From the IMG/VR virus record IMGVR_UViG_2778261222_000005: a stretch of DNA of 32,502 nt, one strand, 5' to 3'. This stretch comes from a virus. Taxonomy: Duplodnaviria > Heunggongvirae > Uroviricota > Caudoviricetes. The notes beneath the pieces are model-generated. The model saw nothing but the letters and a program-made list of their open reading frames with translations. It was not told the origin of the DNA and did not search any database. A program made the translations under genes and the position numbers. Positions 1 through 32,502 of the stretch are shown one piece after another (position 1 is the first letter of the stretch; every line of letters begins with the position of its first letter).

Positions 1-237
1 ATGATGGTTAGAAATGAAGTAATGAACAAAGACTGGCACCGCGAGTACATCGTTGCCGCTGTGCACACCAAAGGTTTTACATTGCGTGAACTTTCTGAAC
101 GCGCTGGTCTAAAAAAAGACTCTTTAAAAAATGCACTGTATCGCTCATGCCCTAAATATGAACGCATCATAGCCGATGCTATTGGTGTGGAACCTGCGGA
201 GATCTGGCCAAGCCGGTATGCCAGTAAGGCGGCGTAA
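1..237 (+). CDS. ner: Ner-like DNA-binding regulator
   Basis: 78-aa ORF; C-terminal ...AIGVEPAEIWPSRYA resembles the conserved Ner/Nlp family tail (recalled, not searched). Its stop overlaps the start of a MuA-like transposase (TAATG), the canonical Mu ner-A arrangement. ORF begins at window position 1, so the true start may be upstream. Confidence 0.8.
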   Translation: MMVRNEVMNKDWHREYIVAAVHTKGFTLRELSERAGLKKDSLKNALYRSCPKYERIIADAIGVEPAEIWPSRYASKAA

Positions 238-2279
238 TGTTTTATTCAGCCAATGAGCTGGCCGGTCTTCCTGGTTTGCCCGGTACAGTTCAGGGGGTGC
301 GCTGGACGCTCAATCGGATCACAGAGACGCACCCGGAATGGAAGCGCAAGCGCGAAGGCACCAAAGCATTCGAGTATCACATCGACTGCCTGCCCGCTGA
401 AGCGCAGAAAGTTTTACGTAAGCGCCTGACCCATCAGGTCCTGGAAGATACGCAACTGCCCGCCGTGGTTGAGCAGAAGGCAGTTAAAAACGTCGCCGTT
501 CGCGATGAACTGGAGGTGATGGTCAAATGCCCGGAGCTGGCATTACGCGAAGTCCAGTCACTGACCGACAAGCAAAAGGCCATCGCTGATGCGCGGATAT
601 TGCTGGCTACTGAAGTGCATAAGCTGCGCGAGTATGCCGGAATGACCAGGAAGTCCGCTTTAAAGCACATCGTTGATGGTGTGCGCATGGGGGCGTTACC
701 TGACCGCATTATCGAAGCAGCTAATACTGCAAATGCACGTCAGGGAAAGCGAACCGGTGTCAGCACCGGCAGCCTGGATAGCTGGTACTCCAGCTGGGTG
801 ATGGCGCGCGGTGATGCCAATCAGTTACTGGCGTTACTGGCTCCCGGTCATCATAAGGGAACACCGTGGGAGCAGGTCTGGTGGTTGAGCGATTTCTTTA
901 TGTTCTATCGCTCATGGAAGCGCCCGACTGTTGAATATGCGTATCGTGAGTTTTCAGCCTGGTGGCATGAAAAACACGCGAATGATGCGGGAATGCTGGC
1001 GGCACTGCCTTCAGTTCACGCAGTAAGACGGGTGTTAAGCAGCGTCCCGGTGATTGTTAAAGAGCGTTTCCGCTCCACCGGTTCAGCCTGGCGTTCGCTC
1101 AATCCCTTTGTGCGGCGCGACTGGACATCATTACCGGTTAATGCGGTATGGGTCGGGGATGGTCACTGTATGAAAATGACCGCGTTTAACCCCCTGACCG
1201 GCAATATTTTCCGGCCAGAAGTGACGCTGGTTATGGATGCGGGGCAACGCTTTATTGTGGGCTGGTCACTGTCCCTGTCGGAGAACGTGATAGCCGTTGC
1301 TGATGCGTTACGTTACGGCATGGCGCAGCACGGGATACCGCTGATTTATTACTCCGATAACGGGGGCGGTGAAAAAAACCGGGTGCTTGATGCCGATATT
1401 ACCGGGATTCTGCCCCGGCTGGGTGTGGAACATCACACGGGGATACCAGGTAACCCGCAGGGGCGCGGGGTGATTGAACGGGCAAACAAAGGAATACCCA
1501 AAGACGTGGCTCTGAGTTTCCAGACGTACTGCGCAAGGGATGCAGACAAGGAAACCGTAATGATGCAGCAACGGATTATGCAGTCAGCCATTAAGGCCAC
1601 CCACAAAGGGAAAGAGCTGACAAAACGGCAGGTTAAGGCGAGGGATGAAATCCCTACCTTTGAGCAACTGATGGCAGCCATAGAGCTGGAGGTCAGACGC
1701 TATAACAACCGGCCACACAGCAGCCTACCCCGCAAAGAGGATGGCGAATATTACAGCCCGGCAGCGTATCGCCGGAAACTGATAAAAGAGCAGAATGTTG
1801 AAATTGATTTCCTGTCGCCGGAAGAACTGCATGAAATGTTCAGACCGGAAGTGACGCGCAAAACATTTCGCGGGGAAATTCAGTTATTCAACAATATTTA
1901 TTACTCATATGATCTGGCCGCAGAGCACGGGAATGAAGTCAGGGTCAGTTACGATATTCATGATGCAAACAGCGTCATTGTCCGGCGGGCTGATGGCTCT
2001 TATATCTGCGATGCCATCTGGAACGGTAACAAGGTTGATGCCTTCGCTAAACCAGTTATCGAACAAAAACTGGAGAAACGCGTCAGGGGCCGCATTGCAC
2101 GGGCCACGCAGAAAATCGAAGAGGCTAAACGCGAGCTTACCCCGGCCATTACGCAGAAGCCTGACTTTAATCTGGGATATGGACTGGAACGCCCGGAGAA
2201 AAAGGAAAAAGAAGAACTTTATTTATTCGCATCTGAACGCGAACGCAATTTAAAGAAAAACGGCACAAACAACCGTTAA
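237..2279 (+). CDS. Mu A-like DDE transposase
   Basis: 680-aa ORF, size and layout like MuA; N-terminal end-binding-like region followed by a catalytic core (WVGDGHCMKMTAF..., ...YYSDNGGGE...). Followed directly by a MuB-like ATPase gene. Confidence 0.9.
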   Translation: MFYSANELAGLPGLPGTVQGVRWTLNRITETHPEWKRKREGTKAFEYHIDCLPAEAQKVLRKRLTHQVLEDTQLPAVVEQKAVKNVAVRDELEVMVKCPELALREVQSLTDKQKAIADARILLATEVHKLREYAGMTRKSALKHIVDGVRMGALPDRIIEAANTANARQGKRTGVSTGSLDSWYSSWVMARGDANQLLALLAPGHHKGTPWEQVWWLSDFFMFYRSWKRPTVEYAYREFSAWWHEKHANDAGMLAALPSVHAVRRVLSSVPVIVKERFRSTGSAWRSLNPFVRRDWTSLPVNAVWVGDGHCMKMTAFNPLTGNIFRPEVTLVMDAGQRFIVGWSLSLSENVIAVADALRYGMAQHGIPLIYYSDNGGGEKNRVLDADITGILPRLGVEHHTGIPGNPQGRGVIERANKGIPKDVALSFQTYCARDADKETVMMQQRIMQSAIKATHKGKELTKRQVKARDEIPTFEQLMAAIELEVRRYNNRPHSSLPRKEDGEYYSPAAYRRKLIKEQNVEIDFLSPEELHEMFRPEVTRKTFRGEIQLFNNIYYSYDLAAEHGNEVRVSYDIHDANSVIVRRADGSYICDAIWNGNKVDAFAKPVIEQKLEKRVRGRIARATQKIEEAKRELTPAITQKPDFNLGYGLERPEKKEKEELYLFASERERNLKKNGTNNR

Positions 2280-2297
2280 TTTAAAAGGTATTTAATT

Positions 2298-3191
2298 ATG
2301 AGTTTAATTACGCAATTAAATGACGTAATGGCCCGTCGCGGCTATACGCAAACCCACGTCGCCCGTGCTATTGGTCGTAGCAGCGCCGTTATCAACCAGT
2401 ATTTACAGGGTAAATATCAGGGCGATATGGCTGATATTGAAGAACGCATTTCTGCCTTTGTGACCCGTGAGCGGGAAAAGGAAAACAGCCGCCGTATTAA
2501 AGCGAAATTTGTTGCCACCGGTATGGCTGCCAAAGGACTGGAGGTGTTGGCCTATGCTCACCTGGAATGTGAAATCTGCGTACTGTATGGCGCGGCAGGT
2601 CTTGGCAAAACAATGATTCTGCGTGAATACGCCGCCAGAAACCGGGATGCGGTCCTGATTGAAGCCGACCCGGGCTATACAGCCAGAACACTGCTTGAGG
2701 AGCTGTGCCGCCAGCTGGGGGTAAAAGTTCGCGGCAATATCCACGAACTGATTGATGCATGTGTGCGAGAACTGCGTGATTCCGGTCGCCTGCTGATGGT
2801 GGACGAGGCTGAACTGCTCCCCTATCGCGCACTGGAGGTTCTGCGCCGTCTGCATGACAAAGCGGGTATCGGGATTGTCCTGGCGGGTATGCCACGCCTT
2901 CTGATTAACCTCAAGGGACGTCGCGGTGAGTTCGCCCAGTTATACAGCCGTGTGGCGCTGGCGCTTAACCTGGGTGATACGCTGGCGCAGGAAGATTTTA
3001 ACCAGATAGCCACCGGGCTGATGCCGGAAGCAGCAGAGCCGGAAATCAGCGAGGCGCTTTATACACGTTCGCTGGGTAATGCCCGCCGCCTGTTCAAACT
3101 GGCGCGTGGTGTGTACCGGATTTGTGATATCAGCGATGCGCCGGTCAGTGTGCAGGCCATTGATAAATTCGCAGAAATGTTAATTCACTGA
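2298..3191 (+). CDS. Mu B-like AAA+ ATPase (transposition target-DNA activator)
   Basis: 297 aa; N-terminal HTH-like segment, Walker A GAAGLGKT, Walker B-like LLMVDEAE; located immediately after the transposase; AAAAGG RBS 9 nt upstream. Confidence 0.85.
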   Translation: MSLITQLNDVMARRGYTQTHVARAIGRSSAVINQYLQGKYQGDMADIEERISAFVTREREKENSRRIKAKFVATGMAAKGLEVLAYAHLECEICVLYGAAGLGKTMILREYAARNRDAVLIEADPGYTARTLLEELCRQLGVKVRGNIHELIDACVRELRDSGRLLMVDEAELLPYRALEVLRRLHDKAGIGIVLAGMPRLLINLKGRRGEFAQLYSRVALALNLGDTLAQEDFNQIATGLMPEAAEPEISEALYTRSLGNARRLFKLARGVYRICDISDAPVSVQAIDKFAEMLIH

Positions 3192-3205
3192 TGGAGAATA
3201 AGACG

Positions 3206-3430
3206 ATGGACAAGCAGACCATTAACGCCGTCCGTTCCCGTGCCCGTGTGGCCATTCACACCACCGGCGGTCGTGTAACGGGACAGCATCACCGTTTACC
3301 TGTGGTTTATGCCTGCCCGCCCGTGGGTGGTCCTGTATGGCCGGTAACGGAAATCGTCCAGACATTCAGCGGCCTGCGCCGCGTGGTGAAAACGTCCTGT
3401 ATCGACGGCTGCACCGTCGTATGGCAATAA
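3206..3430 (+). CDS. hypothetical small protein (early accessory region)
   Basis: ORF track gives 3191..3430; ATG at 3206 is preferred because GGAGAA lies 8 nt upstream. No recognisable family. Confidence 0.45.
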   Translation: MDKQTINAVRSRARVAIHTTGGRVTGQHHRLPVVYACPPVGGPVWPVTEIVQTFSGLRRVVKTSCIDGCTVVWQ

Positions 3431-3442
3431 GAGGAAATCAGA

Positions 3443-3658
3443 ATGGCGGTCAAGTTAGAAGTAATTATCTACACCGATGAAAACGGCACGCTTCGTGTCA
3501 GGAGTATGGGGGCTATTGATAAAAAAGGATTTACGGATGAAGAGGTCGGTGTAAGACAACGGTTATGGGAGGTAATGAATCAAACTCTTAATAAAGAATT
3601 TAACGGCGTTGATTTATTTTCTGTTGGCGTGGAACCCTGCGCGCATAACACACATTAA
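3443..3658 (+). CDS. hypothetical small protein
   Basis: 71-aa ORF with AGAGGAAA RBS just upstream; same strand and spacing as neighbours. Confidence 0.55.
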   Translation: MAVKLEVIIYTDENGTLRVRSMGAIDKKGFTDEEVGVRQRLWEVMNQTLNKEFNGVDLFSVGVEPCAHNTH

Positions 3659-3687
3659 TCTGTAAATATCACTGAGGTAATTTAATT

Positions 3688-4332
3688 ATGACGACTGAAA
3701 ATAAAGTTAAGCAATACACGAAAACTCAAGCGCCTGAAGGTTACTGGGTGGATGCCCGTGGCGTAATGACACCTGAAAGCCTTATCAAAGATATTGACCG
3801 CGACCGCGAGCAGCTGGTCGGTGAGCTTGTGGAGATGGTGATTGCTGCCTCCGCCTCACTGCGGGAACTGAAACTGCGTGCGTTTGGTGATATCCAGGCA
3901 TTTATTGACTTGTCGGCGGAGAAATACGGCGCTGTGAAAGGCGGCAAAAAAGGGAATATCACGCTTTACAGCTTTGACGGGCGTTACAAGATTCAGCGCG
4001 CCATGCAGGACCGTATCGCGTTTGATGAACGCATTCAGACCGCGAAGTCGCTGATTGATGATTGCCTGGCTGACTGGACGGAAGGTGCACGTCCTGAAAT
4101 CAAAGCCATCATCAGCGAGGCATTCAGCACGGACAAGGAAGGCAACATTAACACCGGGCGCGTTCTGGCCTTGCGTCGCCTTGAAATTGAGGACGAACGC
4201 TGGAATAACGCCATGACGCTGATTGGTGAAGCCGTCCAGGTGATTGGCAGCAAGAGCTATATTCGTGTGTATGAGCGCGTCGGCGATTCTGACGAATATC
4301 GCGCAATCCCGCTTGATATTGCAGGGGTTTAA
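3688..4332 (+). CDS. hypothetical protein, possibly DUF3164-like (typical Mu-like early gene)
   Basis: 214-aa ORF with GAGGT RBS. Family label rests on recalled size and position downstream of B in Mu-like prophages, not on a search. Confidence 0.65.
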   Translation: MTTENKVKQYTKTQAPEGYWVDARGVMTPESLIKDIDRDREQLVGELVEMVIAASASLRELKLRAFGDIQAFIDLSAEKYGAVKGGKKGNITLYSFDGRYKIQRAMQDRIAFDERIQTAKSLIDDCLADWTEGARPEIKAIISEAFSTDKEGNINTGRVLALRRLEIEDERWNNAMTLIGEAVQVIGSKSYIRVYERVGDSDEYRAIPLDIAGV

Positions 4333-4333
4333 C

Positions 4334-4567
4334 ATGCATCAGGATATCAAAGAGTACAGAGCCGGGAACCGTTGCGCGGCGTATTCACTGGGAGCGTCAA
4401 GAGCTGAACAGCGCGGTGATTATGCCGAGGCTGAAAAGCTGTGGCGTAAGGCAGCACAAAGCCCGTGTAGCACCCTGCGCCGCATCTGGGCTGAACATCG
4501 TGCGGAGTTCTGCGCTAACGCTCACCTGAAGGGATGGAGGCCACGCCATGAATGCGAAAAACTTTAA
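4334..4567 (+). CDS. small protein, possibly ANR-family-like regulator
   Basis: ATG at 4334, 2 nt after the upstream stop; the track's longer 4244 start would overlap the previous gene by ~90 nt. Small helical protein (...AEQRGDYAEAEKLWRKAAQS...) of the kind annotated ANR family in Mu-like prophages (recollection). Confidence 0.45.
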   Translation: MHQDIKEYRAGNRCAAYSLGASRAEQRGDYAEAEKLWRKAAQSPCSTLRRIWAEHRAEFCANAHLKGWRPRHECEKL

Positions 4568-4739
4568 TAAGTTATATCCGCCTGGTACTCGTTTCATGCA
4601 CATTGCACATCAGGCAGTGCGTGGTGGGCGGGTGGTAAAAACTGTTGCACCGGCCAGAGATTTTAAATGTGGTTGTGTGGTTGAAATTAATGTCGAGCCT
4701 TATTTCGTAAAAGTCGAAACACTGAAAGCACCGCATTAA
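4548..4739 (+). CDS. hypothetical small protein
   Basis: 63-aa ORF; GGAGG 7-11 nt upstream of the ATG; overlaps the previous ORF end. Confidence 0.5.
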   Translation: MNAKNFNKLYPPGTRFMHIAHQAVRGGRVVKTVAPARDFKCGCVVEINVEPYFVKVETLKAPH

Positions 4740-4770
4740 TTTAATTTGTTTTTAATTGTTATTTAAAACA

Positions 4771-4800
4771 GGCGTAAACCCGCCGGGGCTGGCTTACGCC
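4771..4800 (-). terminator. hairpin terminator serving the convergent minus-strand gene
   Basis: GGCGTAA...TTACGCC inverted repeat with a GC-rich interior. A T-run follows the hairpin only when read on the minus strand (plus-strand A/T-rich 4741-4770); on the plus strand it is followed by TGAATCTGAGG with no U-run. Confidence 0.45.
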
Positions 4801-4879
4801 TGAATCTGAGGAAGTTTATTTATGAATATCGCTAAGCAGAAAAAATTCGCCCGCGAAATTAATCTGACAATCGTTTGTT

Positions 4880-5098
4880 TTAATCGTCTTGCGACCAGTT
4901 CTCAATCGACAGCAGATGTTCATCCAGCGCCGCAGCCAGAACGAACTCCCCACGTTCCTGAAGGCCGTGCTGGAAGTTGCGTAATTCAGAATCCAGGGCG
5001 CTGAGGTTCAGACAGCCATTTTCTGAAAGCTGTTTAACCAGAAAACTCCACGCAGCTTTGTTAGCAGTAATTGCTGCCGCAATTTCATCATCAATCAT
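4880..5098 (-). CDS. hypothetical small acidic protein encoded antisense to the early operon
   Basis: 72-aa ORF; AGGAG 7 nt upstream of its ATG on the minus strand; ends ~80 nt before the hairpin at 4771-4800. Competes with a 60-aa plus-strand ORF (4822..5004) whose C-terminus is Pro/Arg-rich and looks like out-of-frame sequence. Confidence 0.5.
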   Translation of the reverse strand: MIDDEIAAAITANKAAWSFLVKQLSENGCLNLSALDSELRNFQHGLQERGEFVLAAALDEHLLSIENWSQDD

Positions 5099-5186
5099 TT
5101 TTTAACTCCTGATTGGGTATGTTGGGGCAGCGATTATGACAAGCGTTTTGTGGTTATAAGTTGATCAAAAACAATGAGTTACAACC

Positions 5187-5897
5187 ATGAAAGATAAATA
5201 CATTGCCAAAATCAAAAAACTGTTACGCCTTGCCAGAGGAACATCAAGCCCGGAAGAAGCCGCTAACGCTATTGCAAAAGCCCAGGCTTATATGCGCCAG
5301 CATGGTATCAGCGAAAACGACGCGGAATTGTTCGACATTCAGGAAGCTGCCAGCGCGGGTGCGCCGAGTGACGCCAGTACGCCGCCGCTTTATATGCACA
5401 TCCTGTGTGACCTGGTCTGTAAAGCCTTCGGCGTCGAGTGTTACATCTCCGGTGAGTACCGGGCTTCTGGTTCACTCAAACGTCACGTGCGTTTTTATGG
5501 CTCTGACAGCCGCCCGGAAATCGCGGCTTACGCGTTTGATGTGCTTTCCCGTCAGATGATGGCTGAACGCAAGAAATATCAGGATAAACACTGCAAACGT
5601 TGCGGCCCGTCCACGCGGGTGGCCCGTGGCGACCAGTTCTGCGAAGGCTGGGTCTTTGGTGCCCGTGATGTCATTGCGGTGTATGACGTCTCCCCGGAAG
5701 AAAAAAGCCGCCTTGAGCTTTACAGAAAGAACCTGCACAGCACTAAGGGGCTGCGCGACGGGGATATGCGCACAGCTAAAGCGTGCCGGGGTGCAGAGTT
5801 TGCCGCTACAGCCGGTTTTATCGCCGGGAAAAACGCCAGACTGCATCAGGGGGTTAATGGTCAGAGCAACAGACCGCTGGCACTGGGGAGGGTGTAA
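5187..5897 (+). CDS. DUF2786-like protein
   Basis: 236 aa; N-terminus IAKIKKLLRLARGTSSPEEAANAIAKAQAYMRQHGI matches the recalled DUF2786 helical signature; C-terminal half has a Cys cluster (HCKRCG...QFCEGW). Confidence 0.7.
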   Translation: MKDKYIAKIKKLLRLARGTSSPEEAANAIAKAQAYMRQHGISENDAELFDIQEAASAGAPSDASTPPLYMHILCDLVCKAFGVECYISGEYRASGSLKRHVRFYGSDSRPEIAAYAFDVLSRQMMAERKKYQDKHCKRCGPSTRVARGDQFCEGWVFGARDVIAVYDVSPEEKSRLELYRKNLHSTKGLRDGDMRTAKACRGAEFAATAGFIAGKNARLHQGVNGQSNRPLALGRV

Positions 5898-5899
5898 CG

Positions 5900-6127
5900 A
5901 TGGCTTTTAAACTTCTCAGTGTTACCGAAGCAATATACCAGCCGCCCGGAGAACGCCACGAATACAGGATGAATGACGGTAGCGCGGTGGTTGAGTTCCC
6001 CGGATATCCGGGGGCTTCCCGGTGGCGGTTCTATGACAGTGTGGGACGTCGGATTATTAAAAGAACCGTGCACAACAATATGAAGGCTGCCGTAGAACGT
6101 CATAAGAGAAGGTTTAACTGCAAATGA
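5900..6127 (+). CDS. hypothetical small protein
   Basis: 75-aa ORF starting 3 nt after the previous stop; no family recognised. Confidence 0.45.
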   Translation: MAFKLLSVTEAIYQPPGERHEYRMNDGSAVVEFPGYPGASRWRFYDSVGRRIIKRTVHNNMKAAVERHKRRFNCK

Positions 6128-6354
6128 AAATTGAATTTTATGACCATGGGGTCACCGCAACTATCACTATTTCTTGTTGGTTCTGGGAGTTCCACCGTTA
6201 CTTCAGAGTTGTAGATGCTGCGCTGTTTGTTGCACCGGGAGCGTTACATCACAGTGGAATCGGTATTGTTATGAACACTGTCATCAGCGGTAAAACGGTC
6301 CCGATGTTGCGGGCGTTTAAAGTGGCAAAACAGGAGGCTGGCAATGGTCATTGA
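6124..6354 (+). CDS. hypothetical small protein
   Basis: 76-aa ORF overlapping the upstream stop (ATGA); hydrophobic segments. Confidence 0.4.
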   Translation: MKIEFYDHGVTATITISCWFWEFHRYFRVVDAALFVAPGALHHSGIGIVMNTVISGKTVPMLRAFKVAKQEAGNGH

Positions 6355-6634
6355 TAAAACGATAACGATAGATGTAGCCATGAATGCAGGCATCGCTCTT
6401 CTCGGTTGGTGTTACATCATGCTCCGCGCCGGGATGTGGCTGTCCCTTGTATTTCTGAAAACATGGAATAAGCACCGTAAACAGACGCAGCAGCAGAAGG
6501 CGATGAATGCGTTCTTTGAGGCCTTCGATATCGACAGCATAGAGCCGGGAGAACCAACCCGCGTCATCCCCGTAGGTGATGTCGTGATTTTGGTATACCG
6601 GAGTGAAAAAAATAAACAGGAGGCGGCGCAGTGA
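6344..6634 (+). CDS. hypothetical membrane protein
   Basis: 96-aa ORF; predicted TM segment (GIALLGWCYIMLRAGMWLSLVFL) followed by a soluble tail. Confidence 0.5.
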   Translation: MVIDKTITIDVAMNAGIALLGWCYIMLRAGMWLSLVFLKTWNKHRKQTQQQKAMNAFFEAFDIDSIEPGEPTRVIPVGDVVILVYRSEKNKQEAAQ

Positions 6635-6795
6635 ACCAGCAAACCAGAATAAGCGATAAGAGCCTGACCAGACTGATTGCCGATGCGGACAAGGTGCTGG
6701 AGCGGAACACACCCGTTGCCGATGAGGAATGGTGGCAGGATTTCTGGGCTGCAATGCTGGAACTTCAGGAACGTCGTCGGGAGGAGTTGAAGTGA
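6631..6795 (+). CDS. hypothetical small protein (54 aa, not in the supplied ORF track)
   Basis: GTG start overlaps the upstream stop (GTGA); AGGAGG 7 nt upstream; reads MNQQTRISDKSLTRLIADADKVLERNTPVADEEWWQDFWAAMLELQERRREELK to a TGA that overlaps the next GTG start. Confidence 0.45.
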   Translation: MNQQTRISDKSLTRLIADADKVLERNTPVADEEWWQDFWAAMLELQERRREELK

Positions 6796-7061
6796 GTGAA
6801 TTAAAGTGTCGAATTAATGGCAATCAGATAGAACCGTGTGCGGTACTGGCAAAAGCACTCGAATATGGAAATCCAGCCTTTAAGAGTAAAGGCATATTTA
6901 TCCCGGAACGCGTGAATATAAACACCGGCGAGCCAGGCTTAGACATTGCTCAAATTCACTCCGGCCAATATGTCGGTCGTGGTGTTGCCATGTGTTTTTG
7001 CCCGTTCTGTGGTGAAAGTCTGAAAACATGGAAAAAGGAGGCAACCAGTGAGCGAGATTAA
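6792..7061 (+). CDS. hypothetical Cys-containing small protein
   Basis: GTG at 6792 with GGAGGAG 5 nt upstream, preferred over the track's 6729 start, which would overlap the previous gene. C-terminal CFCPFC motif plus two N-terminal Cys suggest a metal-binding ribbon (inference). Confidence 0.5.
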   Translation: MSELKCRINGNQIEPCAVLAKALEYGNPAFKSKGIFIPERVNINTGEPGLDIAQIHSGQYVGRGVAMCFCPFCGESLKTWKKEATSERD

Positions 7062-7716
7062 CTATCAGGCACTGCGTGAGGTGGCAGAGGCCGCGAAGGG
7101 GGATACGACGTGGCAGAACCTACAGGCTTTTCATGCTGCGGCTACGCCGGAGGTTGTGCAGGCGTTGCTGGATGAAAACGAAAGACTGTGTCGCGAGCTG
7201 ATAGCTCGTAATGGTGAGATTGAAGGGCTTCGGAAGTGGGCAGAAGAACTGGAGGCACGGGAGGTGGCTTTGCCAGTAGCGTCATGCATTGTTGAAGATG
7301 GATGCATGTGTGTTGATGGGTTCAGTGAGTATGTAGGTCACTCGCTACCTGATGGAATGCATGAGCTTTATGCTGCCCCGCCAGCGTCGGTAGTGCCGGA
7401 AGGACTAGTTAAAGCAGTGCGTTTCTATGAACAGGTAAAGTGTGAGAATCCGCCAGTCGAAACCGGAGCATGGAAAGACGCGGTTGACTGGGTGCTCAAC
7501 GAGGCTTGCCAGGCTGTAAATATTGACGGCCAAAGGAGGTGCGTAATGCGTGTAGCGTTTATCGGTTTATTACCATACCCGACTCGTTTTTGGGCTTCTG
7601 CGCTAATTGCAAAGCCGCATGCCCTGATGGCTGACAGCATCATCCCGGCACCAAAGCGCCATACCGGTATTGCTGCTGCACGACGCGAAGCAAAGAAACG
7701 CAGGAGAGCAAAATGA
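7048..7716 (+). CDS. hypothetical protein (possibly ead/Ea22-like)
   Basis: 222-aa ORF; N-terminal coiled-coil-like segment, Cys-rich middle (CIVEDGCMCVDG), basic C-terminus. Family label is a weak recollection. Confidence 0.6.
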   Translation: MSEINYQALREVAEAAKGDTTWQNLQAFHAAATPEVVQALLDENERLCRELIARNGEIEGLRKWAEELEAREVALPVASCIVEDGCMCVDGFSEYVGHSLPDGMHELYAAPPASVVPEGLVKAVRFYEQVKCENPPVETGAWKDAVDWVLNEACQAVNIDGQRRCVMRVAFIGLLPYPTRFWASALIAKPHALMADSIIPAPKRHTGIAAARREAKKRRRAK

Positions 7717-7901
7717 TGAAAAACCGTAAGGCAAGACTGCTGATAGCAAAGCCAGGGCAACTTATCCGTATCTCAAATCGACTTGTTGTTCGCTATAGAT
7801 ATCTTGGTTTTAGGGAGTGGTCCTCTATTCGTTTTTACGGTGTCTGGCGAAACAGAAGCGCGACACAAAACCGCTGGAAGAATCACACTAACGCAAAGTA
7901 A
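7713..7901 (+). CDS. hypothetical small basic protein
   Basis: 62-aa ORF overlapping the upstream stop (ATGA); Arg/Trp-rich, low-complexity, AT-rich codons; may not be translated. Confidence 0.3.
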   Translation: MMKNRKARLLIAKPGQLIRISNRLVVRYRYLGFREWSSIRFYGVWRNRSATQNRWKNHTNAK

Positions 7902-7968
7902 TTAAATAATAACCAATAGCAGACCAAAAAGTATTTTTTGGCCTGCCAAAAGTGATGTTTTGGTCATT

Positions 7969-8247
7969 ATGAAGATTGAACAAATCGGAATGGCAGCTTT
8001 CAGGCAACAGGCTGAAAGCGGTGGCGTGGATGAGTTCGTCGTGCAGCGGTTCGGTGGTGTGTATCACCTCTTCGCTGTGAATCGCCGCGCCGGGGTGTCC
8101 TATTTTCTACAGGAACGCCGTGGCGATTACAAGACGTGGTTGTCTCTTGACCGTGCCGCTGCGTTCTTGTCAGGGATTGGCGTTTCACGTTTTACCGTGC
8201 GTTTTGAGGATAACAAACATGCTGAAAAAGATGATCGGGGCCATTAA
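7969..8247 (+). CDS. hypothetical protein
   Basis: ORF track start 7960 is a TTG; first ATG is at 7969. No clear SD. Overlaps the gemA-like start by 29 nt. Confidence 0.4.
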   Translation: MKIEQIGMAAFRQQAESGGVDEFVVQRFGGVYHLFAVNRRAGVSYFLQERRGDYKTWLSLDRAAAFLSGIGVSRFTVRFEDNKHAEKDDRGH

Positions 8248-8617
8248 AGCTGGTCAGGCGTATCTGGGGTGGGATGATGCCCTTTATCGCCAGACGCTGG
8301 CCCGCCTGACCGGTAAAACCAGCACCACACGCTGCAATCTCGATGAACTGCGCATCATCCGGGAATACATGCACGAACAGGGATTCCCGCGCAAGGCACC
8401 CGCCGGTAAAGGTCGCCGCCCTCGTGTTGCAATGAGCAGAAAATCAGTATTATCCAAAATTGAAGCGTTGCTGGCTGATGCAGGTCGTTCCTGGGCGTAT
8501 GCAGAAGGACTGGCATCTCACATGTATAAGCAACATGTGATCGAATGGCTGACGGATGAACAGCTTTTTGGAGTGATGGTGGCGCTGGTTAAAGATTCAA
8601 GAAGGAGAAATCAATGA
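8219..8617 (+). CDS. gemA: GemA-like protein (Mu gp16 family, DUF1018)
   Basis: ATG at 8219 with GAGGA 8 nt upstream; N-terminus MLKKMIGAIKAGQAYLGWDDALYRQTLARLTGKTSTTRCNLDELRIIREYMHEQGF follows the recalled GemA pattern. Track ORF 8120..8617 is the same frame with an earlier, less likely start. Confidence 0.75.
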   Translation: MLKKMIGAIKAGQAYLGWDDALYRQTLARLTGKTSTTRCNLDELRIIREYMHEQGFPRKAPAGKGRRPRVAMSRKSVLSKIEALLADAGRSWAYAEGLASHMYKQHVIEWLTDEQLFGVMVALVKDSRRRNQ

Positions 8618-9090
8618 TGAAAAAATGGTTGTTTTGTTTAGTAGGGGTTATTTTCTCTTGTTCTGTGCTGGCACAGACAGAGGAACAGGCGCAAAAGGAA
8701 CTGAAACGTTATCAGGATATGAAGCCATTGGCTGAACAGATGCTTCGGGAAAGTGGAAAACTTTATTACGCTATGCCAGAAGCTGCATCGCAATATCAGC
8801 AGGGAAATATTGAAGAGTGGAAGAATATCAAAAAAGGACTAAAACAACTGGATGAACAGGCCAGTAAACTGGGGGACGACCCGCTTGATCCTGTGTATGG
8901 TTCCTGCATAAAAATGAAAAACCAGCTACAGGATTACTGGTCTAACGTTATCAGGGATGACAGGCAGTTTCTGGAGCGTTCAAGAAATCAGTTTAAAGAA
9001 TATCGTATGGATTGTTTTGATTCGTTTGTTTTTGGTAAAGAGCAAATAGAATCAAGAAAAGGCCTGGTTATTCTAGACCTGACTAAATAA
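8614..9090 (+). CDS. secreted or lipoprotein-like protein of unknown function (AT-rich moron)
   Basis: 158 aa; N-terminal signal peptide MMKKWLFCLVGVIFSCSVLA with a possible lipobox-like FSC; gene is visibly more AT-rich than its neighbours (by eye, not computed); followed by a strong intrinsic terminator. Confidence 0.7.
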   Translation: MMKKWLFCLVGVIFSCSVLAQTEEQAQKELKRYQDMKPLAEQMLRESGKLYYAMPEAASQYQQGNIEEWKNIKKGLKQLDEQASKLGDDPLDPVYGSCIKMKNQLQDYWSNVIRDDRQFLERSRNQFKEYRMDCFDSFVFGKEQIESRKGLVILDLTK

Positions 9091-9100
9091 GACTTAGTTT

Positions 9101-9127
9101 AGCCCCTGCCATGCAGGGGCTTTTTTT
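9101..9127 (+). terminator. rho-independent terminator
   Basis: Perfect 9-bp stem AGCCCCTGC / GCAGGGGCT with 3-nt loop, followed by TTTTTTT. Confidence 0.8.
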
Positions 9128-9129
9128 GT

Positions 9130-9165
9130 GGTCTGTACAGGCGATCATGTATGGCTATAATAACA
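9130..9165 (+). promoter_or_regulatory. candidate promoter for the Mor/C-family activator gene
   Basis: Perfect TATAAT hexamer at 9156-9161, between the upstream terminator and the activator start. The -35 is poor (TGTACA-like with 15-bp spacer), so the promoter may be activator-dependent. Confidence 0.35.
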
Positions 9166-9190
9166 GTAAGTTACTACCGGAGACGCCATC

Positions 9191-9658
9191 ATGCAGACCT
9201 TCAGTGAAACAGATCTTCGCGATGCGCAGGCACTGCTGCCCGATTCCGTGCAGCAACTGATTAGCGTGATTGGCTTCCCCGCCCTGACCCGGTTGATTCG
9301 TTCTTTTGGTGGCGTGACGTTAAGCGGTAAAACCGGCGTACACGCCGAACGCACTGGCGGTGTCCATGCCATGTTACATGACGTGCTGACCGAAGACGAA
9401 ATCAACAAACTGATCCGTTTTCTTGGCGGCGCACCGTTTTACATTCCCCGTTGCGATCATGCGTTACGTGCCCTGCGTAACACCCGTTTTATGGCTGATT
9501 TACAGCAGCATGTAAAAGGCGGATGCTCACACCGGCAGGCGCTGGCACTGCTCTGTCCCCGTTACGGCATTTCAGACCGGTACGCATGGCAGCTGATACA
9601 CCGACGACAAAAACAGACTTCGCTGAAAAGCCCCACCCAGGTGGGGCTTTTTGATTAA
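9191..9658 (+). CDS. Mor/C-family transcriptional activator
   Basis: 155 aa; central LGGAPFYIPRC and C-terminal HTH-like region (ALALLCPRYGISDRYAWQLIHRR) resemble the recalled Mu Mor/C signature; GGAG 9 nt upstream. Only one Mor/C-like gene is visible in the window. Confidence 0.8.
   Translation: MQTFSETDLRDAQALLPDSVQQLISVIGFPALTRLIRSFGGVTLSGKTGVHAERTGGVHAMLHDVLTEDEINKLIRFLGGAPFYIPRCDHALRALRNTRFMADLQQHVKGGCSHRQALALLCPRYGISDRYAWQLIHRRQKQTSLKSPTQVGLFD
9627..9652 (+). terminator. intrinsic terminator embedded in the 3' end of the activator gene
   Basis: Stem GCCCCAC / GTGGGGC with short loop followed by TTTTT; overlaps the last codons of the activator gene (stop at 9656-9658). Confidence 0.6.
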
Positions 9659-9685
9659 TGGGCCTCAGAAAAAAGGAGACACGAA

Positions 9686-9973
9686 ATGATGCGTTCTGAC
9701 ACCGATATCGACTATGCAGTACTCGGTGAATATACCGCATTTTCAGACAAGGCCCGGGATGCAGCCCGTCGCCGACATGCTGAAATGTGCAGTTTATCCA
9801 GTTACCTGGCGAAACAGGCCCAAAGCCCGGAATCAGTAACGAATCATGATGAAGTGCTGTCAGCCGTAAACAGAATGATTGACGCAGAACGGGAAATGCG
9901 TAATGCCGTGGAAAGAGCTAACCTGCTGGCGCGGGCATGTTATAAGCCACCATTAAAACTCGCTTCTCTTTAA
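9686..9973 (+). CDS. hypothetical protein
   Basis: 95-aa ORF with AAGGAGA RBS; helical, no family recognised. Confidence 0.55.
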   Translation: MMRSDTDIDYAVLGEYTAFSDKARDAARRRHAEMCSLSSYLAKQAQSPESVTNHDEVLSAVNRMIDAEREMRNAVERANLLARACYKPPLKLASL

Positions 9974-9996
9974 CCCATCCAGATAATCAACCTGCC

Positions 9997-10015
9997 GGGG
10001 GTGCTGAACACCCCC
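9997..10015 (+). promoter_or_regulatory. conserved late-promoter motif, copy 1 (upstream of lysis cassette)
   Basis: GGGGGTGCTGAACACCCCC; core GTGCTGAACACCC (10001-10013) is identical to copies at 18160-18172 and 30076-30088. Flanks form a 7-bp inverted repeat around CTGAA. Downstream CAGTACCC is shared with copy 2. Confidence 0.5.
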
Positions 10016-10161
10016 AGCAGTACCCACCACAGCATACCGTTTACCCTGTCCACTCAGACCACAAGACACCTTAAGGGATAGCGCCCGGCAAAAGTCATTC
10101 TGTGCCTTTGACCGGGTGTTATTTACGGGCCGTCAGTGGCTCAGATTTACAGGAGAAACTC

Positions 10162-10554
10162 ATGTCTGAACCCTTATCAGGCGGCGGAGCTGTGGCAGTC
10201 ACCATCGGTGGTGCCAGTGTGTTTGGCCTTCTCACCAATACCGATTTCGGGGTTGTGGTGGGCGCGTTTGCCGGAGCGCTTTTTGTTGTCACGCAGCAGA
10301 AAGAAATCCCGGTATGGCGAATGGCTATTCATCTGCTCGTCGCGTTTGTGGTTGGCGTTCTGGGGGCTGGCGTGGCTGCGTCACTGATGCAGTGGCTGAC
10401 CCACTACAACGACAAGCCGCTCGATGCATTGTGTGCGGTCGGTGTCTCGGCGTTATCCATCAAGATACTGACCTTTCTTTATCAACAGGAAATTTCATCG
10501 CTGTTCGGCCTGTTTTCCAGACTGCGCGGCGGAGGGGGGGGAAATGGAAAGTAG
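10162..10554 (+). CDS. holin-like membrane protein
   Basis: ATG at 10162 with AGGAG RBS (track start 10102 is an upstream GTG); ~131 aa with several Gly/Ala-rich TM segments; sits just upstream of the endolysin. Confidence 0.55.
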   Translation: MSEPLSGGGAVAVTIGGASVFGLLTNTDFGVVVGAFAGALFVVTQQKEIPVWRMAIHLLVAFVVGVLGAGVAASLMQWLTHYNDKPLDALCAVGVSALSIKILTFLYQQEISSLFGLFSRLRGGGGGNGK

Positions 10555-10840
10555 CCTTGCCGGTATCGTGAACGTCTGGCTGTGTCTCGCCATTGTGCTG
10601 GGGTTGTTTGTGTATCGCCGCCACGGTGCGGCGCATAAACCGATGATTACCTGGCTGGCGTACTGGCTGATGCTCGGCTACGTCATCATCCCGTTCCGCT
10701 GGCTGTCCGGTACATACACGCACTCCAGTTGGCTGGTTGTGGCGCTGAATCTGGTTTTCTGTGCGCTTATCGTGTGGGCGCACGGGAATTTGTCAAAAAT
10801 CCTTTCGTTACTGAGGCATCCACATGAAATCAAAAGATAA
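10544..10840 (+). CDS. second holin/antiholin-like membrane protein
   Basis: 98 aa with 2-3 predicted TM helices; GGAGGGGGGG RBS; overlaps the previous gene end and the endolysin start. Confidence 0.5.
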   Translation: MESSLAGIVNVWLCLAIVLGLFVYRRHGAAHKPMITWLAYWLMLGYVIIPFRWLSGTYTHSSWLVVALNLVFCALIVWAHGNLSKILSLLRHPHEIKR

Positions 10841-11369
10841 AATTTTTGATGAAGTCCTGGGCAAAGAAGGCGGTTATGTCAATCACCCGGATGATAAGGG
10901 CGGTCCGACCAAATGGGGCATTACGGAAAAAGTCGCCCGCGCCCACGGATACCGTGGCGATATGCGCGATTTAACCCGCGAACAGGCGCTGGACATCCTT
11001 GAAGCCGATTACTGGTATGGCCCGCGATTTGACCAGATCGCCGCATTATCCCCTGATATTGCCGCAGAGCTGTGTGATACCGGTGTGAATATGGGGCCAA
11101 CCGTGGCGTCCAGAATGCTTCAGCGCTGGCTGAATGTGTTCAATCTGCGCGGCAGGCTGTACCCGGATATGGACGCAGACGGACGCATCGGGCCTCGTAC
11201 CATCAGTGCATTGCGCGCCTTCCTGAATAATCGCGGTCAGGACGGTGAACGGGTGATGCTGACGGCCCTGAACTGTACGCAGGGGGACCGCTATCTGGAA
11301 CTGGCGGAGAAACGCGAGGCTAACGAATCGTTTGTTTATGGCTGGCTGAAGGAGCGCGTGGCGATATGA
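10824..11369 (+). CDS. endolysin, GH108-type N-terminal domain with peptidoglycan-binding C-terminal region
   Basis: 181 aa; N-terminal EGGYVNHPDDKGGPTKWGIT matches the recalled GH108 signature (EGGYxxxxxDxGGxTxxGIT); position after holins. Confidence 0.85.
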   Translation: MKSKDKIFDEVLGKEGGYVNHPDDKGGPTKWGITEKVARAHGYRGDMRDLTREQALDILEADYWYGPRFDQIAALSPDIAAELCDTGVNMGPTVASRMLQRWLNVFNLRGRLYPDMDADGRIGPRTISALRAFLNNRGQDGERVMLTALNCTQGDRYLELAEKREANESFVYGWLKERVAI

Positions 11370-11548
11370 CGCGTCAGCACTGGACCCACAGAACGCCACG
11401 TAAAGCCGCGCGCTGTGTTCTGGCCCTGTTTCTGGTGATGTTGCTTCCGGTGGGATGCACAGACATTAACAGAACGGGACAGCTGTTAGACGCGGCGGCG
11501 CAGGTCTGCCGGATTATTGACGGCATCCGGCAGTGTTCACAGAACTGA
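11366..11548 (+). CDS. small lipoprotein, possible o-spanin-like lysis protein
   Basis: 60 aa; start overlaps the endolysin stop (ATGA); signal peptide with lipobox-like LPVGC. No obvious partner i-spanin seen. Confidence 0.4.
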   Translation: MTRQHWTHRTPRKAARCVLALFLVMLLPVGCTDINRTGQLLDAAAQVCRIIDGIRQCSQN

Positions 11549-11568
11549 TTTTTCGAAGGTCTGACACA

Positions 11569-11775
11569 GTGAGCATTATCAGATTTACAGAATACAGAGG
11601 TTCAGGAGGTGCTGGCGCTGTCATGGTGCTCGCTGAACGCATCACCCATTTTTACCGTCAGTACGGTACACATGATGGCACGGTCATTGAACTGGATACC
11701 GGGAAAAACGTGTTTGTTCTTGAAAATCCCGACGAAGTTCAGCGCAGGATTGAACAGGCTCAGAAGGACACTTAA
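11569..11775 (+). CDS. hypothetical protein (start uncertain)
   Basis: Frame open from GTG 11533; GTG 11569 and ATG 11623 (AGGAGGT 12 nt upstream) are alternative starts. No TM or lipobox, so unlikely to be an i-spanin. Confidence 0.35.
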   Translation: MSIIRFTEYRGSGGAGAVMVLAERITHFYRQYGTHDGTVIELDTGKNVFVLENPDEVQRRIEQAQKDT

Positions 11776-12275
11776 TGGCGTGGTCACAGGATATCAGGGA
11801 CAAAGTCCGTAACGGGTACATCTTTGACCAGCTTCCGCTGGATATCGTCGCCATGAAATACGCCGTGCCGCACGATACCGCGCGGCGCTGGAAAACGCAG
11901 GCGATGAAGAACGGCGACGACTGGGACAAGCTGCGGGCCGCTCACGCGCTCGCCGGTGACGGGCTGGAAAGTGTCGCCCGCACCGTACTTATCAGTCTGG
12001 TGGTGAAGTGTCAGACGACGCTTGAGCGGCTGAACCAGAACCCGGACATCCCGCCGCAGGAGTCCGTCGAACTGCTGGCGAGTCTGTCTGACAGTCTCAG
12101 TAAGGCGGTGGCCAGCAGCAAAAAAATCCTGCCGGAAACCGATCGGCTCGCCACGGCACTGGAAGTGGTGCAGCGGCTCGGCGCGTTCATCAAGGAGCGT
12201 CACCCGGCACAGTATGCCCCGTTTCTTGAGGTGCTCGAAGGCTTCGCTAAAGAGCTTGAGGATAATTTCAGTTAA
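11775..12275 (+). CDS. putative terminase small subunit (Mu gp27-like, DUF1804-type)
   Basis: 166 aa with an N-terminal HTH-like segment; located immediately upstream of the terminase large subunit region. Family name recalled, not searched. Confidence 0.55.
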   Translation: MAWSQDIRDKVRNGYIFDQLPLDIVAMKYAVPHDTARRWKTQAMKNGDDWDKLRAAHALAGDGLESVARTVLISLVVKCQTTLERLNQNPDIPPQESVELLASLSDSLSKAVASSKKILPETDRLATALEVVQRLGAFIKERHPAQYAPFLEVLEGFAKELEDNFS

Positions 12276-12281
12276 CCACAG

Positions 12282-12301
12282 CGGCCCGGTTTTCCGGGCC
12301 G
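12282..12301 (+). terminator. GC-rich hairpin, possible attenuator or weak terminator before the methyltransferase gene
   Basis: CGGCCCGG-TTTT-CCGGGCCG perfect 8-bp stem; followed by TCTGATATTCGGGATTTG, only a weak U-tract. Confidence 0.4.
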
Positions 12302-12321
12302 TCTGATATTCGGGATTTGTA

Positions 12322-13062
12322 ATGCAAAAACAGATTATTGGTAACGCAACGTTGTATTGCGGTGATGTTCTTGATGTGCTGCCGGCGTTATCTGAACGTT
12401 TTGATGCCGTCATTACCGACCCGCCTTACAGCAGTGGTGGCACACACAAATCAGACCGCAGCATGGCCCCTTCGGACAAGTATGTCGGTCACACCCAGTA
12501 TGCCGAGTTCAGCGGGGATAACCGCGACCAGCGCAGCTGGGCATACTGGAGCACCCTGTGGATGTCCGGGGCTGCCCGCCTTGTGCGCCCCGGTGGTTAT
12601 GTCATGGTGTTCAGTGACTGGCGACAGCTTCCCACCATGACCGACGTTTTTCAGGCCGGTGGTGTGCTGTGGCGTGGTCTTGTTGTCTGGGATAAAACGC
12701 AGGCTTCCCGTGCGCCACACACCGGCTATTTCCGGCATCAGGCCGAGTATGTGGTCTGGGGCAGCAACGGAAAACTCGACAAATGTCCGCACGGTGGCCC
12801 GTTCCCGGGTGTGATTACGCAGCGTGTTGTCCCGTCCGAAAAACTGCACATGACCGCAAAGCCGGTTCAGCTGATGGCCGAGCTGGTTAAACCGCTGGCA
12901 CCGGATGCGCACGTTCTCGATCCGTTTATGGGAAGCGGCACCACCGCCATCCCTGTACTTGCCCGTGGCGGACGGTTTACCGGCATTGAAATGACTAACC
13001 AGTATTTTGATATCGCCTGCGCACGTATCGAAAAAGCGCAGGCAGAAGCAGCGCAGGTGTGA
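12322..13062 (+). CDS. orphan DNA methyltransferase (N6-adenine or N4-cytosine, PF01555-like)
   Basis: 246 aa; catalytic DPPY motif near the N-terminus (VITDPPYSS) and AdoMet-binding DPFMGSGTT near the C-terminus, with a ...TAKPVQLMAELVK segment. No adjacent restriction endonuclease gene. Confidence 0.85.
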   Translation: MQKQIIGNATLYCGDVLDVLPALSERFDAVITDPPYSSGGTHKSDRSMAPSDKYVGHTQYAEFSGDNRDQRSWAYWSTLWMSGAARLVRPGGYVMVFSDWRQLPTMTDVFQAGGVLWRGLVVWDKTQASRAPHTGYFRHQAEYVVWGSNGKLDKCPHGGPFPGVITQRVVPSEKLHMTAKPVQLMAELVKPLAPDAHVLDPFMGSGTTAIPVLARGGRFTGIEMTNQYFDIACARIEKAQAEAAQV

Positions 13063-13063
13063 C

Positions 13064-14704
13064 GTGGCAAAACGTAAACTTTCCATTAAAGAGTTTCAGA
13101 GAAGCCTGCAGGAGTACATCGCCAACCTCCGCCAGACCATCGAGGCTGAATGTCTGGGGTTCGATGTTAACCCGCAGGCCACACAGGCCCGCCGGGCGGC
13201 AGTCTGCGACCCGGTGACGGGCTACGATTATTTTGTCGAAAACTATTTCCCGCATTACGTCCGCAACCCGGCAAAAAGTGAGCTGCATAAATACCTGTTC
13301 AGCCGTCTGCCACAGGTTGTGGCAAGCCCGGACCCGGAGAACGACGCCATCGCCGCCCCCCGTGGTGAAGCAAAATCCACGCTGGTGACTCAGCTGTTTA
13401 CCCTGTGGAACATTATCCGGGCCATTAAACATTATCCGGTCATCATTATGGACAGTATCGACCAGGCTTATCCGATGCTGGAAGCCATCAAGGCTGAACT
13501 GGAATTTAACCCCCGTTTAAAAAACGATTTCCCGGAAGTGTGCGGGCAGGGTCGCGTCTGGCGTATGGGGACCATCGTCACGGCCAACAATATCAAGGTG
13601 ACCGTTGCCGGTAGTGGTAAAAAGCTGCGTGGTCTGCGCCACGGTCCGTACCGTCCTGACCTGGTTATCCTCGACGACATCGAGAACGACGAGATGGTGC
13701 GTAACCCGGAGCAGCGCGACAAGCTGCATGACTGGCTCACCAAAACCGTGATGCCGCTGGGCGAGGCTGGCGGTAAAACCGATATTATTTATATCGGGAC
13801 CATCCTGCATTACGACTCCGTACTGTCACGCACGCTGAATAACCCGATGTGGAAAACGGCCCGCTTTAAGGCTGTCATTCAGTGGCCTGCCAATATGAAG
13901 CTGTGGGACGAGTGGGAAGAACTCATCCGCAACAAACAGCCGGAAGCAGCAGAGGCACTTTACCGACAGAACGAAGCCGACATGCTCGCCGGGTCGGTGG
14001 TGTCATGGGCGGCGCGTCCCCTGCTGGCACTGATGAAAATCCGTGTCCGTGACGGTCATGACACCTTTGATTCTGAATACCAGAACGACCCGGTCAGCGG
14101 TGAAGATGCGCTGTTTGCGGACTGCATTAAGTTCTGGGTTAACCGTCTTGATGAATGGGTGTTTTATGGTGCTGTTGACCCCAGTCTCGGGAAGAAAAAC
14201 AAAAACCGCGACCCGTCGGCCATTCTCGTGGGGGGCTTTAACCGCTTTACCGGCATTCTGGATGTGGTTGAAGCCGATATCCGCCGACGTCTGCCAAACA
14301 AACTTATCGAAGACGTGATTAAGTATCAGCGGGAATACCACTGTCTGTGCTGGTCGTTTGAGTCCGTCCAGTTTCAGGAGTTTCTGCGTACCGTGCTGGT
14401 TGAGCGTTCGGCGGCGCTGGGCGTGCCGGTTCCGGCGCTGCCGGTCATCCCGCTGGAGGATAAAGCGCTGCGTATTGAGTCCCTTCAGCCGCATATGGCC
14501 AACGGCCTGATCCGCATCAGTCCGGCACATCAGACGCTGATTGACCAGCTGCGCCACTACCCCAAAGCCGACCACGATGATGGCCCGGACTGTCTGCACA
14601 TGCTGTGGACGCTGGCGGTATCGCGCAGCGCAAAATTTCAGATACACACCCCACGCAGCAGCGGGCGTGACCGTGGCGGGCGTTTTGGTTCAGGAGGATG
14701 GTAA
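13064..14704 (+). CDS. terminase large subunit (Mu gp28-like)
   Basis: GTG at 13064, 1 nt after the methyltransferase stop, preferred over the in-frame ATG 13007, which overlaps that gene by 56 nt. ~547 aa with ATPase-like N-terminal half and acidic nuclease-like motifs (LVILDDIEND); located upstream of the portal. Confidence 0.8.
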   Translation: MAKRKLSIKEFQRSLQEYIANLRQTIEAECLGFDVNPQATQARRAAVCDPVTGYDYFVENYFPHYVRNPAKSELHKYLFSRLPQVVASPDPENDAIAAPRGEAKSTLVTQLFTLWNIIRAIKHYPVIIMDSIDQAYPMLEAIKAELEFNPRLKNDFPEVCGQGRVWRMGTIVTANNIKVTVAGSGKKLRGLRHGPYRPDLVILDDIENDEMVRNPEQRDKLHDWLTKTVMPLGEAGGKTDIIYIGTILHYDSVLSRTLNNPMWKTARFKAVIQWPANMKLWDEWEELIRNKQPEAAEALYRQNEADMLAGSVVSWAARPLLALMKIRVRDGHDTFDSEYQNDPVSGEDALFADCIKFWVNRLDEWVFYGAVDPSLGKKNKNRDPSAILVGGFNRFTGILDVVEADIRRRLPNKLIEDVIKYQREYHCLCWSFESVQFQEFLRTVLVERSAALGVPVPALPVIPLEDKALRIESLQPHMANGLIRISPAHQTLIDQLRHYPKADHDDGPDCLHMLWTLAVSRSAKFQIHTPRSSGRDRGGRFGSGGW

Positions 14705-14707
14705 TTA

Positions 14708-16303
14708 ATGGCACAGCTTGTTGATATTTACGGACGCCCGCTGAAACGTGAGGCACTCAAAACAACGCAGTCGGTCAGAGTGGCGGAACGACTGCGCATC
14801 TATCCCGATCACCCGTCCCGTGGTCTGAACATCAGAAAACTGCCGCGTATTCTGGAAGCAGCCGAACGCGGTTATCTTCCGGCGCAGGCGATGCTGTTTG
14901 CGGATATGGAAGAACGTGATGGCCATCTGTTCGCCGAGATGGAAAAGCGCAAAAAAGCGTTGCTGACGCTGGACTGGTCGGTGGAGCCGCCCCGCAATGC
15001 CTCGAAGGCAGAAAAGGAGCTGGCCGCCGCCGTGGATGAATGGCTGCACGGCATCCCGGACATGGAGGACATCATCCTCAACGGGATGAGCAGTGTCGGT
15101 TACGGCTTCAGCTGTCAGGAAATCAGCTGGGCGTTCGTGGATAAAACATGGTTACCGGATGCGGTGACGCTGCGCCCGCATAACTGGTTCATAACTCTGC
15201 CGGAACACAATGACGAACTCCGGCTGGATGACGGCAACCGTGGGGAAGACGGTAAGGACGGTTCCGCATTGTGGCCGTTCGGCTGGCTGGTTCACCGTTA
15301 CAACGCCCGGTCGGGGTTCCTGGGTTCATCCGGCCTGTTCCGCGTACTGGTCTGGCCGTATCTGTTTAAAAACTTTGCGCTGCGTGATATGGCGGAATTT
15401 CTGGAGATTTACGGTCTTCCAGCGCGCATTGCGTACTATGCACAGGGCACCAGTGACGCGGACCGGGACAACATTCTTGAGGCGCTGGTCAATCTGGGGC
15501 ATGAAGCGGTGGCAGCCCTGCCGCAGGGTAACGAAATCGAGTTCAAGGAAGCTGCATCCGGCGGACCGGAGGCATTCATGTCGATGGTGGAATGGGCGGA
15601 GCGTACCACCTCAAAAGTGATTCTGGGCAGTACGCTGACCAGCCAGGCCGACGGTAAAACCTCCACCAACGCACTGGGTAATGTCCATAACGAGGTCCGG
15701 CACGACATTCTGACCGCTGATGCACGCCAGCTGTCCGGCATGTTCAGCAGTCTGATACAGATGATGGCCAGTCTCAACGGCTGGCAGGATATCCCGTCAC
15801 GCCGTCTTCCGCGCCTGGTGTTTGATGTGCAGCAGGAAGCTGACATTAAGGGTGTGGCGGAAGCCGTCAGCGTGTTGCTCAACAATGTGGGGATGAAGGA
15901 TATCCCGGCGTCGTGGGTGCGCAAAAAAACCGGCATCCCCACCCCGAAAGACGGCGAAGAGGTGCTGATGCCGGTGGCACAGTCTCTCCCTGTGCAGGCC
16001 GGACTCAGCCAGCTGCGTGAGCGGCTGAATGTTGCCGCGCTCAGTCAGCAGGACAACGGGGAGGACGACCCGGCACAGAACGCCATCGACCGGGCAGAAC
16101 TTCCGGCAGAGGTCATCGCGCAGGGGATGAACGAACTGGTGGCCCCACTGGTGCAGGCCATACAGGAAGGCCGGGATGCAGACGAGGCCATGAACGTACT
16201 GGCGGAAGCCTGGCCGGAGCTGCCGGATGAAACACTGCGGCAGTTGCTGACGCAGGCATTCTTTGTGGCGGATATCTGGGGGCGACTGAATGCCGACAGC
16301 TGA
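14708..16303 (+). CDS. portal protein (Mu gp29-like, DUF935)
   Basis: 531-aa ORF immediately after the large terminase; size and position match the Mu-like portal. Confidence 0.8.
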   Translation: MAQLVDIYGRPLKREALKTTQSVRVAERLRIYPDHPSRGLNIRKLPRILEAAERGYLPAQAMLFADMEERDGHLFAEMEKRKKALLTLDWSVEPPRNASKAEKELAAAVDEWLHGIPDMEDIILNGMSSVGYGFSCQEISWAFVDKTWLPDAVTLRPHNWFITLPEHNDELRLDDGNRGEDGKDGSALWPFGWLVHRYNARSGFLGSSGLFRVLVWPYLFKNFALRDMAEFLEIYGLPARIAYYAQGTSDADRDNILEALVNLGHEAVAALPQGNEIEFKEAASGGPEAFMSMVEWAERTTSKVILGSTLTSQADGKTSTNALGNVHNEVRHDILTADARQLSGMFSSLIQMMASLNGWQDIPSRRLPRLVFDVQQEADIKGVAEAVSVLLNNVGMKDIPASWVRKKTGIPTPKDGEEVLMPVAQSLPVQAGLSQLRERLNVAALSQQDNGEDDPAQNAIDRAELPAEVIAQGMNELVAPLVQAIQEGRDADEAMNVLAEAWPELPDETLRQLLTQAFFVADIWGRLNADS

Positions 16304-17456
16304 CGATGTTGACCTGGGTTATGCGTACACCCTGAAGCCGGAAGAAGCGATTAAGTATTTCGAAAGCAAGGGATACGTCATCGGCTTCCGTTGGCACGAT
16401 GTGAAGGACATCGCACACGCCCGGGCGTTCACGGTGGCGGGCGTGCTGAAACTGGATGTTCTGAAGGATATCCGTGATGGCCTGACGGCGGCACTGGCTG
16501 ACGGCGGGACGTTCCGGGAGTTTGCCGCACAATTGGAGCCGCTGCTGGAGAAAAAAGGCTGGCTGGGTAAGCGGCTGATTGTGGACGAGGACACCGGCGA
16601 ACTGTACGGCAGACAACTGACGCCGCGCCGGTTGCGCACGATATTTGATACCAACATTCAGTCGTCATATAACGCCGGGCGTTATCAGCAACAGATGGCG
16701 AACGTGGCTGACCGGCCTTATTTTGAGCGCGTGGCGGTGATGGACCTTCACACACGCCCGAAACACGCCGCCCTGAACGGCTTTACCGCCCGGGCGGATG
16801 ACCCTGTCTGGGAGTATTTCTACGCGCCGGACGGATACGGATGCCGCTGCCGTATCCGGGCGCGTTCGGCGTCGGATGTGGAGAAATATGGCCTGACGGT
16901 ACAGAGCAGCGAGGGGCGACTGGTTGAGGTTGAGCAGGAATATGGCCAGCCGGGCCAGACCATCAGAACAATGGGGCTGAAGATGCCGGACGGCTCCGTG
17001 TATACCGCCGACCCGGGCTTCGGTTTTAACCCCGGCAAAGTGGCATGGCAACCGGAACTGGAAAAATACGATTACCGCAGCGCTCGCCAGTATGTCACCG
17101 GCACTCTGACCGGACCGGATTTTGCCCGGGGGCTGGCGAACGTCAGCGAACTGGATGCGCGCCAGCGATATCCGCTGGCCATCCGTTCACCGGAACAGGG
17201 CGCCGCCACGGGTGCTGCACGGCAGACGGTAAACCTTACGGCTGACGTCATGAAGCGCCTCAGTGCGGCAGACACGCCCCCGACCGCCGCCGACTATGTG
17301 CTGATGCAGCAGACCGTCGAACGGGCGGAGCATGTCACACAGGACGGCAACGCGTGGCGGTATGCGTTACAGTCGGGCGACCGCTGGTCGGTGGTGACGG
17401 TTGAGGATGACGCGCTGACAGACTGGGTTATGCATGATACCCCGGAGGCATCATGA
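16290..17456 (+). CDS. head morphogenesis protein (Mu F / gp30-like)
   Basis: 388-aa ORF overlapping the portal end by 14 nt; assigned by position and size, sequence features recalled for the Mu F family. Confidence 0.75.
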   Translation: MPTADDVDLGYAYTLKPEEAIKYFESKGYVIGFRWHDVKDIAHARAFTVAGVLKLDVLKDIRDGLTAALADGGTFREFAAQLEPLLEKKGWLGKRLIVDEDTGELYGRQLTPRRLRTIFDTNIQSSYNAGRYQQQMANVADRPYFERVAVMDLHTRPKHAALNGFTARADDPVWEYFYAPDGYGCRCRIRARSASDVEKYGLTVQSSEGRLVEVEQEYGQPGQTIRTMGLKMPDGSVYTADPGFGFNPGKVAWQPELEKYDYRSARQYVTGTLTGPDFARGLANVSELDARQRYPLAIRSPEQGAATGAARQTVNLTADVMKRLSAADTPPTAADYVLMQQTVERAEHVTQDGNAWRYALQSGDRWSVVTVEDDALTDWVMHDTPEAS

Positions 17457-18004
17457 GCAACGGTAAACTGGATATTAAGATTGATTTAAGCGCGTATAAC
17501 ACCACGCTGGGGAAACTGATTCGTTCCGTGAAGGACAGGCGCGACCTGATGACGGCGCTTGCTGGCTCCATGCAGGATGCGGTTGAGACTAACTTTGAAC
17601 AACAGGGTCGCCCGAAATGGATGGGCTGGAGTCCGGCTTATGCGAAGCGACGCGGCCCCGGGCAAATCCTTCAGAAGTCCGGGCGACTGGCTGCCAGTAT
17701 CCGCTCTGCGGTTAACAATAACGAGGCCACGGTCGGGACAAACGTCCGTTATGCCCGTATCCACAACGAAGGCGGCGAAATCCGCCATCAGGCACGGACG
17801 CAGAACCTGTATTTTAAACAGTACAAAAACGGCAGCGTCAGCACCCGCTTTGTGAAAAAGCGCAACAGTAATTTTGTGCAGAGTGCAACGGTCGGAGCGT
17901 ATACGGTCAACATGCCCGCGCGCCCCTTCCTTCAGCTTGTGCAGGATGACATCGACGAGCTGGAGAACACCGCAAACCGCTATTTTGCGCGTGTGATTGA
18001 CTGA
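17453..18004 (+). CDS. virion morphogenesis protein (Mu G-like)
   Basis: 183-aa ORF overlapping the upstream stop (ATGA); last gene before the central intergenic region, as for Mu G. Confidence 0.7.
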   Translation: MSNGKLDIKIDLSAYNTTLGKLIRSVKDRRDLMTALAGSMQDAVETNFEQQGRPKWMGWSPAYAKRRGPGQILQKSGRLAASIRSAVNNNEATVGTNVRYARIHNEGGEIRHQARTQNLYFKQYKNGSVSTRFVKKRNSNFVQSATVGAYTVNMPARPFLQLVQDDIDELENTANRYFARVID

Positions 18005-18045
18005 ATGGACACAAACGCGCTGTAATCGCCTGTGACAACATAAAC

Positions 18046-18061
18046 GCCTCATGGATGAGGC
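18046..18061. repeat. perfect 16-bp palindrome in the G-I intergenic region
   Basis: GCCTCATGGATGAGGC, 7-bp arms around GG; no U-tract follows. Confidence 0.6.
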
Positions 18062-18096
18062 ATTACAGCACTGCACCCCGTAAATGCTGTCAGAAT

Positions 18097-18121
18097 CGTT
18101 TTTAAAAGGGTTTTAAAAACG
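18097..18121. repeat. 25-bp AT-rich perfect inverted repeat in the G-I intergenic region
   Basis: CGTTTTTAAAA-GGG-TTTTAAAAACG (11-bp arms), followed by a T-rich tract GTTTTATTTCCCCTTTTATCC. Confidence 0.6.
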
Positions 18122-18157
18122 GTTTTATTTCCCCTTTTATCCTTTCCCGTTATGGCA

Positions 18158-18174
18158 GGGTGCTGAACACCCTC
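18158..18174 (+). promoter_or_regulatory. conserved late-promoter motif, copy 2 (upstream of head gene I)
   Basis: GGGTGCTGAACACCCTC; core identical to copies 1 and 3; ~45 nt upstream of the first in-frame ATG of the I-like gene. Confidence 0.5.
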
Positions 18175-18204
18175 CACAGTACCCCGTGTTCCCCTTCCGT
18201 CATC

Positions 18205-19329
18205 ATGCCGCGTATGAAGATGAACATTGCGGCATTAAGCCTCGAAATTACTAAAGCAACCCACAGCGAAATCCAGCTGTTTCCGGCGGGCGAGTTCAGC
18301 GCGGTGGATGGTCGCCCACATACCGATGAAGTCGAAAGCGGTAAATGGGTGCTGACCGCTGAACTGGCCGCGCAGCTTGTCGCACAGGTGGCAGCCCGTG
18401 CCACGCCTTTTGTCATTGATTACGAACATCAGACGCTGCGCGCCGTAAACAACGGCAAGCCCGCCCCGGCGGCGGGCTGGTTCAGCCAGGTGGAATGGCG
18501 AGAAGGTGCGGGCCTGTATGCCACCGGTGTGGAGTGGACGGATAACGCGGCGGCCATGATTGCCGCCGGTGAGTACAAGTTTATTTCCCCTGTTTTTGCC
18601 TACAACAAGCGCGGCGAAGTGCTGGAGCTGTTACACGCCGCACTGACCAATACCCCTGCGCTCGACGGTATGGATGCGGTCATGCTGGCTGCGGCCAGCC
18701 GTCTGGCGAGTCTGTCAACTGAAACGGAGACCACAACGGTGGATGAAGAACTGTTAAACGATTTGCTGTCCAGTCTGCGCTGGATGCTTAACCTCCCGGT
18801 TACCTCAACGGCGGAAGATATTAAAAGCGAGCTGCAAAAGGTCGTTGACATGATTTCGAACGGTCAGGGAACGGCGGCGGCATCCGTCAGCCTGCTGACC
18901 CTGCTGAATCAGAAAGACGAGCAAATCGCCAGTCTGTCAGCAAATGCCTATGACCCGACGAAGCATATCCCTCTGACAGCATATGAAGAACTTCAGGGAC
19001 GTTATGCCGTACTGGCGCAACAGTCCGGTGAGGCCGAAGCCGGGGCACTGATTCAGGCGGCGCTGTCTGACGGGCGACTGCTTCCGGCCCAGGAAGACTG
19101 GGCGAAAGATTACGCCAGCCGCGATATCAACGGCTTTAAGTCCTGGCTGGATAACGCACCGAAACTTGTTGCGCTCAGTCAGACCCAGACCGGCGGCAAA
19201 CCACCCAAAACGCCGTCGCCTGCCCCGGCGCAGATTAAAACCGGCGATGACGTCGATGTCGATATCGCCATTTGTTCAATGATGGGCGTCGATCCAGAGG
19301 ATGTCGCCCGTTACGCAGGAGACAAGTAA
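18205..19329 (+). CDS. head protease/scaffold protein (Mu I-like)
   Basis: ~375 aa; three in-frame ATGs at 18205, 18214 and 18220, none with a strong SD, so start is uncertain. The track's 18160 start would begin inside the conserved promoter motif. Assigned by size and position before the major head gene. Confidence 0.75.
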   Translation: MPRMKMNIAALSLEITKATHSEIQLFPAGEFSAVDGRPHTDEVESGKWVLTAELAAQLVAQVAARATPFVIDYEHQTLRAVNNGKPAPAAGWFSQVEWREGAGLYATGVEWTDNAAAMIAAGEYKFISPVFAYNKRGEVLELLHAALTNTPALDGMDAVMLAAASRLASLSTETETTTVDEELLNDLLSSLRWMLNLPVTSTAEDIKSELQKVVDMISNGQGTAAASVSLLTLLNQKDEQIASLSANAYDPTKHIPLTAYEELQGRYAVLAQQSGEAEAGALIQAALSDGRLLPAQEDWAKDYASRDINGFKSWLDNAPKLVALSQTQTGGKPPKTPSPAPAQIKTGDDVDVDIAICSMMGVDPEDVARYAGDK

Positions 19330-19725
19330 ATGGATCGCAATACCCCCTATCGTGACGGCGAACTGAACCCGGTGCCGGTTGCCGCTGCGACCGAAATTTT
19401 TGGTGGTCATATGGTGGCCGTTAACGCATCCGGTTATGCCGTTCCGGCCAGTGCCACGGCCTCACAGATTACGCTGGGCGTGTCTGATGGCTGGGTGGAT
19501 AACAGCAAGGGCAGCGATGGCGACGCCACCGTTCTGGTGCGTTGCGGCAAAGATTTTCTGATGGTGAACAGCACCTCAGACCCGGTCACGCAATCGCAGG
19601 TCGGCAAGCTGTGCTACGTGGAAGACAGCGTAACCGTGGCAAAAACCGACAACAGCAGCGCCCGTCCTGTCGCAGGGAAAGTGATCGGCATCTGTGGCGA
19701 TGGCGTCTGGGTTCATTTCAGTTAA
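19330..19725 (+). CDS. head-associated hypothetical protein (position of Mu Z)
   Basis: 131-aa ORF starting right after the I stop, AGGAG 9 nt upstream; Gly/Ser/Val-rich. Confidence 0.55.
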   Translation: MDRNTPYRDGELNPVPVAAATEIFGGHMVAVNASGYAVPASATASQITLGVSDGWVDNSKGSDGDATVLVRCGKDFLMVNSTSDPVTQSQVGKLCYVEDSVTVAKTDNSSARPVAGKVIGICGDGVWVHFS

Positions 19726-19735
19726 GGAGCAAAAC

Positions 19736-20644
19736 GTGTTAGTCAACGTTAAAAACGTCAAACAGATTTTTATCAATCTGAAGGCCACCTTCCAGAAAGC
19801 CTTCGACCAGTCACCAACTGACTGGCAGAAGGTGGCAATGGAAGTGCCATCAAACGGCAAGGAAAACGACTACAGCTGGTTAAGTCGTTTCCCGAAAATG
19901 CGCGAGTGGATTGGTGACAAGGTCGTTAAATCACTGGCGGCATTTAACTACACCATCCGTAACAAGGACTGGGAAGCCACGGTTGAAGTCGATCGTAACG
20001 ACATCGAGGACGACCAGATTATGGGCTATGCCCTTCAGGCGAAAGGAGCCGGACAGTCGGCAGCAGAGCTACCGGCAGATATTGTGGCGTCCCTTATCAG
20101 TAACGGTTTTACCAATCCCTGTTACGACGGTCAGATGTTCTTTGATACCGACCACCTGGTCGCCGGTAAATCGGTGTCCAACAAAGGCACCAAAAAACTC
20201 AAAGTTGGCTCGCTTGCCGAGGCGAAAGCCTCTTACGGTGCCGCCCGTACGGCCATGCGTAGTCTGAAAGATGACGAAGGCGCATCCCTCAAAATTCGCC
20301 CGAATCTGCTGGTTGTGCCACCGGCGCTGGAGGATGACGCGAACTACCTGATGACCGCCGAGAAGTTCCCGGACGGCACGCCGAACCCGTACCGCAATAC
20401 CGCCGAAGTGCTGGTGATGCCGGAGCTGGCATCGGATTCTGCGTGGTTCCTGTTTGACACCACCAAACCGGTGAAACCGCTGATTTATCAGCTGCGTAAA
20501 AAGCCTGTTTTTGTGGAGCAGACGGACTACAACAGCGACAACGTGTTCAAGCGTAAGAAGTTCCTGTTTGGTGCCGAAGCGCGCTGTAACGGCGGTTACG
20601 GCTTCTGGCAGATGGCATTTGGTTCTGATGGTACGACGGAGTAA
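19736..20644 (+). CDS. major head subunit (Mu T-like)
   Basis: GTG at 19736 with AAGGAG RBS (track ORF 19694..20644 is the same frame with an earlier start); ~302 aa, size and position of the Mu major capsid protein. Confidence 0.8.
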   Translation: MLVNVKNVKQIFINLKATFQKAFDQSPTDWQKVAMEVPSNGKENDYSWLSRFPKMREWIGDKVVKSLAAFNYTIRNKDWEATVEVDRNDIEDDQIMGYALQAKGAGQSAAELPADIVASLISNGFTNPCYDGQMFFDTDHLVAGKSVSNKGTKKLKVGSLAEAKASYGAARTAMRSLKDDEGASLKIRPNLLVVPPALEDDANYLMTAEKFPDGTPNPYRNTAEVLVMPELASDSAWFLFDTTKPVKPLIYQLRKKPVFVEQTDYNSDNVFKRKKFLFGAEARCNGGYGFWQMAFGSDGTTE

Positions 20645-20647
20645 TGC

Positions 20648-20980
20648 ATGGAAAAGGTGATTGAAATTACCGCCCGCCGTGAGGGTTTTCGCCGCTGCGG
20701 TGTGGCACACAGCGCAACCACGAAGGCATGGCCTGCGGATGCGTTCACCCCGGAACAGCTGGCGGTGCTGAAGGCTGACCCCATGCTGATTGTGGTGGAG
20801 CGCGATAAAGCATCCGGCCAGAACGACGCAGCCCGGGGGGATGAACTGGCCGCACAGCTGGATGCCGAGCGTCAGAAAGTCAGCGAACTGACGGCGCAGT
20901 TGGAAGAAGAACGCCGGAAGGTCCAGGACCTGACTGCGGAGCTTAAAGCGGCGAAGAAAGCGGACAAGAAGGAGAAGTAA
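20648..20980 (+). CDS. hypothetical head-region protein with charged coiled-coil tail
   Basis: 110-aa ORF; C-terminal ELAAQLDAERQKVSELTAQLEEERRKVQDLTAELKAAKKADKKEK. Confidence 0.55.
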   Translation: MEKVIEITARREGFRRCGVAHSATTKAWPADAFTPEQLAVLKADPMLIVVERDKASGQNDAARGDELAAQLDAERQKVSELTAQLEEERRKVQDLTAELKAAKKADKKEK

Positions 20981-20983
20981 CCC

Positions 20984-21415
20984 ATGTCTTACGCCACACC
21001 GGAACAGTTCATCAGGGCGTTCAGTGAACGCGAGGCGTGCACACTGACGGATGAAGAGATGACCGGGCTTATCAACGAGGAAAAGCTGGCCTCCGCGCTT
21101 GCGCGTGCCAGTGCCCAGATTGATGGCTATCTGGTGGGGCGTTACCGGACCCCGTGGCCTGACAGCCCGGGGATTCTGGTGGGTTACTGCTGCGATATCG
21201 CCCGTTATCACCTGGCGACCGATTACCGTATCTGCTCAGAAGAAATTCAGATGCGCTACCGGGACGCCATCCGCTTTCTGGAGAAAGTCGCGGCAGGACA
21301 AATCAACCTCGGGCGGGATACGTCCGGCAGCGTGATCCAGTCATCGTCACAGGTGCGTATCCGCTCCGGCTCCCGTCAGTTCGGGCGTGAGTCCACGCGG
21401 GGAGGTGCATTCTGA
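20984..21415 (+). CDS. Mu gp36-like protein (DUF1320-type)
   Basis: 143-aa ORF in the head-tail joining region; family recalled from Mu-like annotations. Confidence 0.65.
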   Translation: MSYATPEQFIRAFSEREACTLTDEEMTGLINEEKLASALARASAQIDGYLVGRYRTPWPDSPGILVGYCCDIARYHLATDYRICSEEIQMRYRDAIRFLEKVAAGQINLGRDTSGSVIQSSSQVRIRSGSRQFGRESTRGGAF

Positions 21416-21468
21416 TTACTGAAATTGAACGGGCGCTGGTTGAACGTCTGCGTTGTGGTCTGGGGAAA

Positions 21469-22050
21469 ATGGTACGGGAAGTCCGCACCTATGCCGGTGA
21501 ACTGGATGAAGACCCGGGCCGGATTGTTCGCAGCCTTCCGGCAGCCTGGGTGACGTTCGGCGGCATCGCGAAAACCGAACGCTATTCCACGTCACGCCAG
21601 AAATACATCGCCACCGGACGCTTTGTGGTTGTGGTGGGTGATTACAACACCCGCAGCGAGCAGAGCGCCAGACAGGGAGGCACCGTCCGGGATGAGGTCG
21701 GTACAAACCTGCTGGTTGAATCCGTCCGTCGCCTGCTGACCGGTCAGGATTTGGGGCTGGAGATTGATTATTTCGAACCCGGGCGTGTCAGGACGCTGTT
21801 TAACACCGGCGTGGCAGAGCGGGCAATGTCCGTGTTTGCCTGTGAGTTTGATACCCGCTGGGTGGAGCACGCGCTGGAGAACGGCAAATGGCCGGAGCGC
21901 GGTGCAGAAGCGGATATGGCTTTCAACCGTTACCACGGCCGTCTGTCAGATCCCGACCCGAATTTACTGCGAATTGGTACGCAATACGGCGCAGATATCT
22001 GTGGTCTGGATGAATTAAGAGAGCAACAGCATGAACAAAATGAAGGTTAA
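21469..22050 (+). CDS. Mu gp37-like protein (DUF1834-type); start uncertain
   Basis: First ATG at 21469, but the frame is open from 21415 (ITEIERALVERLRCGLGK precedes the Met) with no canonical start there; true start may be non-canonical. Confidence 0.6.
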   Translation: MVREVRTYAGELDEDPGRIVRSLPAAWVTFGGIAKTERYSTSRQKYIATGRFVVVVGDYNTRSEQSARQGGTVRDEVGTNLLVESVRRLLTGQDLGLEIDYFEPGRVRTLFNTGVAERAMSVFACEFDTRWVEHALENGKWPERGAEADMAFNRYHGRLSDPDPNLLRIGTQYGADICGLDELREQQHEQNEG

Positions 22051-22264
22051 GGCGGCTCCCGGGATGAAGTTCCCGATGGAGGATAACGCCCGGAAATACA
22101 TCACCACGAAAGCGGTGATCGTTGAAAACACCGCTTATTACCGGCGCGCTGTTCAGGATGGTGACCTGATTCTGGTGGCTGAAGAGCCTGAAACGGCAGA
22201 ACAGGACACCGGACCAGAAAAAGCGAAGGCGAAGAAAGAGAAACAGGTGGGCTCCGATGAGTGA
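22031..22264 (+). CDS. Mu gp38-like small protein (DUF2635-type)
   Basis: 77-aa ORF overlapping both neighbours; lysine-rich C-terminus. Confidence 0.5.
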   Translation: MNKMKVKAAPGMKFPMEDNARKYITTKAVIVENTAYYRRAVQDGDLILVAEEPETAEQDTGPEKAKAKKEKQVGSDE

Positions 22265-23678
22265 AATTCAGTTTGACACCATTTCGGGCAGTATCCGTAA
22301 GCCCGGTGTGCATTTTGAGTTCAATACCCGGCTGGCCGTTAACACGTTGCCGGGTAACGAACAGCGTGTTCTGGTGATTGGCCCGATGCTGCCTGATGGC
22401 ACCGCCACCCCCCTGAATGCGGTTTCCGTGTATTCCGAAGACGAAGCGGATTTGTATTTCGGGGCCGGTTCACTGGCCGCAGCAATGGCGCGCGCGGCCA
22501 TTAACGCCAACAGCTATCTGCAACTGGATGTTATCGGTATTGCAGACGGTGGTGCAGGAAAAGCGGCAACAGGCGCAGTTAAAGTCACCGGCACTGCAAC
22601 CAGCAGCGGTACGCTGTCGGTATGGATTGCTGGCGAGCAGATCGCCATTAATGTGGACGTCGGGGATGAACCGTCGAAAATCATTCCGGCACTGGTGACG
22701 GCAATGACGCAGACGCCATCGCTTCTGGTCACGGGGGAATACAAATCTGACACCTCTCAACTGACAGTGACCGCCCGGACCAAAGGTACCTGGGGGAATG
22801 ATATCACCCTGTCGGTATCCACCACTGCAACCGGCCTTGTAGTGGCTACCACGCCGATGGCGAGCGGCGAAATGGACCCGGATATTCAGCCCGCACTGGA
22901 TGCGGTCTTTGCTGCCGGTCACAACATTCTGATTTGTCCGTTCAGTACCACACCAGCCCTTGCCGCCCTGAAGCAGCACCTGGAGAAAACCGGGAACGCG
23001 ATGGAACAGCGTGGCGCGATTGGTTGTGCGGGCTGGACAGGTAGTCTGGGAAACGGGATCACCCTTGCAGCCGGTGTGAACAGCGGGCGCGTGTCTGTCC
23101 CCTGGTATCGTGGTTCTGTGATGCTTCCTGCCGTGCTGGCCGCCATCTACGGCGCAGTAATGGCGAGCGAAGAAGACCCGGCACGCCCGCTGAACTCGCT
23201 GGCGCTGTCCGGGCTGGATGTGGTCGCCATGTCACAGCGCGAAAGTCGTAACGAGCAGGAAAGCGCCCTGCATAACGGCCTGACACCGGTTGAGGTTGGA
23301 CCGGGTAATACGGTGCAGATTGTGCGTGCGGTCAGTACCTACACGGTGAACGCTCAGGGTGTGGCTGATGTCTCGTTACTGGATATCACGTCCATCAGAA
23401 CACTGGACTACACCCGCAAGGCGTGCCGCGAACGTATCAGCCTTCGCTTCCCGCGTGAAAAACTCAGCACCCGAACCATCGCAAAAGTGGAAAGCGAACT
23501 GTATGACGTGCTGCTCAAGCTGGAGGAGTCTGAAATTCTGGAGAATGTGGAAGCGAATAAGGCAAAACTGCGCGTTCAGCGAAACGGGAAAGATGCAAAT
23601 CGCCTGGACTGCGCGATCCCTGCCGACGTGGTTAACGGCCTGCATGTGTTTGCCGGTCGCATCGACATGATTTTGTAA
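22257..23678 (+). CDS. contractile tail sheath protein (Mu L-like)
   Basis: 473-aa ORF immediately upstream of a ~124-aa tube-sized ORF; typical sheath size. Confidence 0.8.
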   Translation: MSEIQFDTISGSIRKPGVHFEFNTRLAVNTLPGNEQRVLVIGPMLPDGTATPLNAVSVYSEDEADLYFGAGSLAAAMARAAINANSYLQLDVIGIADGGAGKAATGAVKVTGTATSSGTLSVWIAGEQIAINVDVGDEPSKIIPALVTAMTQTPSLLVTGEYKSDTSQLTVTARTKGTWGNDITLSVSTTATGLVVATTPMASGEMDPDIQPALDAVFAAGHNILICPFSTTPALAALKQHLEKTGNAMEQRGAIGCAGWTGSLGNGITLAAGVNSGRVSVPWYRGSVMLPAVLAAIYGAVMASEEDPARPLNSLALSGLDVVAMSQRESRNEQESALHNGLTPVEVGPGNTVQIVRAVSTYTVNAQGVADVSLLDITSIRTLDYTRKACRERISLRFPREKLSTRTIAKVESELYDVLLKLEESEILENVEANKAKLRVQRNGKDANRLDCAIPADVVNGLHVFAGRIDMIL

Positions 23679-23690
23679 GGAGCCTGATAA

Positions 23691-24065
23691 ATGTCCCTGA
23701 AAGAATATATCGGCTCGATTGTGTTGGAAATTGACAGCCAGGAAATCGAGATCACCGACCTTGATGTTCAGATCAACACCGGGCGAAAGCTGGTCAAGAC
23801 CATGAACAAAACCGGCAGGGCTAAAGGCTTTGCCCGTGGCATTGCCACCTACGAACTGTCCGTTTCGGCGGTTATTCCTGATACCAACGAGCCGGACTGG
23901 GAAAATCTGGAAGGTGTGAAAATCTCGCTGTACCCGCTCAGTAACAGCGGCAAACGCACCTCTTATCTGGACTGCTTCACAACCGAAGTGGGTGAGAAAT
24001 ACACCGTCGATAATGAAGCGAAAATTGATATCAAAATGGCTGCACTCAGGAAGGTGGAAGGATGA
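23691..24065 (+). CDS. tail tube protein (Mu M-like)
   Basis: 124-aa ORF between sheath and chaperone/tape-measure genes. Confidence 0.75.
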   Translation: MSLKEYIGSIVLEIDSQEIEITDLDVQINTGRKLVKTMNKTGRAKGFARGIATYELSVSAVIPDTNEPDWENLEGVKISLYPLSNSGKRTSYLDCFTTEVGEKYTVDNEAKIDIKMAALRKVEG

Positions 24066-24445
24066 CGATTATCGCTACACAGACCGGCGAACTGTCAGAT
24101 GGACTGGTTTTTAACGGCACCATTCATAAAAACTTTGAGCTGCGTCTGCCGGTCATGCGTGATAACGGGCAGGCGCTGGAAGAAACTGAAGAACGCTTTC
24201 AGACAGTGGACGGCTTCGCGGCGGATTATTACTACCGCTGTGCGGTAATGGCGGCAACGCTGGTCCGTCTGGGGGATATTCCGCAGGAAGAACTGACGGC
24301 GGAGCTGTTGCACGACAACATGACGCCGGAAGATTTTAATATTCTGCTGGCATCACGCAACGTCCTGAAGGTAAAGCGGAGCGGCGGGAATCCCGGCTCG
24401 CCGGACTCCGGCTCGCAGTCCTTATCCTCGGGCGCTACGGAATAA
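24062..24445 (+). CDS. tail assembly chaperone (Mu gp41-like)
   Basis: 127-aa acidic protein directly upstream of the tape-measure gene; an overlapping -1 frame stays open through its 3' end (see finding). Confidence 0.6.
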   Translation: MTIIATQTGELSDGLVFNGTIHKNFELRLPVMRDNGQALEETEERFQTVDGFAADYYYRCAVMAATLVRLGDIPQEELTAELLHDNMTPEDFNILLASRNVLKVKRSGGNPGSPDSGSQSLSSGATE

Positions 24446-24607
24446 CCGAAGAACAAATCATGACCATGAGCCGTCCCGAGCTGGACGGCTGGCTTGCCGC
24501 CGTTGACAGGCTGAACGGCGGCGGCTCAGGAAGAAAGGACACCTCACAGACCACCCGCCAGTCATTTAAATCCCTCAGAAAGAAACGCAGAAAAGGTAAA
24601 CAGAAAA

Positions 24608-32502: not shown

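Follow-up and report, generated by a model that had tools for sequence, protein, structure and literature searches.

The regions most closely comparable to the locus analysed here have been described in several phage groups. In Mu, the segment from kil to gemA (Mup05-Mup16) lies after B and before gemA-mor as a compact, coupled array on one strand, with kil first and gemA last, Gam and gp6-gp14 within it, and a single small gene on the opposite strand (gp15). Gam is a DNA-end-binding nuclease inhibitor. Pseudomonas phage B3 and B3-like phages (ORF10 to ORF1) follow the order B, small ORFs, DUF3164 (ORF6), a DUF2786-type gene (ORF5), GemA and Mor; the ORF5-type protein is annotated as PF10979 in JBD25, no Gam is annotated in B3-like phages, and a paper on DUF3164-bearing roseophages likewise noted Gam as missing. 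Lambdoid and Stx phages carry an early-left accessory region with ea22 between exo and xis, and Ea22-like proteins form a pro-lysogenic family. The eutC prophage of EPEC O127:H6 E2348/69 (NC_011601 / FM180568, ~2.716-2.75 Mb) carries rnr (E2348C_2635), a member of the ANR family of small proteins of <10 kDa (PMC4983702), which are described as virulence regulators accompanying AraC-type activators. E2348/69 Rnr binds H-NS and Ler and controls >500 host genes, with a phenotype that appears in uninduced cultures (PMC10148876), and deletion of rnr in a lysogen alters virulence-gene expression and colonisation (PMC10148876, PMC4038620).

The window, by which we mean the whole 32,502-nt stretch of viral DNA that was analysed (IMGVR_UViG_2778261222_000005), has the gene order ner-A-B...gemA-mor with Pfam matches to the Mu transposase, the AAA B protein, GemA and Mor, and has ner, A, B, kil, gemA and mor in common with Mu. 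Within the semi-essential region, however, homology to Mu extends to Kil and GemA only: DUF3164, Rnr, DUF2786 and Ea22-region genes take the place of Gam and gp6-gp14, and, unlike in Mu, mor follows a terminator and a promoter-like site of its own. The order DUF3164-DUF2786-GemA-Mor is common to the window and B3, but DNA identity to B3 is ~67% and lies within DUF3164 only; B3, which differs in host and virion type, is without Kil, Rnr, the palindrome and the Ea22 cassettes. Patches of 6360-7750 share 80-90% DNA identity with >400 phage records, for the most part lambdoid and Stx phages in their exo-xis/ea22 region, although the window genes belong to a transposable-phage operon, and lambdoid orf60a, orf61, orf63 and orf73 were not found in the window. 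The E2348/69 prophage is 95.3% identical over 3191-7190 and has the same ner-to-mor genes in the same order, including rev72, the Ea22 allele and sp158; it differs in its DUF4752 allele (58% aa identity to that of the window) and in keeping the 165-aa Ea22-like gene and a 56-aa gene separate. From gene order and family matches, we identify 3191-9128 as the semi-essential early region of a Mu-like transposable E. coli prophage, part of which is turnover-prone cargo.

Results

Between B (2298-3191) and gemA (8219-8617) the ORF map contains 14-15 plus-strand ORFs and, in all, 15-16 genes (Table 1). Their junctions range from -20 to +29 nt, with ATGA or GTGA overlaps at many, in agreement with the initial annotation of about fifteen tightly coupled small ORFs, except that the array is broken by a 447-nt gap (4740-5186) containing a conserved palindrome and the minus-strand gene rev72. 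That 72-aa gene was absent from the initial annotation. The placement of these ORFs in a Mu-like semi-essential early region, also proposed there, agrees with gene order and family matches, and the traits of such a region are present: a compact same-strand array of small genes between B and gemA/mor, and a kil gene directly 3' of B whose start overlaps the B stop. Family assignments previously regarded as weak proved strong (Kil, DUF3164, ANR, DUF2786+DUF7168, DUF4752, Ea22-like), and every plus-strand ORF between B and gemA except one has a PHROG family match (E 1e-9 to 1e-94). Because Kil, Rnr and the Ea22-like protein match characterised proteins, the label "uncharacterised" was wrong for at least three genes, and homology to these same proteins supports the suggestion that host-interaction genes reside here. 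The ORFs do not all correspond to characterised replication or recombination proteins.

Table 1. Features of the early region of the window (coordinates counted from the first letter of the window)
Feature	Coordinates	Strand	Description
kil	3191..3430	+	79 aa, Kil family; PGAP start 3206; directly after B
p7438	3443..3658	+	71 aa; phrog_7438 E 4.5e-21
DUF3164 protein	3688..4332	+	214 aa, backbone; PF11363 E 2.9e-81
rnr	4334..4567	+	77 aa (~8.9 kDa), ANR-family regulator; directly downstream of DUF3164
p5591	4548..4739	+	63 aa, backbone; phrog_5591 E 2.2e-41
30-nt palindrome GGCGTAAACCCGCCGGGGCTGGCTTACGCC	4771..4800	.	left border of slot A
orf60+	4822..5004	+	60-aa ORF, good SD; coding status uncertain
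rev72	4880..5098	-	72-aa acidic helical protein; slot A cargo, divergent from DUF2786
DUF2786 + DUF7168 protein	5187..5897	+	236 aa, backbone; DUF7168 E 3.5e-28, DUF2786 E 5.2e-13
p9400	5900..6127	+	75 aa, backbone; phrog_9400 E 1.6e-39
p1001	6124..6354	+	76 aa; phrog_1001 E 4.2e-29
DUF4752 protein	6344..6634	+	96 aa, hydrophobic N-terminus; PF15944 E 3e-36; slot B
p14672	6631..6795	+	54 aa, GTG start; phrog_14672 E 8.3e-33
p4030	6792..7061	+	89 aa, slot B cargo; phrog_4030 E 5e-29
Ea22-like gene body	7048..7545	+	165 aa in E2348/69; slot B
56-aa basic-tailed protein	7546..7716	+	phrog_13831 E 2e-34, profile positions 1-57 of 58
p1380	7713..7901	+	62-aa basic protein, slot B cargo; phrog_1380 E 9.6e-10
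p7844	7969..8247	+	92 aa, backbone; phrog_7844 E 7e-64
sp158	8614..9090	+	158 aa, N-terminal signal peptide; slot C cassette
intrinsic terminator	9101..9128	+	9-bp stem, 7 GC pairs + T7 run; closes early operon
promoter-like site for mor	9134-9161	+	after terminator

Comparison of ~230 related loci, with conserved and variable positions mapped across 8 E. coli relatives and 84 species-level loci, revealed a conserved backbone of kil, DUF3164, rnr, p5591, the 30-nt palindrome, DUF2786, p9400, p7844 and gemA, interrupted by four cassette slots: slot 0 between kil and p7438, slot A between the palindrome and DUF2786, slot B from p1001 to p7844, and slot C between gemA and the terminator. Backbone genes are kept across genera at 30-77% aa identity among the 84 species-level loci. 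Both kil and p7844, which overlaps the gemA start, occur in all eight E. coli relatives; p5591, which overlaps rnr by 20 nt, gives tblastn matches in 27/84 loci across Enterobacterales, and p9400, which PGAP mostly leaves unannotated, is present in 15 loci of other genera. Substitutions relative to the E. coli relatives are concentrated at codon position 3 in kil (22/24), DUF3164 (51/64), ANR (30/37), DUF2786 (56/75), p7844 (17/22) and p9400 (16/24), and by this measure the backbone genes are under purifying selection. Slot alleles are found in just 1-3 of the eight close relatives, the slot contents are common to lambdoid, P1-like and other coliphages, and slot B DNA is present in >400 phage records. 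The position of p7438, matched in 5-6/8 relatives, is partly variable, and STEC316 and STEC313 have additional 83-aa and 63-aa genes in slot 0. The alternative cassettes all belong to PHROGs annotated as unknown function.

The kil product is a predicted septation inhibitor, matching phrog_2679 ("Kil protein") over its full length (E 1.2e-37) and Mu Kil by phmmer (E 8e-5). Rnr scores 57 bits with NF033650 (cut-off 32) over profile positions 2-52 of 54 and is 95% identical (73/77) to E2348C_RS14140 (2721409-2721642), the CDS at the rnr-deletion coordinates of PMC10148876. Judged by this similarity, the window ANR ORF is the orthologue of EPEC and C. rodentium Rnr, and at 77 aa and above the NCBIfam cut-off it fits the family of Aar and Rnr; H-NS and Ler binding is published for the 95%-identical orthologue only (PMC10148876). 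ANRs are described alongside AraC-type activators, but rnr belongs to the coupled genes of a phage early operon, directly downstream of DUF3164 or Gam, and none of the ORFs scanned was recognised as AraC-family.

A Gam-like nuclease inhibitor, which the initial annotation had not recognised, is indeed missing: no ORF has a Pfam match to PF07352 at E <= 0.1, and Mu Gam in tblastn against the whole window gives a best E of 0.18. DUF3164 and Gam co-occur in 0/220 loci, and in five syntenic loci (B-kil-...-Gam-ANR-...-palindrome-DUF2786, with ANR detectable in four) Gam takes the DUF3164 position. Mutual exclusivity together with the common position makes DUF3164 a candidate non-homologous replacement for Gam, as a putative functional analogue and not a family member. 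Against Gam (PDB 2p2u) the protein has no sequence-profile or fold similarity (hhalign probability 0.15%), and its AF2 model (pLDDT 77) has no fold match in PDB or BFVD. The swap could also be an exchange of unrelated cargo, and the mutual exclusivity partly follows phage lineage.

Exact copies of the palindrome that borders slot A occur in 56 IMG/VR contigs and in loci of Escherichia, Buttiauxella, Trabulsiella, Phytobacter and Kosakonia. DUF2786 follows the palindrome at 18-21 nt in 22 loci and at 98-1461 nt in 37, and the palindrome is doubled, flanking both sides, where cassettes are extra or larger. An integron-like cassette was considered for slot A and rejected, the palindrome arms GGCGTAA / TTACGCC being, by eye, unlike the attC cores RYYYAAC / GTTRRRY; a tyrosine recombinase (integron integrase) was not found among the early-region ORFs scanned. 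Within the slot, rev72 is annotated by PGAP in relatives and has homologues of 75-77 aa with 37-61% identity, one of which, in a further Mu-like prophage (L093), is placed and oriented alike. In AVS0151 this site holds an 86-aa homologue with a score of 66; shuffled sequences score 22.6 ± 4.0, and 0/2000 of them reach 66. A sigma-70 consensus promoter for rev72 was not found, and a possible extended -10 was seen by eye only. The overlapping orf60+ has no family match; 14 of its 24 variable sites lie at plus-frame codon position 3, and it persists alone in at least eight loci where 5020-5186 is deleted. At the right border, the DUF2786 match proposed earlier is strong; the CxxC of the C-terminal Cys cluster noted with it is not conserved in 48 homologues.

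In and around slot B, genes differ in distribution: p1001 alleles diverge in relatives (69-100% aa identity, L001-L004), p14672 is matched in 7-8/8 relatives, the window alleles of DUF4752 and p4030 each occur in 2/8, p1380 in 3/8, and the Ea22-like allele in E2348/69 only. The DNA of p4030 is 87.7% identical to phage PH444, and of the Cys pattern highlighted before, C6, C16, C70 and C73 are shared by its three true homologues, so that p4030 probably binds zinc. The Ea22-like protein matches PF13935 (Ead_Ea22) at residues 2-96, an N-terminal domain plus coiled coil (E 3.4e-15; 57.3 bits against a cut-off of 27). Further PHROGs, 26213 and 660, are matched by its middle and C-terminal part, which is unlike the C-terminal domain of lambda Ea22 solved by NMR (PMC10834534): no PDB sequence match to Ea22 was obtained at E <= 1. 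What had been read as one 222-aa ORF (7048-7716) is a frameshift fusion, read through in the window because of one extra G near 7528: E2348/69 DNA encodes the 165-aa Ea22-like protein and, separately, from an AAGGAGG-ATG of its own, a 56-aa protein, and the 56-aa gene is ~90% identical in DNA to phiV10, TL-2011c and RCS47. The frameshift hints at some decay, or at sequencing error.

Slot C lies beyond the coordinates covered by the initial annotation. Pfam, PHROGs, NCBIfam and PADLOC gave no match for the cassette there, sp158, which among the compared loci is present in the window and E2348/69 only. The terminator and mor promoter that follow are invariant in five aligned relatives, while the DNA upstream differs.

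Discussion

Our analysis favours, with a probability of roughly 80%, a model in which the early operon part at 3191-9128 would combine a vertically inherited backbone with four exchange slots, at which small genes would be gained, lost and swapped via conserved junction sequences. Gene order and signals suggest that the early promoter Pe would drive the block along with ner-A-B, with most genes translationally coupled, and that transcription would end at the terminator. Against a single transcript, the palindrome could serve as a terminator or barrier within the operon. A repressed early operon should give the Rnr phenotype reported in uninduced cells only through an internal promoter or leaky expression, and this observation counts against the model.

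It is possible, if doubtful, that rev72, the secreted sp158 and maybe Rnr are morons, expressed from the prophage for host or prophage benefit and not for lytic growth; superinfection exclusion, virulence tuning and toxin neutralisation are possible benefits. The opposite-strand position of rev72, its own SD, and the palindrome and then GTTTTAAAT downstream of it on its strand agree with this proposal, as do the orientation kept by its family in other Mu-like prophages, the signal peptide of sp158 at the very end of the operon, and the virulence-gene and colonisation effects of rnr deletion. Yet sp158 is on the early-operon strand without its own promoter, and there is a 4-nt overlap between its start and the gemA stop; translational coupling ties rnr into the early operon, and rnr is conserved in prophages of non-pathogens; and neither rev72, its 86-aa homologue nor sp158 has a PADLOC match.

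That the small genes of slots 0, A, B and C mainly inhibit host immunity, exchanged among coliphages in an arms race, as an anti-defence island would be, is an idea raised in the initial annotation that we regard as unlikely. Their high turnover at fixed slots and their occurrence in unrelated phage types would fit such a role, although turnover of this kind is just as characteristic of morons and regulatory accessory genes. The slot proteins are small, predicted to be early-expressed and without an assigned function, and the strongly acidic rev72 could in principle be a DNA mimic. However, they match no solved structure or annotated PHROG: PADLOC defence profiles gave no match at E <= 0.1 for 12 window proteins (a set without p5591, p9400, p14672, p1380, orf60+ and gemA) and one chance-level match (E 0.065) for eight alternative cassette proteins, and solved-structure relatives were found neither by sequence (7 proteins) nor by fold (2 modelled proteins). 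To our knowledge, no protein of the block matches any characterised anti-defence protein. Ea22, the one studied slot-B family, is linked to the lysis-lysogeny decision and not to immunity (PMC10834534). The position of DUF3164 is that of Gam, for which anti-defence activities have been reported (10.1101/2024.04.14.589459), and the best indirect anti-defence lead is DUF3164, which had not been singled out before.

The idea that the small ORFs are functionless remnants in a defective prophage, free of selection, draws on the frameshift, on a truncated rev72 and pseudogene calls in relatives and on ORFs left unannotated by PGAP, but is very improbable and largely refuted by the strong codon position 3/synonymous bias in nearly every ORF, with PHROG families spanning full protein lengths, backbone genes kept across genera and a full-length transposable-phage genome layout also against it.

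Under the backbone-and-slot model, Kil would block cell division, Rnr would antagonise H-NS silencing for the phage, and DUF3164, though it has no detectable homology to Gam, would play a Gam-like part. Slot A holds rev72, probably with its own expression signals, and the Ea22-region genes in slot B are 80-90% identical in DNA to those of lambdoid/Stx, P1-like and epsilon15-like phages. As an early accessory gene block the region is ordinary, and it offers a few testable leads.

Results

Between B and gemA the layout is as expected for a Mu-like early operon, and the block is an unremarkable example of a familiar type of region. The ORF map bears out the initial annotation's picture of about fifteen small, tightly coupled ORFs, since junctions are mostly overlaps of 1-20 nt or gaps of at most 29 nt. 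Against E. coli relatives, codon position 3 takes most of the substitutions in the block ORFs, which argues that these are real genes under selection. The family assignments, described at first as weak, are strong, as the values for DUF3164, Kil and ANR in the table illustrate. Kil (by PHROG annotation) and Ea22 belong to families with some functional literature (for Ea22, PMC10834534), and a literature search on DUF3164, DUF2786, DUF4752, DUF7168 and DUF7448 returned no functional study. Sequence searches of solved structures with DUF2786, DUF3164, the Ea22 fusion, p4030, rev72, p7844 and ANR gave nothing meaningful, PADLOC profiles matched neither the 12 window proteins scanned nor the alternative cassettes of relatives, and an Rfam scan of 1-12000 gave only chance-level matches.

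Features of the early region and its exchange slots; ORFs labelled p plus a number are named by PHROG family
Feature	Position	Strand	Assignment or property
ner	1-237		window opening
Mu-type transposase A	237-2279		
AAA+ protein B	2298-3191		
kil	3191-3430	+	Kil, phrog_2679, E 1.2e-37
p7438	3443-3658	+	phrog_7438
DUF3164	3688-4332	+	DUF3164, E 2.9e-81
rnr	4334-4567	+	ANR family, NF033650, 57 bits vs cut-off 32
p5591	4548-4739	+	phrog_5591
orf60+	4822-5004	+	60 aa, antiparallel overlap with rev72
rev72	4880-5098	-	72 aa, net charge ~-9, AGGAG 7 nt before ATG; slot A cargo
DUF2786	5187-5897	+	DUF2786 + DUF7168
p9400	5900-6127	+	phrog_9400
p1001	6124-6354	+	phrog_1001
DUF4752	6344-6634	+	DUF4752
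p14672	6631-6795	+	phrog_14672
p4030	6792-7061	+	phrog_4030
Ea22-like fusion	7048-7716	+	Ead/Ea22-like N-terminus
p1380	7713-7901	+	phrog_1380
p7844	7969-8247	+	phrog_7844
GemA	8219-8617		
sp158	8614-9090	+	158 aa, signal peptide; cassette between gemA and terminator
Mor	9191-9658		

A reference EPEC genome already contains nearly the same segment: along its entire length the block has 95.3% identity with the Mu-like prophage within eutC of E2348/69. Of 5426 complete E. coli genomes, 321 carry related versions. The window and Mu have only ner, A, B, kil, gemA and mor in common. The pairing of DUF3164 with DUF2786 before GemA-Mor is that of Pseudomonas phage B3. Tiling the window against eight E. 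coli relatives separated stretches kept in all eight (3100-3400, 3600-4800, 5200-6150, 6600-6700, 7900-8550 and 9100-9650) from variable ones at 3400-3600, 5000-5190 (3/8 relatives), 6350-6500 and 6800-7000 (2/8), 7050-7550 (1/8), 7700-7850 (3/8) and 8600-9090 (1/8). A wider backbone emerged from 84 species-level loci found through DUF3164, comprising DUF2786 (32 loci), p5591 (27), ANR (16), p9400 (15) and kil (8), with the other block genes limited to E. coli prophages. The 75-aa p9400, conserved in 15 loci from other genera, shows purifying selection, and PGAP does not annotate it in most E. coli relatives.

The distribution of DUF3164 and Mu Gam is mutually exclusive across all 220 loci surveyed. 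All 84 loci collected through DUF3164 carry that gene and none carries Gam, all 80 collected through Gam carry Gam and none DUF3164, and among 56 loci collected through a palindrome downstream 50 carry DUF3164 and five carry Gam, again never both. In the five Gam-bearing palindrome loci (L094, L096, L110, L113 and L145) the order is B-kil-...-Gam-ANR-...-palindrome-DUF2786-...-gemA, so that Gam sits exactly at the position of DUF3164 in the window. ANR was detected in four of these five, with 20 nt from the end of Gam to the ANR start in L096, and at least four different Gam alleles are represented. No Gam was found in the window, as the initial annotation had noted, and no similarity of sequence or fold between DUF3164 and Gam was detected. 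DUF3164 is a very widespread phage family, with more than 3000 clusters.

Directly downstream of DUF3164 or Gam, in every relative examined where it was detected, lies the ANR gene, and here the label "uncharacterised" fails. The ANR ORF (7143-7376 in the related locus L001) is identical at 73 of 77 residues to the E2348/69 CDS at 2,721,409-2,721,642, whose coordinates are exactly those of the published rnr deletion (PMC10148876) and lie inside the early operon of the E2348/69 Mu-like prophage. Rnr is an anti-virulence regulator of EPEC E2348/69 that lowers colonisation, has over 500 genes under its control, LEE and PerA/BFP among them, and binds H-NS and Ler in two-hybrid assays; the 2023 paper never mentions phage (PMC10148876). 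An iterative HMM run that placed ANR in 75 loci was rejected as an artefact, because ANR ORFs in the database had been extended on their 5' side to take in out-of-frame sequence from the 3' end of DUF3164, which is itself conserved. The ANR protein WP_012904653.1 (4644-4877 in locus L004, from mouse E. coli M8) appears to fall in the Citrobacter rodentium protein numbering range, which would suggest that C. rodentium rnr (ROD_02851) lies in the same kind of Mu-like prophage.

Downstream of p5591, the gap at 4740-5186 forms an exchange position (slot A) whose left edge is marked by a 30-nt palindrome, GGCGTAAACCCGCNGGGGCTGGCTTACGCC, at 4771-4800. The palindrome was found in 56 IMG/VR contigs and is exact in Escherichia, Buttiauxella, Trabulsiella, Phytobacter and Kosakonia, in which the flanking proteins are only 40-70% identical. 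In 22 loci DUF2786 starts 18-21 nt after it, and in 37 loci the two are separated by cargo of 98-1461 nt, often with a second palindrome copy, the palindrome being duplicated around larger cassettes. It shows no covariation and has no Rfam match; an attC-like site or structured RNA was rejected, because an integrase and compensatory changes are both absent and the z-score for folding is only -1.1.

The cargo of slot A in the window, the minus-strand gene rev72, represents a rare family; in other Mu-like prophages, too, the family is found at this position and in the opposite orientation. An exhaustive HMMER search recovered homologues of 37-61% identity, all 75-77 aa long, one of them between DUF3164 and DUF2786 in another Mu-like prophage, where it too runs against the operon. 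Strain AVS0151 has a more distant homologue of 86 aa at the same site, a relationship missed by BLASTP and shown by scored alignment with shuffles, and a profile also matches minus-strand ORFs in Hydrogenophaga and Paludibacterium prophages. A word-indexed search for rev72 returned near-identical proteins only, and tblastn with rev72 and orf60+ against 50,697 phage records gave no match. Mu also has a minus-strand early gene, gp15, which is unrelated to rev72. Translation of the overlapping orf60+ is also possible: of 24 variable sites in it, 14 fall at its own third codon position, and many relatives that have lost 5020-5186 through a 167-nt microhomology deletion retain orf60+ alone.

A further exchange region spans p1001 to p7844 (slot B), where patches of 6360-7750 share 80-90% DNA identity with more than 400 phage records, from lambdoid/Stx phages (early-left ea22 region), P1-like and epsilon15-like phages and a few virulent ones. 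All alternative cassettes in relatives belong to PHROGs of unknown function. At the right edge of this slot, the 67-nt gap before p7844 contains a 14-bp A/T-rich inverted repeat (7917-7948), and the DNA around it is kept in all eight relatives. The overlap junction 5' of the Ea22-like gene has the look of a site at which modules are exchanged by recombination.

Two of the cysteine-rich proteins singled out initially need redescription. The 222-aa ORF at 7048-7716 is a frameshift fusion rather than one gene: a single extra G near 7528, whether genuine or a sequencing error, joins the Ea22-like gene to a downstream 56-aa gene. In E2348/69 the corresponding DNA encodes a 165-aa Ea22-like protein and the separate 56-aa gene (7546-7716 in the window), the former stopping within the AAGGAGG-N-ATG that starts the latter. 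The 56-aa gene retains its own AAGGAGG-ATG in the window, forms its own PHROG (phrog_13831, profile 1-57 of 58) and stands separate in phiV10, TL-2011c and RCS47. About ten C-terminal residues (...KEATSE(Q/R)D) of the gene preceding the Ea22-like gene are kept though the remainder is unrelated (window 7040-7061; loci L002, L086, L090 and L091). The C-x2-C of the DUF2786-protein cluster is not kept in 48 homologues. The p4030 cluster fared better, its pattern C6, C16, C70, C73 being conserved, and from this pattern a small zinc-binding protein is plausible.

The operon appears to end before mor. Two elements before mor are invariant in relatives, a strong terminator at 9101-9128 and a promoter-like site (TGTACA-16-TATAAT, 9134-9161), and because the promoter-like site follows the terminator, the early transcript here, unlike that of Mu, appears not to include mor. 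A fourth slot lies between gemA and the terminator, empty in some relatives and otherwise containing a 112-aa protein, a 174-aa protein or, in the window, the signal-peptide protein sp158, which has no family match.

Discussion

Judged by gene order, coupling and the terminator, the block probably forms the accessory half of the early operon. After induction Kil would arrest division, DUF3164 would fill the role of Gam by shielding phage DNA ends from host nucleases, and Rnr would bind H-NS-family silencers, as shown for its orthologue. Because the Mu early promoter is repressed by H-NS, a loop of positive feedback is conceivable. GemA would modulate host expression, and slot cargo including the Ea22-like protein would adjust the choice between lysis and lysogeny or other interactions with the host.

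A more speculative reading, to which as a whole we give a probability of roughly 0.3, is that DUF3164 is a structurally new, non-homologous replacement of Gam, acting as an inhibitor of RecBCD and other host nucleases or as a DNA-end protector. With the H-NS binder Rnr, always found behind it, DUF3164 would form a conserved early two-gene module by which B3-type Mu-like phages disarm both nucleases and xenogeneic silencing, accompanied by a palindrome-bounded slot whose small acidic rev72 family, opposite to the operon, would act on immunity or defence. The initial view of the region was mostly right, with several details mis-described; its reading as host-interaction cargo is supported, and anti-defence activity is a possible role that nothing in the analysis demonstrates.

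DUF3164 gains a concrete, testable role as a stand-in for Gam, and the points to follow up are its displacement of or by Gam, the location of rnr within a phage, and the slot bounded by the palindrome, with the gene family on its reverse strand. The fixed positions and exchange slots of this prophage family are now mapped exactly, and the slots are the first place for any anti-defence screen. Rnr, a virulence regulator of EPEC and C. rodentium, is now placed in a transposable-prophage early operon beside the Gam/DUF3164 position, which puts the gene's reason for existing and its mode of expression in a different light.

Follow-up and report, generated by a model that had tools for sequence, protein, structure and literature searches.

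Genomic context of the locus

The window, i.e. the whole stretch of 32,502 nucleotides that was analysed, covers the left two-thirds of an E. coli prophage of the transposable, Mu-like type. This identity is shown by MuA, a MuB-like ATPase, DUF3164, GemA, Mor and the Mu-type late genes. The genes that frame the region studied here, assigned from annotated relatives unless another source is given, are the following.

Outside the window: repressor-like HTH gene (annotated relatives, Mu-type layout)
Before MuA: ner-like HTH gene (annotated relatives, Mu-type layout)
237-2279, plus strand: MuA transposase
2298-3191, plus strand: MuB-like ATPase
3688-4332, plus strand: DUF3164 gene
4334-4567, plus strand: ANR-family gene (NCBIfam NF033650, E = 1.3e-15)
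4548-4739, plus strand: PHROG_5591 gene (annotation and PHROG match)
5187-5897, plus strand: DUF2786/DUF7168 early gene (Pfam and PHROG matches, synteny)

Downstream of the DUF2786/DUF7168 gene follow GemA, Mor, the lysis genes and the Mu-type head and tail genes. The closest sequenced phages are Klebsiella and Pseudomonas transposable phages, with a DNA identity of ~67% at best. Using blastn we found no match among 50,697 phage genomes and, in plasmids, just one match of 56 nt, to the stem-loop described below.

Between the PHROG_5591 gene and the DUF2786/DUF7168 gene lies a small gene on the minus strand, together with several other features.

4769-4802 (arms 4769-4784 and 4787-4802): GC-rich stem-loop, an inverted repeat with 88% complementarity
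4808-4814, plus strand: Shine-Dalgarno GAGGAAG, 7 nt before the ATG of the plus-strand frame (read from the sequence)
4822-5004, plus strand: early-strand open reading frame of 60 aa, basic (pI 9.8), antisense to the 3' 125 nt of the minus-strand gene (ORF list)
4880-5098, minus strand: small gene of 72 aa with an ATG start (ORF list; UniProt B7UGF1 and WP_000564495.1 have the same sequence)
5012-5180: deletable segment of 169 bp with the N-terminal 29 codons, the Shine-Dalgarno and the putative promoter region of the small gene (alignment)
5106-5110, minus strand: Shine-Dalgarno AGGAG, with a 7-nt spacer to the ATG at 5098 (read from the sequence)
5133-5141, minus strand: promoter-like extended -10 element TGTCATAAT (minus reading) with a TGn extension (positional conservation)
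5161-5168, in the divergent spacer: palindrome TTGATCAA with a GATC (Dam) site (alignment of upstream regions)

The G+C content is 0.49 in the small gene, 0.36-0.38 in its flanks and 0.54 in the window. Around this gene the prophages of E. coli AH19B041 and of the EPEC reference strain E2348/69 are 97-99.8% identical to the window. A first-pass annotation, made from the sequence alone, had described all other genes in the window as lying on the plus strand. This agrees with an E. coli record of 99.8% identity annotated by PGAP, where WP_000564495.1 is the sole inverted CDS in the range of the window.

A family of small acidic proteins

The minus-strand frame encodes an acidic protein of 72 residues, as the first-pass annotation had claimed, with a pI of 4.28 and a net charge of -9. 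Its length alone is weak evidence for a gene, because many spurious antisense frames of at least 100 aa are present in the window. What sets 4880-5098 apart from chance is a family of homologues, the dN/dS values within this family and a conserved synteny. Judged from these comparisons, it is a genuine gene.

The exact sequence of the protein occurs on 598 contigs, and a word-indexed search returned near-identical copies only. Using phmmer against 1.84 billion representatives, we obtained full-length homologues of 75-77 aa with 37-61% identity. The profile search that the first-pass annotation had proposed gave 18 proteins, all from Enterobacterales (E. coli, Salmonella enterica, Serratia fonticola, S. 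odorifera and Trabulsiella odontotermitis) or metagenomes. The homologues, from E. coli, Salmonella, Serratia, Trabulsiella and metagenomes, fall into ~15 sequence clusters of 72-77 aa, at 29-64% identity. No family member was found in a search for related loci in the species-representative genome collection, and tblastn against the 50,697 phage records gave nothing at E <= 1. One entry of 844 aa with eight matching stretches (P0012) shows weak local similarity; it was considered a tandem-repeat or assembly oddity and left aside.

In the alignment of 16 family members (A2) the N-terminal motif AAI.AN..AW..L...L is invariant. The invariant residues are A8, A9, I10, A12, N13, A16, W17, L20 and L24, plus A55. 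The pairwise dN/dS (Nei-Gojobori) ranges from 0.08 to 0.67 across the family, i.e. the protein is under purifying selection. The whole family is acidic, with a pI between 4.2 and 5.9. According to the AlphaFold2 model, the structure prediction that had been proposed along with the profile search, the 72-aa protein is a helical bundle (pLDDT 89, pTM 0.72) with helices at 2-26, 32-48 and 52-71. The product is a strongly acidic protein of ~8 kDa, predicted to be a soluble helical bundle, and belongs to a small uncharacterised family found in Enterobacterales only.

We searched Pfam, PHROGs, NCBIfam and PADLOC with the 72-aa protein, the 16 family members and the plus-strand frame, and found nothing consistent. 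At E <= 1 the 72-aa protein has no match in NCBIfam, and neither this protein nor its three neighbours match the defence HMMs of PADLOC-DB v2. The comparison with known structures and folds gave no match that would assign a function; a profile match in the PDB to a designed retro-aldolase (E = 0.001 over 40 residues) was treated as noise. Literature searches with the accession numbers, and with DUF2786 together with Mu-like phages, gave nothing relevant and no mention of the protein. B7UGF1 and its relatives therefore make up a previously unnamed family, absent from Pfam and PHROGs, that is now defined.

Conserved inversion and frequent loss

In every Mu-like locus that we recovered, at least ten independent ones, the small gene is encoded against the array from MuA to GemA/Mor. 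The loci compared are from Salmonella (L010, L028, L029), Serratia (L011, L034), Trabulsiella (L030) and metagenomes (L012-L015, L020, L022). It follows DUF3164 or Gam in the early operon and is divergent to DUF2786/DUF7168. The divergent spacer is 88 nt here and ~88-92 nt across the Mu-like loci. It ends at DUF2786/DUF7168 except in L012 and L015, where a small zinc-ribbon gene stands before DUF2786/DUF7168 and the distance was taken to this gene. The description of an inverted, separately signalled gene inside the early operon is thereby borne out, and the orientation is conserved across genera.

The small gene is monocistronic in all loci. With no consistent Pfam match for the 16 members either, it does not classify as part of a type II toxin-antitoxin system.

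Serratia odorifera carries a stand-alone copy outside any Mu-like operon, found on 14 contigs. It adjoins IS elements and a protein of 776 aa with multiple HTH motifs, and it retains its own Shine-Dalgarno and -10-like box. The 776-aa neighbour has HTH/transposase-like motifs in its N-terminal part only and gives no functional clue. Since this copy stands alone, it argues that the protein, beyond an antisense transcript, is the selected product.

In E. coli the gene is often lost. The segment 5000-5186 is present in 8 of 5426 complete E. coli genomes, and its flanks are present in 58. About 50 of the 58 complete genomes carrying the region have the 169-bp deletion, which removes the start and the upstream signals of the small gene. 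The intact alleles P0001 and P0029 share substitutions with the truncated copies, and the deletion is therefore the derived state. The small gene is dispensable, an optional accessory gene, and its frequent loss in E. coli indicates that any benefit is conditional.

The deletion spares the plus-strand frame 4822-5004, whose stop then lies 13 nt before the ATG of DUF2786. PGAP annotates the plus-strand frame in most relatives, those without an intact minus-strand gene (WP_128497447.1, WP_157839748.1). The same DNA is thus annotated on opposite strands according to the 169-bp deletion, which makes the locus a clear-cut natural test case for annotation pipelines.

The stem-loop marks a variable cargo slot

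The stem-loop at 4769-4802 had been described as the terminator of the small gene, with a U-tract only in the minus-strand reading. The minus-strand RNA of 4735-4885 folds with -35.5 kcal/mol (z = -2.9), compared with z = -0.1 for the plus strand. After the stem, the minus strand reads UUUUAAAUAA, with four U, and the plus strand GAAUCUGAGG. The strand of the U-tract is hence correct, but the tract is weak: a terminator consensus scan makes no call for the stem-loop, and in other genera the sequence after the stem is poorer than the four U of E. coli. The stem-loop may still be a weak terminator of the minus-strand transcript, although with such tracts termination is uncertain. A sub-threshold match to Rfam Lnt over the stem-loop, with 26 bits against a gathering score of 55, was taken as chance.

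Ownership by the small gene, on the other hand, is not supported, as the same stem-loop is found in genera without the gene and is duplicated around other inserted genes. The stem-loop is near-invariant in the E. coli, Salmonella, Serratia, Trabulsiella and metagenomic loci, with the consensus GGCGTAAACCCGCC-rGGG-..GCTTACGCC and one compensatory pair, even though protein identity between these loci has fallen to 30-60%. In a scan of species-representative genomes, seven more genera of Enterobacterales turned out to have it but not the small gene. The Mu-like early regions that have it and lack the inverted gene include those of Photorhabdus (several species), Citrobacter, Trabulsiella, Kluyvera, Limnobaculum, Edwardsiella and others. 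There it follows the same upstream early-gene end and is itself followed by a ribosome-binding site and an ATG. The gene that comes next varies: Citrobacter and Edwardsiella have DUF2786 itself, Trabulsiella has a zinc-ribbon gene, and other genes are found elsewhere. No family member is encoded at the stem-loop loci of these genera. In two E. coli loci (L005 and L008) the stem-loop is duplicated and flanks extra plus-strand genes on both sides.

Because the same stem-loop precedes different genes in loci without the small gene, we regard it, on the comparison of these loci, as the element that bounds, on its upstream side, a cargo slot of variable content within the early operon. The conserved downstream boundary is the DUF2786/DUF7168 gene. 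With its near-invariant mark this slot can now be recognised in enterobacterial Mu-like prophages, including that of EPEC E2348/69. The first-pass annotation had likened the small gene to a moron, and its sporadic presence fits an accessory gene. We classify 4880-5098 as a moron-like prophage accessory gene in a variable slot, and not as a new class of system.

The overlapping plus-strand frame

The small gene is overlapped by the plus-strand frame 4822-5004. The small-gene family has two clades, and nine clade-1 loci have an equivalent ribosome-binding site and ATG at the same place. In these nine loci the frame keeps the same relative register, begins 49-58 nt ahead of the 3' end of the minus-strand gene and runs for 60-81 codons. 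Its first ~16 codons lie outside the minus-strand CDS, and here the peptides align as M-N-I-R-S-D-x-x-I-x-R-E-V-x-x-T-I. Across genera the variability of this 5' part is 0.53, 0.32 and 0.65 at codon positions 1, 2 and 3, and pN/pS is 0.57 versus 0.80 and 0.93 in the other two frames. Among E. coli sequences all four polymorphisms in 4822-4879 (at 4830, 4833, 4839 and 4845) are synonymous third positions. Taken with the ribosome-binding site, this coding signature suggests that the plus-strand frame is probably translated.

The rest of the frame behaves differently. When the codons of the minus-strand gene were reshuffled synonymously, an equally long open antisense stretch appeared in 44-80% of the trials in five of six lineages. 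With P = 0.44-0.80, openness across the minus-strand gene is expected by chance, and the length of the plus-strand frame is uninformative. Its C-terminal two-thirds vary freely. Homologue searches returned near-identical copies only, and loci that lack the small gene do not show the N-terminus behind their stem-loop. The three clade-2 loci (L022, L023, L025) have no plus-strand frame. Two apparent divergent homologues, P0008 and P0009, turned out to be frameshifted versions from poor assemblies. Selection on the plus-strand frame thus appears to be limited to its first ~16-20 codons, and the frame seems to belong to the cassette formed by the small gene and its signals.

The first-pass annotation had named conservation of this plus-strand frame as the result that would speak against the minus-strand gene. 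The coding signature of the 5' part and the PGAP calls go in this direction, but they do not displace the minus-strand gene. If 4880-5098 were a chance antisense frame and 4822-5004 the sole real gene, it would be easy to understand why PGAP calls the latter in most relatives, why the 169-bp deletion leaves it exactly intact and why its 5' part looks coding. It is the minus-strand protein, however, for which homologues over the full length were found down to 29% identity, for which dN/dS is below 1 and for which the fold is confidently predicted. The plus-strand frame has near-identical copies alone, two-thirds of it are free to change, and its length is what synonymous reshuffling of the minus-strand gene gives. 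We consider a chance origin of the minus-strand frame very improbable; it is refuted by the phmmer homologues, the family alignment, the reshuffling and the dN/dS.

Expression signals of the small gene

The AGGAG that had been noted 7 nt before the ATG is exact, at 5106-5110, and a purine-rich Shine-Dalgarno is kept in all homologous loci. In eight of 13 loci the top or second candidate for a promoter element is a -10-like hexamer 38-43 nt 5' of the ATG. It reads TGTCATAAT in E. coli, TGCCATAAT in Salmonella, TAGAAT in Serratia and TGTAATAAT in L012. No good -35 element was found in any of the compared loci, and a strict consensus sigma-70 scan of 4300-5600 gave no promoter. From the positional conservation we infer a weak promoter at 5133-5141.

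The divergent spacer also contains the palindrome TTGATCAA, and the GATCA core within the spacer dyad is kept in all clade-1 loci. The palindrome occurs once in the window, which by itself is not significant. Control by Repressor or Ner through this motif was considered and rejected, as the motif is absent from the operator region beside the repressor and its single occurrence in the window is not significant.

Proposed role of the cassette

The explanation that we prefer as a whole, with a rough probability of 0.6, is that of an inverted cargo cassette whose accessory protein is made in lysogeny and silenced by convergent early transcription. The slot between the stem-loop at 4769-4802 and DUF2786/DUF7168 holds different cargo genes in different prophages. 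The cassette found here would consist of the weak extended -10 element (~5133-5141), the AGGAG and the 72-codon gene (5098 to 4880), with a 3' UTR of ~80 nt that runs into the stem-loop of the slot. The gene faces the early promoter, and the protein is therefore most likely made in the lysogen, where early transcription is repressed. Upon induction, convergent transcription and antisense pairing would shut off the small gene.

The soluble acidic bundle with a conserved helix face suggests a role in protein binding. The 72-aa protein would probably bind a protein partner, as do accessory proteins expressed in lysogeny for exclusion, immunity or host modulation. The plus-strand frame, with its own ribosome-binding site just past the stem-loop, would be translated into the antisense of the cassette. 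Ribosomes on this frame could plausibly cover the early mRNA and limit Rho-dependent polarity, so that DUF2786, gemA and mor are still expressed. Two observations count against such a role: 5005-5186 would be left untranslated, and clade 2 has no plus-strand frame.

The selected feature might instead be the RNA or its transcription. The convergent promoter and an antisense transcript of ~360 nt would then curb leaky early transcription in the lysogen, by transcriptional interference and by pairing with the early mRNA over the plus-strand frame. In this way they would gate DUF2786, gemA and mor, with the protein secondary or cooperating. Such a brake would account for an inversion and a place upstream of gemA/mor that are kept while the proteins have only 29-64% identity. 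It would also fit the start of the plus-strand frame, which lies inside the 3' UTR of the minus-strand gene, is specific to the cassette and is missing after the stem-loop where the small gene is missing. The purifying selection acts on the protein itself, however, and a role of RNA only does not explain the stand-alone S. odorifera gene on its 14 contigs. Most E. coli prophages of this type have moreover lost the promoter and the 5' half of the gene, and we regard a brake at this level as unlikely.

Both activities could also be joined in a two-strand switch dedicated to this group of Mu-like phages, which we consider unlikely. Here the lysogenic antisense RNA would block the plus-strand frame and leaky transcription toward gemA/mor, while the acidic 8-kDa protein, an effector of a new type, would exclude phages or modulate the host. 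Induction would flip the switch, and the GATC palindrome could make the promoter respond to Dam methylation and replication state as in Mu mom and IS10.

In transposable phages the semi-essential early regions hold accessory genes for host interaction. With a variable cargo slot and a family that is consistently small and acidic, such a home would suit an anti-defence or host-takeover factor, e.g. an acidic DNA mimic or an inhibitor of a host immune protein, made from its own promoter at infection and not in lysogeny. A gene that opposes the strong early promoter would, however, be poorly expressed exactly when such a factor is needed. The protein is not similar to any known family or structure, and a 72-aa bundle with a charge of -9 is far smaller than the known DNA mimics. 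A function of this kind is clearly improbable.

Finally, the protein could act like an antitoxin that neutralises a toxic early product, and so shield the lysogen from leaky expression. DUF2786/DUF7168, the basic peptide of the plus-strand frame and Kil are the candidates. In all Mu-context loci the small acidic protein is encoded divergently beside DUF2786/DUF7168, and it overlaps a frame with a pI of 9.8. DUF2786/DUF7168 nevertheless persists in many prophages whose small gene has been lost, as well as in genera that have always lacked the small gene, and we conclude that DUF2786/DUF7168 is not toxic in the absence of this partner. At the S. odorifera copy neither candidate partner is present, and no toxin-antitoxin family was matched in Pfam or PADLOC. 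We consider an antitoxin-like role very improbable.

If the small gene is expressed in the lysogen, as we propose for the inverted accessory cassette, the 72-aa protein becomes a candidate exclusion factor or host modulator that prophages confer on pathogenic E. coli and Salmonella. How a phage copes with a gene directed against its own main lytic operon can also be studied at this tractable locus.

Comparison with known systems

Morons, as described for lambdoid phages, are independent units of promoter, gene and terminator inserted between conserved phage genes. The small gene resembles them in being located between two conserved genes, with its own ribosome-binding site and a promoter-like -10 element. 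These genes are adjacent in related phages, as shown by Citrobacter and Edwardsiella, where DUF2786 comes directly after the stem-loop, and the presence of the small gene is variable. The content of the slot varies, the G+C content is lower, and the gene is sporadically present and frequently lost. Unlike in morons, the candidate terminator belongs to the slot and not to the cassette. The gene is also inverted against a long essential operon, in an orientation conserved across genera, and is overlapped by the conserved start of an early-strand frame.

Interference between convergent promoters and antisense control are established in temperate phages, as in lambda oop/cII and P22 sar/ant. In both of these systems, and by our inference here, a short transcript runs against the lytic operon and overlaps the start of an opposite frame. 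The oop and sar RNAs are non-coding, whereas the transcript here encodes a conserved protein that is found outside the phage context too.

The ANR proteins (AraC negative regulators, NF033650) are likewise small and all-helical, with ~70 aa, and one of them is encoded 300 nt upstream (4334-4567). The 72-aa protein has, however, no match to NF033650, and hhalign assigns a probability of 0.3% to its profile pairing with the adjacent ANR protein. Membership in the ANR family is thereby ruled out.

In the Pseudomonas transposable phage Fc02, olg1 and gene 10 are small genes with an antisense overlap, active in the lysogen, where they bring about superinfection exclusion (PMC9936078). The Fc02 pair differs in being located in the immunity region, beside the repressor and ner, and in sharing a transcript with the repressor (PMC9936078). 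The gene studied here lies 4.5 kb into the early operon, has its own signals and shows no sequence similarity to them that tblastn against the 50,697 phage records could detect. Both cases involve a transposable phage, a small protein (7.9 kDa in Fc02, 8 kDa here) and an antisense overlap with a frame of the lytic operon. Fc02 is the nearest documented analogue, with a likeness that is functional and positional only, and serves as a precedent for the explanation that we prefer.

A nearly invariant stem-loop at the cargo slot

The small gene (4880-5098, minus strand) lies in a variable cargo slot between a stem-loop and the DUF2786/DUF7168 gene. The elements of this slot, in the window and in two E. 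coli relatives, are:

Window 4769-4802: stem-loop GGCGTAAACCCGCCrGGG..GCTTACGCC, an element of the Mu-like early operon
L005, 2725-2738 and 3349-3362: stem-loop copies
L005, 2774-3319: alternative slot cargo
L008, 1697-1710 and 2772-2785: stem-loop copies
L008, 1746-2742: alternative slot cargo

The stem-loop is nearly invariant in the early operons of Mu-like prophages from many Enterobacterales genera (the window, L005, L008, L039, L044, L048, L053, L068, L071, L079, L095, L098, L112, L118, L130, L136, L140, L147 and L153), and is more conserved than the genes on either side of it. It is preceded by an A/T-rich stretch of the TTTAAA type and followed by a ribosome-binding site, and it lacks a U-tract in the orientation of the early transcript. 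Other cargo occupies the slot in the E. coli relatives: a DUF7448 gene and a gene for a 181-aa hypothetical protein, each with copies of the duplicated stem-loop on both sides. The element could affect processing or mRNA stability, or else it could be a recombination boundary in cargo exchange.

Strand annotation follows a 169-bp deletion

The strand chosen by PGAP for the same DNA tracks a 169-bp deletion (window 5012-5180, compared with L003-L006). When the segment is present the annotated CDS is the 72-aa minus-strand protein, when it is absent it is the 60-aa plus-strand ORF (4822-5004). Microhomology at the junction is only 2 nt (cagAC / gttAC), and after the deletion the plus-ORF stop codon lies 13 nt ahead of the DUF2786 start.

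P0009, an apparent divergent homologue of the plus-strand ORF, was rejected as a chimera arising from L007 (GCA_036681295.1), an assembly whose copy of this prophage region contains numerous frameshifts. Such an assembly-quality artefact can misdirect protein searches.

A GATC dyad in the divergent spacer

Window 5161-5168: GATC-containing dyad TTGATCAA, within the spacer from which the small gene and DUF2786 diverge

The dyad is conserved at the equivalent spacer position in L010 and L028 (Salmonella), L011 and L034 (Serratia), L030 (Trabulsiella) and the metagenomic L012, L015 and L020, with the form TTGATC-N7-GATCAA in L012. A -10-like box follows about 35-42 nt downstream. The repressor/ner operator region (L001 1280-1417) lacks this dyad. 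Possible roles are those of an operator or a Dam-sensitive site.

A family member outside Mu-like prophages

L031, 1394-4234: Serratia odorifera family-member locus
L033, 186-3039: Serratia odorifera family-member locus

This family member (35% identity) is not within any Mu-like prophage. The co-oriented gene 277 nt upstream encodes a 776-780 aa protein, whose only motifs are HTH_23, HTH_28 and HTH_Tnp_1. IS elements surround the family member, and the pair recurs in two different downstream contexts.

An ANR-family neighbour

Window 4334-4567, plus strand: gene for a small ANR-family (AraC negative regulator) protein, matching NF033650

This gene sits within the early operon, overlapping the next gene by 20 nt, and its product matches NF033650 with an E-value of 1.3e-15 (57 bits, cut-off 32). 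The prophage encoding it is carried by EPEC E2348/69. ANR proteins are anti-virulence regulators of pathogenic E. coli.

Follow-up and report, generated by a model that had tools for sequence, protein, structure and literature searches.

Gene X, an open reading frame of 158 codons between gemA and the late activator gene, is a genuine gene of a Mu-like E. coli prophage, though an optional one. Comparison with related genomes indicates that related prophages swap at least three unrelated cassettes for putatively exported proteins at this one slot, X among them. The window analyzed here is a stretch of 32,502 nucleotides from a tailed phage, and the product of X is 99% identical to WP_000976762.1 of E. 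coli E2348/69. With a probability of roughly 0.55, we regard X as a functional accessory cistron of the gemA unit that is exchanged as a cassette and that would encode an exported helical-bundle protein with a role in envelope protection. The features on which this reading draws are as follows, all on the + strand.

8219..8617, +, gemA (gp16 family); Pfam PF06252 GemA 1.5e-18, phrog_286 5.5e-37
8602..8607, +, Shine-Dalgarno AAGGAG, read from the sequence, within gemA codons
8614..9090, +, cargo gene X; ATG start, 158-aa precursor of a predicted exported four-helix-bundle protein
8614..8673, +, predicted signal-peptide codons (residues 1–20, MMKKWLFCLVGVIFSCSVLA); n/h/c regions and V-L-A site
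8905..8907, +, Cys98 codon, invariant in a 14-sequence alignment
9013..9015, +, Cys134 codon, invariant in the same alignment; on the antiparallel helix neighboring that of Cys98
9101..9128, +, intrinsic terminator of the early/gemA unit; hairpin and T-run, backbone element
9134..9161, +, sigma-70-like promoter TGTACA-16-TATAAT; 10/12 matches, ahead of the activator, backbone element
9191..9658, +, Mor/C-family activator, 155 aa; PF08765 29 bits (cut-off 24.9), phrog_836 'late transcriptional activator' 2e-42
9625..9657, +, second terminator-like hairpin and U-run within the last activator codons; −20.6 to −21.2 kcal/mol, z = −2.9

Composition, signals and gene order between gemA and the activator

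The 158-aa reading frame is present as initially annotated, and a windowed calculation bears out the AT-richness that had been noted by eye. X has 40.0% GC and 39.6% GC at third codon positions (GC3), against 54.3% GC for the whole window and a mean of 54.4% (sd 4.6%) over its 477-bp windows. The minimum among these windows (39.8%, starting at 8584) overlaps X, and just 0.04% of them have GC as low as X, which is thus essentially the lowest stretch of its length. Neighboring genes have a GC3 of 52–56%, so the compositional gap extends to synonymous sites.

The signals around X tie it to gemA, whose homologue in E2348/69 is annotated 'gp16 family protein'. The ATG of X overlaps the gemA TGA in a 4-nt ATGA (8614–8617), and the Shine-Dalgarno lies 6 nt from the ATG at 8614 and 9 nt from a second ATG at 8617. 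This junction, including the internal Shine-Dalgarno, is retained in both A-type and B-type cassettes (see next section). A consensus scan found no sigma-70-like promoter site at 7911–9133, although weak or non-sigma-70 promoters could escape such a scan; a promoter-like site does occur at 7882–7910, upstream of orf92-gemA-X. Given the ATGA overlap and the absence of a promoter-like site of its own, X reads as the cistron that closes the gemA transcription unit, translationally coupled to gemA.

The terminator consists of a 9-bp GC-rich stem (9101–9121) and a U7 run, with a folding energy of −22.7 kcal/mol (z = −4.5) matched by none of 200 shuffles. Its hairpin sequence varies, and a GC-rich stem with a T-run occurs in all seven aligned enterobacterial relatives. 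Sites resembling the downstream promoter are found at chance level by raw count (2 found, 2.6 expected). The promoter is nonetheless unchanged across the loci of E. coli, Yersinia and Salmonella, and a divergent Salmonella locus (L014) retains both hexamers with a diverged spacer and flanks. In an empty-slot relative, tcmA_3, gemA is followed directly by a near-identical terminator and the identical promoter, and both elements therefore belong to the phage backbone. The initial annotation, which had placed a strong terminator and then a TATAAT promoter ahead of the activator, was right about the two elements, but they are not parts of the cargo.

Likewise, the activator is the only Mor/C-family gene in the window, as had been claimed: phmmer searches of all six frames with Mu Mor, Mu C and the activator itself found no second Mor/C ORF. 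It is 40% identical to an ORF that occupies the mor position in Klebsiella phage MK388859. The hairpin in its last codons, where an Rfam scan gave only sub-threshold terminator-like matches, makes the activator a promoter-gene-terminator unit of its own. The Rfam scan of 7700–10200 found nothing at the X locus.

In Mu the order is gemA-mor, then terminator and Pm, then gp18-gp19-gp20-C, and a semi-early promoter is annotated before gemA. X shares with Mu mor its position, its 4-nt overlap with gemA and the terminator-then-promoter junction, where Mu too encodes non-essential envelope proteins (gp19 with four transmembrane segments and gp20 with one). X differs from mor in that it is not a Mor/C protein, and while Mu Pm is Mor-dependent, the promoter here looks sigma-70-like and the activator is single. 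Thus X does sit exactly at the mor position, as first proposed, but the gene after mor in Mu is not C, because gp18, gp19 and gp20 intervene. The accompanying suggestion that the cargo reflects a rearranged activator cascade does not survive comparison, since the single-activator layout is identical with or without cargo. SuMu- and Mannheimia-type Mu-like phages have been reported with this layout before (PMC4553209). We also rejected X as a replacement of mor, because a Xenorhabdus prophage carries Mor, an X family member and a C-like activator in a row.

Cassette exchange and the X family

In 58 E. coli genomes sharing this backbone, the post-gemA slot contains type A1 in 12, A2 in 11, B in 11 and C in five, and is empty in the remaining 19. 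Types A1 and A2 make up the X family (23 of 58), B encodes an unrelated 112-aa secreted protein, and C an unrelated secreted IalB-like protein of ∼170 aa. X is therefore missing from 35 of these relatives (19 slots empty, 16 otherwise filled). It is not a conserved core component of the group but, as the initial annotation held, an accessory gene that is absent or replaced in closely related prophages. Every alternative cargo has a signal peptide and exactly two cysteines in its mature part.

One locus (L009) records the exchange in unusual detail: a remnant of the 3′ end of gemA, ∼75 nt long, precedes a second cassette, in which ∼40 nt of X signal-peptide codons are reused ahead of an unrelated mature domain. 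A search for direct repeats flanking the cargo found none, and we rejected transposon-type insertion on this ground. We propose instead that cassettes are exchanged through homologous recombination in conserved flanks. These would be the 3′ end of gemA and the terminator/promoter module, with the signal-peptide codons serving as well in some cases. A B-type homologue also lies directly after gemA in a Mannheimia Mu-like phage, indicating that the theme of the slot is old.

A comparable proposal, exchange through recombination in short conserved flanks, appears in the available part of Cazares et al. 2014 (PMC4378225) for Pseudomonas D3112/DMS3-type Mu-like phages, which have plasticity regions and moron-like ORFs at fixed positions. 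The accessory ORFs described in that part are often of low GC, present or absent among near-identical genomes, and of undefined function. Their proteins are unrelated to X, and that part of the paper describes neither a secreted-protein theme nor a shared-signal-peptide junction.

The X family is tiny, and all of its members with a context that could be read lie in Mu-like prophages of Enterobacterales, adjoining gemA or mor/activator. The cargo had been called foreign-looking; X is not foreign to this phage group. Moreover, low GC persists in homologues of 24–45% identity (35–44% GC, in all lineages), which makes it a long-standing family trait rather than a mark of recent import. Over five comparisons X has a dN/dS of 0.09–0.18 with saturated dS, a pattern indicative of purifying selection. 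Its dS of 0.9–2.7 is far above the 0.10–0.40 of the flanking gemA and activator, suggesting old alleles in young backbones. The length of X is 155–160 aa across genera, and some genomes have frameshifted or truncated copies (P0010, 106 aa; P0012, 66 aa). Among the carriers are E2348/69, the prototype enteropathogenic strain, and numerous isolates from animals and food.

Family libraries offer no usable match to X in Pfam, PHROG, NCBIfam or PADLOC. PHROG profiles gave no match to X at E <= 0.1, and PADLOC-DB models gave none at E <= 1 to X, the A2 allele or the B cargo. X has no Pfam match to known periplasmic lysozyme inhibitors (Ivy, MliC/PliC, PliG, LprI/DUF1311) at E <= 0.1, and the NCBIfam 'C-type lysozyme inhibitor' model scores 12.4 bits against a cut-off of 168, mainly over the signal peptide and N-terminus (residues 2–46). 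Similarly, X has no Pfam match to the Mor/C family (PF08765), and phmmer does not match it to Mu Mor or Mu C. In 50,697 phage records, megablast with the locus and tblastn with the X protein found nothing, and distant blastn found only gemA-level similarity, in Klebsiella and Pseudomonas Mu-like phages. A BFVD fold search with X returned nothing below E = 0.1, a profile search of PDB sequences returned designed helical bundles only, and a scan of GTDB species representatives with the family alignment yielded no locus. Three distant family members match phrog_29261 (P0019, 1.4e-19; P0018, 4.7e-8; P0015, 0.0048), one of which (P0018) also matches phrog_30411 (9e-10); these uncharacterized phage families are tied to X solely via such distant members from a profile search. 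A protein of Klebsiella phage MK388859 aligns weakly with the X family in hhalign (E = 0.025 for the pair), and we tentatively count it as a family member.

Predicted export and fold

Inspection by regions, with no dedicated predictor, agrees with the signal peptide claimed initially. The X N-terminus, MMKKWLFCLVGVIFSCSVLA followed by QTEE, has a basic n-region with KK at residues 3–4, a hydrophobic core (Kyte-Doolittle 2.74 over the 10 residues 6–15) and small residues at −3 and −1 within the V-L-A at 18–20. Hydropathy reveals no further hydrophobic segment in X. Nine of ten close homologues have an A-x-A cleavage site followed by Q, and the tenth has S-x-S. X is thus predicted to be exported to the periplasm and to be cut by signal peptidase I after Ala20. 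Of the suggestion that X is an envelope-targeted accessory protein, the accessory part is borne out by the genome comparison, and the predicted signal peptide argues for envelope targeting.

The possible lipobox fared less well. The VIFSC of X satisfies a permissive PROSITE-style pattern yet fails the strict one, L-[AS]-[GA]-C, and Cys16 is replaced by Phe in two close homologues (P0003 and P0005) and missing from distant ones. Because Cys16 is not conserved in the family, we rejected the lipoprotein reading of X; this one allele could be an outer-membrane lipoprotein instead of a soluble protein.

An AlphaFold model of X (pLDDT 80.7, pTM 0.71) is all-helical, with four helices after the signal peptide (boundaries include 96–114 and 117–156), and predicts a generic four-helix bundle with two invariant cysteines. 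Columns G64, C98, W109 and C134 of the 14-sequence family alignment are invariant down to 24% identity. A Cys98–Cys134 disulfide is presumed from the invariance of the cysteines and from their helix placement in the model. The fold resembles periplasmic four-helix-bundle sensor domains (QseE, Tar/Tsr, PcaY, TorS, NarQ) at 2–13% identity. These domains have a second transmembrane segment and a cytoplasmic module, whereas X has neither and does not belong with 4HB_MCP-like sensor domains. Such a match is expected of any up-down helical bundle, and the signal-peptide helix contributes to it.

Possible roles of X and of its slot

These observations suggest the following scheme. X would be read on the gemA transcript, with its own ribosome-binding site inside gemA and translation restarting at the stop/start overlap, and the backbone terminator would end the unit. 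The product would be exported via Sec, its signal peptide most likely cut after Ala20, and the 137-residue mature protein would fold in the periplasm as a four-helix bundle, probably pinned by the Cys98–Cys134 disulfide. There it may bind an envelope or periplasmic target and so shield the infected or lysogenic cell from a superinfecting phage or a cell-wall-degrading toxin.

Our best guess is that X is a periplasmic exclusion or protection factor; what points to exclusion is only an analogy, together with a turnover of the slot that resembles an arms race. The analogy is to T4 Sp (spackle), T4 Imm and T5 Llp, small, early, envelope-exported proteins that block secondary attack. They would be functional analogues only: neither a general tblastn of 50,697 phage records nor the BFVD fold search yielded a significant match that would make X kin to superinfection-exclusion proteins. 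The timing of X expression is read from gene order alone, and the annotated Mu semi-early promoter makes low-level expression of the X cistron in the lysogen plausible. Any benefit from X would be conditional, given that the slot is empty in one third of the related prophages.

The initial annotation had instead described X as a moron. In a reading close to that one, X is a unit of foreign origin, gained recently and expressed while the prophage is repressed, and it alters the envelope to the benefit of the host, for example by conferring immunity to a bacteriocin that acts in the periplasm or to a type VI cell-wall hydrolase, or through serum or stress resistance. We consider such lysogenic conversion possible but improbable. 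X is present or absent among its closest relatives between conserved genes, its composition is unlike that of its neighbors (14 GC points under the phage, third codon positions included), and its product is predicted to be exported. Moreover, the Mu gem gene is reported to be active even in lysogens, and the site at 7882–7910 could act like the Mu semi-early promoter. However, the promoter-gene-terminator anatomy of a classic moron is missing: the consensus scan of 7911–9133 found no promoter belonging to X, and the hairpin behind X follows gemA itself in tcmA_3. The lambdoid morons lom and bor are likewise extra genes between conserved ones, of atypical composition and with envelope-targeted products, but they have their own promoter and terminator, whereas X has neither and is coupled to a preceding core gene. 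The long-standing AT-richness of the family and its occurrence within a Mu-like prophage in every context read also speak against recent import.

An unlikely reading is that X is an accessory lysis regulator, which would act in the periplasm to tune holin or endolysin (antiholin-like, cf. T4 RI) or guard the wall from premature lysis. X is invariably found immediately ahead of the late activator or the lysis cassette, and directly before an endolysin gene in the case of the homologues in one prophage locus (L013) and Klebsiella phage MK388859. Its inferred expression before the late genes and predicted periplasmic location would suit such a role, as would the non-essential membrane proteins gp19 and gp20 at the same junction in Mu. 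The lysis genes themselves argue otherwise. The family occurs with five endolysin types (GH108, M15, GH19, GH24 lysozyme and Amidase_2) and with differing holins, with no co-variation. In addition, the empty-slot tcmA_3 has holins identical to those of E2348/69 (WP_001372993.1 and WP_000445983.1), so X is dispensable for that lysis system. An endolysin-specific role was rejected on these grounds.

It is more doubtful still that X masks a receptor, as T5 Llp does, and so keeps progeny phage, or homoimmune phage, from losing their DNA to cells already infected or to debris. An exported product, an early gene and a fast-turning slot would fit. However, the tail-fiber module of the X-carrying E2348/69 prophage is 99.6–99.7% identical to those of tcmA_3 and E423, both with an empty slot, and another X-carrying prophage has a different fiber variant. 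X is thus unlinked to receptor specificity, and a coupling of X to the tail fiber was rejected. The window encodes gp46-like and J/gp47-like baseplate proteins, typical of a contractile tail. The receptor of Mu is LPS; if the same holds here, a soluble periplasmic protein could not mask it.

Finally, that X is a chance ORF or a decaying, functionless remnant is effectively refuted, despite its frameshifted and truncated copies and the often empty slot, by its low dN/dS at saturated dS, its steady length across genera, its four invariant residues at 24% identity and its confident structure model.

Returning to X as an exchanged envelope-protection cistron, we tentatively extend this reading to the slot as a whole, with rather less confidence than we place in it for X. 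In transposable phages ranging from those of Enterobacterales to those of Pasteurellaceae, the post-gemA/post-mor position may have long served as a dedicated periplasmic-effector locus, a hot spot of unrelated, small, Sec-exported, disulfide-bonded proteins that act as envelope weapons or shields. These proteins (four-helix bundle, Sel1-like and IalB-like) would be swapped via conserved flanks, possibly with a shared signal-peptide module. If so, the locus would hold an undescribed set of envelope-level proteins, some of which might block phage DNA entry, inhibit incoming cell-wall hydrolases or act as decoys of periplasmic sensor domains. Variable phage slots are where anti-CRISPRs and many exclusion systems first came to light. 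Absent such roles, X would just add to the hypothetical accessory genes of Mu-like prophages; because the cargo proteins are small and easily expressed, roles in exclusion, bacteriocin immunity and envelope signaling are directly testable. This slot is unusual in that all its cargos so far appear to be exported and have two cysteines, and in that one signal peptide precedes two unrelated mature domains. The pattern points to selection for periplasmic delivery, either early in infection or in the lysogen.

The cargo gene and its flanks

The 158-aa gene between gemA and the activator gene, here called X, belongs to a known kind of element, the accessory cassettes that occupy plasticity hot spots in Mu-like prophages. 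We give this anatomical and evolutionary description a probability of about 0.9. X has the same orientation as gemA, overlaps it (start and stop codons share ATGA, 8614-8617) and is the last cistron ahead of a backbone terminator; no promoter-like site belonging to X was found. The interval contains the following features:

8219-8617, + strand: gemA, upstream of X (Pfam GemA, 1.5e-18)
8602-8607: Shine-Dalgarno sequence of X, AAGGAG
8614..9090, + strand: X ORF, ATG start, 158 aa
9101-9121: stem of an intrinsic terminator, 9 bp and GC-rich, with a U7 run (-22.7 kcal/mol, z = -4.5)
9134-9161: sigma-70-like site TGTACA-16-TATAAT, between X and the activator gene
9191-9658: Mor/C-family activator gene, downstream of X (PF08765, 29 bits, cut-off 24.9; phrog_836 'late transcriptional activator', 2e-42)
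9625-9657: second terminator hairpin, embedded in the last codons of the activator gene

The X ORF has 40.0% GC against 54.3% for the window, and its third-position GC is 39.6% against 52-56% in neighbouring genes. Among sliding 477-bp windows, the lowest-GC stretch in the 32.5 kb (39.8%, start 8584) overlaps X, and only 0.04% are as low as X. The AT-richness that the initial annotation had judged by eye is therefore borne out by calculation and is extreme within the window. The strong terminator and the TATAAT site that it placed before the activator gene are present, and the activator is, as claimed, the sole Mor/C gene, since no second Mor/C ORF was found in the window. The observation at 8614-9190 is confirmed; its interpretation was partly right overall.

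The second-ranking AT-rich stretch of the window, 4629-5280 (minimum 41.5% GC), contains a 72-aa minus-strand ORF (4880..5098), annotated in E. coli O127:H6 E2348/69 as hypothetical protein WP_000564495.1. It is apparently the sole annotated minus-strand gene in the displayed early-region stretch, and is a candidate for a more classic moron.

A polymorphic slot in Mu-like prophages

Judged by gene content, the prophage is a Mu-like transposable phage: homologous loci encode a Mu-type transposase, a B-like ATPase, DUF3164, GemA, Mor, DUF1804 and Mu portal proteins, as well as holins and a GH108 endolysin. No close relative at the DNA level was found among 50,697 sequenced phage records. The window region matches a prophage of E2348/69 at 99% identity; in this prophage X is hypothetical protein WP_000976762.1, flanked by a 'gp16 family protein' and a 'Mor transcription activator family protein'. 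That prophage lies inside eutC. Its right end adjoins truncated eutC (locus L027, 5461-6135; NC_011601.1 about 2751460-2752134), which places the insertion of the Mu-like phage in the ethanolamine-utilisation operon; ISEc13 additionally splits eutA nearby. Elsewhere in the window, an Ead/Ea22-like ORF (7048-7716) is a mosaic whose length differs among relatives, with PHROG matches to phrog_250/368 (N-terminal), phrog_660/26213 (middle) and phrog_13831 (C-terminal).

The gemA-to-activator backbone occurs in 58 of 5,426 complete E. coli genomes. The distance from gemA start to activator end defines five slot classes, and one representative was read for each class other than A1.

Slot classes in E. 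coli (class; content; records; example). Several records are clonal, so the counts describe the collection and not independent events.
A1; 158-aa gene, at least 98% identical; 12; window, E2348/69
A2; 159-aa allele, 67% amino-acid identity; 11; 08-00022
B; unrelated 112-aa ORF, phrog_5882; 11; Ec55
C; unrelated 174-aa ORF, related to phrog_19473; 5; M8
Empty; no cargo; 19; tcmA_3

Where the slot is empty, the basic tail of GemA differs slightly, and an almost identical terminator hairpin and an identical promoter come directly after the gene. A GC-rich hairpin with a T-run always lies 5′ of the promoter in E. coli, Yersinia and two Salmonella lineages; the hairpin sequence varies between lineages with its stem kept, and the promoter hexamers are fixed while the spacer has diverged. 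Because both elements persist in the empty slot and are conserved across lineages, they belong to the phage backbone and not to the cargo, which comprises little more than the ORF itself (about 8614-9098). A search for direct repeats bracketing the cargo found none. Of the earlier proposal that X is a foreign-looking moron, the accessory status holds. Some E. coli genomes carry a truncated or frameshifted X (proteins P0010, 106 aa, and P0012, 66 aa), indicating that X decays in some lineages.

All X homologues examined sit in Mu-like prophages at the early/late junction. In E. coli, Yersinia and both Salmonella lineages, X lies between gemA and the terminator-promoter module that precedes the activator gene. 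In Xenorhabdus it comes after gemA, an HI_1489-like gene and Mor and before a C-like activator (phrog_836), and in a metagenomic contig it stands between Mor, which follows gemA, and an endolysin gene. The last layout is probably shared by Klebsiella phage ST405-OXA48phi1.1, whose X-like protein we tentatively assign to the family. At its mor position is an unannotated Mor/C-family ORF, 40% identical to the window activator, between the GemA gene and a hypothetical exported protein (locus L019, 1805-2275; MK388859.1 about 8304-8774). These contexts show X to be an accessory family of long standing in transposable phages rather than the foreign-looking cargo first supposed, and one that does not displace mor. 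X members and alternative cargos have 35-44% GC against 42-60% in their flanks in every lineage, so low GC is a stable trait rather than a mark of recent import.

Predicted export and fold, and selection

The N-terminus of X (MMKKWLFCLVGVIFSCSVLA/QTEE, the slash marking predicted cleavage) reads as a textbook Sec signal peptide, in agreement with the secretion first proposed, and no further hydrophobic segment follows it. Direct matches to X amount to only 10 clusters among 5.8 billion proteins; all measure 155-160 aa, and they come from E. coli, E. albertii, Salmonella and Yersinia. When 1.84 billion representatives were searched with a profile, distant members with identities of 24-45% were recovered in Salmonella, Edwardsiella, Xenorhabdus and Yersinia. 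The window protein has no match in domain, phage-family or defence-system libraries; distant members fall in phrog_29261 and phrog_30411. Cys16, on which the suggested lipobox depends, is Phe in two close homologues and missing from distant ones, and the A-x-A/Q cleavage site is retained in nine of the 10 close homologues. We therefore reject the lipoprotein reading for the family, whose members are predicted to be exported and cleaved by signal peptidase I rather than lipidated.

Residues G64, C98, W109 and C134 are invariant in the family. An AlphaFold model from 10 sequences (pLDDT 80.7, pTM 0.71) places a four-helix bundle after a signal-peptide helix. In the bundle, C98 stands at the start of helix 3, level with C134 on antiparallel helix 4, a predicted geometry that fits a C98-C134 disulfide.

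Compared with its counterparts at five homologous loci, X has a dN/dS of 0.09-0.18, and such low values indicate purifying selection on a real protein. In the same comparison, dS is 0.9-2.7 for X against 0.10-0.40 for the flanking gemA and activator genes; this shows that divergent X alleles recombined into much younger backbones. In homologous loci L009-L011, X is followed by a second, unrelated 168-aa gene, preceded by a ~75-nt degenerate remnant of the gemA 3′ end and a ribosome-binding site (junction at L009 5480-5620). The 168-aa gene opens with the signal peptide of the window X (MMKKWLFCLVGVI; about 40 identical nucleotides), so that one signal peptide serves two unrelated mature domains. 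We read this tandem cargo as direct evidence for recombination junctions.

The class B protein starts with a signal peptide (MKKLLLLILTLCFTGISHA/SD), contains two cysteines and gives a weak Sel1-like signal. Immediately downstream of gemA, Mannheimia phage vB_MhM_3927AP2 carries a homologue of it (38% identical) that likewise starts with a signal peptide and shares both cysteines; the phage record annotates terminators on either side of this gene and a promoter after it. Every cargo seen at the slot is a predicted exported protein with two cysteines, and the hot spot seems reserved for exported proteins, a modestly novel twist.

Possible function, expression and the activator unit

Predicted export, the predicted disulfide-stabilised binding scaffold, dispensability and the rapid exchange of cassettes for unrelated exported proteins together fit best a periplasmic accessory factor engaged in an arms race. 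In the periplasm, X might exclude superinfecting phage or protect from incoming cell-wall-active toxins, which is our preferred reading; this functional part of the account is tentative, and we put it well below even odds. The main rival is that X is a conversion factor that benefits the host. A dedicated lysis role is unlikely, since X is found alongside five endolysin types and varied holins, and the holins of the empty-slot relative tcmA_3 are identical to those of E2348/69. A link to the phage's own receptor specificity is ruled out by the tail-fibre module of E2348/69, which is 99.6-99.7% identical in two empty-slot prophages.

We infer that X is expressed whenever gemA is, which would place its expression in the early phase of lytic growth, under the early promoter; lysogens may also express it at a low level. 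Just upstream of orf92-gemA-X, positions 7882-7948 of the window combine a promoter-like site (ATCACA-17-AATAAT, 9/12 matches) and, 3′ of it, an A/T-rich hairpin (7919-7946; -12 kcal/mol, z = -3.4). The Mu GenBank record annotates a semi-early promoter before gemA, and this region may hold its counterpart.

The activator gene forms its own promoter-gene-terminator unit, with a conserved, near-consensus sigma-70-like promoter (9134-9161) in front of the only late activator and a terminator at 9625-9657. The activator lies outside the early operon in the window lineage, whereas in the Klebsiella phage it lies inside. The initial annotation had suggested a rearranged cascade with a single activator behind cargo. 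The single activator stands, but it is independent of the cargo, and its position directly upstream of lysis genes is known from SuMu and Mannheimia Mu-like phages (PMC4553209). Further downstream, between orf95 and the holin genes, is a strong GC-rich hairpin (9992-10020; -21 kcal/mol, z = -3.6) without a U-run on the + strand, which the scan flags as a minus-strand terminator.

Follow-up and report, generated by a model that had tools for sequence, protein, structure and literature searches.

A solitary beta-class DNA methyltransferase gene in the packaging module of an Escherichia coli Mu-like prophage: a conserved but dispensable accessory gene with a probable anti-restriction role

Introduction

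Why does a Mu-like prophage carry a DNA methyltransferase (MTase) gene directly in front of its large terminase gene, and what would the enzyme do for the phage? We addressed this question for the IMG/VR virus record IMGVR_UViG_2778261222_000005, the 32,502 nt of which are referred to as the window. The window is a Mu-like prophage of E. coli and shares 98.7% identity with the eut-locus prophage of E2348/69. A near-identity search of positions 11700-13500 in the phage collection gave no match, and only prophage copies of the element are known. The initial annotation had proposed an orphan methyltransferase, inserted between the genes for the small and the large terminase, and probably protecting phage DNA by self-methylation.

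An intact beta-class methyltransferase

The gene runs from 12322 to 13062 on the + strand (ATG to TGA, 246 aa) and codes for an orphan beta-class DNA amino-methyltransferase. Its product matched Pfam PF01555 N6_N4_Mtase with 82.3 bits (gathering cut-off 26.7, E 6.5e-23), PHROG 67 'DNA methyltransferase' (E 1.1e-55) and, over the full length, the PADLOC model MTase_II PDLC03321 (E 1.6e-64). The protein is 100% identical to cluster P0001 ('site-specific DNA-methyltransferase [Escherichia coli]', 440 members), and RefSeq already labels the gene 'DNA-methyltransferase'. The two motifs that had led to the PF01555-like assignment are both intact: as read from the sequence, motif IV DPPY of the catalytic loop lies at 12418-12429 (+ strand, aa 33-36) and the AdoMet-binding motif I DPFMGSGTT at 12919-12945 (+ strand, aa 200-208). 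This is the permuted order of the beta class, with motif IV N-terminal and the FxGxG motif I C-terminal. When 58 homologues were aligned, T32-D33-P34-P35-Y36-S37-S38-G39 proved invariant, as did D200, F202, G204 and S205 of motif I, and DPFMGSGTT aligned with the FxGxG region of M1.HpyAVI, CcrM and the M.EcoGII-like enzyme. The homology comparison that had been suggested as a check for an inactive remnant thus returned catalytic and AdoMet motifs that are intact and (nearly) invariant.

Values of dN/dS against orthologues ranged from 0.03 to 0.11, close to the range of terL (0.035-0.056), and indicate that the MTase is under purifying selection and that the gene is functional. A foreign composition of the gene could be ruled out: its GC content is 57%, compared with 56-60% in the flanks.

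The AF2 model of the protein reached a pLDDT of 84 and a pTM of 0.84. Its best Foldseek matches were CcrM (6PBD), M.BceJIV (8URK/9C3U) and M1.HpyAVI (5HEK/5HFJ), at E ~1e-15 and TM 0.65-0.76; all three share fold and motif order with the MTase. These solved beta-class enzymes are ~22% identical to it, and the C-terminal DNA-binding domain of CcrM is missing from the MTase. We considered reading the target from the solved relatives (GANTC, GTWWAC, GAGG-type), which at ~22% identity is not inferable. With M1.HpyAVI the MTase has a flexible loop after DPPY and a very short target-recognition region in common. The loop after DPPY (12433-12522, + strand, aa 38-67, pLDDT below 50) is likely to contact DNA, and its residues K53, Y54, F63 and G65 are invariant in the 58 homologues. 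In M1.HpyAVI the corresponding loop (residues 33-58) is disordered when DNA is absent and affects specificity (PMC5173035). A second conserved loop, RAPHTGYF (12709-12732, + strand, aa 130-137, with the conserved run extending as RHQ to aa 140), also has a pLDDT below 50. In the alignment to 5HFJ it lies opposite the HRRY hairpin loop of M1.HpyAVI, for which a minor-groove role has been proposed (PMC5173035). Within RAPHTGYFRHQ the positions R130, P132, H133, G135, Y136, R138, H139 and Q140 are invariant across the same 58 homologues.

Probable chemistry of the reaction

N4-cytosine enzymes typically start motif IV with Ser and N6-adenine enzymes with Asp or Asn, which is a tendency and not a proof. 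The MTase reads D-P-P-Y and not S-P-P-Y/F, and D33, the first residue of the motif, is invariant in the 58 homologues. Among the PDB sequence matches the N6-adenine enzymes (5e-15 to 2e-11) beat the N4-cytosine enzyme (1e-7) by 4 to 8 orders of magnitude, and many homologues are labelled 'adenine-specific' by JGI. From these sequence features the MTase is most probably N6-adenine-specific. That it methylates N4 of cytosine instead appears improbable, although PF01555 spans both chemistries (PMC3091744) and 8S9M, an N4C enzyme of a rotifer, lies almost as near in fold (Foldseek E 6e-15); a protective role in self-methylation would be the same in either case.

Genomic setting

Upstream of the MTase, where Mu has gp27, lies a DUF1804 gene (11775-12275, + strand, 166 aa), the product of which is a putative small terminase or DNA-binding protein (Pfam PF08822, E 2.8e-52; PHROG 756 'DNA binding protein'). 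Downstream follow the large terminase gene terL (13064-14704, + strand, 546 aa, GTG start as in RefSeq), which was identified by PHROG 38 (E 1.9e-143), TIGR01630 and the RefSeq label terL, and a Mu-type portal gene (14708-16303, + strand; Pfam Portal_Mu, E 4e-95). The MTase therefore lies within the packaging/head module, as first described, with TerL and portal directly 3'. Of the description "between small and large terminase" the TerL side stands; the small terminase label is positional only, since the DUF1804 protein has no detectable similarity to Mu gp27 (BLASTP E 0.57; hhalign probability 1.6%) or to a solved TerS. Mu gp27 and B3 ORF30 belong to PF11985 and not to PF08822. A profile search of the DUF1804 protein in the PDB gave no sequence match, and a fold search with its AF2 model (pLDDT 81, an N-terminal HTH followed by long helices) gave nothing significant (best E 0.96; putative TerS 2AO9 at E 4.3). 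In Mu itself gp27 is followed by gp28 after a 7-nt gap and com/mom lie at the right end, so that the remark that Mu has no such gene at this place is correct.

The MTase is co-directional with its neighbors, with a spacer of 46 nt to the DUF1804 gene, and a single nucleotide separates its stop codon from the terL start, a spacing that is conserved across genera. At the junction (13054-13066, + strand) the sequence reads CAG GTG TGA, C, GTG, i.e. Q, V and stop followed by the start of terL, and the AGGTG in the last MTase codons is the Shine-Dalgarno sequence of terL. This junction, CAGGTGTGACGTGG, is kept in copies that lack the MTase and is conserved as CAGGTGTAACGTGG in the loci L007, L008, L110 and L113. 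Consensus scans detected neither a sigma-70-like promoter between 9200 and 15000 nor a terminator-like site on the + strand between 10300 and 15000. Because the stop codon is 1 nt from terL and no promoter-like site lies upstream, the MTase gene probably belongs to the late operon of lysis, packaging and head genes.

A GC-rich hairpin had been noted in front of the gene. It exists in the spacer between DUF1804 and MTase (12282-12301, + strand, CGGCCCGG-TTTT-CCGGGCCG), with an 8-bp all-GC stem (12282-12289/12294-12301) and a TTTT loop, and the RNA fold of 12265-12345 scored z = -4.1 against shuffles. The association with the MTase does not hold: the hairpin is kept directly 5' of terL in the MTase-less loci L003, L004, L091 and L111, and is therefore an element of the backbone. 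With different loops it recurs in L007, L010, L011, L109, L110 and L112. Having no T run, it was not scored as a terminator in the consensus scan, and we rejected it both as an MTase-specific element and as a terminator. The conserved hairpin could attenuate read-through.

The annotation of the E2348/69 prophage copy lists no restriction endonuclease and, besides TerL, no other nuclease, which bears out the claim that the MTase has no restriction partner. PADLOC matched nothing among seven unassigned early or small ORFs, its only matches being the MTase models. Homologues of com/mom were absent from the window and from the right end of three prophage copies. Likewise the window holds no Com-like ORF (tblastn with 7 Com proteins, all E above 0.4), and no small ORF with a CxxC...CxxC pattern was found near the MTase. 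Control by Com had been suspected from the gpCom gene that precedes the homologue in Escherichia phage Chuche and was dismissed because the window is without com or mom. Also rejected as a Com candidate was a 69-aa ORF between DUF1804 and MTase in Serratia (L019/L020), which lacks cysteines and is one of the small genes common in that lineage.

Presence and absence in related prophages

We compared the locus between prophages of the same backbone. The MTase is present in 36 complete E. coli genomes and absent in 19 (19/55), and IMG/VR contigs gave 13 with and 7 without it. Window and E2348/69 were aligned against the strains Z1324SEC0014 and UMNF18, and the segment specific to MTase-positive copies spans 12311-13053 (+ strand, 743 nt); at this place the copies without the MTase show 7 nt, TGTATAC. 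The resulting length difference of 736 nt was found in all 19 complete genomes with identical junctions. DUF1804 and TerL of the MTase-less copies are 97-99% identical to those of the positive ones, and exactly the last 10 nt, CAGGTGTGAC, are kept before terL. Where present, the ORF is full-length and uninterrupted, both in the 36 complete genomes and across genera. The MTase is thus a conserved but dispensable accessory gene, and since a third of the related prophages lack it, any benefit from it is conditional.

All outgroup prophages (Yersinia, Serratia, Buttiauxella, Intestinirhabdus) carry the MTase in the same slot, and the MTase-less E. coli copies are dispersed inside the MTase-positive clade. 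Together with the retention of what appear to be its last codons, this distribution suggests that the gene is ancestral in the lineage and was secondarily lost. To speak of an inserted gene is therefore probably wrong in direction for this lineage.

Between the alleles of the MTase within the E. coli lineage, of which there are two, a mosaic patch was found at 12511-12648 (+ strand, aa 64-109) with 16 shared amino-acid changes. These changes and 38 of the nucleotide differences between the alleles lie in 12475-12675; the flanks are 97-99% identical.

Relatives and other occupants of the slot

In other enterobacterial Mu-like prophages the slot between DUF1804 and terL holds the same MTase, and elsewhere other small genes. 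Mu-like phages have already been described as carrying accessory genes in their terS-terL slot, with tab/anti-tab in Pseudomonas Mu-like phages (PMC10884400). Among Mu-like phages, cargo recurs at the DUF1804-terL junction. Like the MTase, tab/anti-tab is dispensable, while proteins and function are unrelated: tab inhibits tail assembly and is encoded on the opposite strand, where it has a promoter of its own, and the antidote anti-tab, on the late-operon strand and tightly joined to its neighbor, is made exactly as the late genes fire (PMC10884400).

The MTase family comprises more than 7,000 relatives, is phage-associated and has members of 46-55% identity in Firmicutes and Planctomycetes. 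At ~70 family loci the neighbors were overwhelmingly phage genes (Com, DUF1804, portal, terminases, MuF, primase, integrase), and a Mu Com-like zinc-ribbon gene preceded 6 of 72 members. Relatives lie between a Mu-type portal and MuF in L080 and L087 and directly before TerL in L058. Identity to the MTase is 55% for Chuche CDS0014, 52% for BPP-1 Bpm and 43% for the Burkholderia phage homologues. Chuche, Bpm and KS5 gp20 resemble the MTase in that they are ~250 aa long, solitary and placed amid late or structural genes. In P2-like phages, however, the relatives follow a Com-like zinc-ribbon translational regulator, as in Burkholderia phage KS5 with Com gp21 and methylase gp20 (PMC3091744), whereas the MTase abuts terL in a window without com. 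Searching the literature, we found neither a published target sequence for KS5 gp20, Chuche CDS0014 or BPP-1 Bpm, nor a published methylome or specificity for WP_001171800 or close relatives.

Mu Mom is similar to the MTase in the role proposed for the latter, the late modification of phage adenines protecting the progeny of a transposable phage. It differs in kind, Mom having an acyltransferase fold and making N6-carbamoylmethyl (acetamido) adenine, whereas the MTase is an AdoMet enzyme in the packaging module without Com. Adenine MTases are known to take the place of mom in Mu-like phages that lack it; among these MTases, Hin1523, Nma1821 and Hia5 methylate adenine (m6A) non-specifically and have Dam, DpnM and T4Dam as closest homologues (PMC3299994). 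These three are orphan enzymes that replace mom in Mu-like prophages and are silent in lysogens, but they are alpha-class and sit in the mom position behind com, whereas the MTase is beta-class and sits in the packaging module. B3 ORF48 is likewise alpha-class and lies after Com between tail genes. Kinship of the MTase with Hia5/Hin1523/Nma1821 was rejected, these being Dam-like as described in PMC3299994, and B3 ORF48 is unrelated (E 1.9).

M.EcoGII is, like the MTase, beta-class with DPPY before FxGxG, prophage-borne, orphan and expected to be expressed only on induction (PMC5778455). It is 349 aa long and non-specific (PMC5778455), compared with 246 aa for the MTase. Matches to a 352-aa M.EcoGII-like protein of phage 1720a-02 (E 3e-8 over 56 aa, 3e-4 over 32 aa) were confined to the catalytic and AdoMet motifs. 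Membership in the M.EcoGII-like group was therefore rejected, and the non-specificity of M.EcoGII is not transferable to the MTase.

Proposed function and alternatives

The best explanation for the locus is a solitary accessory MTase that is made late and methylates progeny phage DNA before packaging, thereby evading restriction; we put its probability at roughly two in three. Given the co-directional arrangement, the lack of an own promoter-like site in a simple consensus scan and the terL ribosome-binding site in its last codons, the MTase would be produced along with the terminase and only once the late operon fires. It would then methylate the replicated phage copies ahead of headful packaging, and progeny DNA would reach the next host pre-modified and resist those restriction enzymes with sites that overlap the methylated motif. 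The MTase may thus be the functional counterpart of Mu's Mom in a lineage without com/mom. MTases of E. coli prophages are often not expressed in the lysogenic state (PMC5778455; PMC6602927), and if this holds here, existing methylomes would not show its activity.

Could the enzyme instead be expressed in the lysogen, where it would methylate the host chromosome and alter expression or protect the host genome? Presence/absence polymorphism among otherwise near-identical phage genomes, as found here, is typical of such morons, the stable hairpin directly upstream could insulate the gene from upstream transcription, and tab of phage JBD26 is expressed from the prophage in the same slot (PMC10884400). 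Yet tab has its own promoter and lies on the opposite strand, whereas the MTase lies on the late-operon strand, 46 nt behind one neighbor and 1 nt before the next, and a moron-type promoter and terminator of its own were not found for it (consensus scan only, with no sigma-70-like promoter in 9200-15000). The hairpin is also present where the MTase is absent, and lysogens do not express comparable MTases of E. coli prophages (PMC5778455; PMC6602927). We therefore regard expression in the lysogen as unlikely.

Even less can be said for a gene kept only as its 3' end supplies the ribosome-binding site of terL. Retention of CAGGTGTGAC in MTase-less copies implies that these 10 nt are needed for terL, but the same clean deletions mean that the gene body is not needed for terL expression, and an inactive remnant is hardly compatible with an ORF and catalytic and AdoMet motifs that are intact in 36 complete genomes and across genera, or with the low dN/dS. 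The translational abutment on terL, its conservation across genera and the relatives near portal, MuF or TerL would also fit a regulator of packaging, with the MTase marking the pac/terminase region so that the terminase engages or cuts modified DNA only. Phage P1, with its Dam-dependent pac cleavage, is a precedent (also mentioned in PMC5005818). Such a role is very unlikely, however, as DUF1804 and TerL occur without the MTase in 19 of 55 complete E. coli genomes and 7 of 20 IMG/VR contigs, and most family members lie far from terminases, by Com, primase, integrase or tail genes. In addition, the terS-terL slot of other Mu-like lineages contains unrelated cargo (PMC10884400).

With pre-modification of progeny DNA as its role, the MTase would be an anti-restriction accessory gene of a kind that is ordinary in phages, where orphan MTases are commonplace. 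If this reading is right, the prophage is one more temperate phage with a solitary MTase that pre-modifies its own DNA, and the finding opens no new biological question. What it adds is that an E. coli Mu-like lineage without mom has a different, optional modification gene, and that sibling prophages with and without it (E2348/69, UMNF18) offer a natural comparison of the gene's worth to the phage. The family is large, phage-associated and uncharacterised, so a single methylome would annotate many genomes.

Invariant positions in the post-DPPY and RAPHTGYFRHQ loops extend from enterobacteria to betaproteobacteria. Based on these uniform loops and on a minimal target-recognition region like that of the promiscuous M1.HpyAVI, we tentatively consider, without giving it much weight, that the whole family shares one very short or relaxed adenine target and represents a third independent, beta-class substitute for Mom. 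It would then provide transposable and P2-like phages with broad protection from restriction, and its 246 aa would make it a compact candidate tool enzyme beside Hia5 and M.EcoGII.

Identity of the methyltransferase gene

The gene at 12322–13062 (+ strand) is a real and correctly identified, but ordinary, solitary phage methyltransferase (MTase), at a position where Mu-like phages are known to carry accessory genes. Its product of 246 aa matches Pfam PF01555 well above threshold, PHROG 67 and, across the full length, the PADLOC Type II MTase model; the RefSeq annotation already reads 'DNA-methyltransferase'. The motif order, DPPY (aa 33–36) followed by DPFMGSGTT (aa 200–208), is that of the beta class. 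All of this bears out the initial annotation, which had placed a PF01555-like MTase here. Based on the Asp of motif IV and better sequence matches to m6A enzymes, we favour N6-adenine as the predicted chemistry, with N4-cytosine as a minor possibility. We agree with the earlier statement that the target cannot be read from the sequence: no derivation is possible, and literature searches turned up neither a methylome nor biochemical work on any of its close relatives.

The AF2 model has a confident core and resembles CcrM, M.BceJIV and M1.HpyAVI. Two low-confidence segments contain invariant positions: the loop following DPPY (aa 38–67) and the RAPHTGYF loop (aa 130–137), whose conserved run extends as RHQ to aa 140. 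The equivalent loops of M1.HpyAVI are disordered without DNA; roles in binding DNA and in specificity have been ascribed to them, and the very short recognition region of this enzyme has been linked to relaxed specificity (PMC5173035).

Two MTase alleles occur in the E. coli lineage (L090, L099, L103–L105; L-numbers denote related loci or contigs compared with the window locus). They differ in a dense mosaic patch (12511–12648, aa 64–109) with 16 shared amino-acid changes; 38 of the nucleotide differences fall within ~200 nt, and the flanking DUF1804 and terL genes are 97–99% identical. Since dS against the Yersinia orthologue is also far higher for the MTase (2.4) than for the adjacent terL (0.88), the gene has a recombination history of its own.

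Distribution of the MTase family

More than 7,400 relatives were found at E ≤ 1e-10. Scanning a single genome from each species gave 448 confirmed loci (46–81% identity), including Enterobacterales, Burkholderiales, Planctomycetota, Negativicutes and others. The commonest immediate upstream family on the same strand was the Mu Com zinc ribbon (6 of 72 loci), followed by DUF1804 and portal proteins; downstream same-strand neighbors included primases, integrases, MuF and terminases. Nuclease-like neighbors occurred at isolated loci only. The Com-MTase pairing matches the annotations of Escherichia phage Chuche and of Burkholderia phage KS5, in which gp21 is Com and gp20 an N4/N6 methylase (PMC3091744). 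Taken together, neighbors and pairing indicate a widespread, phage-borne and solitary family, often found in mom's regulatory niche. In phage Mu itself the gp27–gp28 gap measures only 7 nt, and com and mom lie at the right end; both were absent from the window and from the right ends of three sequenced prophage copies.

Membership in the family of Hin1523, Nma1821 and Hia5 was ruled out, as these are Dam-like (PMC3299994). Kinship with B3 ORF48, which is unrelated, and with M.EcoGII-type enzymes, which have only motifs in common with the MTase, was likewise ruled out. Plasmid leading-region methylases of the PRK13699 type are ~27% identical.

Presence and absence of the gene in related prophages

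The window, a Mu-like E. coli prophage, codes for MuA and MuB homologues, a Mor-family activator, holins and an endolysin; DUF1804, MTase, TerL, Mu-type portal, MuF-like protein and tail genes come after them. Prophages of 35 complete E. coli genomes match region 11700–13500 at 98.7–99.9% identity, among them the one interrupting eutC in EPEC E2348/69; the phage collection contained no near match. Altogether 55 complete E. coli genomes matched the region. The whole DUF1804-MTase-terL arrangement was found in 35, MTase and terL preceded by an IS66 insertion in one (RM9088), and no MTase in 19, in which DUF1804 and terL are present at 97–98% identity. In the alignment, the MTase-less form has 7 nt (TGTATAC) in place of the 743-nt segment 12311–13053. 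IMG/VR contigs of the same lineage contained the gene in 13 cases and lacked it in 7. In RM9088 (L005, 1–3050) the IS66 element replaces everything left of the MTase including DUF1804; this prophage is decayed, yet MTase, terL and portal genes are intact.

The gene had been described as inserted between the terminase genes, and this is not what the comparison points to. Prophages of Yersinia, Serratia, Buttiauxella and Intestinirhabdus show DUF1804-MTase-terL with the same tight junction (MTases 77–83% identical). E. coli copies without the MTase fall at scattered places among those that have it in a neighbor-joining tree of terL, in which all outgroups are MTase-positive. Furthermore, the MTase-less E. 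coli junction retains the would-be last two MTase codons and the stop, and an independent MTase-less contig (L111) retains the variant ending CAGGGGTAA of its MTase-positive relative (L112). These sequence comparisons are suggestive, though not conclusive, of an ancestral gene that was lost secondarily; the argument is weakened because the retained bases double as the terL ribosome-binding site.

The DUF1804–terL interval as a cargo site

In 80 IMG/VR loci found with DUF1804, its distance to terL ranged from -4 to 1239 nt. The interval contained a common 67-aa ORF ('MADKLI...', many contigs), a 72-aa ORF (69–72 aa, '...WLAMQ.ICGP'), a lipoprotein-like ORF of 99 aa, an ORF of 188 aa, or the MTase, either by itself or combined with these; the other cargo is seen, for example, at L110 1914–2213, L113 5016–5424, L134 4949–5515 and L114/L146/L150 ~4994–5200. 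Accessory genes at this position are already documented, since tab and anti-tab occupy the corresponding slot of Pseudomonas Mu-like phages (JBD26); anti-tab lies on the late-operon strand, which gives its production the correct timing (PMC10884400). Another Mu-like lineage, a distant one in Serratia with a TerL 36% identical, independently placed a member of the MTase family (59% identical) at this position.

In this second Serratia lineage (L019) the insert consists of a 69-aa ORF and the MTase, bounded by a duplicated junction ATGGCTAAGTT: the left copy (4790–4810) spans the DUF1804 stop and ORF start, the right copy (5740–5760) the MTase stop and terL start. In the relative L126, which lacks the MTase, the junction occurs a single time (~4990–5010). 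The duplication looks like the footprint of a cassette insertion at an overlapping stop/start. In alphaproteobacterial loci with Mu-type head genes (L080 and L087, Azospirillum and Sphingomonas, 3100–6900) a family member is located between portal and MuF-like gene, another intergenic slot of the packaging/head module.

The neighboring DUF1804 gene (11775–12275) had been called the small terminase. Its position just upstream of terL agrees with this, but the label is positional only. The protein shows no similarity to Mu gp27 (E 0.57; profile-profile probability 1.6%), which together with B3 ORF30 belongs to a different Pfam family (PF11985), nor did it match any PDB sequence. AF2 models an N-terminal helix-turn-helix and, after it, four long helices, and this model had no significant structural neighbor; the predicted architecture is compatible with TerS without establishing it. 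TerL (13064–14704) was identified by PHROG 38 and TIGR01630; it hit none of the Pfam terminase models, and its similarity to Mu gp28 is marginal (BLASTP E 0.021). Despite its Mu-type portal, the prophage thus has packaging genes that are not closely related to Mu's.

Transcriptional context and proposed role

The MTase stop (13060–13062) is separated by one base from the terL GTG start at 13064, and the terL ribosome-binding site AGGTG lies inside the last MTase codons. From the lysis genes to the portal gene we found neither a sigma-70-like promoter nor a terminator-like site on the + strand. On the simplest reading of this gene arrangement, the MTase is a late-operon gene whose translation immediately precedes that of terL. 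Region 9000–15000 contains a single sigma-70-like promoter match (9134–9161), directly after a strong, T7-tailed, terminator-like hairpin (9101–9121); the pair lies just upstream of the Mor-family activator gene (9191–9658) and is probably the early/middle transcription boundary.

The GC hairpin reported ahead of the MTase exists (12282–12301, 8 bp). In the alignment this left hairpin and the right CAGGTGTGAC-GTG are common to MTase-positive and MTase-less forms, and relatives keep the hairpin, with loops of varying sequence, both where an MTase follows and where none does. It is thus part of the DUF1804–terL spacer and not of the MTase. The stem GGCCCGG-loop-CCGGGCC is conserved across genera (L003, L007, L010, L011, L109–L112), often followed by a T-rich stretch. 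The hairpin may act on the late transcript between DUF1804 and terL, by attenuation or by stabilisation.

Probably made together with the late proteins, the MTase would methylate the amplified phage copies ahead of headful packaging, and progeny DNA would thereby be protected in advance from restriction in the next host. Control of packaging, as by Dam at P1 pac, is less likely, because MTase-less siblings have near-identical DUF1804 and TerL proteins and the family occurs in many non-terminase contexts. An epigenetic role of an MTase expressed in the lysogen is also less likely given the missing promoter. An inactive remnant is less likely too. Both DPPY and DPFMGSGTT are present, and dN/dS against orthologues is 0.03–0.11, comparable to terL; such purifying selection indicates that the gene is kept and contradicts a remnant. 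Interest remains in a very uniform, uncharacterised enzyme family and in the naturally occurring sibling prophages with and without the MTase, which would make its benefit easy to measure.

Genomic location of prophage copies

In E2348/69 (L001/L006, 2716000–2752200) the prophage interrupts eutC and splits the ethanolamine-utilisation operon; an ISEc13 element nearby also interrupts eutA. A 97.6%-identical MTase is located on a 200 kb Escherichia albertii plasmid (NZ_CP043265.1, 165761–166498), and two of the E. coli matches to 11700–13500 are likewise on plasmids, presumably following transposition of the Mu-like element.

Follow-up and report, generated by a model that had tools for sequence, protein, structure and literature searches.

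Transposable phages are believed to unite their two ends by means of central gyrase sites, and to our knowledge only those of phages Mu and D108 and that of one prophage have been shown to work. Oram and Pato are said to have tested, in 2004, candidate central gyrase sites of Mu-like prophages from E. coli O157 Sakai, Haemophilus, Salmonella Typhi and Neisseria. A central position alone is no guarantee of function, since most of the substitute sites tested in Mu failed. [quoted passage not shown] These two plasmid sites, together with chromosomal gyrase sites, match a 130-bp motif composed of a central cleavage region and periodic arms (PMC6379681); they are without the extended phased right arm that is said to distinguish the Mu site. 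[quoted passage not shown] A further candidate SGS has been put forward in Pseudomonas phage Ab30, where an intergenic segment of 37 bp, situated about 150 nt from the genome middle, is free of self-insertions (PMC5977238).

Here we analyse the gap between genes G and I of a Mu-like prophage from the IMG/VR record IMGVR_UViG_2778261222_000005 (the whole stretch of 32,502 nucleotides is referred to as the window). The original prediction had singled out this gap as a candidate strong gyrase site marked by two perfect palindromes. Central gyrase sites in the G-I gaps of Mu-like phages are an established idea, and the present element is best filed as a candidate member from a distinct enterobacterial clade. 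Like the sites attributed to Oram and Pato, it comes from the same central gap of Mu-like prophages, and like that of Ab30 it was proposed from its position; Ab30, however, is a Pseudomonas siphovirus, and the evidence there consists of transposition maps whereas here it consists of comparative sequence analysis. We consider it fairly likely that the gap holds the counterpart of the central SGS of Mu.

Results and discussion

The G-I gap lies near the centre of a Mu-like prophage

The window holds a Mu-like myovirus prophage whose genes run in the order ner, A, B and onwards to a Mor/C-family activator (the Mor-family gene lies at 9191-9658), lysis, terminase, portal, F, G, I, T and tail genes. 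The gap is bounded by the G stop codon, TGA at 18002-18004, and by the ATG at 18205, which is the first in frame for I; the in-frame ATGs at 18214 and 18220 are alternative starts. The features discussed below are as follows.

17453-18004, plus strand: G-like virion morphogenesis gene (open reading frame; Pfam PF05069; Mu-type order F-G-I-T)
17999-18128, unstranded: predicted gyrase-bound segment of 130 bp, motif positions -63 to +66 around 18062, as suggested by the motif model and the Mu register
18012-18026, unstranded: Block A, CAAACGCGCTGTAAT, which would lie in the left arm (-50 to -36)
18046-18061, unstranded: GC palindrome, GCCTCAT-GG-ATGAGGC, in the left half of the predicted G-segment; E. 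coli lineage only
18062-18065, unstranded: predicted cleavage stagger ATTA, top cut 18061/18062 and bottom cut 18065/18066, each +/-2 nt, from the model maximum and the Mu register
[quoted passage not shown]
18123-18152, unstranded: T-rich tail (TTTTATTT, TTTTAT), which extends the A/T phasing of about 11 bp to about +90 and aligns with Mu CCCGTTTTATCTTCC
18158-18184, plus strand: predicted late promoter, equivalent to Mu PI, with the dyad GGGTG-CTGAA-CACCC followed by CAGTACCC
18205-19329, plus strand: I-like protease/scaffold gene (open reading frame; annotated as "phage protease" in relatives; Pfam PF10123)

The last codons of G and its stop form the far-left edge of the segment that gyrase is predicted to wrap. 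The gap had been described as carrying no open reading frame, and indeed none is kept in relatives. The G-I region is found at 94-98.5% identity in 55 of 5,426 complete E. coli genomes, including that of EPEC E2348/69. The O157 Sakai record is absent from these 55 carriers, and the present family differs from the Sakai prophage with the interchangeable site. In the complete relative from E. coli TUM1881, the prophage interrupts scpC and spans approximately L001 1832-37118 (L numbers denote lineages), or about 35.3 kb, and the G-I site lies at about 53% of that length, the Mu site lying at 48.7% of the Mu genome. A location near the middle of a genome of about 37-39 kb had been expected; the central location holds, and the size was slightly overestimated. 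More remote relatives, with G proteins that are 75-81% identical, occur in Intestinirhabdus, Trabulsiella, Buttiauxella and uncultured viral contigs, and G proteins of 51% identity are found in Klebsiella phage ST405-OXA48phi1.1 and in a contig labelled Martelella.

The gap is syntenic with that of Mu and resembles it in the right arm

In the Mu record, the stop codon of G at 17859 is followed by the gyrase cut site at 17879/17880 (20 bp past the stop), a hairpin, the late promoter PI and gene I. The hairpin is annotated there as a TransTermHP terminator at 17908-17953, at the place homologous to that of the AT hairpin in the window. The same order of G, gap, hairpin, late promoter and I is found in the window, which is thus syntenic with Mu across the gap and shares with the SGS of Mu and D108 a location in the G-I gap near the genome centre, ahead of a hairpin and PI. 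The best Smith-Waterman match between the two gaps pairs Mu 17913-17967 with window 18099-18151, scoring 40 against 20.9 +/- 3.5 for dinucleotide shuffles, a score that was reached by one shuffle in 500. The significance of this relation to the Mu SGS is modest, and the relation is confined to the right arm; beyond it the DNA of the two gaps is unalignable, with an ungapped identity of 36%.

The offset of the alignment, 186 nt, carries the Mu cleavage position 17876 to position 18062 of the window. The Mu stagger is taken here as AATC at 17876-17879, on the strength of the record annotation, of how the 133-bp Mu SGS fragment of Sutormin et al. is centred, and of the motif model described below. 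Counted from these cleavage positions, A/T junctions fall at +41.5, +53.5, +63 and +74.5 in Mu and at +41.5, +52.5, +64.5 and +75.5 in the window, so that the two right arms have phased signals of the TTTAAA type at matching distances. A divergent Mu-like prophage of E. coli TUM9757, 75% identical to the Mu gap, carries GGCGTTTTTGAAGGGGTTTTGAAGGGGG at the right-arm place, a sequence that bridges the right arms of Mu (ATTTTTAAACCGGTATTTAACGG) and of the window (CGTTTTTAAAAGGGTTTTAAAAACGG). To the left of the cleavage position, AAACGCG is found at -46 in Mu and at -49 in the window, and in Mu the ACGCG lies 86 bp, and the AAACGCG 88 bp, before the TTTTT/AAA junction. This match is only suggestive, as it was noticed post hoc and lies within coding sequence in Mu.

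The two loci also differ in several respects. Their G proteins are distant, and Mu is not among the matches listed for the window G in the phage collection. The cleavage core is AATC in Mu and is predicted to be ATTA in the window, at 17 bp and a predicted 58 bp past the G stop, respectively, and the motif-model scores are about 8.5 for Mu and about 5 for the window. The right arm of the window, unlike that of Mu, is a near-perfect palindrome. In both loci a hairpin followed by TTTTAT stands between G and the late promoter, but the outer stem in Mu contains G+C (-19.8 kcal/mol) whereas that of the window is almost all A-U (-12.3 kcal/mol). Finally, function has been proven for Mu, whereas the site in the window is predicted from sequence alone.

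The right arm is strongly phased and a gyrase-motif model peaks at the Mu-derived position

Fourier analysis of A/T content at periodicities of 10-11.8 bp ranked the 63-bp stretch starting at 18076 first of 32,440 in the window, with a best period of 11.0 bp, and placed it in the top 0.02% when compared with 200 kb of E. coli. Longer phased stretches in the gap fall in the top 0.2-0.5%, and by the same measure the Mu gap falls in the top 0.3-2% of Mu. The signals concerned are TAAAT at +19 to +23, TTTAAA at +41.5 and at +52.5, and T-tracts to about +90, which together make up an extended phased A/T right arm such as that of the Mu-type strong gyrase site.

The cleavage position was predicted with a strand-symmetric ridge model, fitted to 428 pairs of coordinate and published score from E. 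coli Topo-Seq together with the first 200 kb of W3110, which approximates the published 130-bp gyrase matrix (PMC6379681). The presence of G at position 0 and of C at position 3 confirmed its register, and in leave-one-out analysis r was about 0.85 and the rmse about 1.6. The published score is nonlinear in the 130-bp sequence (residual sd about 1.25 with 379 free parameters), probably because it is the maximum over the two strands of an asymmetric matrix. Strand assignment by EM, a linear antisymmetric term and models with shifted registers brought no improvement, and the symmetric ridge model was retained. Consensus templates, based on a strong/weak pattern or on nucleotide matches, were discarded: their correlation with the true scores was only 0.6 (r) and they ranked the Mu SGS between 335th and 800th in Mu.

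The ridge model falls short on the Mu SGS, with 8.4-8.6 against 13.3-14.3, and gives it no better than about the 7th-10th rank in Mu. It still puts this site in the top 0.03-0.04% of the E. coli background and at 0.04% within Mu, and in 199 of 200 bootstraps its highest value in the Mu gap fell on the known cleavage position. For the window gap the maximum fell at 18061, 18062 or 18064 in 154 of 200 bootstraps, and this peak coincides with the cleavage position derived from the Mu alignment (18062). Each of the two arms at the peak lies in roughly the top 1-14% of background. All class-1 relatives peak locally 40-43 bp left of the junction in Block B (scores 5.1-8.9), and the Mu-like prophage of TUM9757 scores 9.7 at -42; in the relatives with a 51% identical G protein, the -42 peak is weak or not the highest. 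An alternative register, with the first T6A4 tract of Mu placed on Block B and cleavage at 18083, was rejected, the model giving -1.6 there and the unbiased local alignment having chosen the other register. The peak score in the window, 5.1-5.7, is moderate (about 2.6% of window positions are higher), and the model therefore supports where a site would be and not its strength. The word strong in the original prediction cannot be upheld for the predicted site, since its motif score reaches only the top 2-3% compared with 0.04% for the Mu SGS; synteny with Mu near the genome centre, right-arm homology, the motif peak and the phasing all speak for the gap as the place of a gyrase site.

Two blocks at a near-fixed distance are conserved above the level of coding sequence

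A comparison with the G-I regions of related prophages had been suggested as a check. We aligned 30 distinct gaps and computed mean pairwise identity over 8 divergent lineages, with the following values.

17602-18001, G coding sequence: 0.78
18012-18026, Block A: 0.98
18027-18081, spacer including the GC palindrome: 0.44
18097-18122 (as scored), Block B, the AT palindrome: 0.86
18123-18157 (as scored), T-rich tail: 0.37
18158-18174, promoter dyad: 0.77
18214-18600, I coding sequence: 0.70

Block A and Block B are both conserved above the level of the G and I coding sequences, across several genera, and both are retained in the relatives whose G protein is only 51% identical. Block A does not vary even where an in-frame reading would allow synonymous change. 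All class-1 lineages place the T5/A4 junction of Block B 86-89 bp from Block A; in the 51% relatives the interval is shorter by about one helical turn, at 78 bp. The interval in Mu that corresponds to it, from ACGCG to the TTTTT/AAA junction, is the 86 bp given above. Within Block B the left arm is better conserved than the right; lineages L003 and L004 break its pairing and symmetry without compensating changes, and L117 shows a compensating change, AAAC-GGG-GTTT. No consistent RNA structure was found in the spacers of the other lineages (z from -1.9 to +0.6). The comparison thus upheld the AT palindrome as a conserved element, and it confined the GC palindrome to the E. coli lineage. Read as a whole, the alignment has the pattern of two constrained arms around a middle that is free in sequence and constrained in length, with a span close to the 130 bp protected by gyrase. 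The conservation of Block A, and the nucleotide-level invariance of both blocks, goes beyond what the degenerate preferences of gyrase are expected to need, and the left arm, in which Block A is predicted to lie, is reported to be dispensable in Mu; both points weigh against the gyrase reading.

Further readings that involve Block A were considered and set aside. Other lineages do not preserve the possible long-range pairing between GCTGTAAT (18019-18026) and ATTACAGC (18062-18069). A role of Block A as a transposase end-like site was not supported, since AAACGCG is no more frequent genome-wide than chance predicts and TTCTGGGC seems to be the end-binding motif. A -10 element in Block A (TGTAAT, TTGACT lying 18 bp upstream) was dropped because its position 2 does not have the essential A and the 51% relatives have no such -35.

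The AT palindrome stands out from chance and the GC palindrome does not

The two palindromes first reported in the gap, of 16 bp at 18046-18061 and of 25 bp at 18097-18121, are exactly as described, and so is a T-rich tract, which runs from 18123 to 18152. Repeats of the GC-palindrome type, with 7-nt arms and a spacer of at most 4 nt, number 19 in the window against 9.4 +/- 2.9 in shuffles, and by itself the GC palindrome is unremarkable with respect to chance. Its RNA fold has an energy of -9.3 kcal/mol (z -2.1). Variants within the E. coli lineage alter the loop or are G-U-compatible, so that the palindrome may fold as an RNA hairpin. It is absent outside the E. coli lineage in the alignment of related gaps and is probably incidental to the putative gyrase function.

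The AT palindrome can be extended to arms at 18094-18107 and 18111-18124 with 93% complementarity. Repeats with 11-nt arms and a spacer of at most 6 nt occur at two loci in the window (9626/7 and 18097), with 0.05 expected, and in none of 2000 shuffles of the G-I gap alone. No GTDB species-representative genome contains the exact AT palindrome; the G-I gap matches no Rfam family and contains no IHF or Fis consensus match and no GATC. The proposal that the two palindromes mark the site did not survive: the GC palindrome is lineage-specific, and cleavage is predicted between the palindromes, at 18062-18065. The AT palindrome appears to matter as a pair of phased TTTAAA wrapping signals in the right arm and not as a palindrome; L003 and L004 lose the symmetry without compensation.

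A second module, made of an AT hairpin and TTTTATCCTTWCCCGTT, was observed in the complete relative at 185-225 bp from the left end. It has the same orientation and a fold that resembles the Mu hairpin; no motif-model peak accompanies it, and the gyrase model gives no explanation for it.

A late-promoter motif had been noted after the T-rich tract, and this was corroborated by GCTGAACACCCTC at 18162-18174, one of three copies in the window. The other two, at 10003 (one mismatch) and 30078 (exact), each stand ahead of a late operon. All three copies share the dyad-like core GTGCTGAACAC and the motif core GTGCTGAACACCC, and GCTGAACACCC(T/C)C is present at 10003, 18162 and 30078, within the dyad GGGTG-N5-CACCC at two of the three sites. 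The copy at 10003 keeps the full dyad together with CAGTACCC, unlike that at 30078. In Mu, the C protein binds a dyad that overlaps the -35 region (PMC2582627). As a dyad site repeated before late operons, the segment 18158-18184 fits a predicted Mor/C-dependent late promoter.

Alternative readings of the gap

Invariance at the level of single nucleotides is what a sequence-specific phage or host protein would impose, and Blocks A and B might be its sites, for late-promoter control or DNA bridging, with the gyrase-like features being incidental. We regard this as unlikely. The identity of both blocks above that of coding sequence would suit such a protein, as would the symmetry of Block B, which is that of a dimer site and is restored by compensation in L117, the A-B spacing, which varies by no more than about 3 bp or else differs by about one helical turn, and the recurrence of a Block-B-like module near the left end. 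However, no candidate protein was identified, IHF and Fis are not indicated by any consensus match in the gap, and L117 and the 51% relatives have Block B at other distances from the promoter. A specific binder would also leave unexplained why the Mu cleavage register and the motif peak point to one and the same nucleotide.

A related possibility, which we hold to be distinctly improbable, is that Block A (AAACGCGCTGTAAT) and Block B (CGTTTTTAAAA-N3-5-TTTAAAAACG) are read by a factor other than gyrase, or that the AT palindrome forms a cruciform under supercoiling. The object to be read would be a bipartite element with its blocks 86-89 bp apart, about one helical turn less in the remoter relatives, of which AAACGCG would be the echo in Mu.

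The AT palindrome and T-tract could also be an intrinsic terminator and nothing else, ending the late transcript that runs from lysis to G and insulating the I-operon promoter, with no relation to gyrase. The RNA hairpin of -12.3 kcal/mol (z about -2.3) has GGUUUUAUUU directly after it, the Mu record has its TransTermHP terminator at the homologous place, a similar hairpin-plus-U module, folding like the Mu hairpin and in the same orientation, is found close to the left end of the relative prophage, and folding predicts a hairpin in 9 of the 12 lineages examined. Against this, the U-tract after the hairpin is confined to the E. coli lineage (including L001) and L113, and is missing in L003, L004, L005/L118, L114, L115, L117, L006 and L174, all of which keep Block B. 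A terminator scan did not call the stem, which consists almost wholly of A-U pairs, and the combination typical of an intrinsic terminator, a G+C stem and a U-tract that are both kept in relatives, is not found for the AT hairpin. The stronger conservation of the left arm of Block B and the uncompensated loss of pairing in L003 and L004 likewise speak against a terminator, and termination explains neither Block A, nor the near-fixed A-B distance, nor the match with the Mu cleavage register. As the whole function of the element, termination is therefore hardly probable. Beside its putative gyrase role, the AT hairpin with GGUUUUAUUU may serve the E. coli lineage as a weak terminator upstream of the late promoter; such an added, lineage-specific role is likely.

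That the palindromes are chance features or decaying remnants in a gap whose only function is the late promoter is very improbable. It is plausible for the GC palindrome alone, which is unconserved and of a kind found 19 times in the window; the spacer and the tail, too, evolve almost freely. For Blocks A and B this reading is in effect refuted, since they are better conserved than the flanking coding sequence in several genera, and a perfect repeat with 11-nt arms is rare.

A model for the candidate central gyrase site

We therefore return to the reading of the gap as the counterpart of the Mu site. Gyrase binding and cleavage in the gap, and an effect on transposition, are what we infer from the features above, and the mechanism is borrowed from the Mu model. 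Host DNA gyrase would bind about 130 bp, roughly 17999-18128, and cut near 18062-18065. The right arm, with TAAAT, the two TTTAAA signals and the T-tracts, would wrap on the C-terminal domain of GyrA, and Block A would sit in the left arm. Processive supercoiling from the central site might then extrude a loop with the site at its apex, and this loop would bring the prophage ends together for assembly of the transpososome after induction.

Conclusion

To conclude, we describe here a candidate central gyrase site in a family of Mu-like prophages of E. coli and other enterobacteria. The Mu SGS is used in plasmid engineering as a supercoiling element, and the present element, if confirmed as a gyrase site, might likewise provide a compact supercoiling element for that purpose. 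The prophage family offers a second, independently diverged version of the central site, with a conservation map made up of two blocks, a free spacer of near-fixed length and a predicted cleavage position, and the clarity of this map and of that position allows precise experiments on which parts of such a site matter. Under the improbable reading by a factor other than gyrase, or through a cruciform, it would be motifs such as Blocks A and B, and not bendability alone, that make the central sites of transposable phages special, and this would touch on a long-standing question, why the stronger gyrase sites of pSC101 and pBR322 do not replace that of Mu.

Similarity between the G-I gap and the prophage left end

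Outside the window, in the prophage of E. coli TUM1881 (L001), we found a module, TTTTAAATGCTTTTAAAAAAGTGTTTTATCCTTACCCGTTTT, at L001 2015-2056, ~185-225 bp from the left end of that prophage. This module resembles the AT palindrome (Block B) and T-rich tail of the gap between G and I, with an alignment score of 40 against 22.6 +/- 3.8 for shuffled sequences, and none of 300 shuffles reached that score. The 17-mer TTTTATCCTTWCCCGTT is confined to two places, the left-end module and the G-I gap. The module has a fold like the hairpin of the Mu G-I gap; in Mu itself, the gap and the left end of the phage share no comparable similarity.

L090 (GCA_958334415.1) derives from the prophage by deletion: it lacks most head and tail genes and has its lysis gene directly adjoining G, but the G-I gap is still present. 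In L112, an IMG/VR contig, the gap sequence is replaced downstream of the GC palindrome.

In every lineage of the closer relatives (class 1), exactly six in-frame codons separate the G stop from a TAA (window 18002-18025), the stretch ending ..AAC GCG CTG TAA, which is the nearly invariant Block A. Since this stretch is conserved at the nucleotide rather than the amino-acid level, it looks unlikely to be a read-through extension of G.

Published gyrase scores

The gyrase data were taken from the supplementary Trusted_GCSs table of PMC6379681 and not from the window sequence. The published 'score' is non-linear in the 130-bp sequence, leaving a residual sd of ~1.25 with a full position model, and the reported mean for the genome (-2.7) exceeds both the genic (-4.0) and the intergenic (-6.4) means (PMC6379681). 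The non-linearity and these means fit a score computed as the higher of the two values that a markedly asymmetric matrix gives for the two strands.

Late promoters and other features of the window

Features of the window were located as follows.

12322-13062: N6/N4 DNA methyltransferase gene (Pfam PF01555)
9626-9651: inverted repeat within the 3' end of a Mor/C-family ORF (9191-9658)
10003-10015: late-promoter motif, preceding the lysis genes
18162-18174: late-promoter motif, preceding I
30078-30090: late-promoter motif, preceding a baseplate gene (30129)
18205, 18214 and 18220: the three in-frame ATGs of I

The methyltransferase gene lies in the late operon, flanked by a DUF1804 gene and the large terminase. 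The Mu record has no methyltransferase gene annotated at the corresponding position.

The repeat at 9626-9651 is perfect, with arms of at least 11 nt, and is the sole other such repeat in the window besides that of the G-I gap. It is followed ~350 bp downstream by the first late-promoter motif and may serve as a terminator or a regulatory hairpin.

The late-promoter motif, GCTGAACACCC(T/C)C, occurs in three copies. The full dyad GGGTG-N5-CACCC is present in two of these, at 10003 and 18162, each with CAGTACCC downstream. The third (30078) lies within the tail/baseplate block, a location unlike that of PP of Mu. At the start of I (window 18197-18222), the conserved GTCATCATG includes a -10-like CATCAT (18201-18206); late-promoter transcription may therefore begin no further upstream than the first ATG of I, with a leader that is very short or absent.
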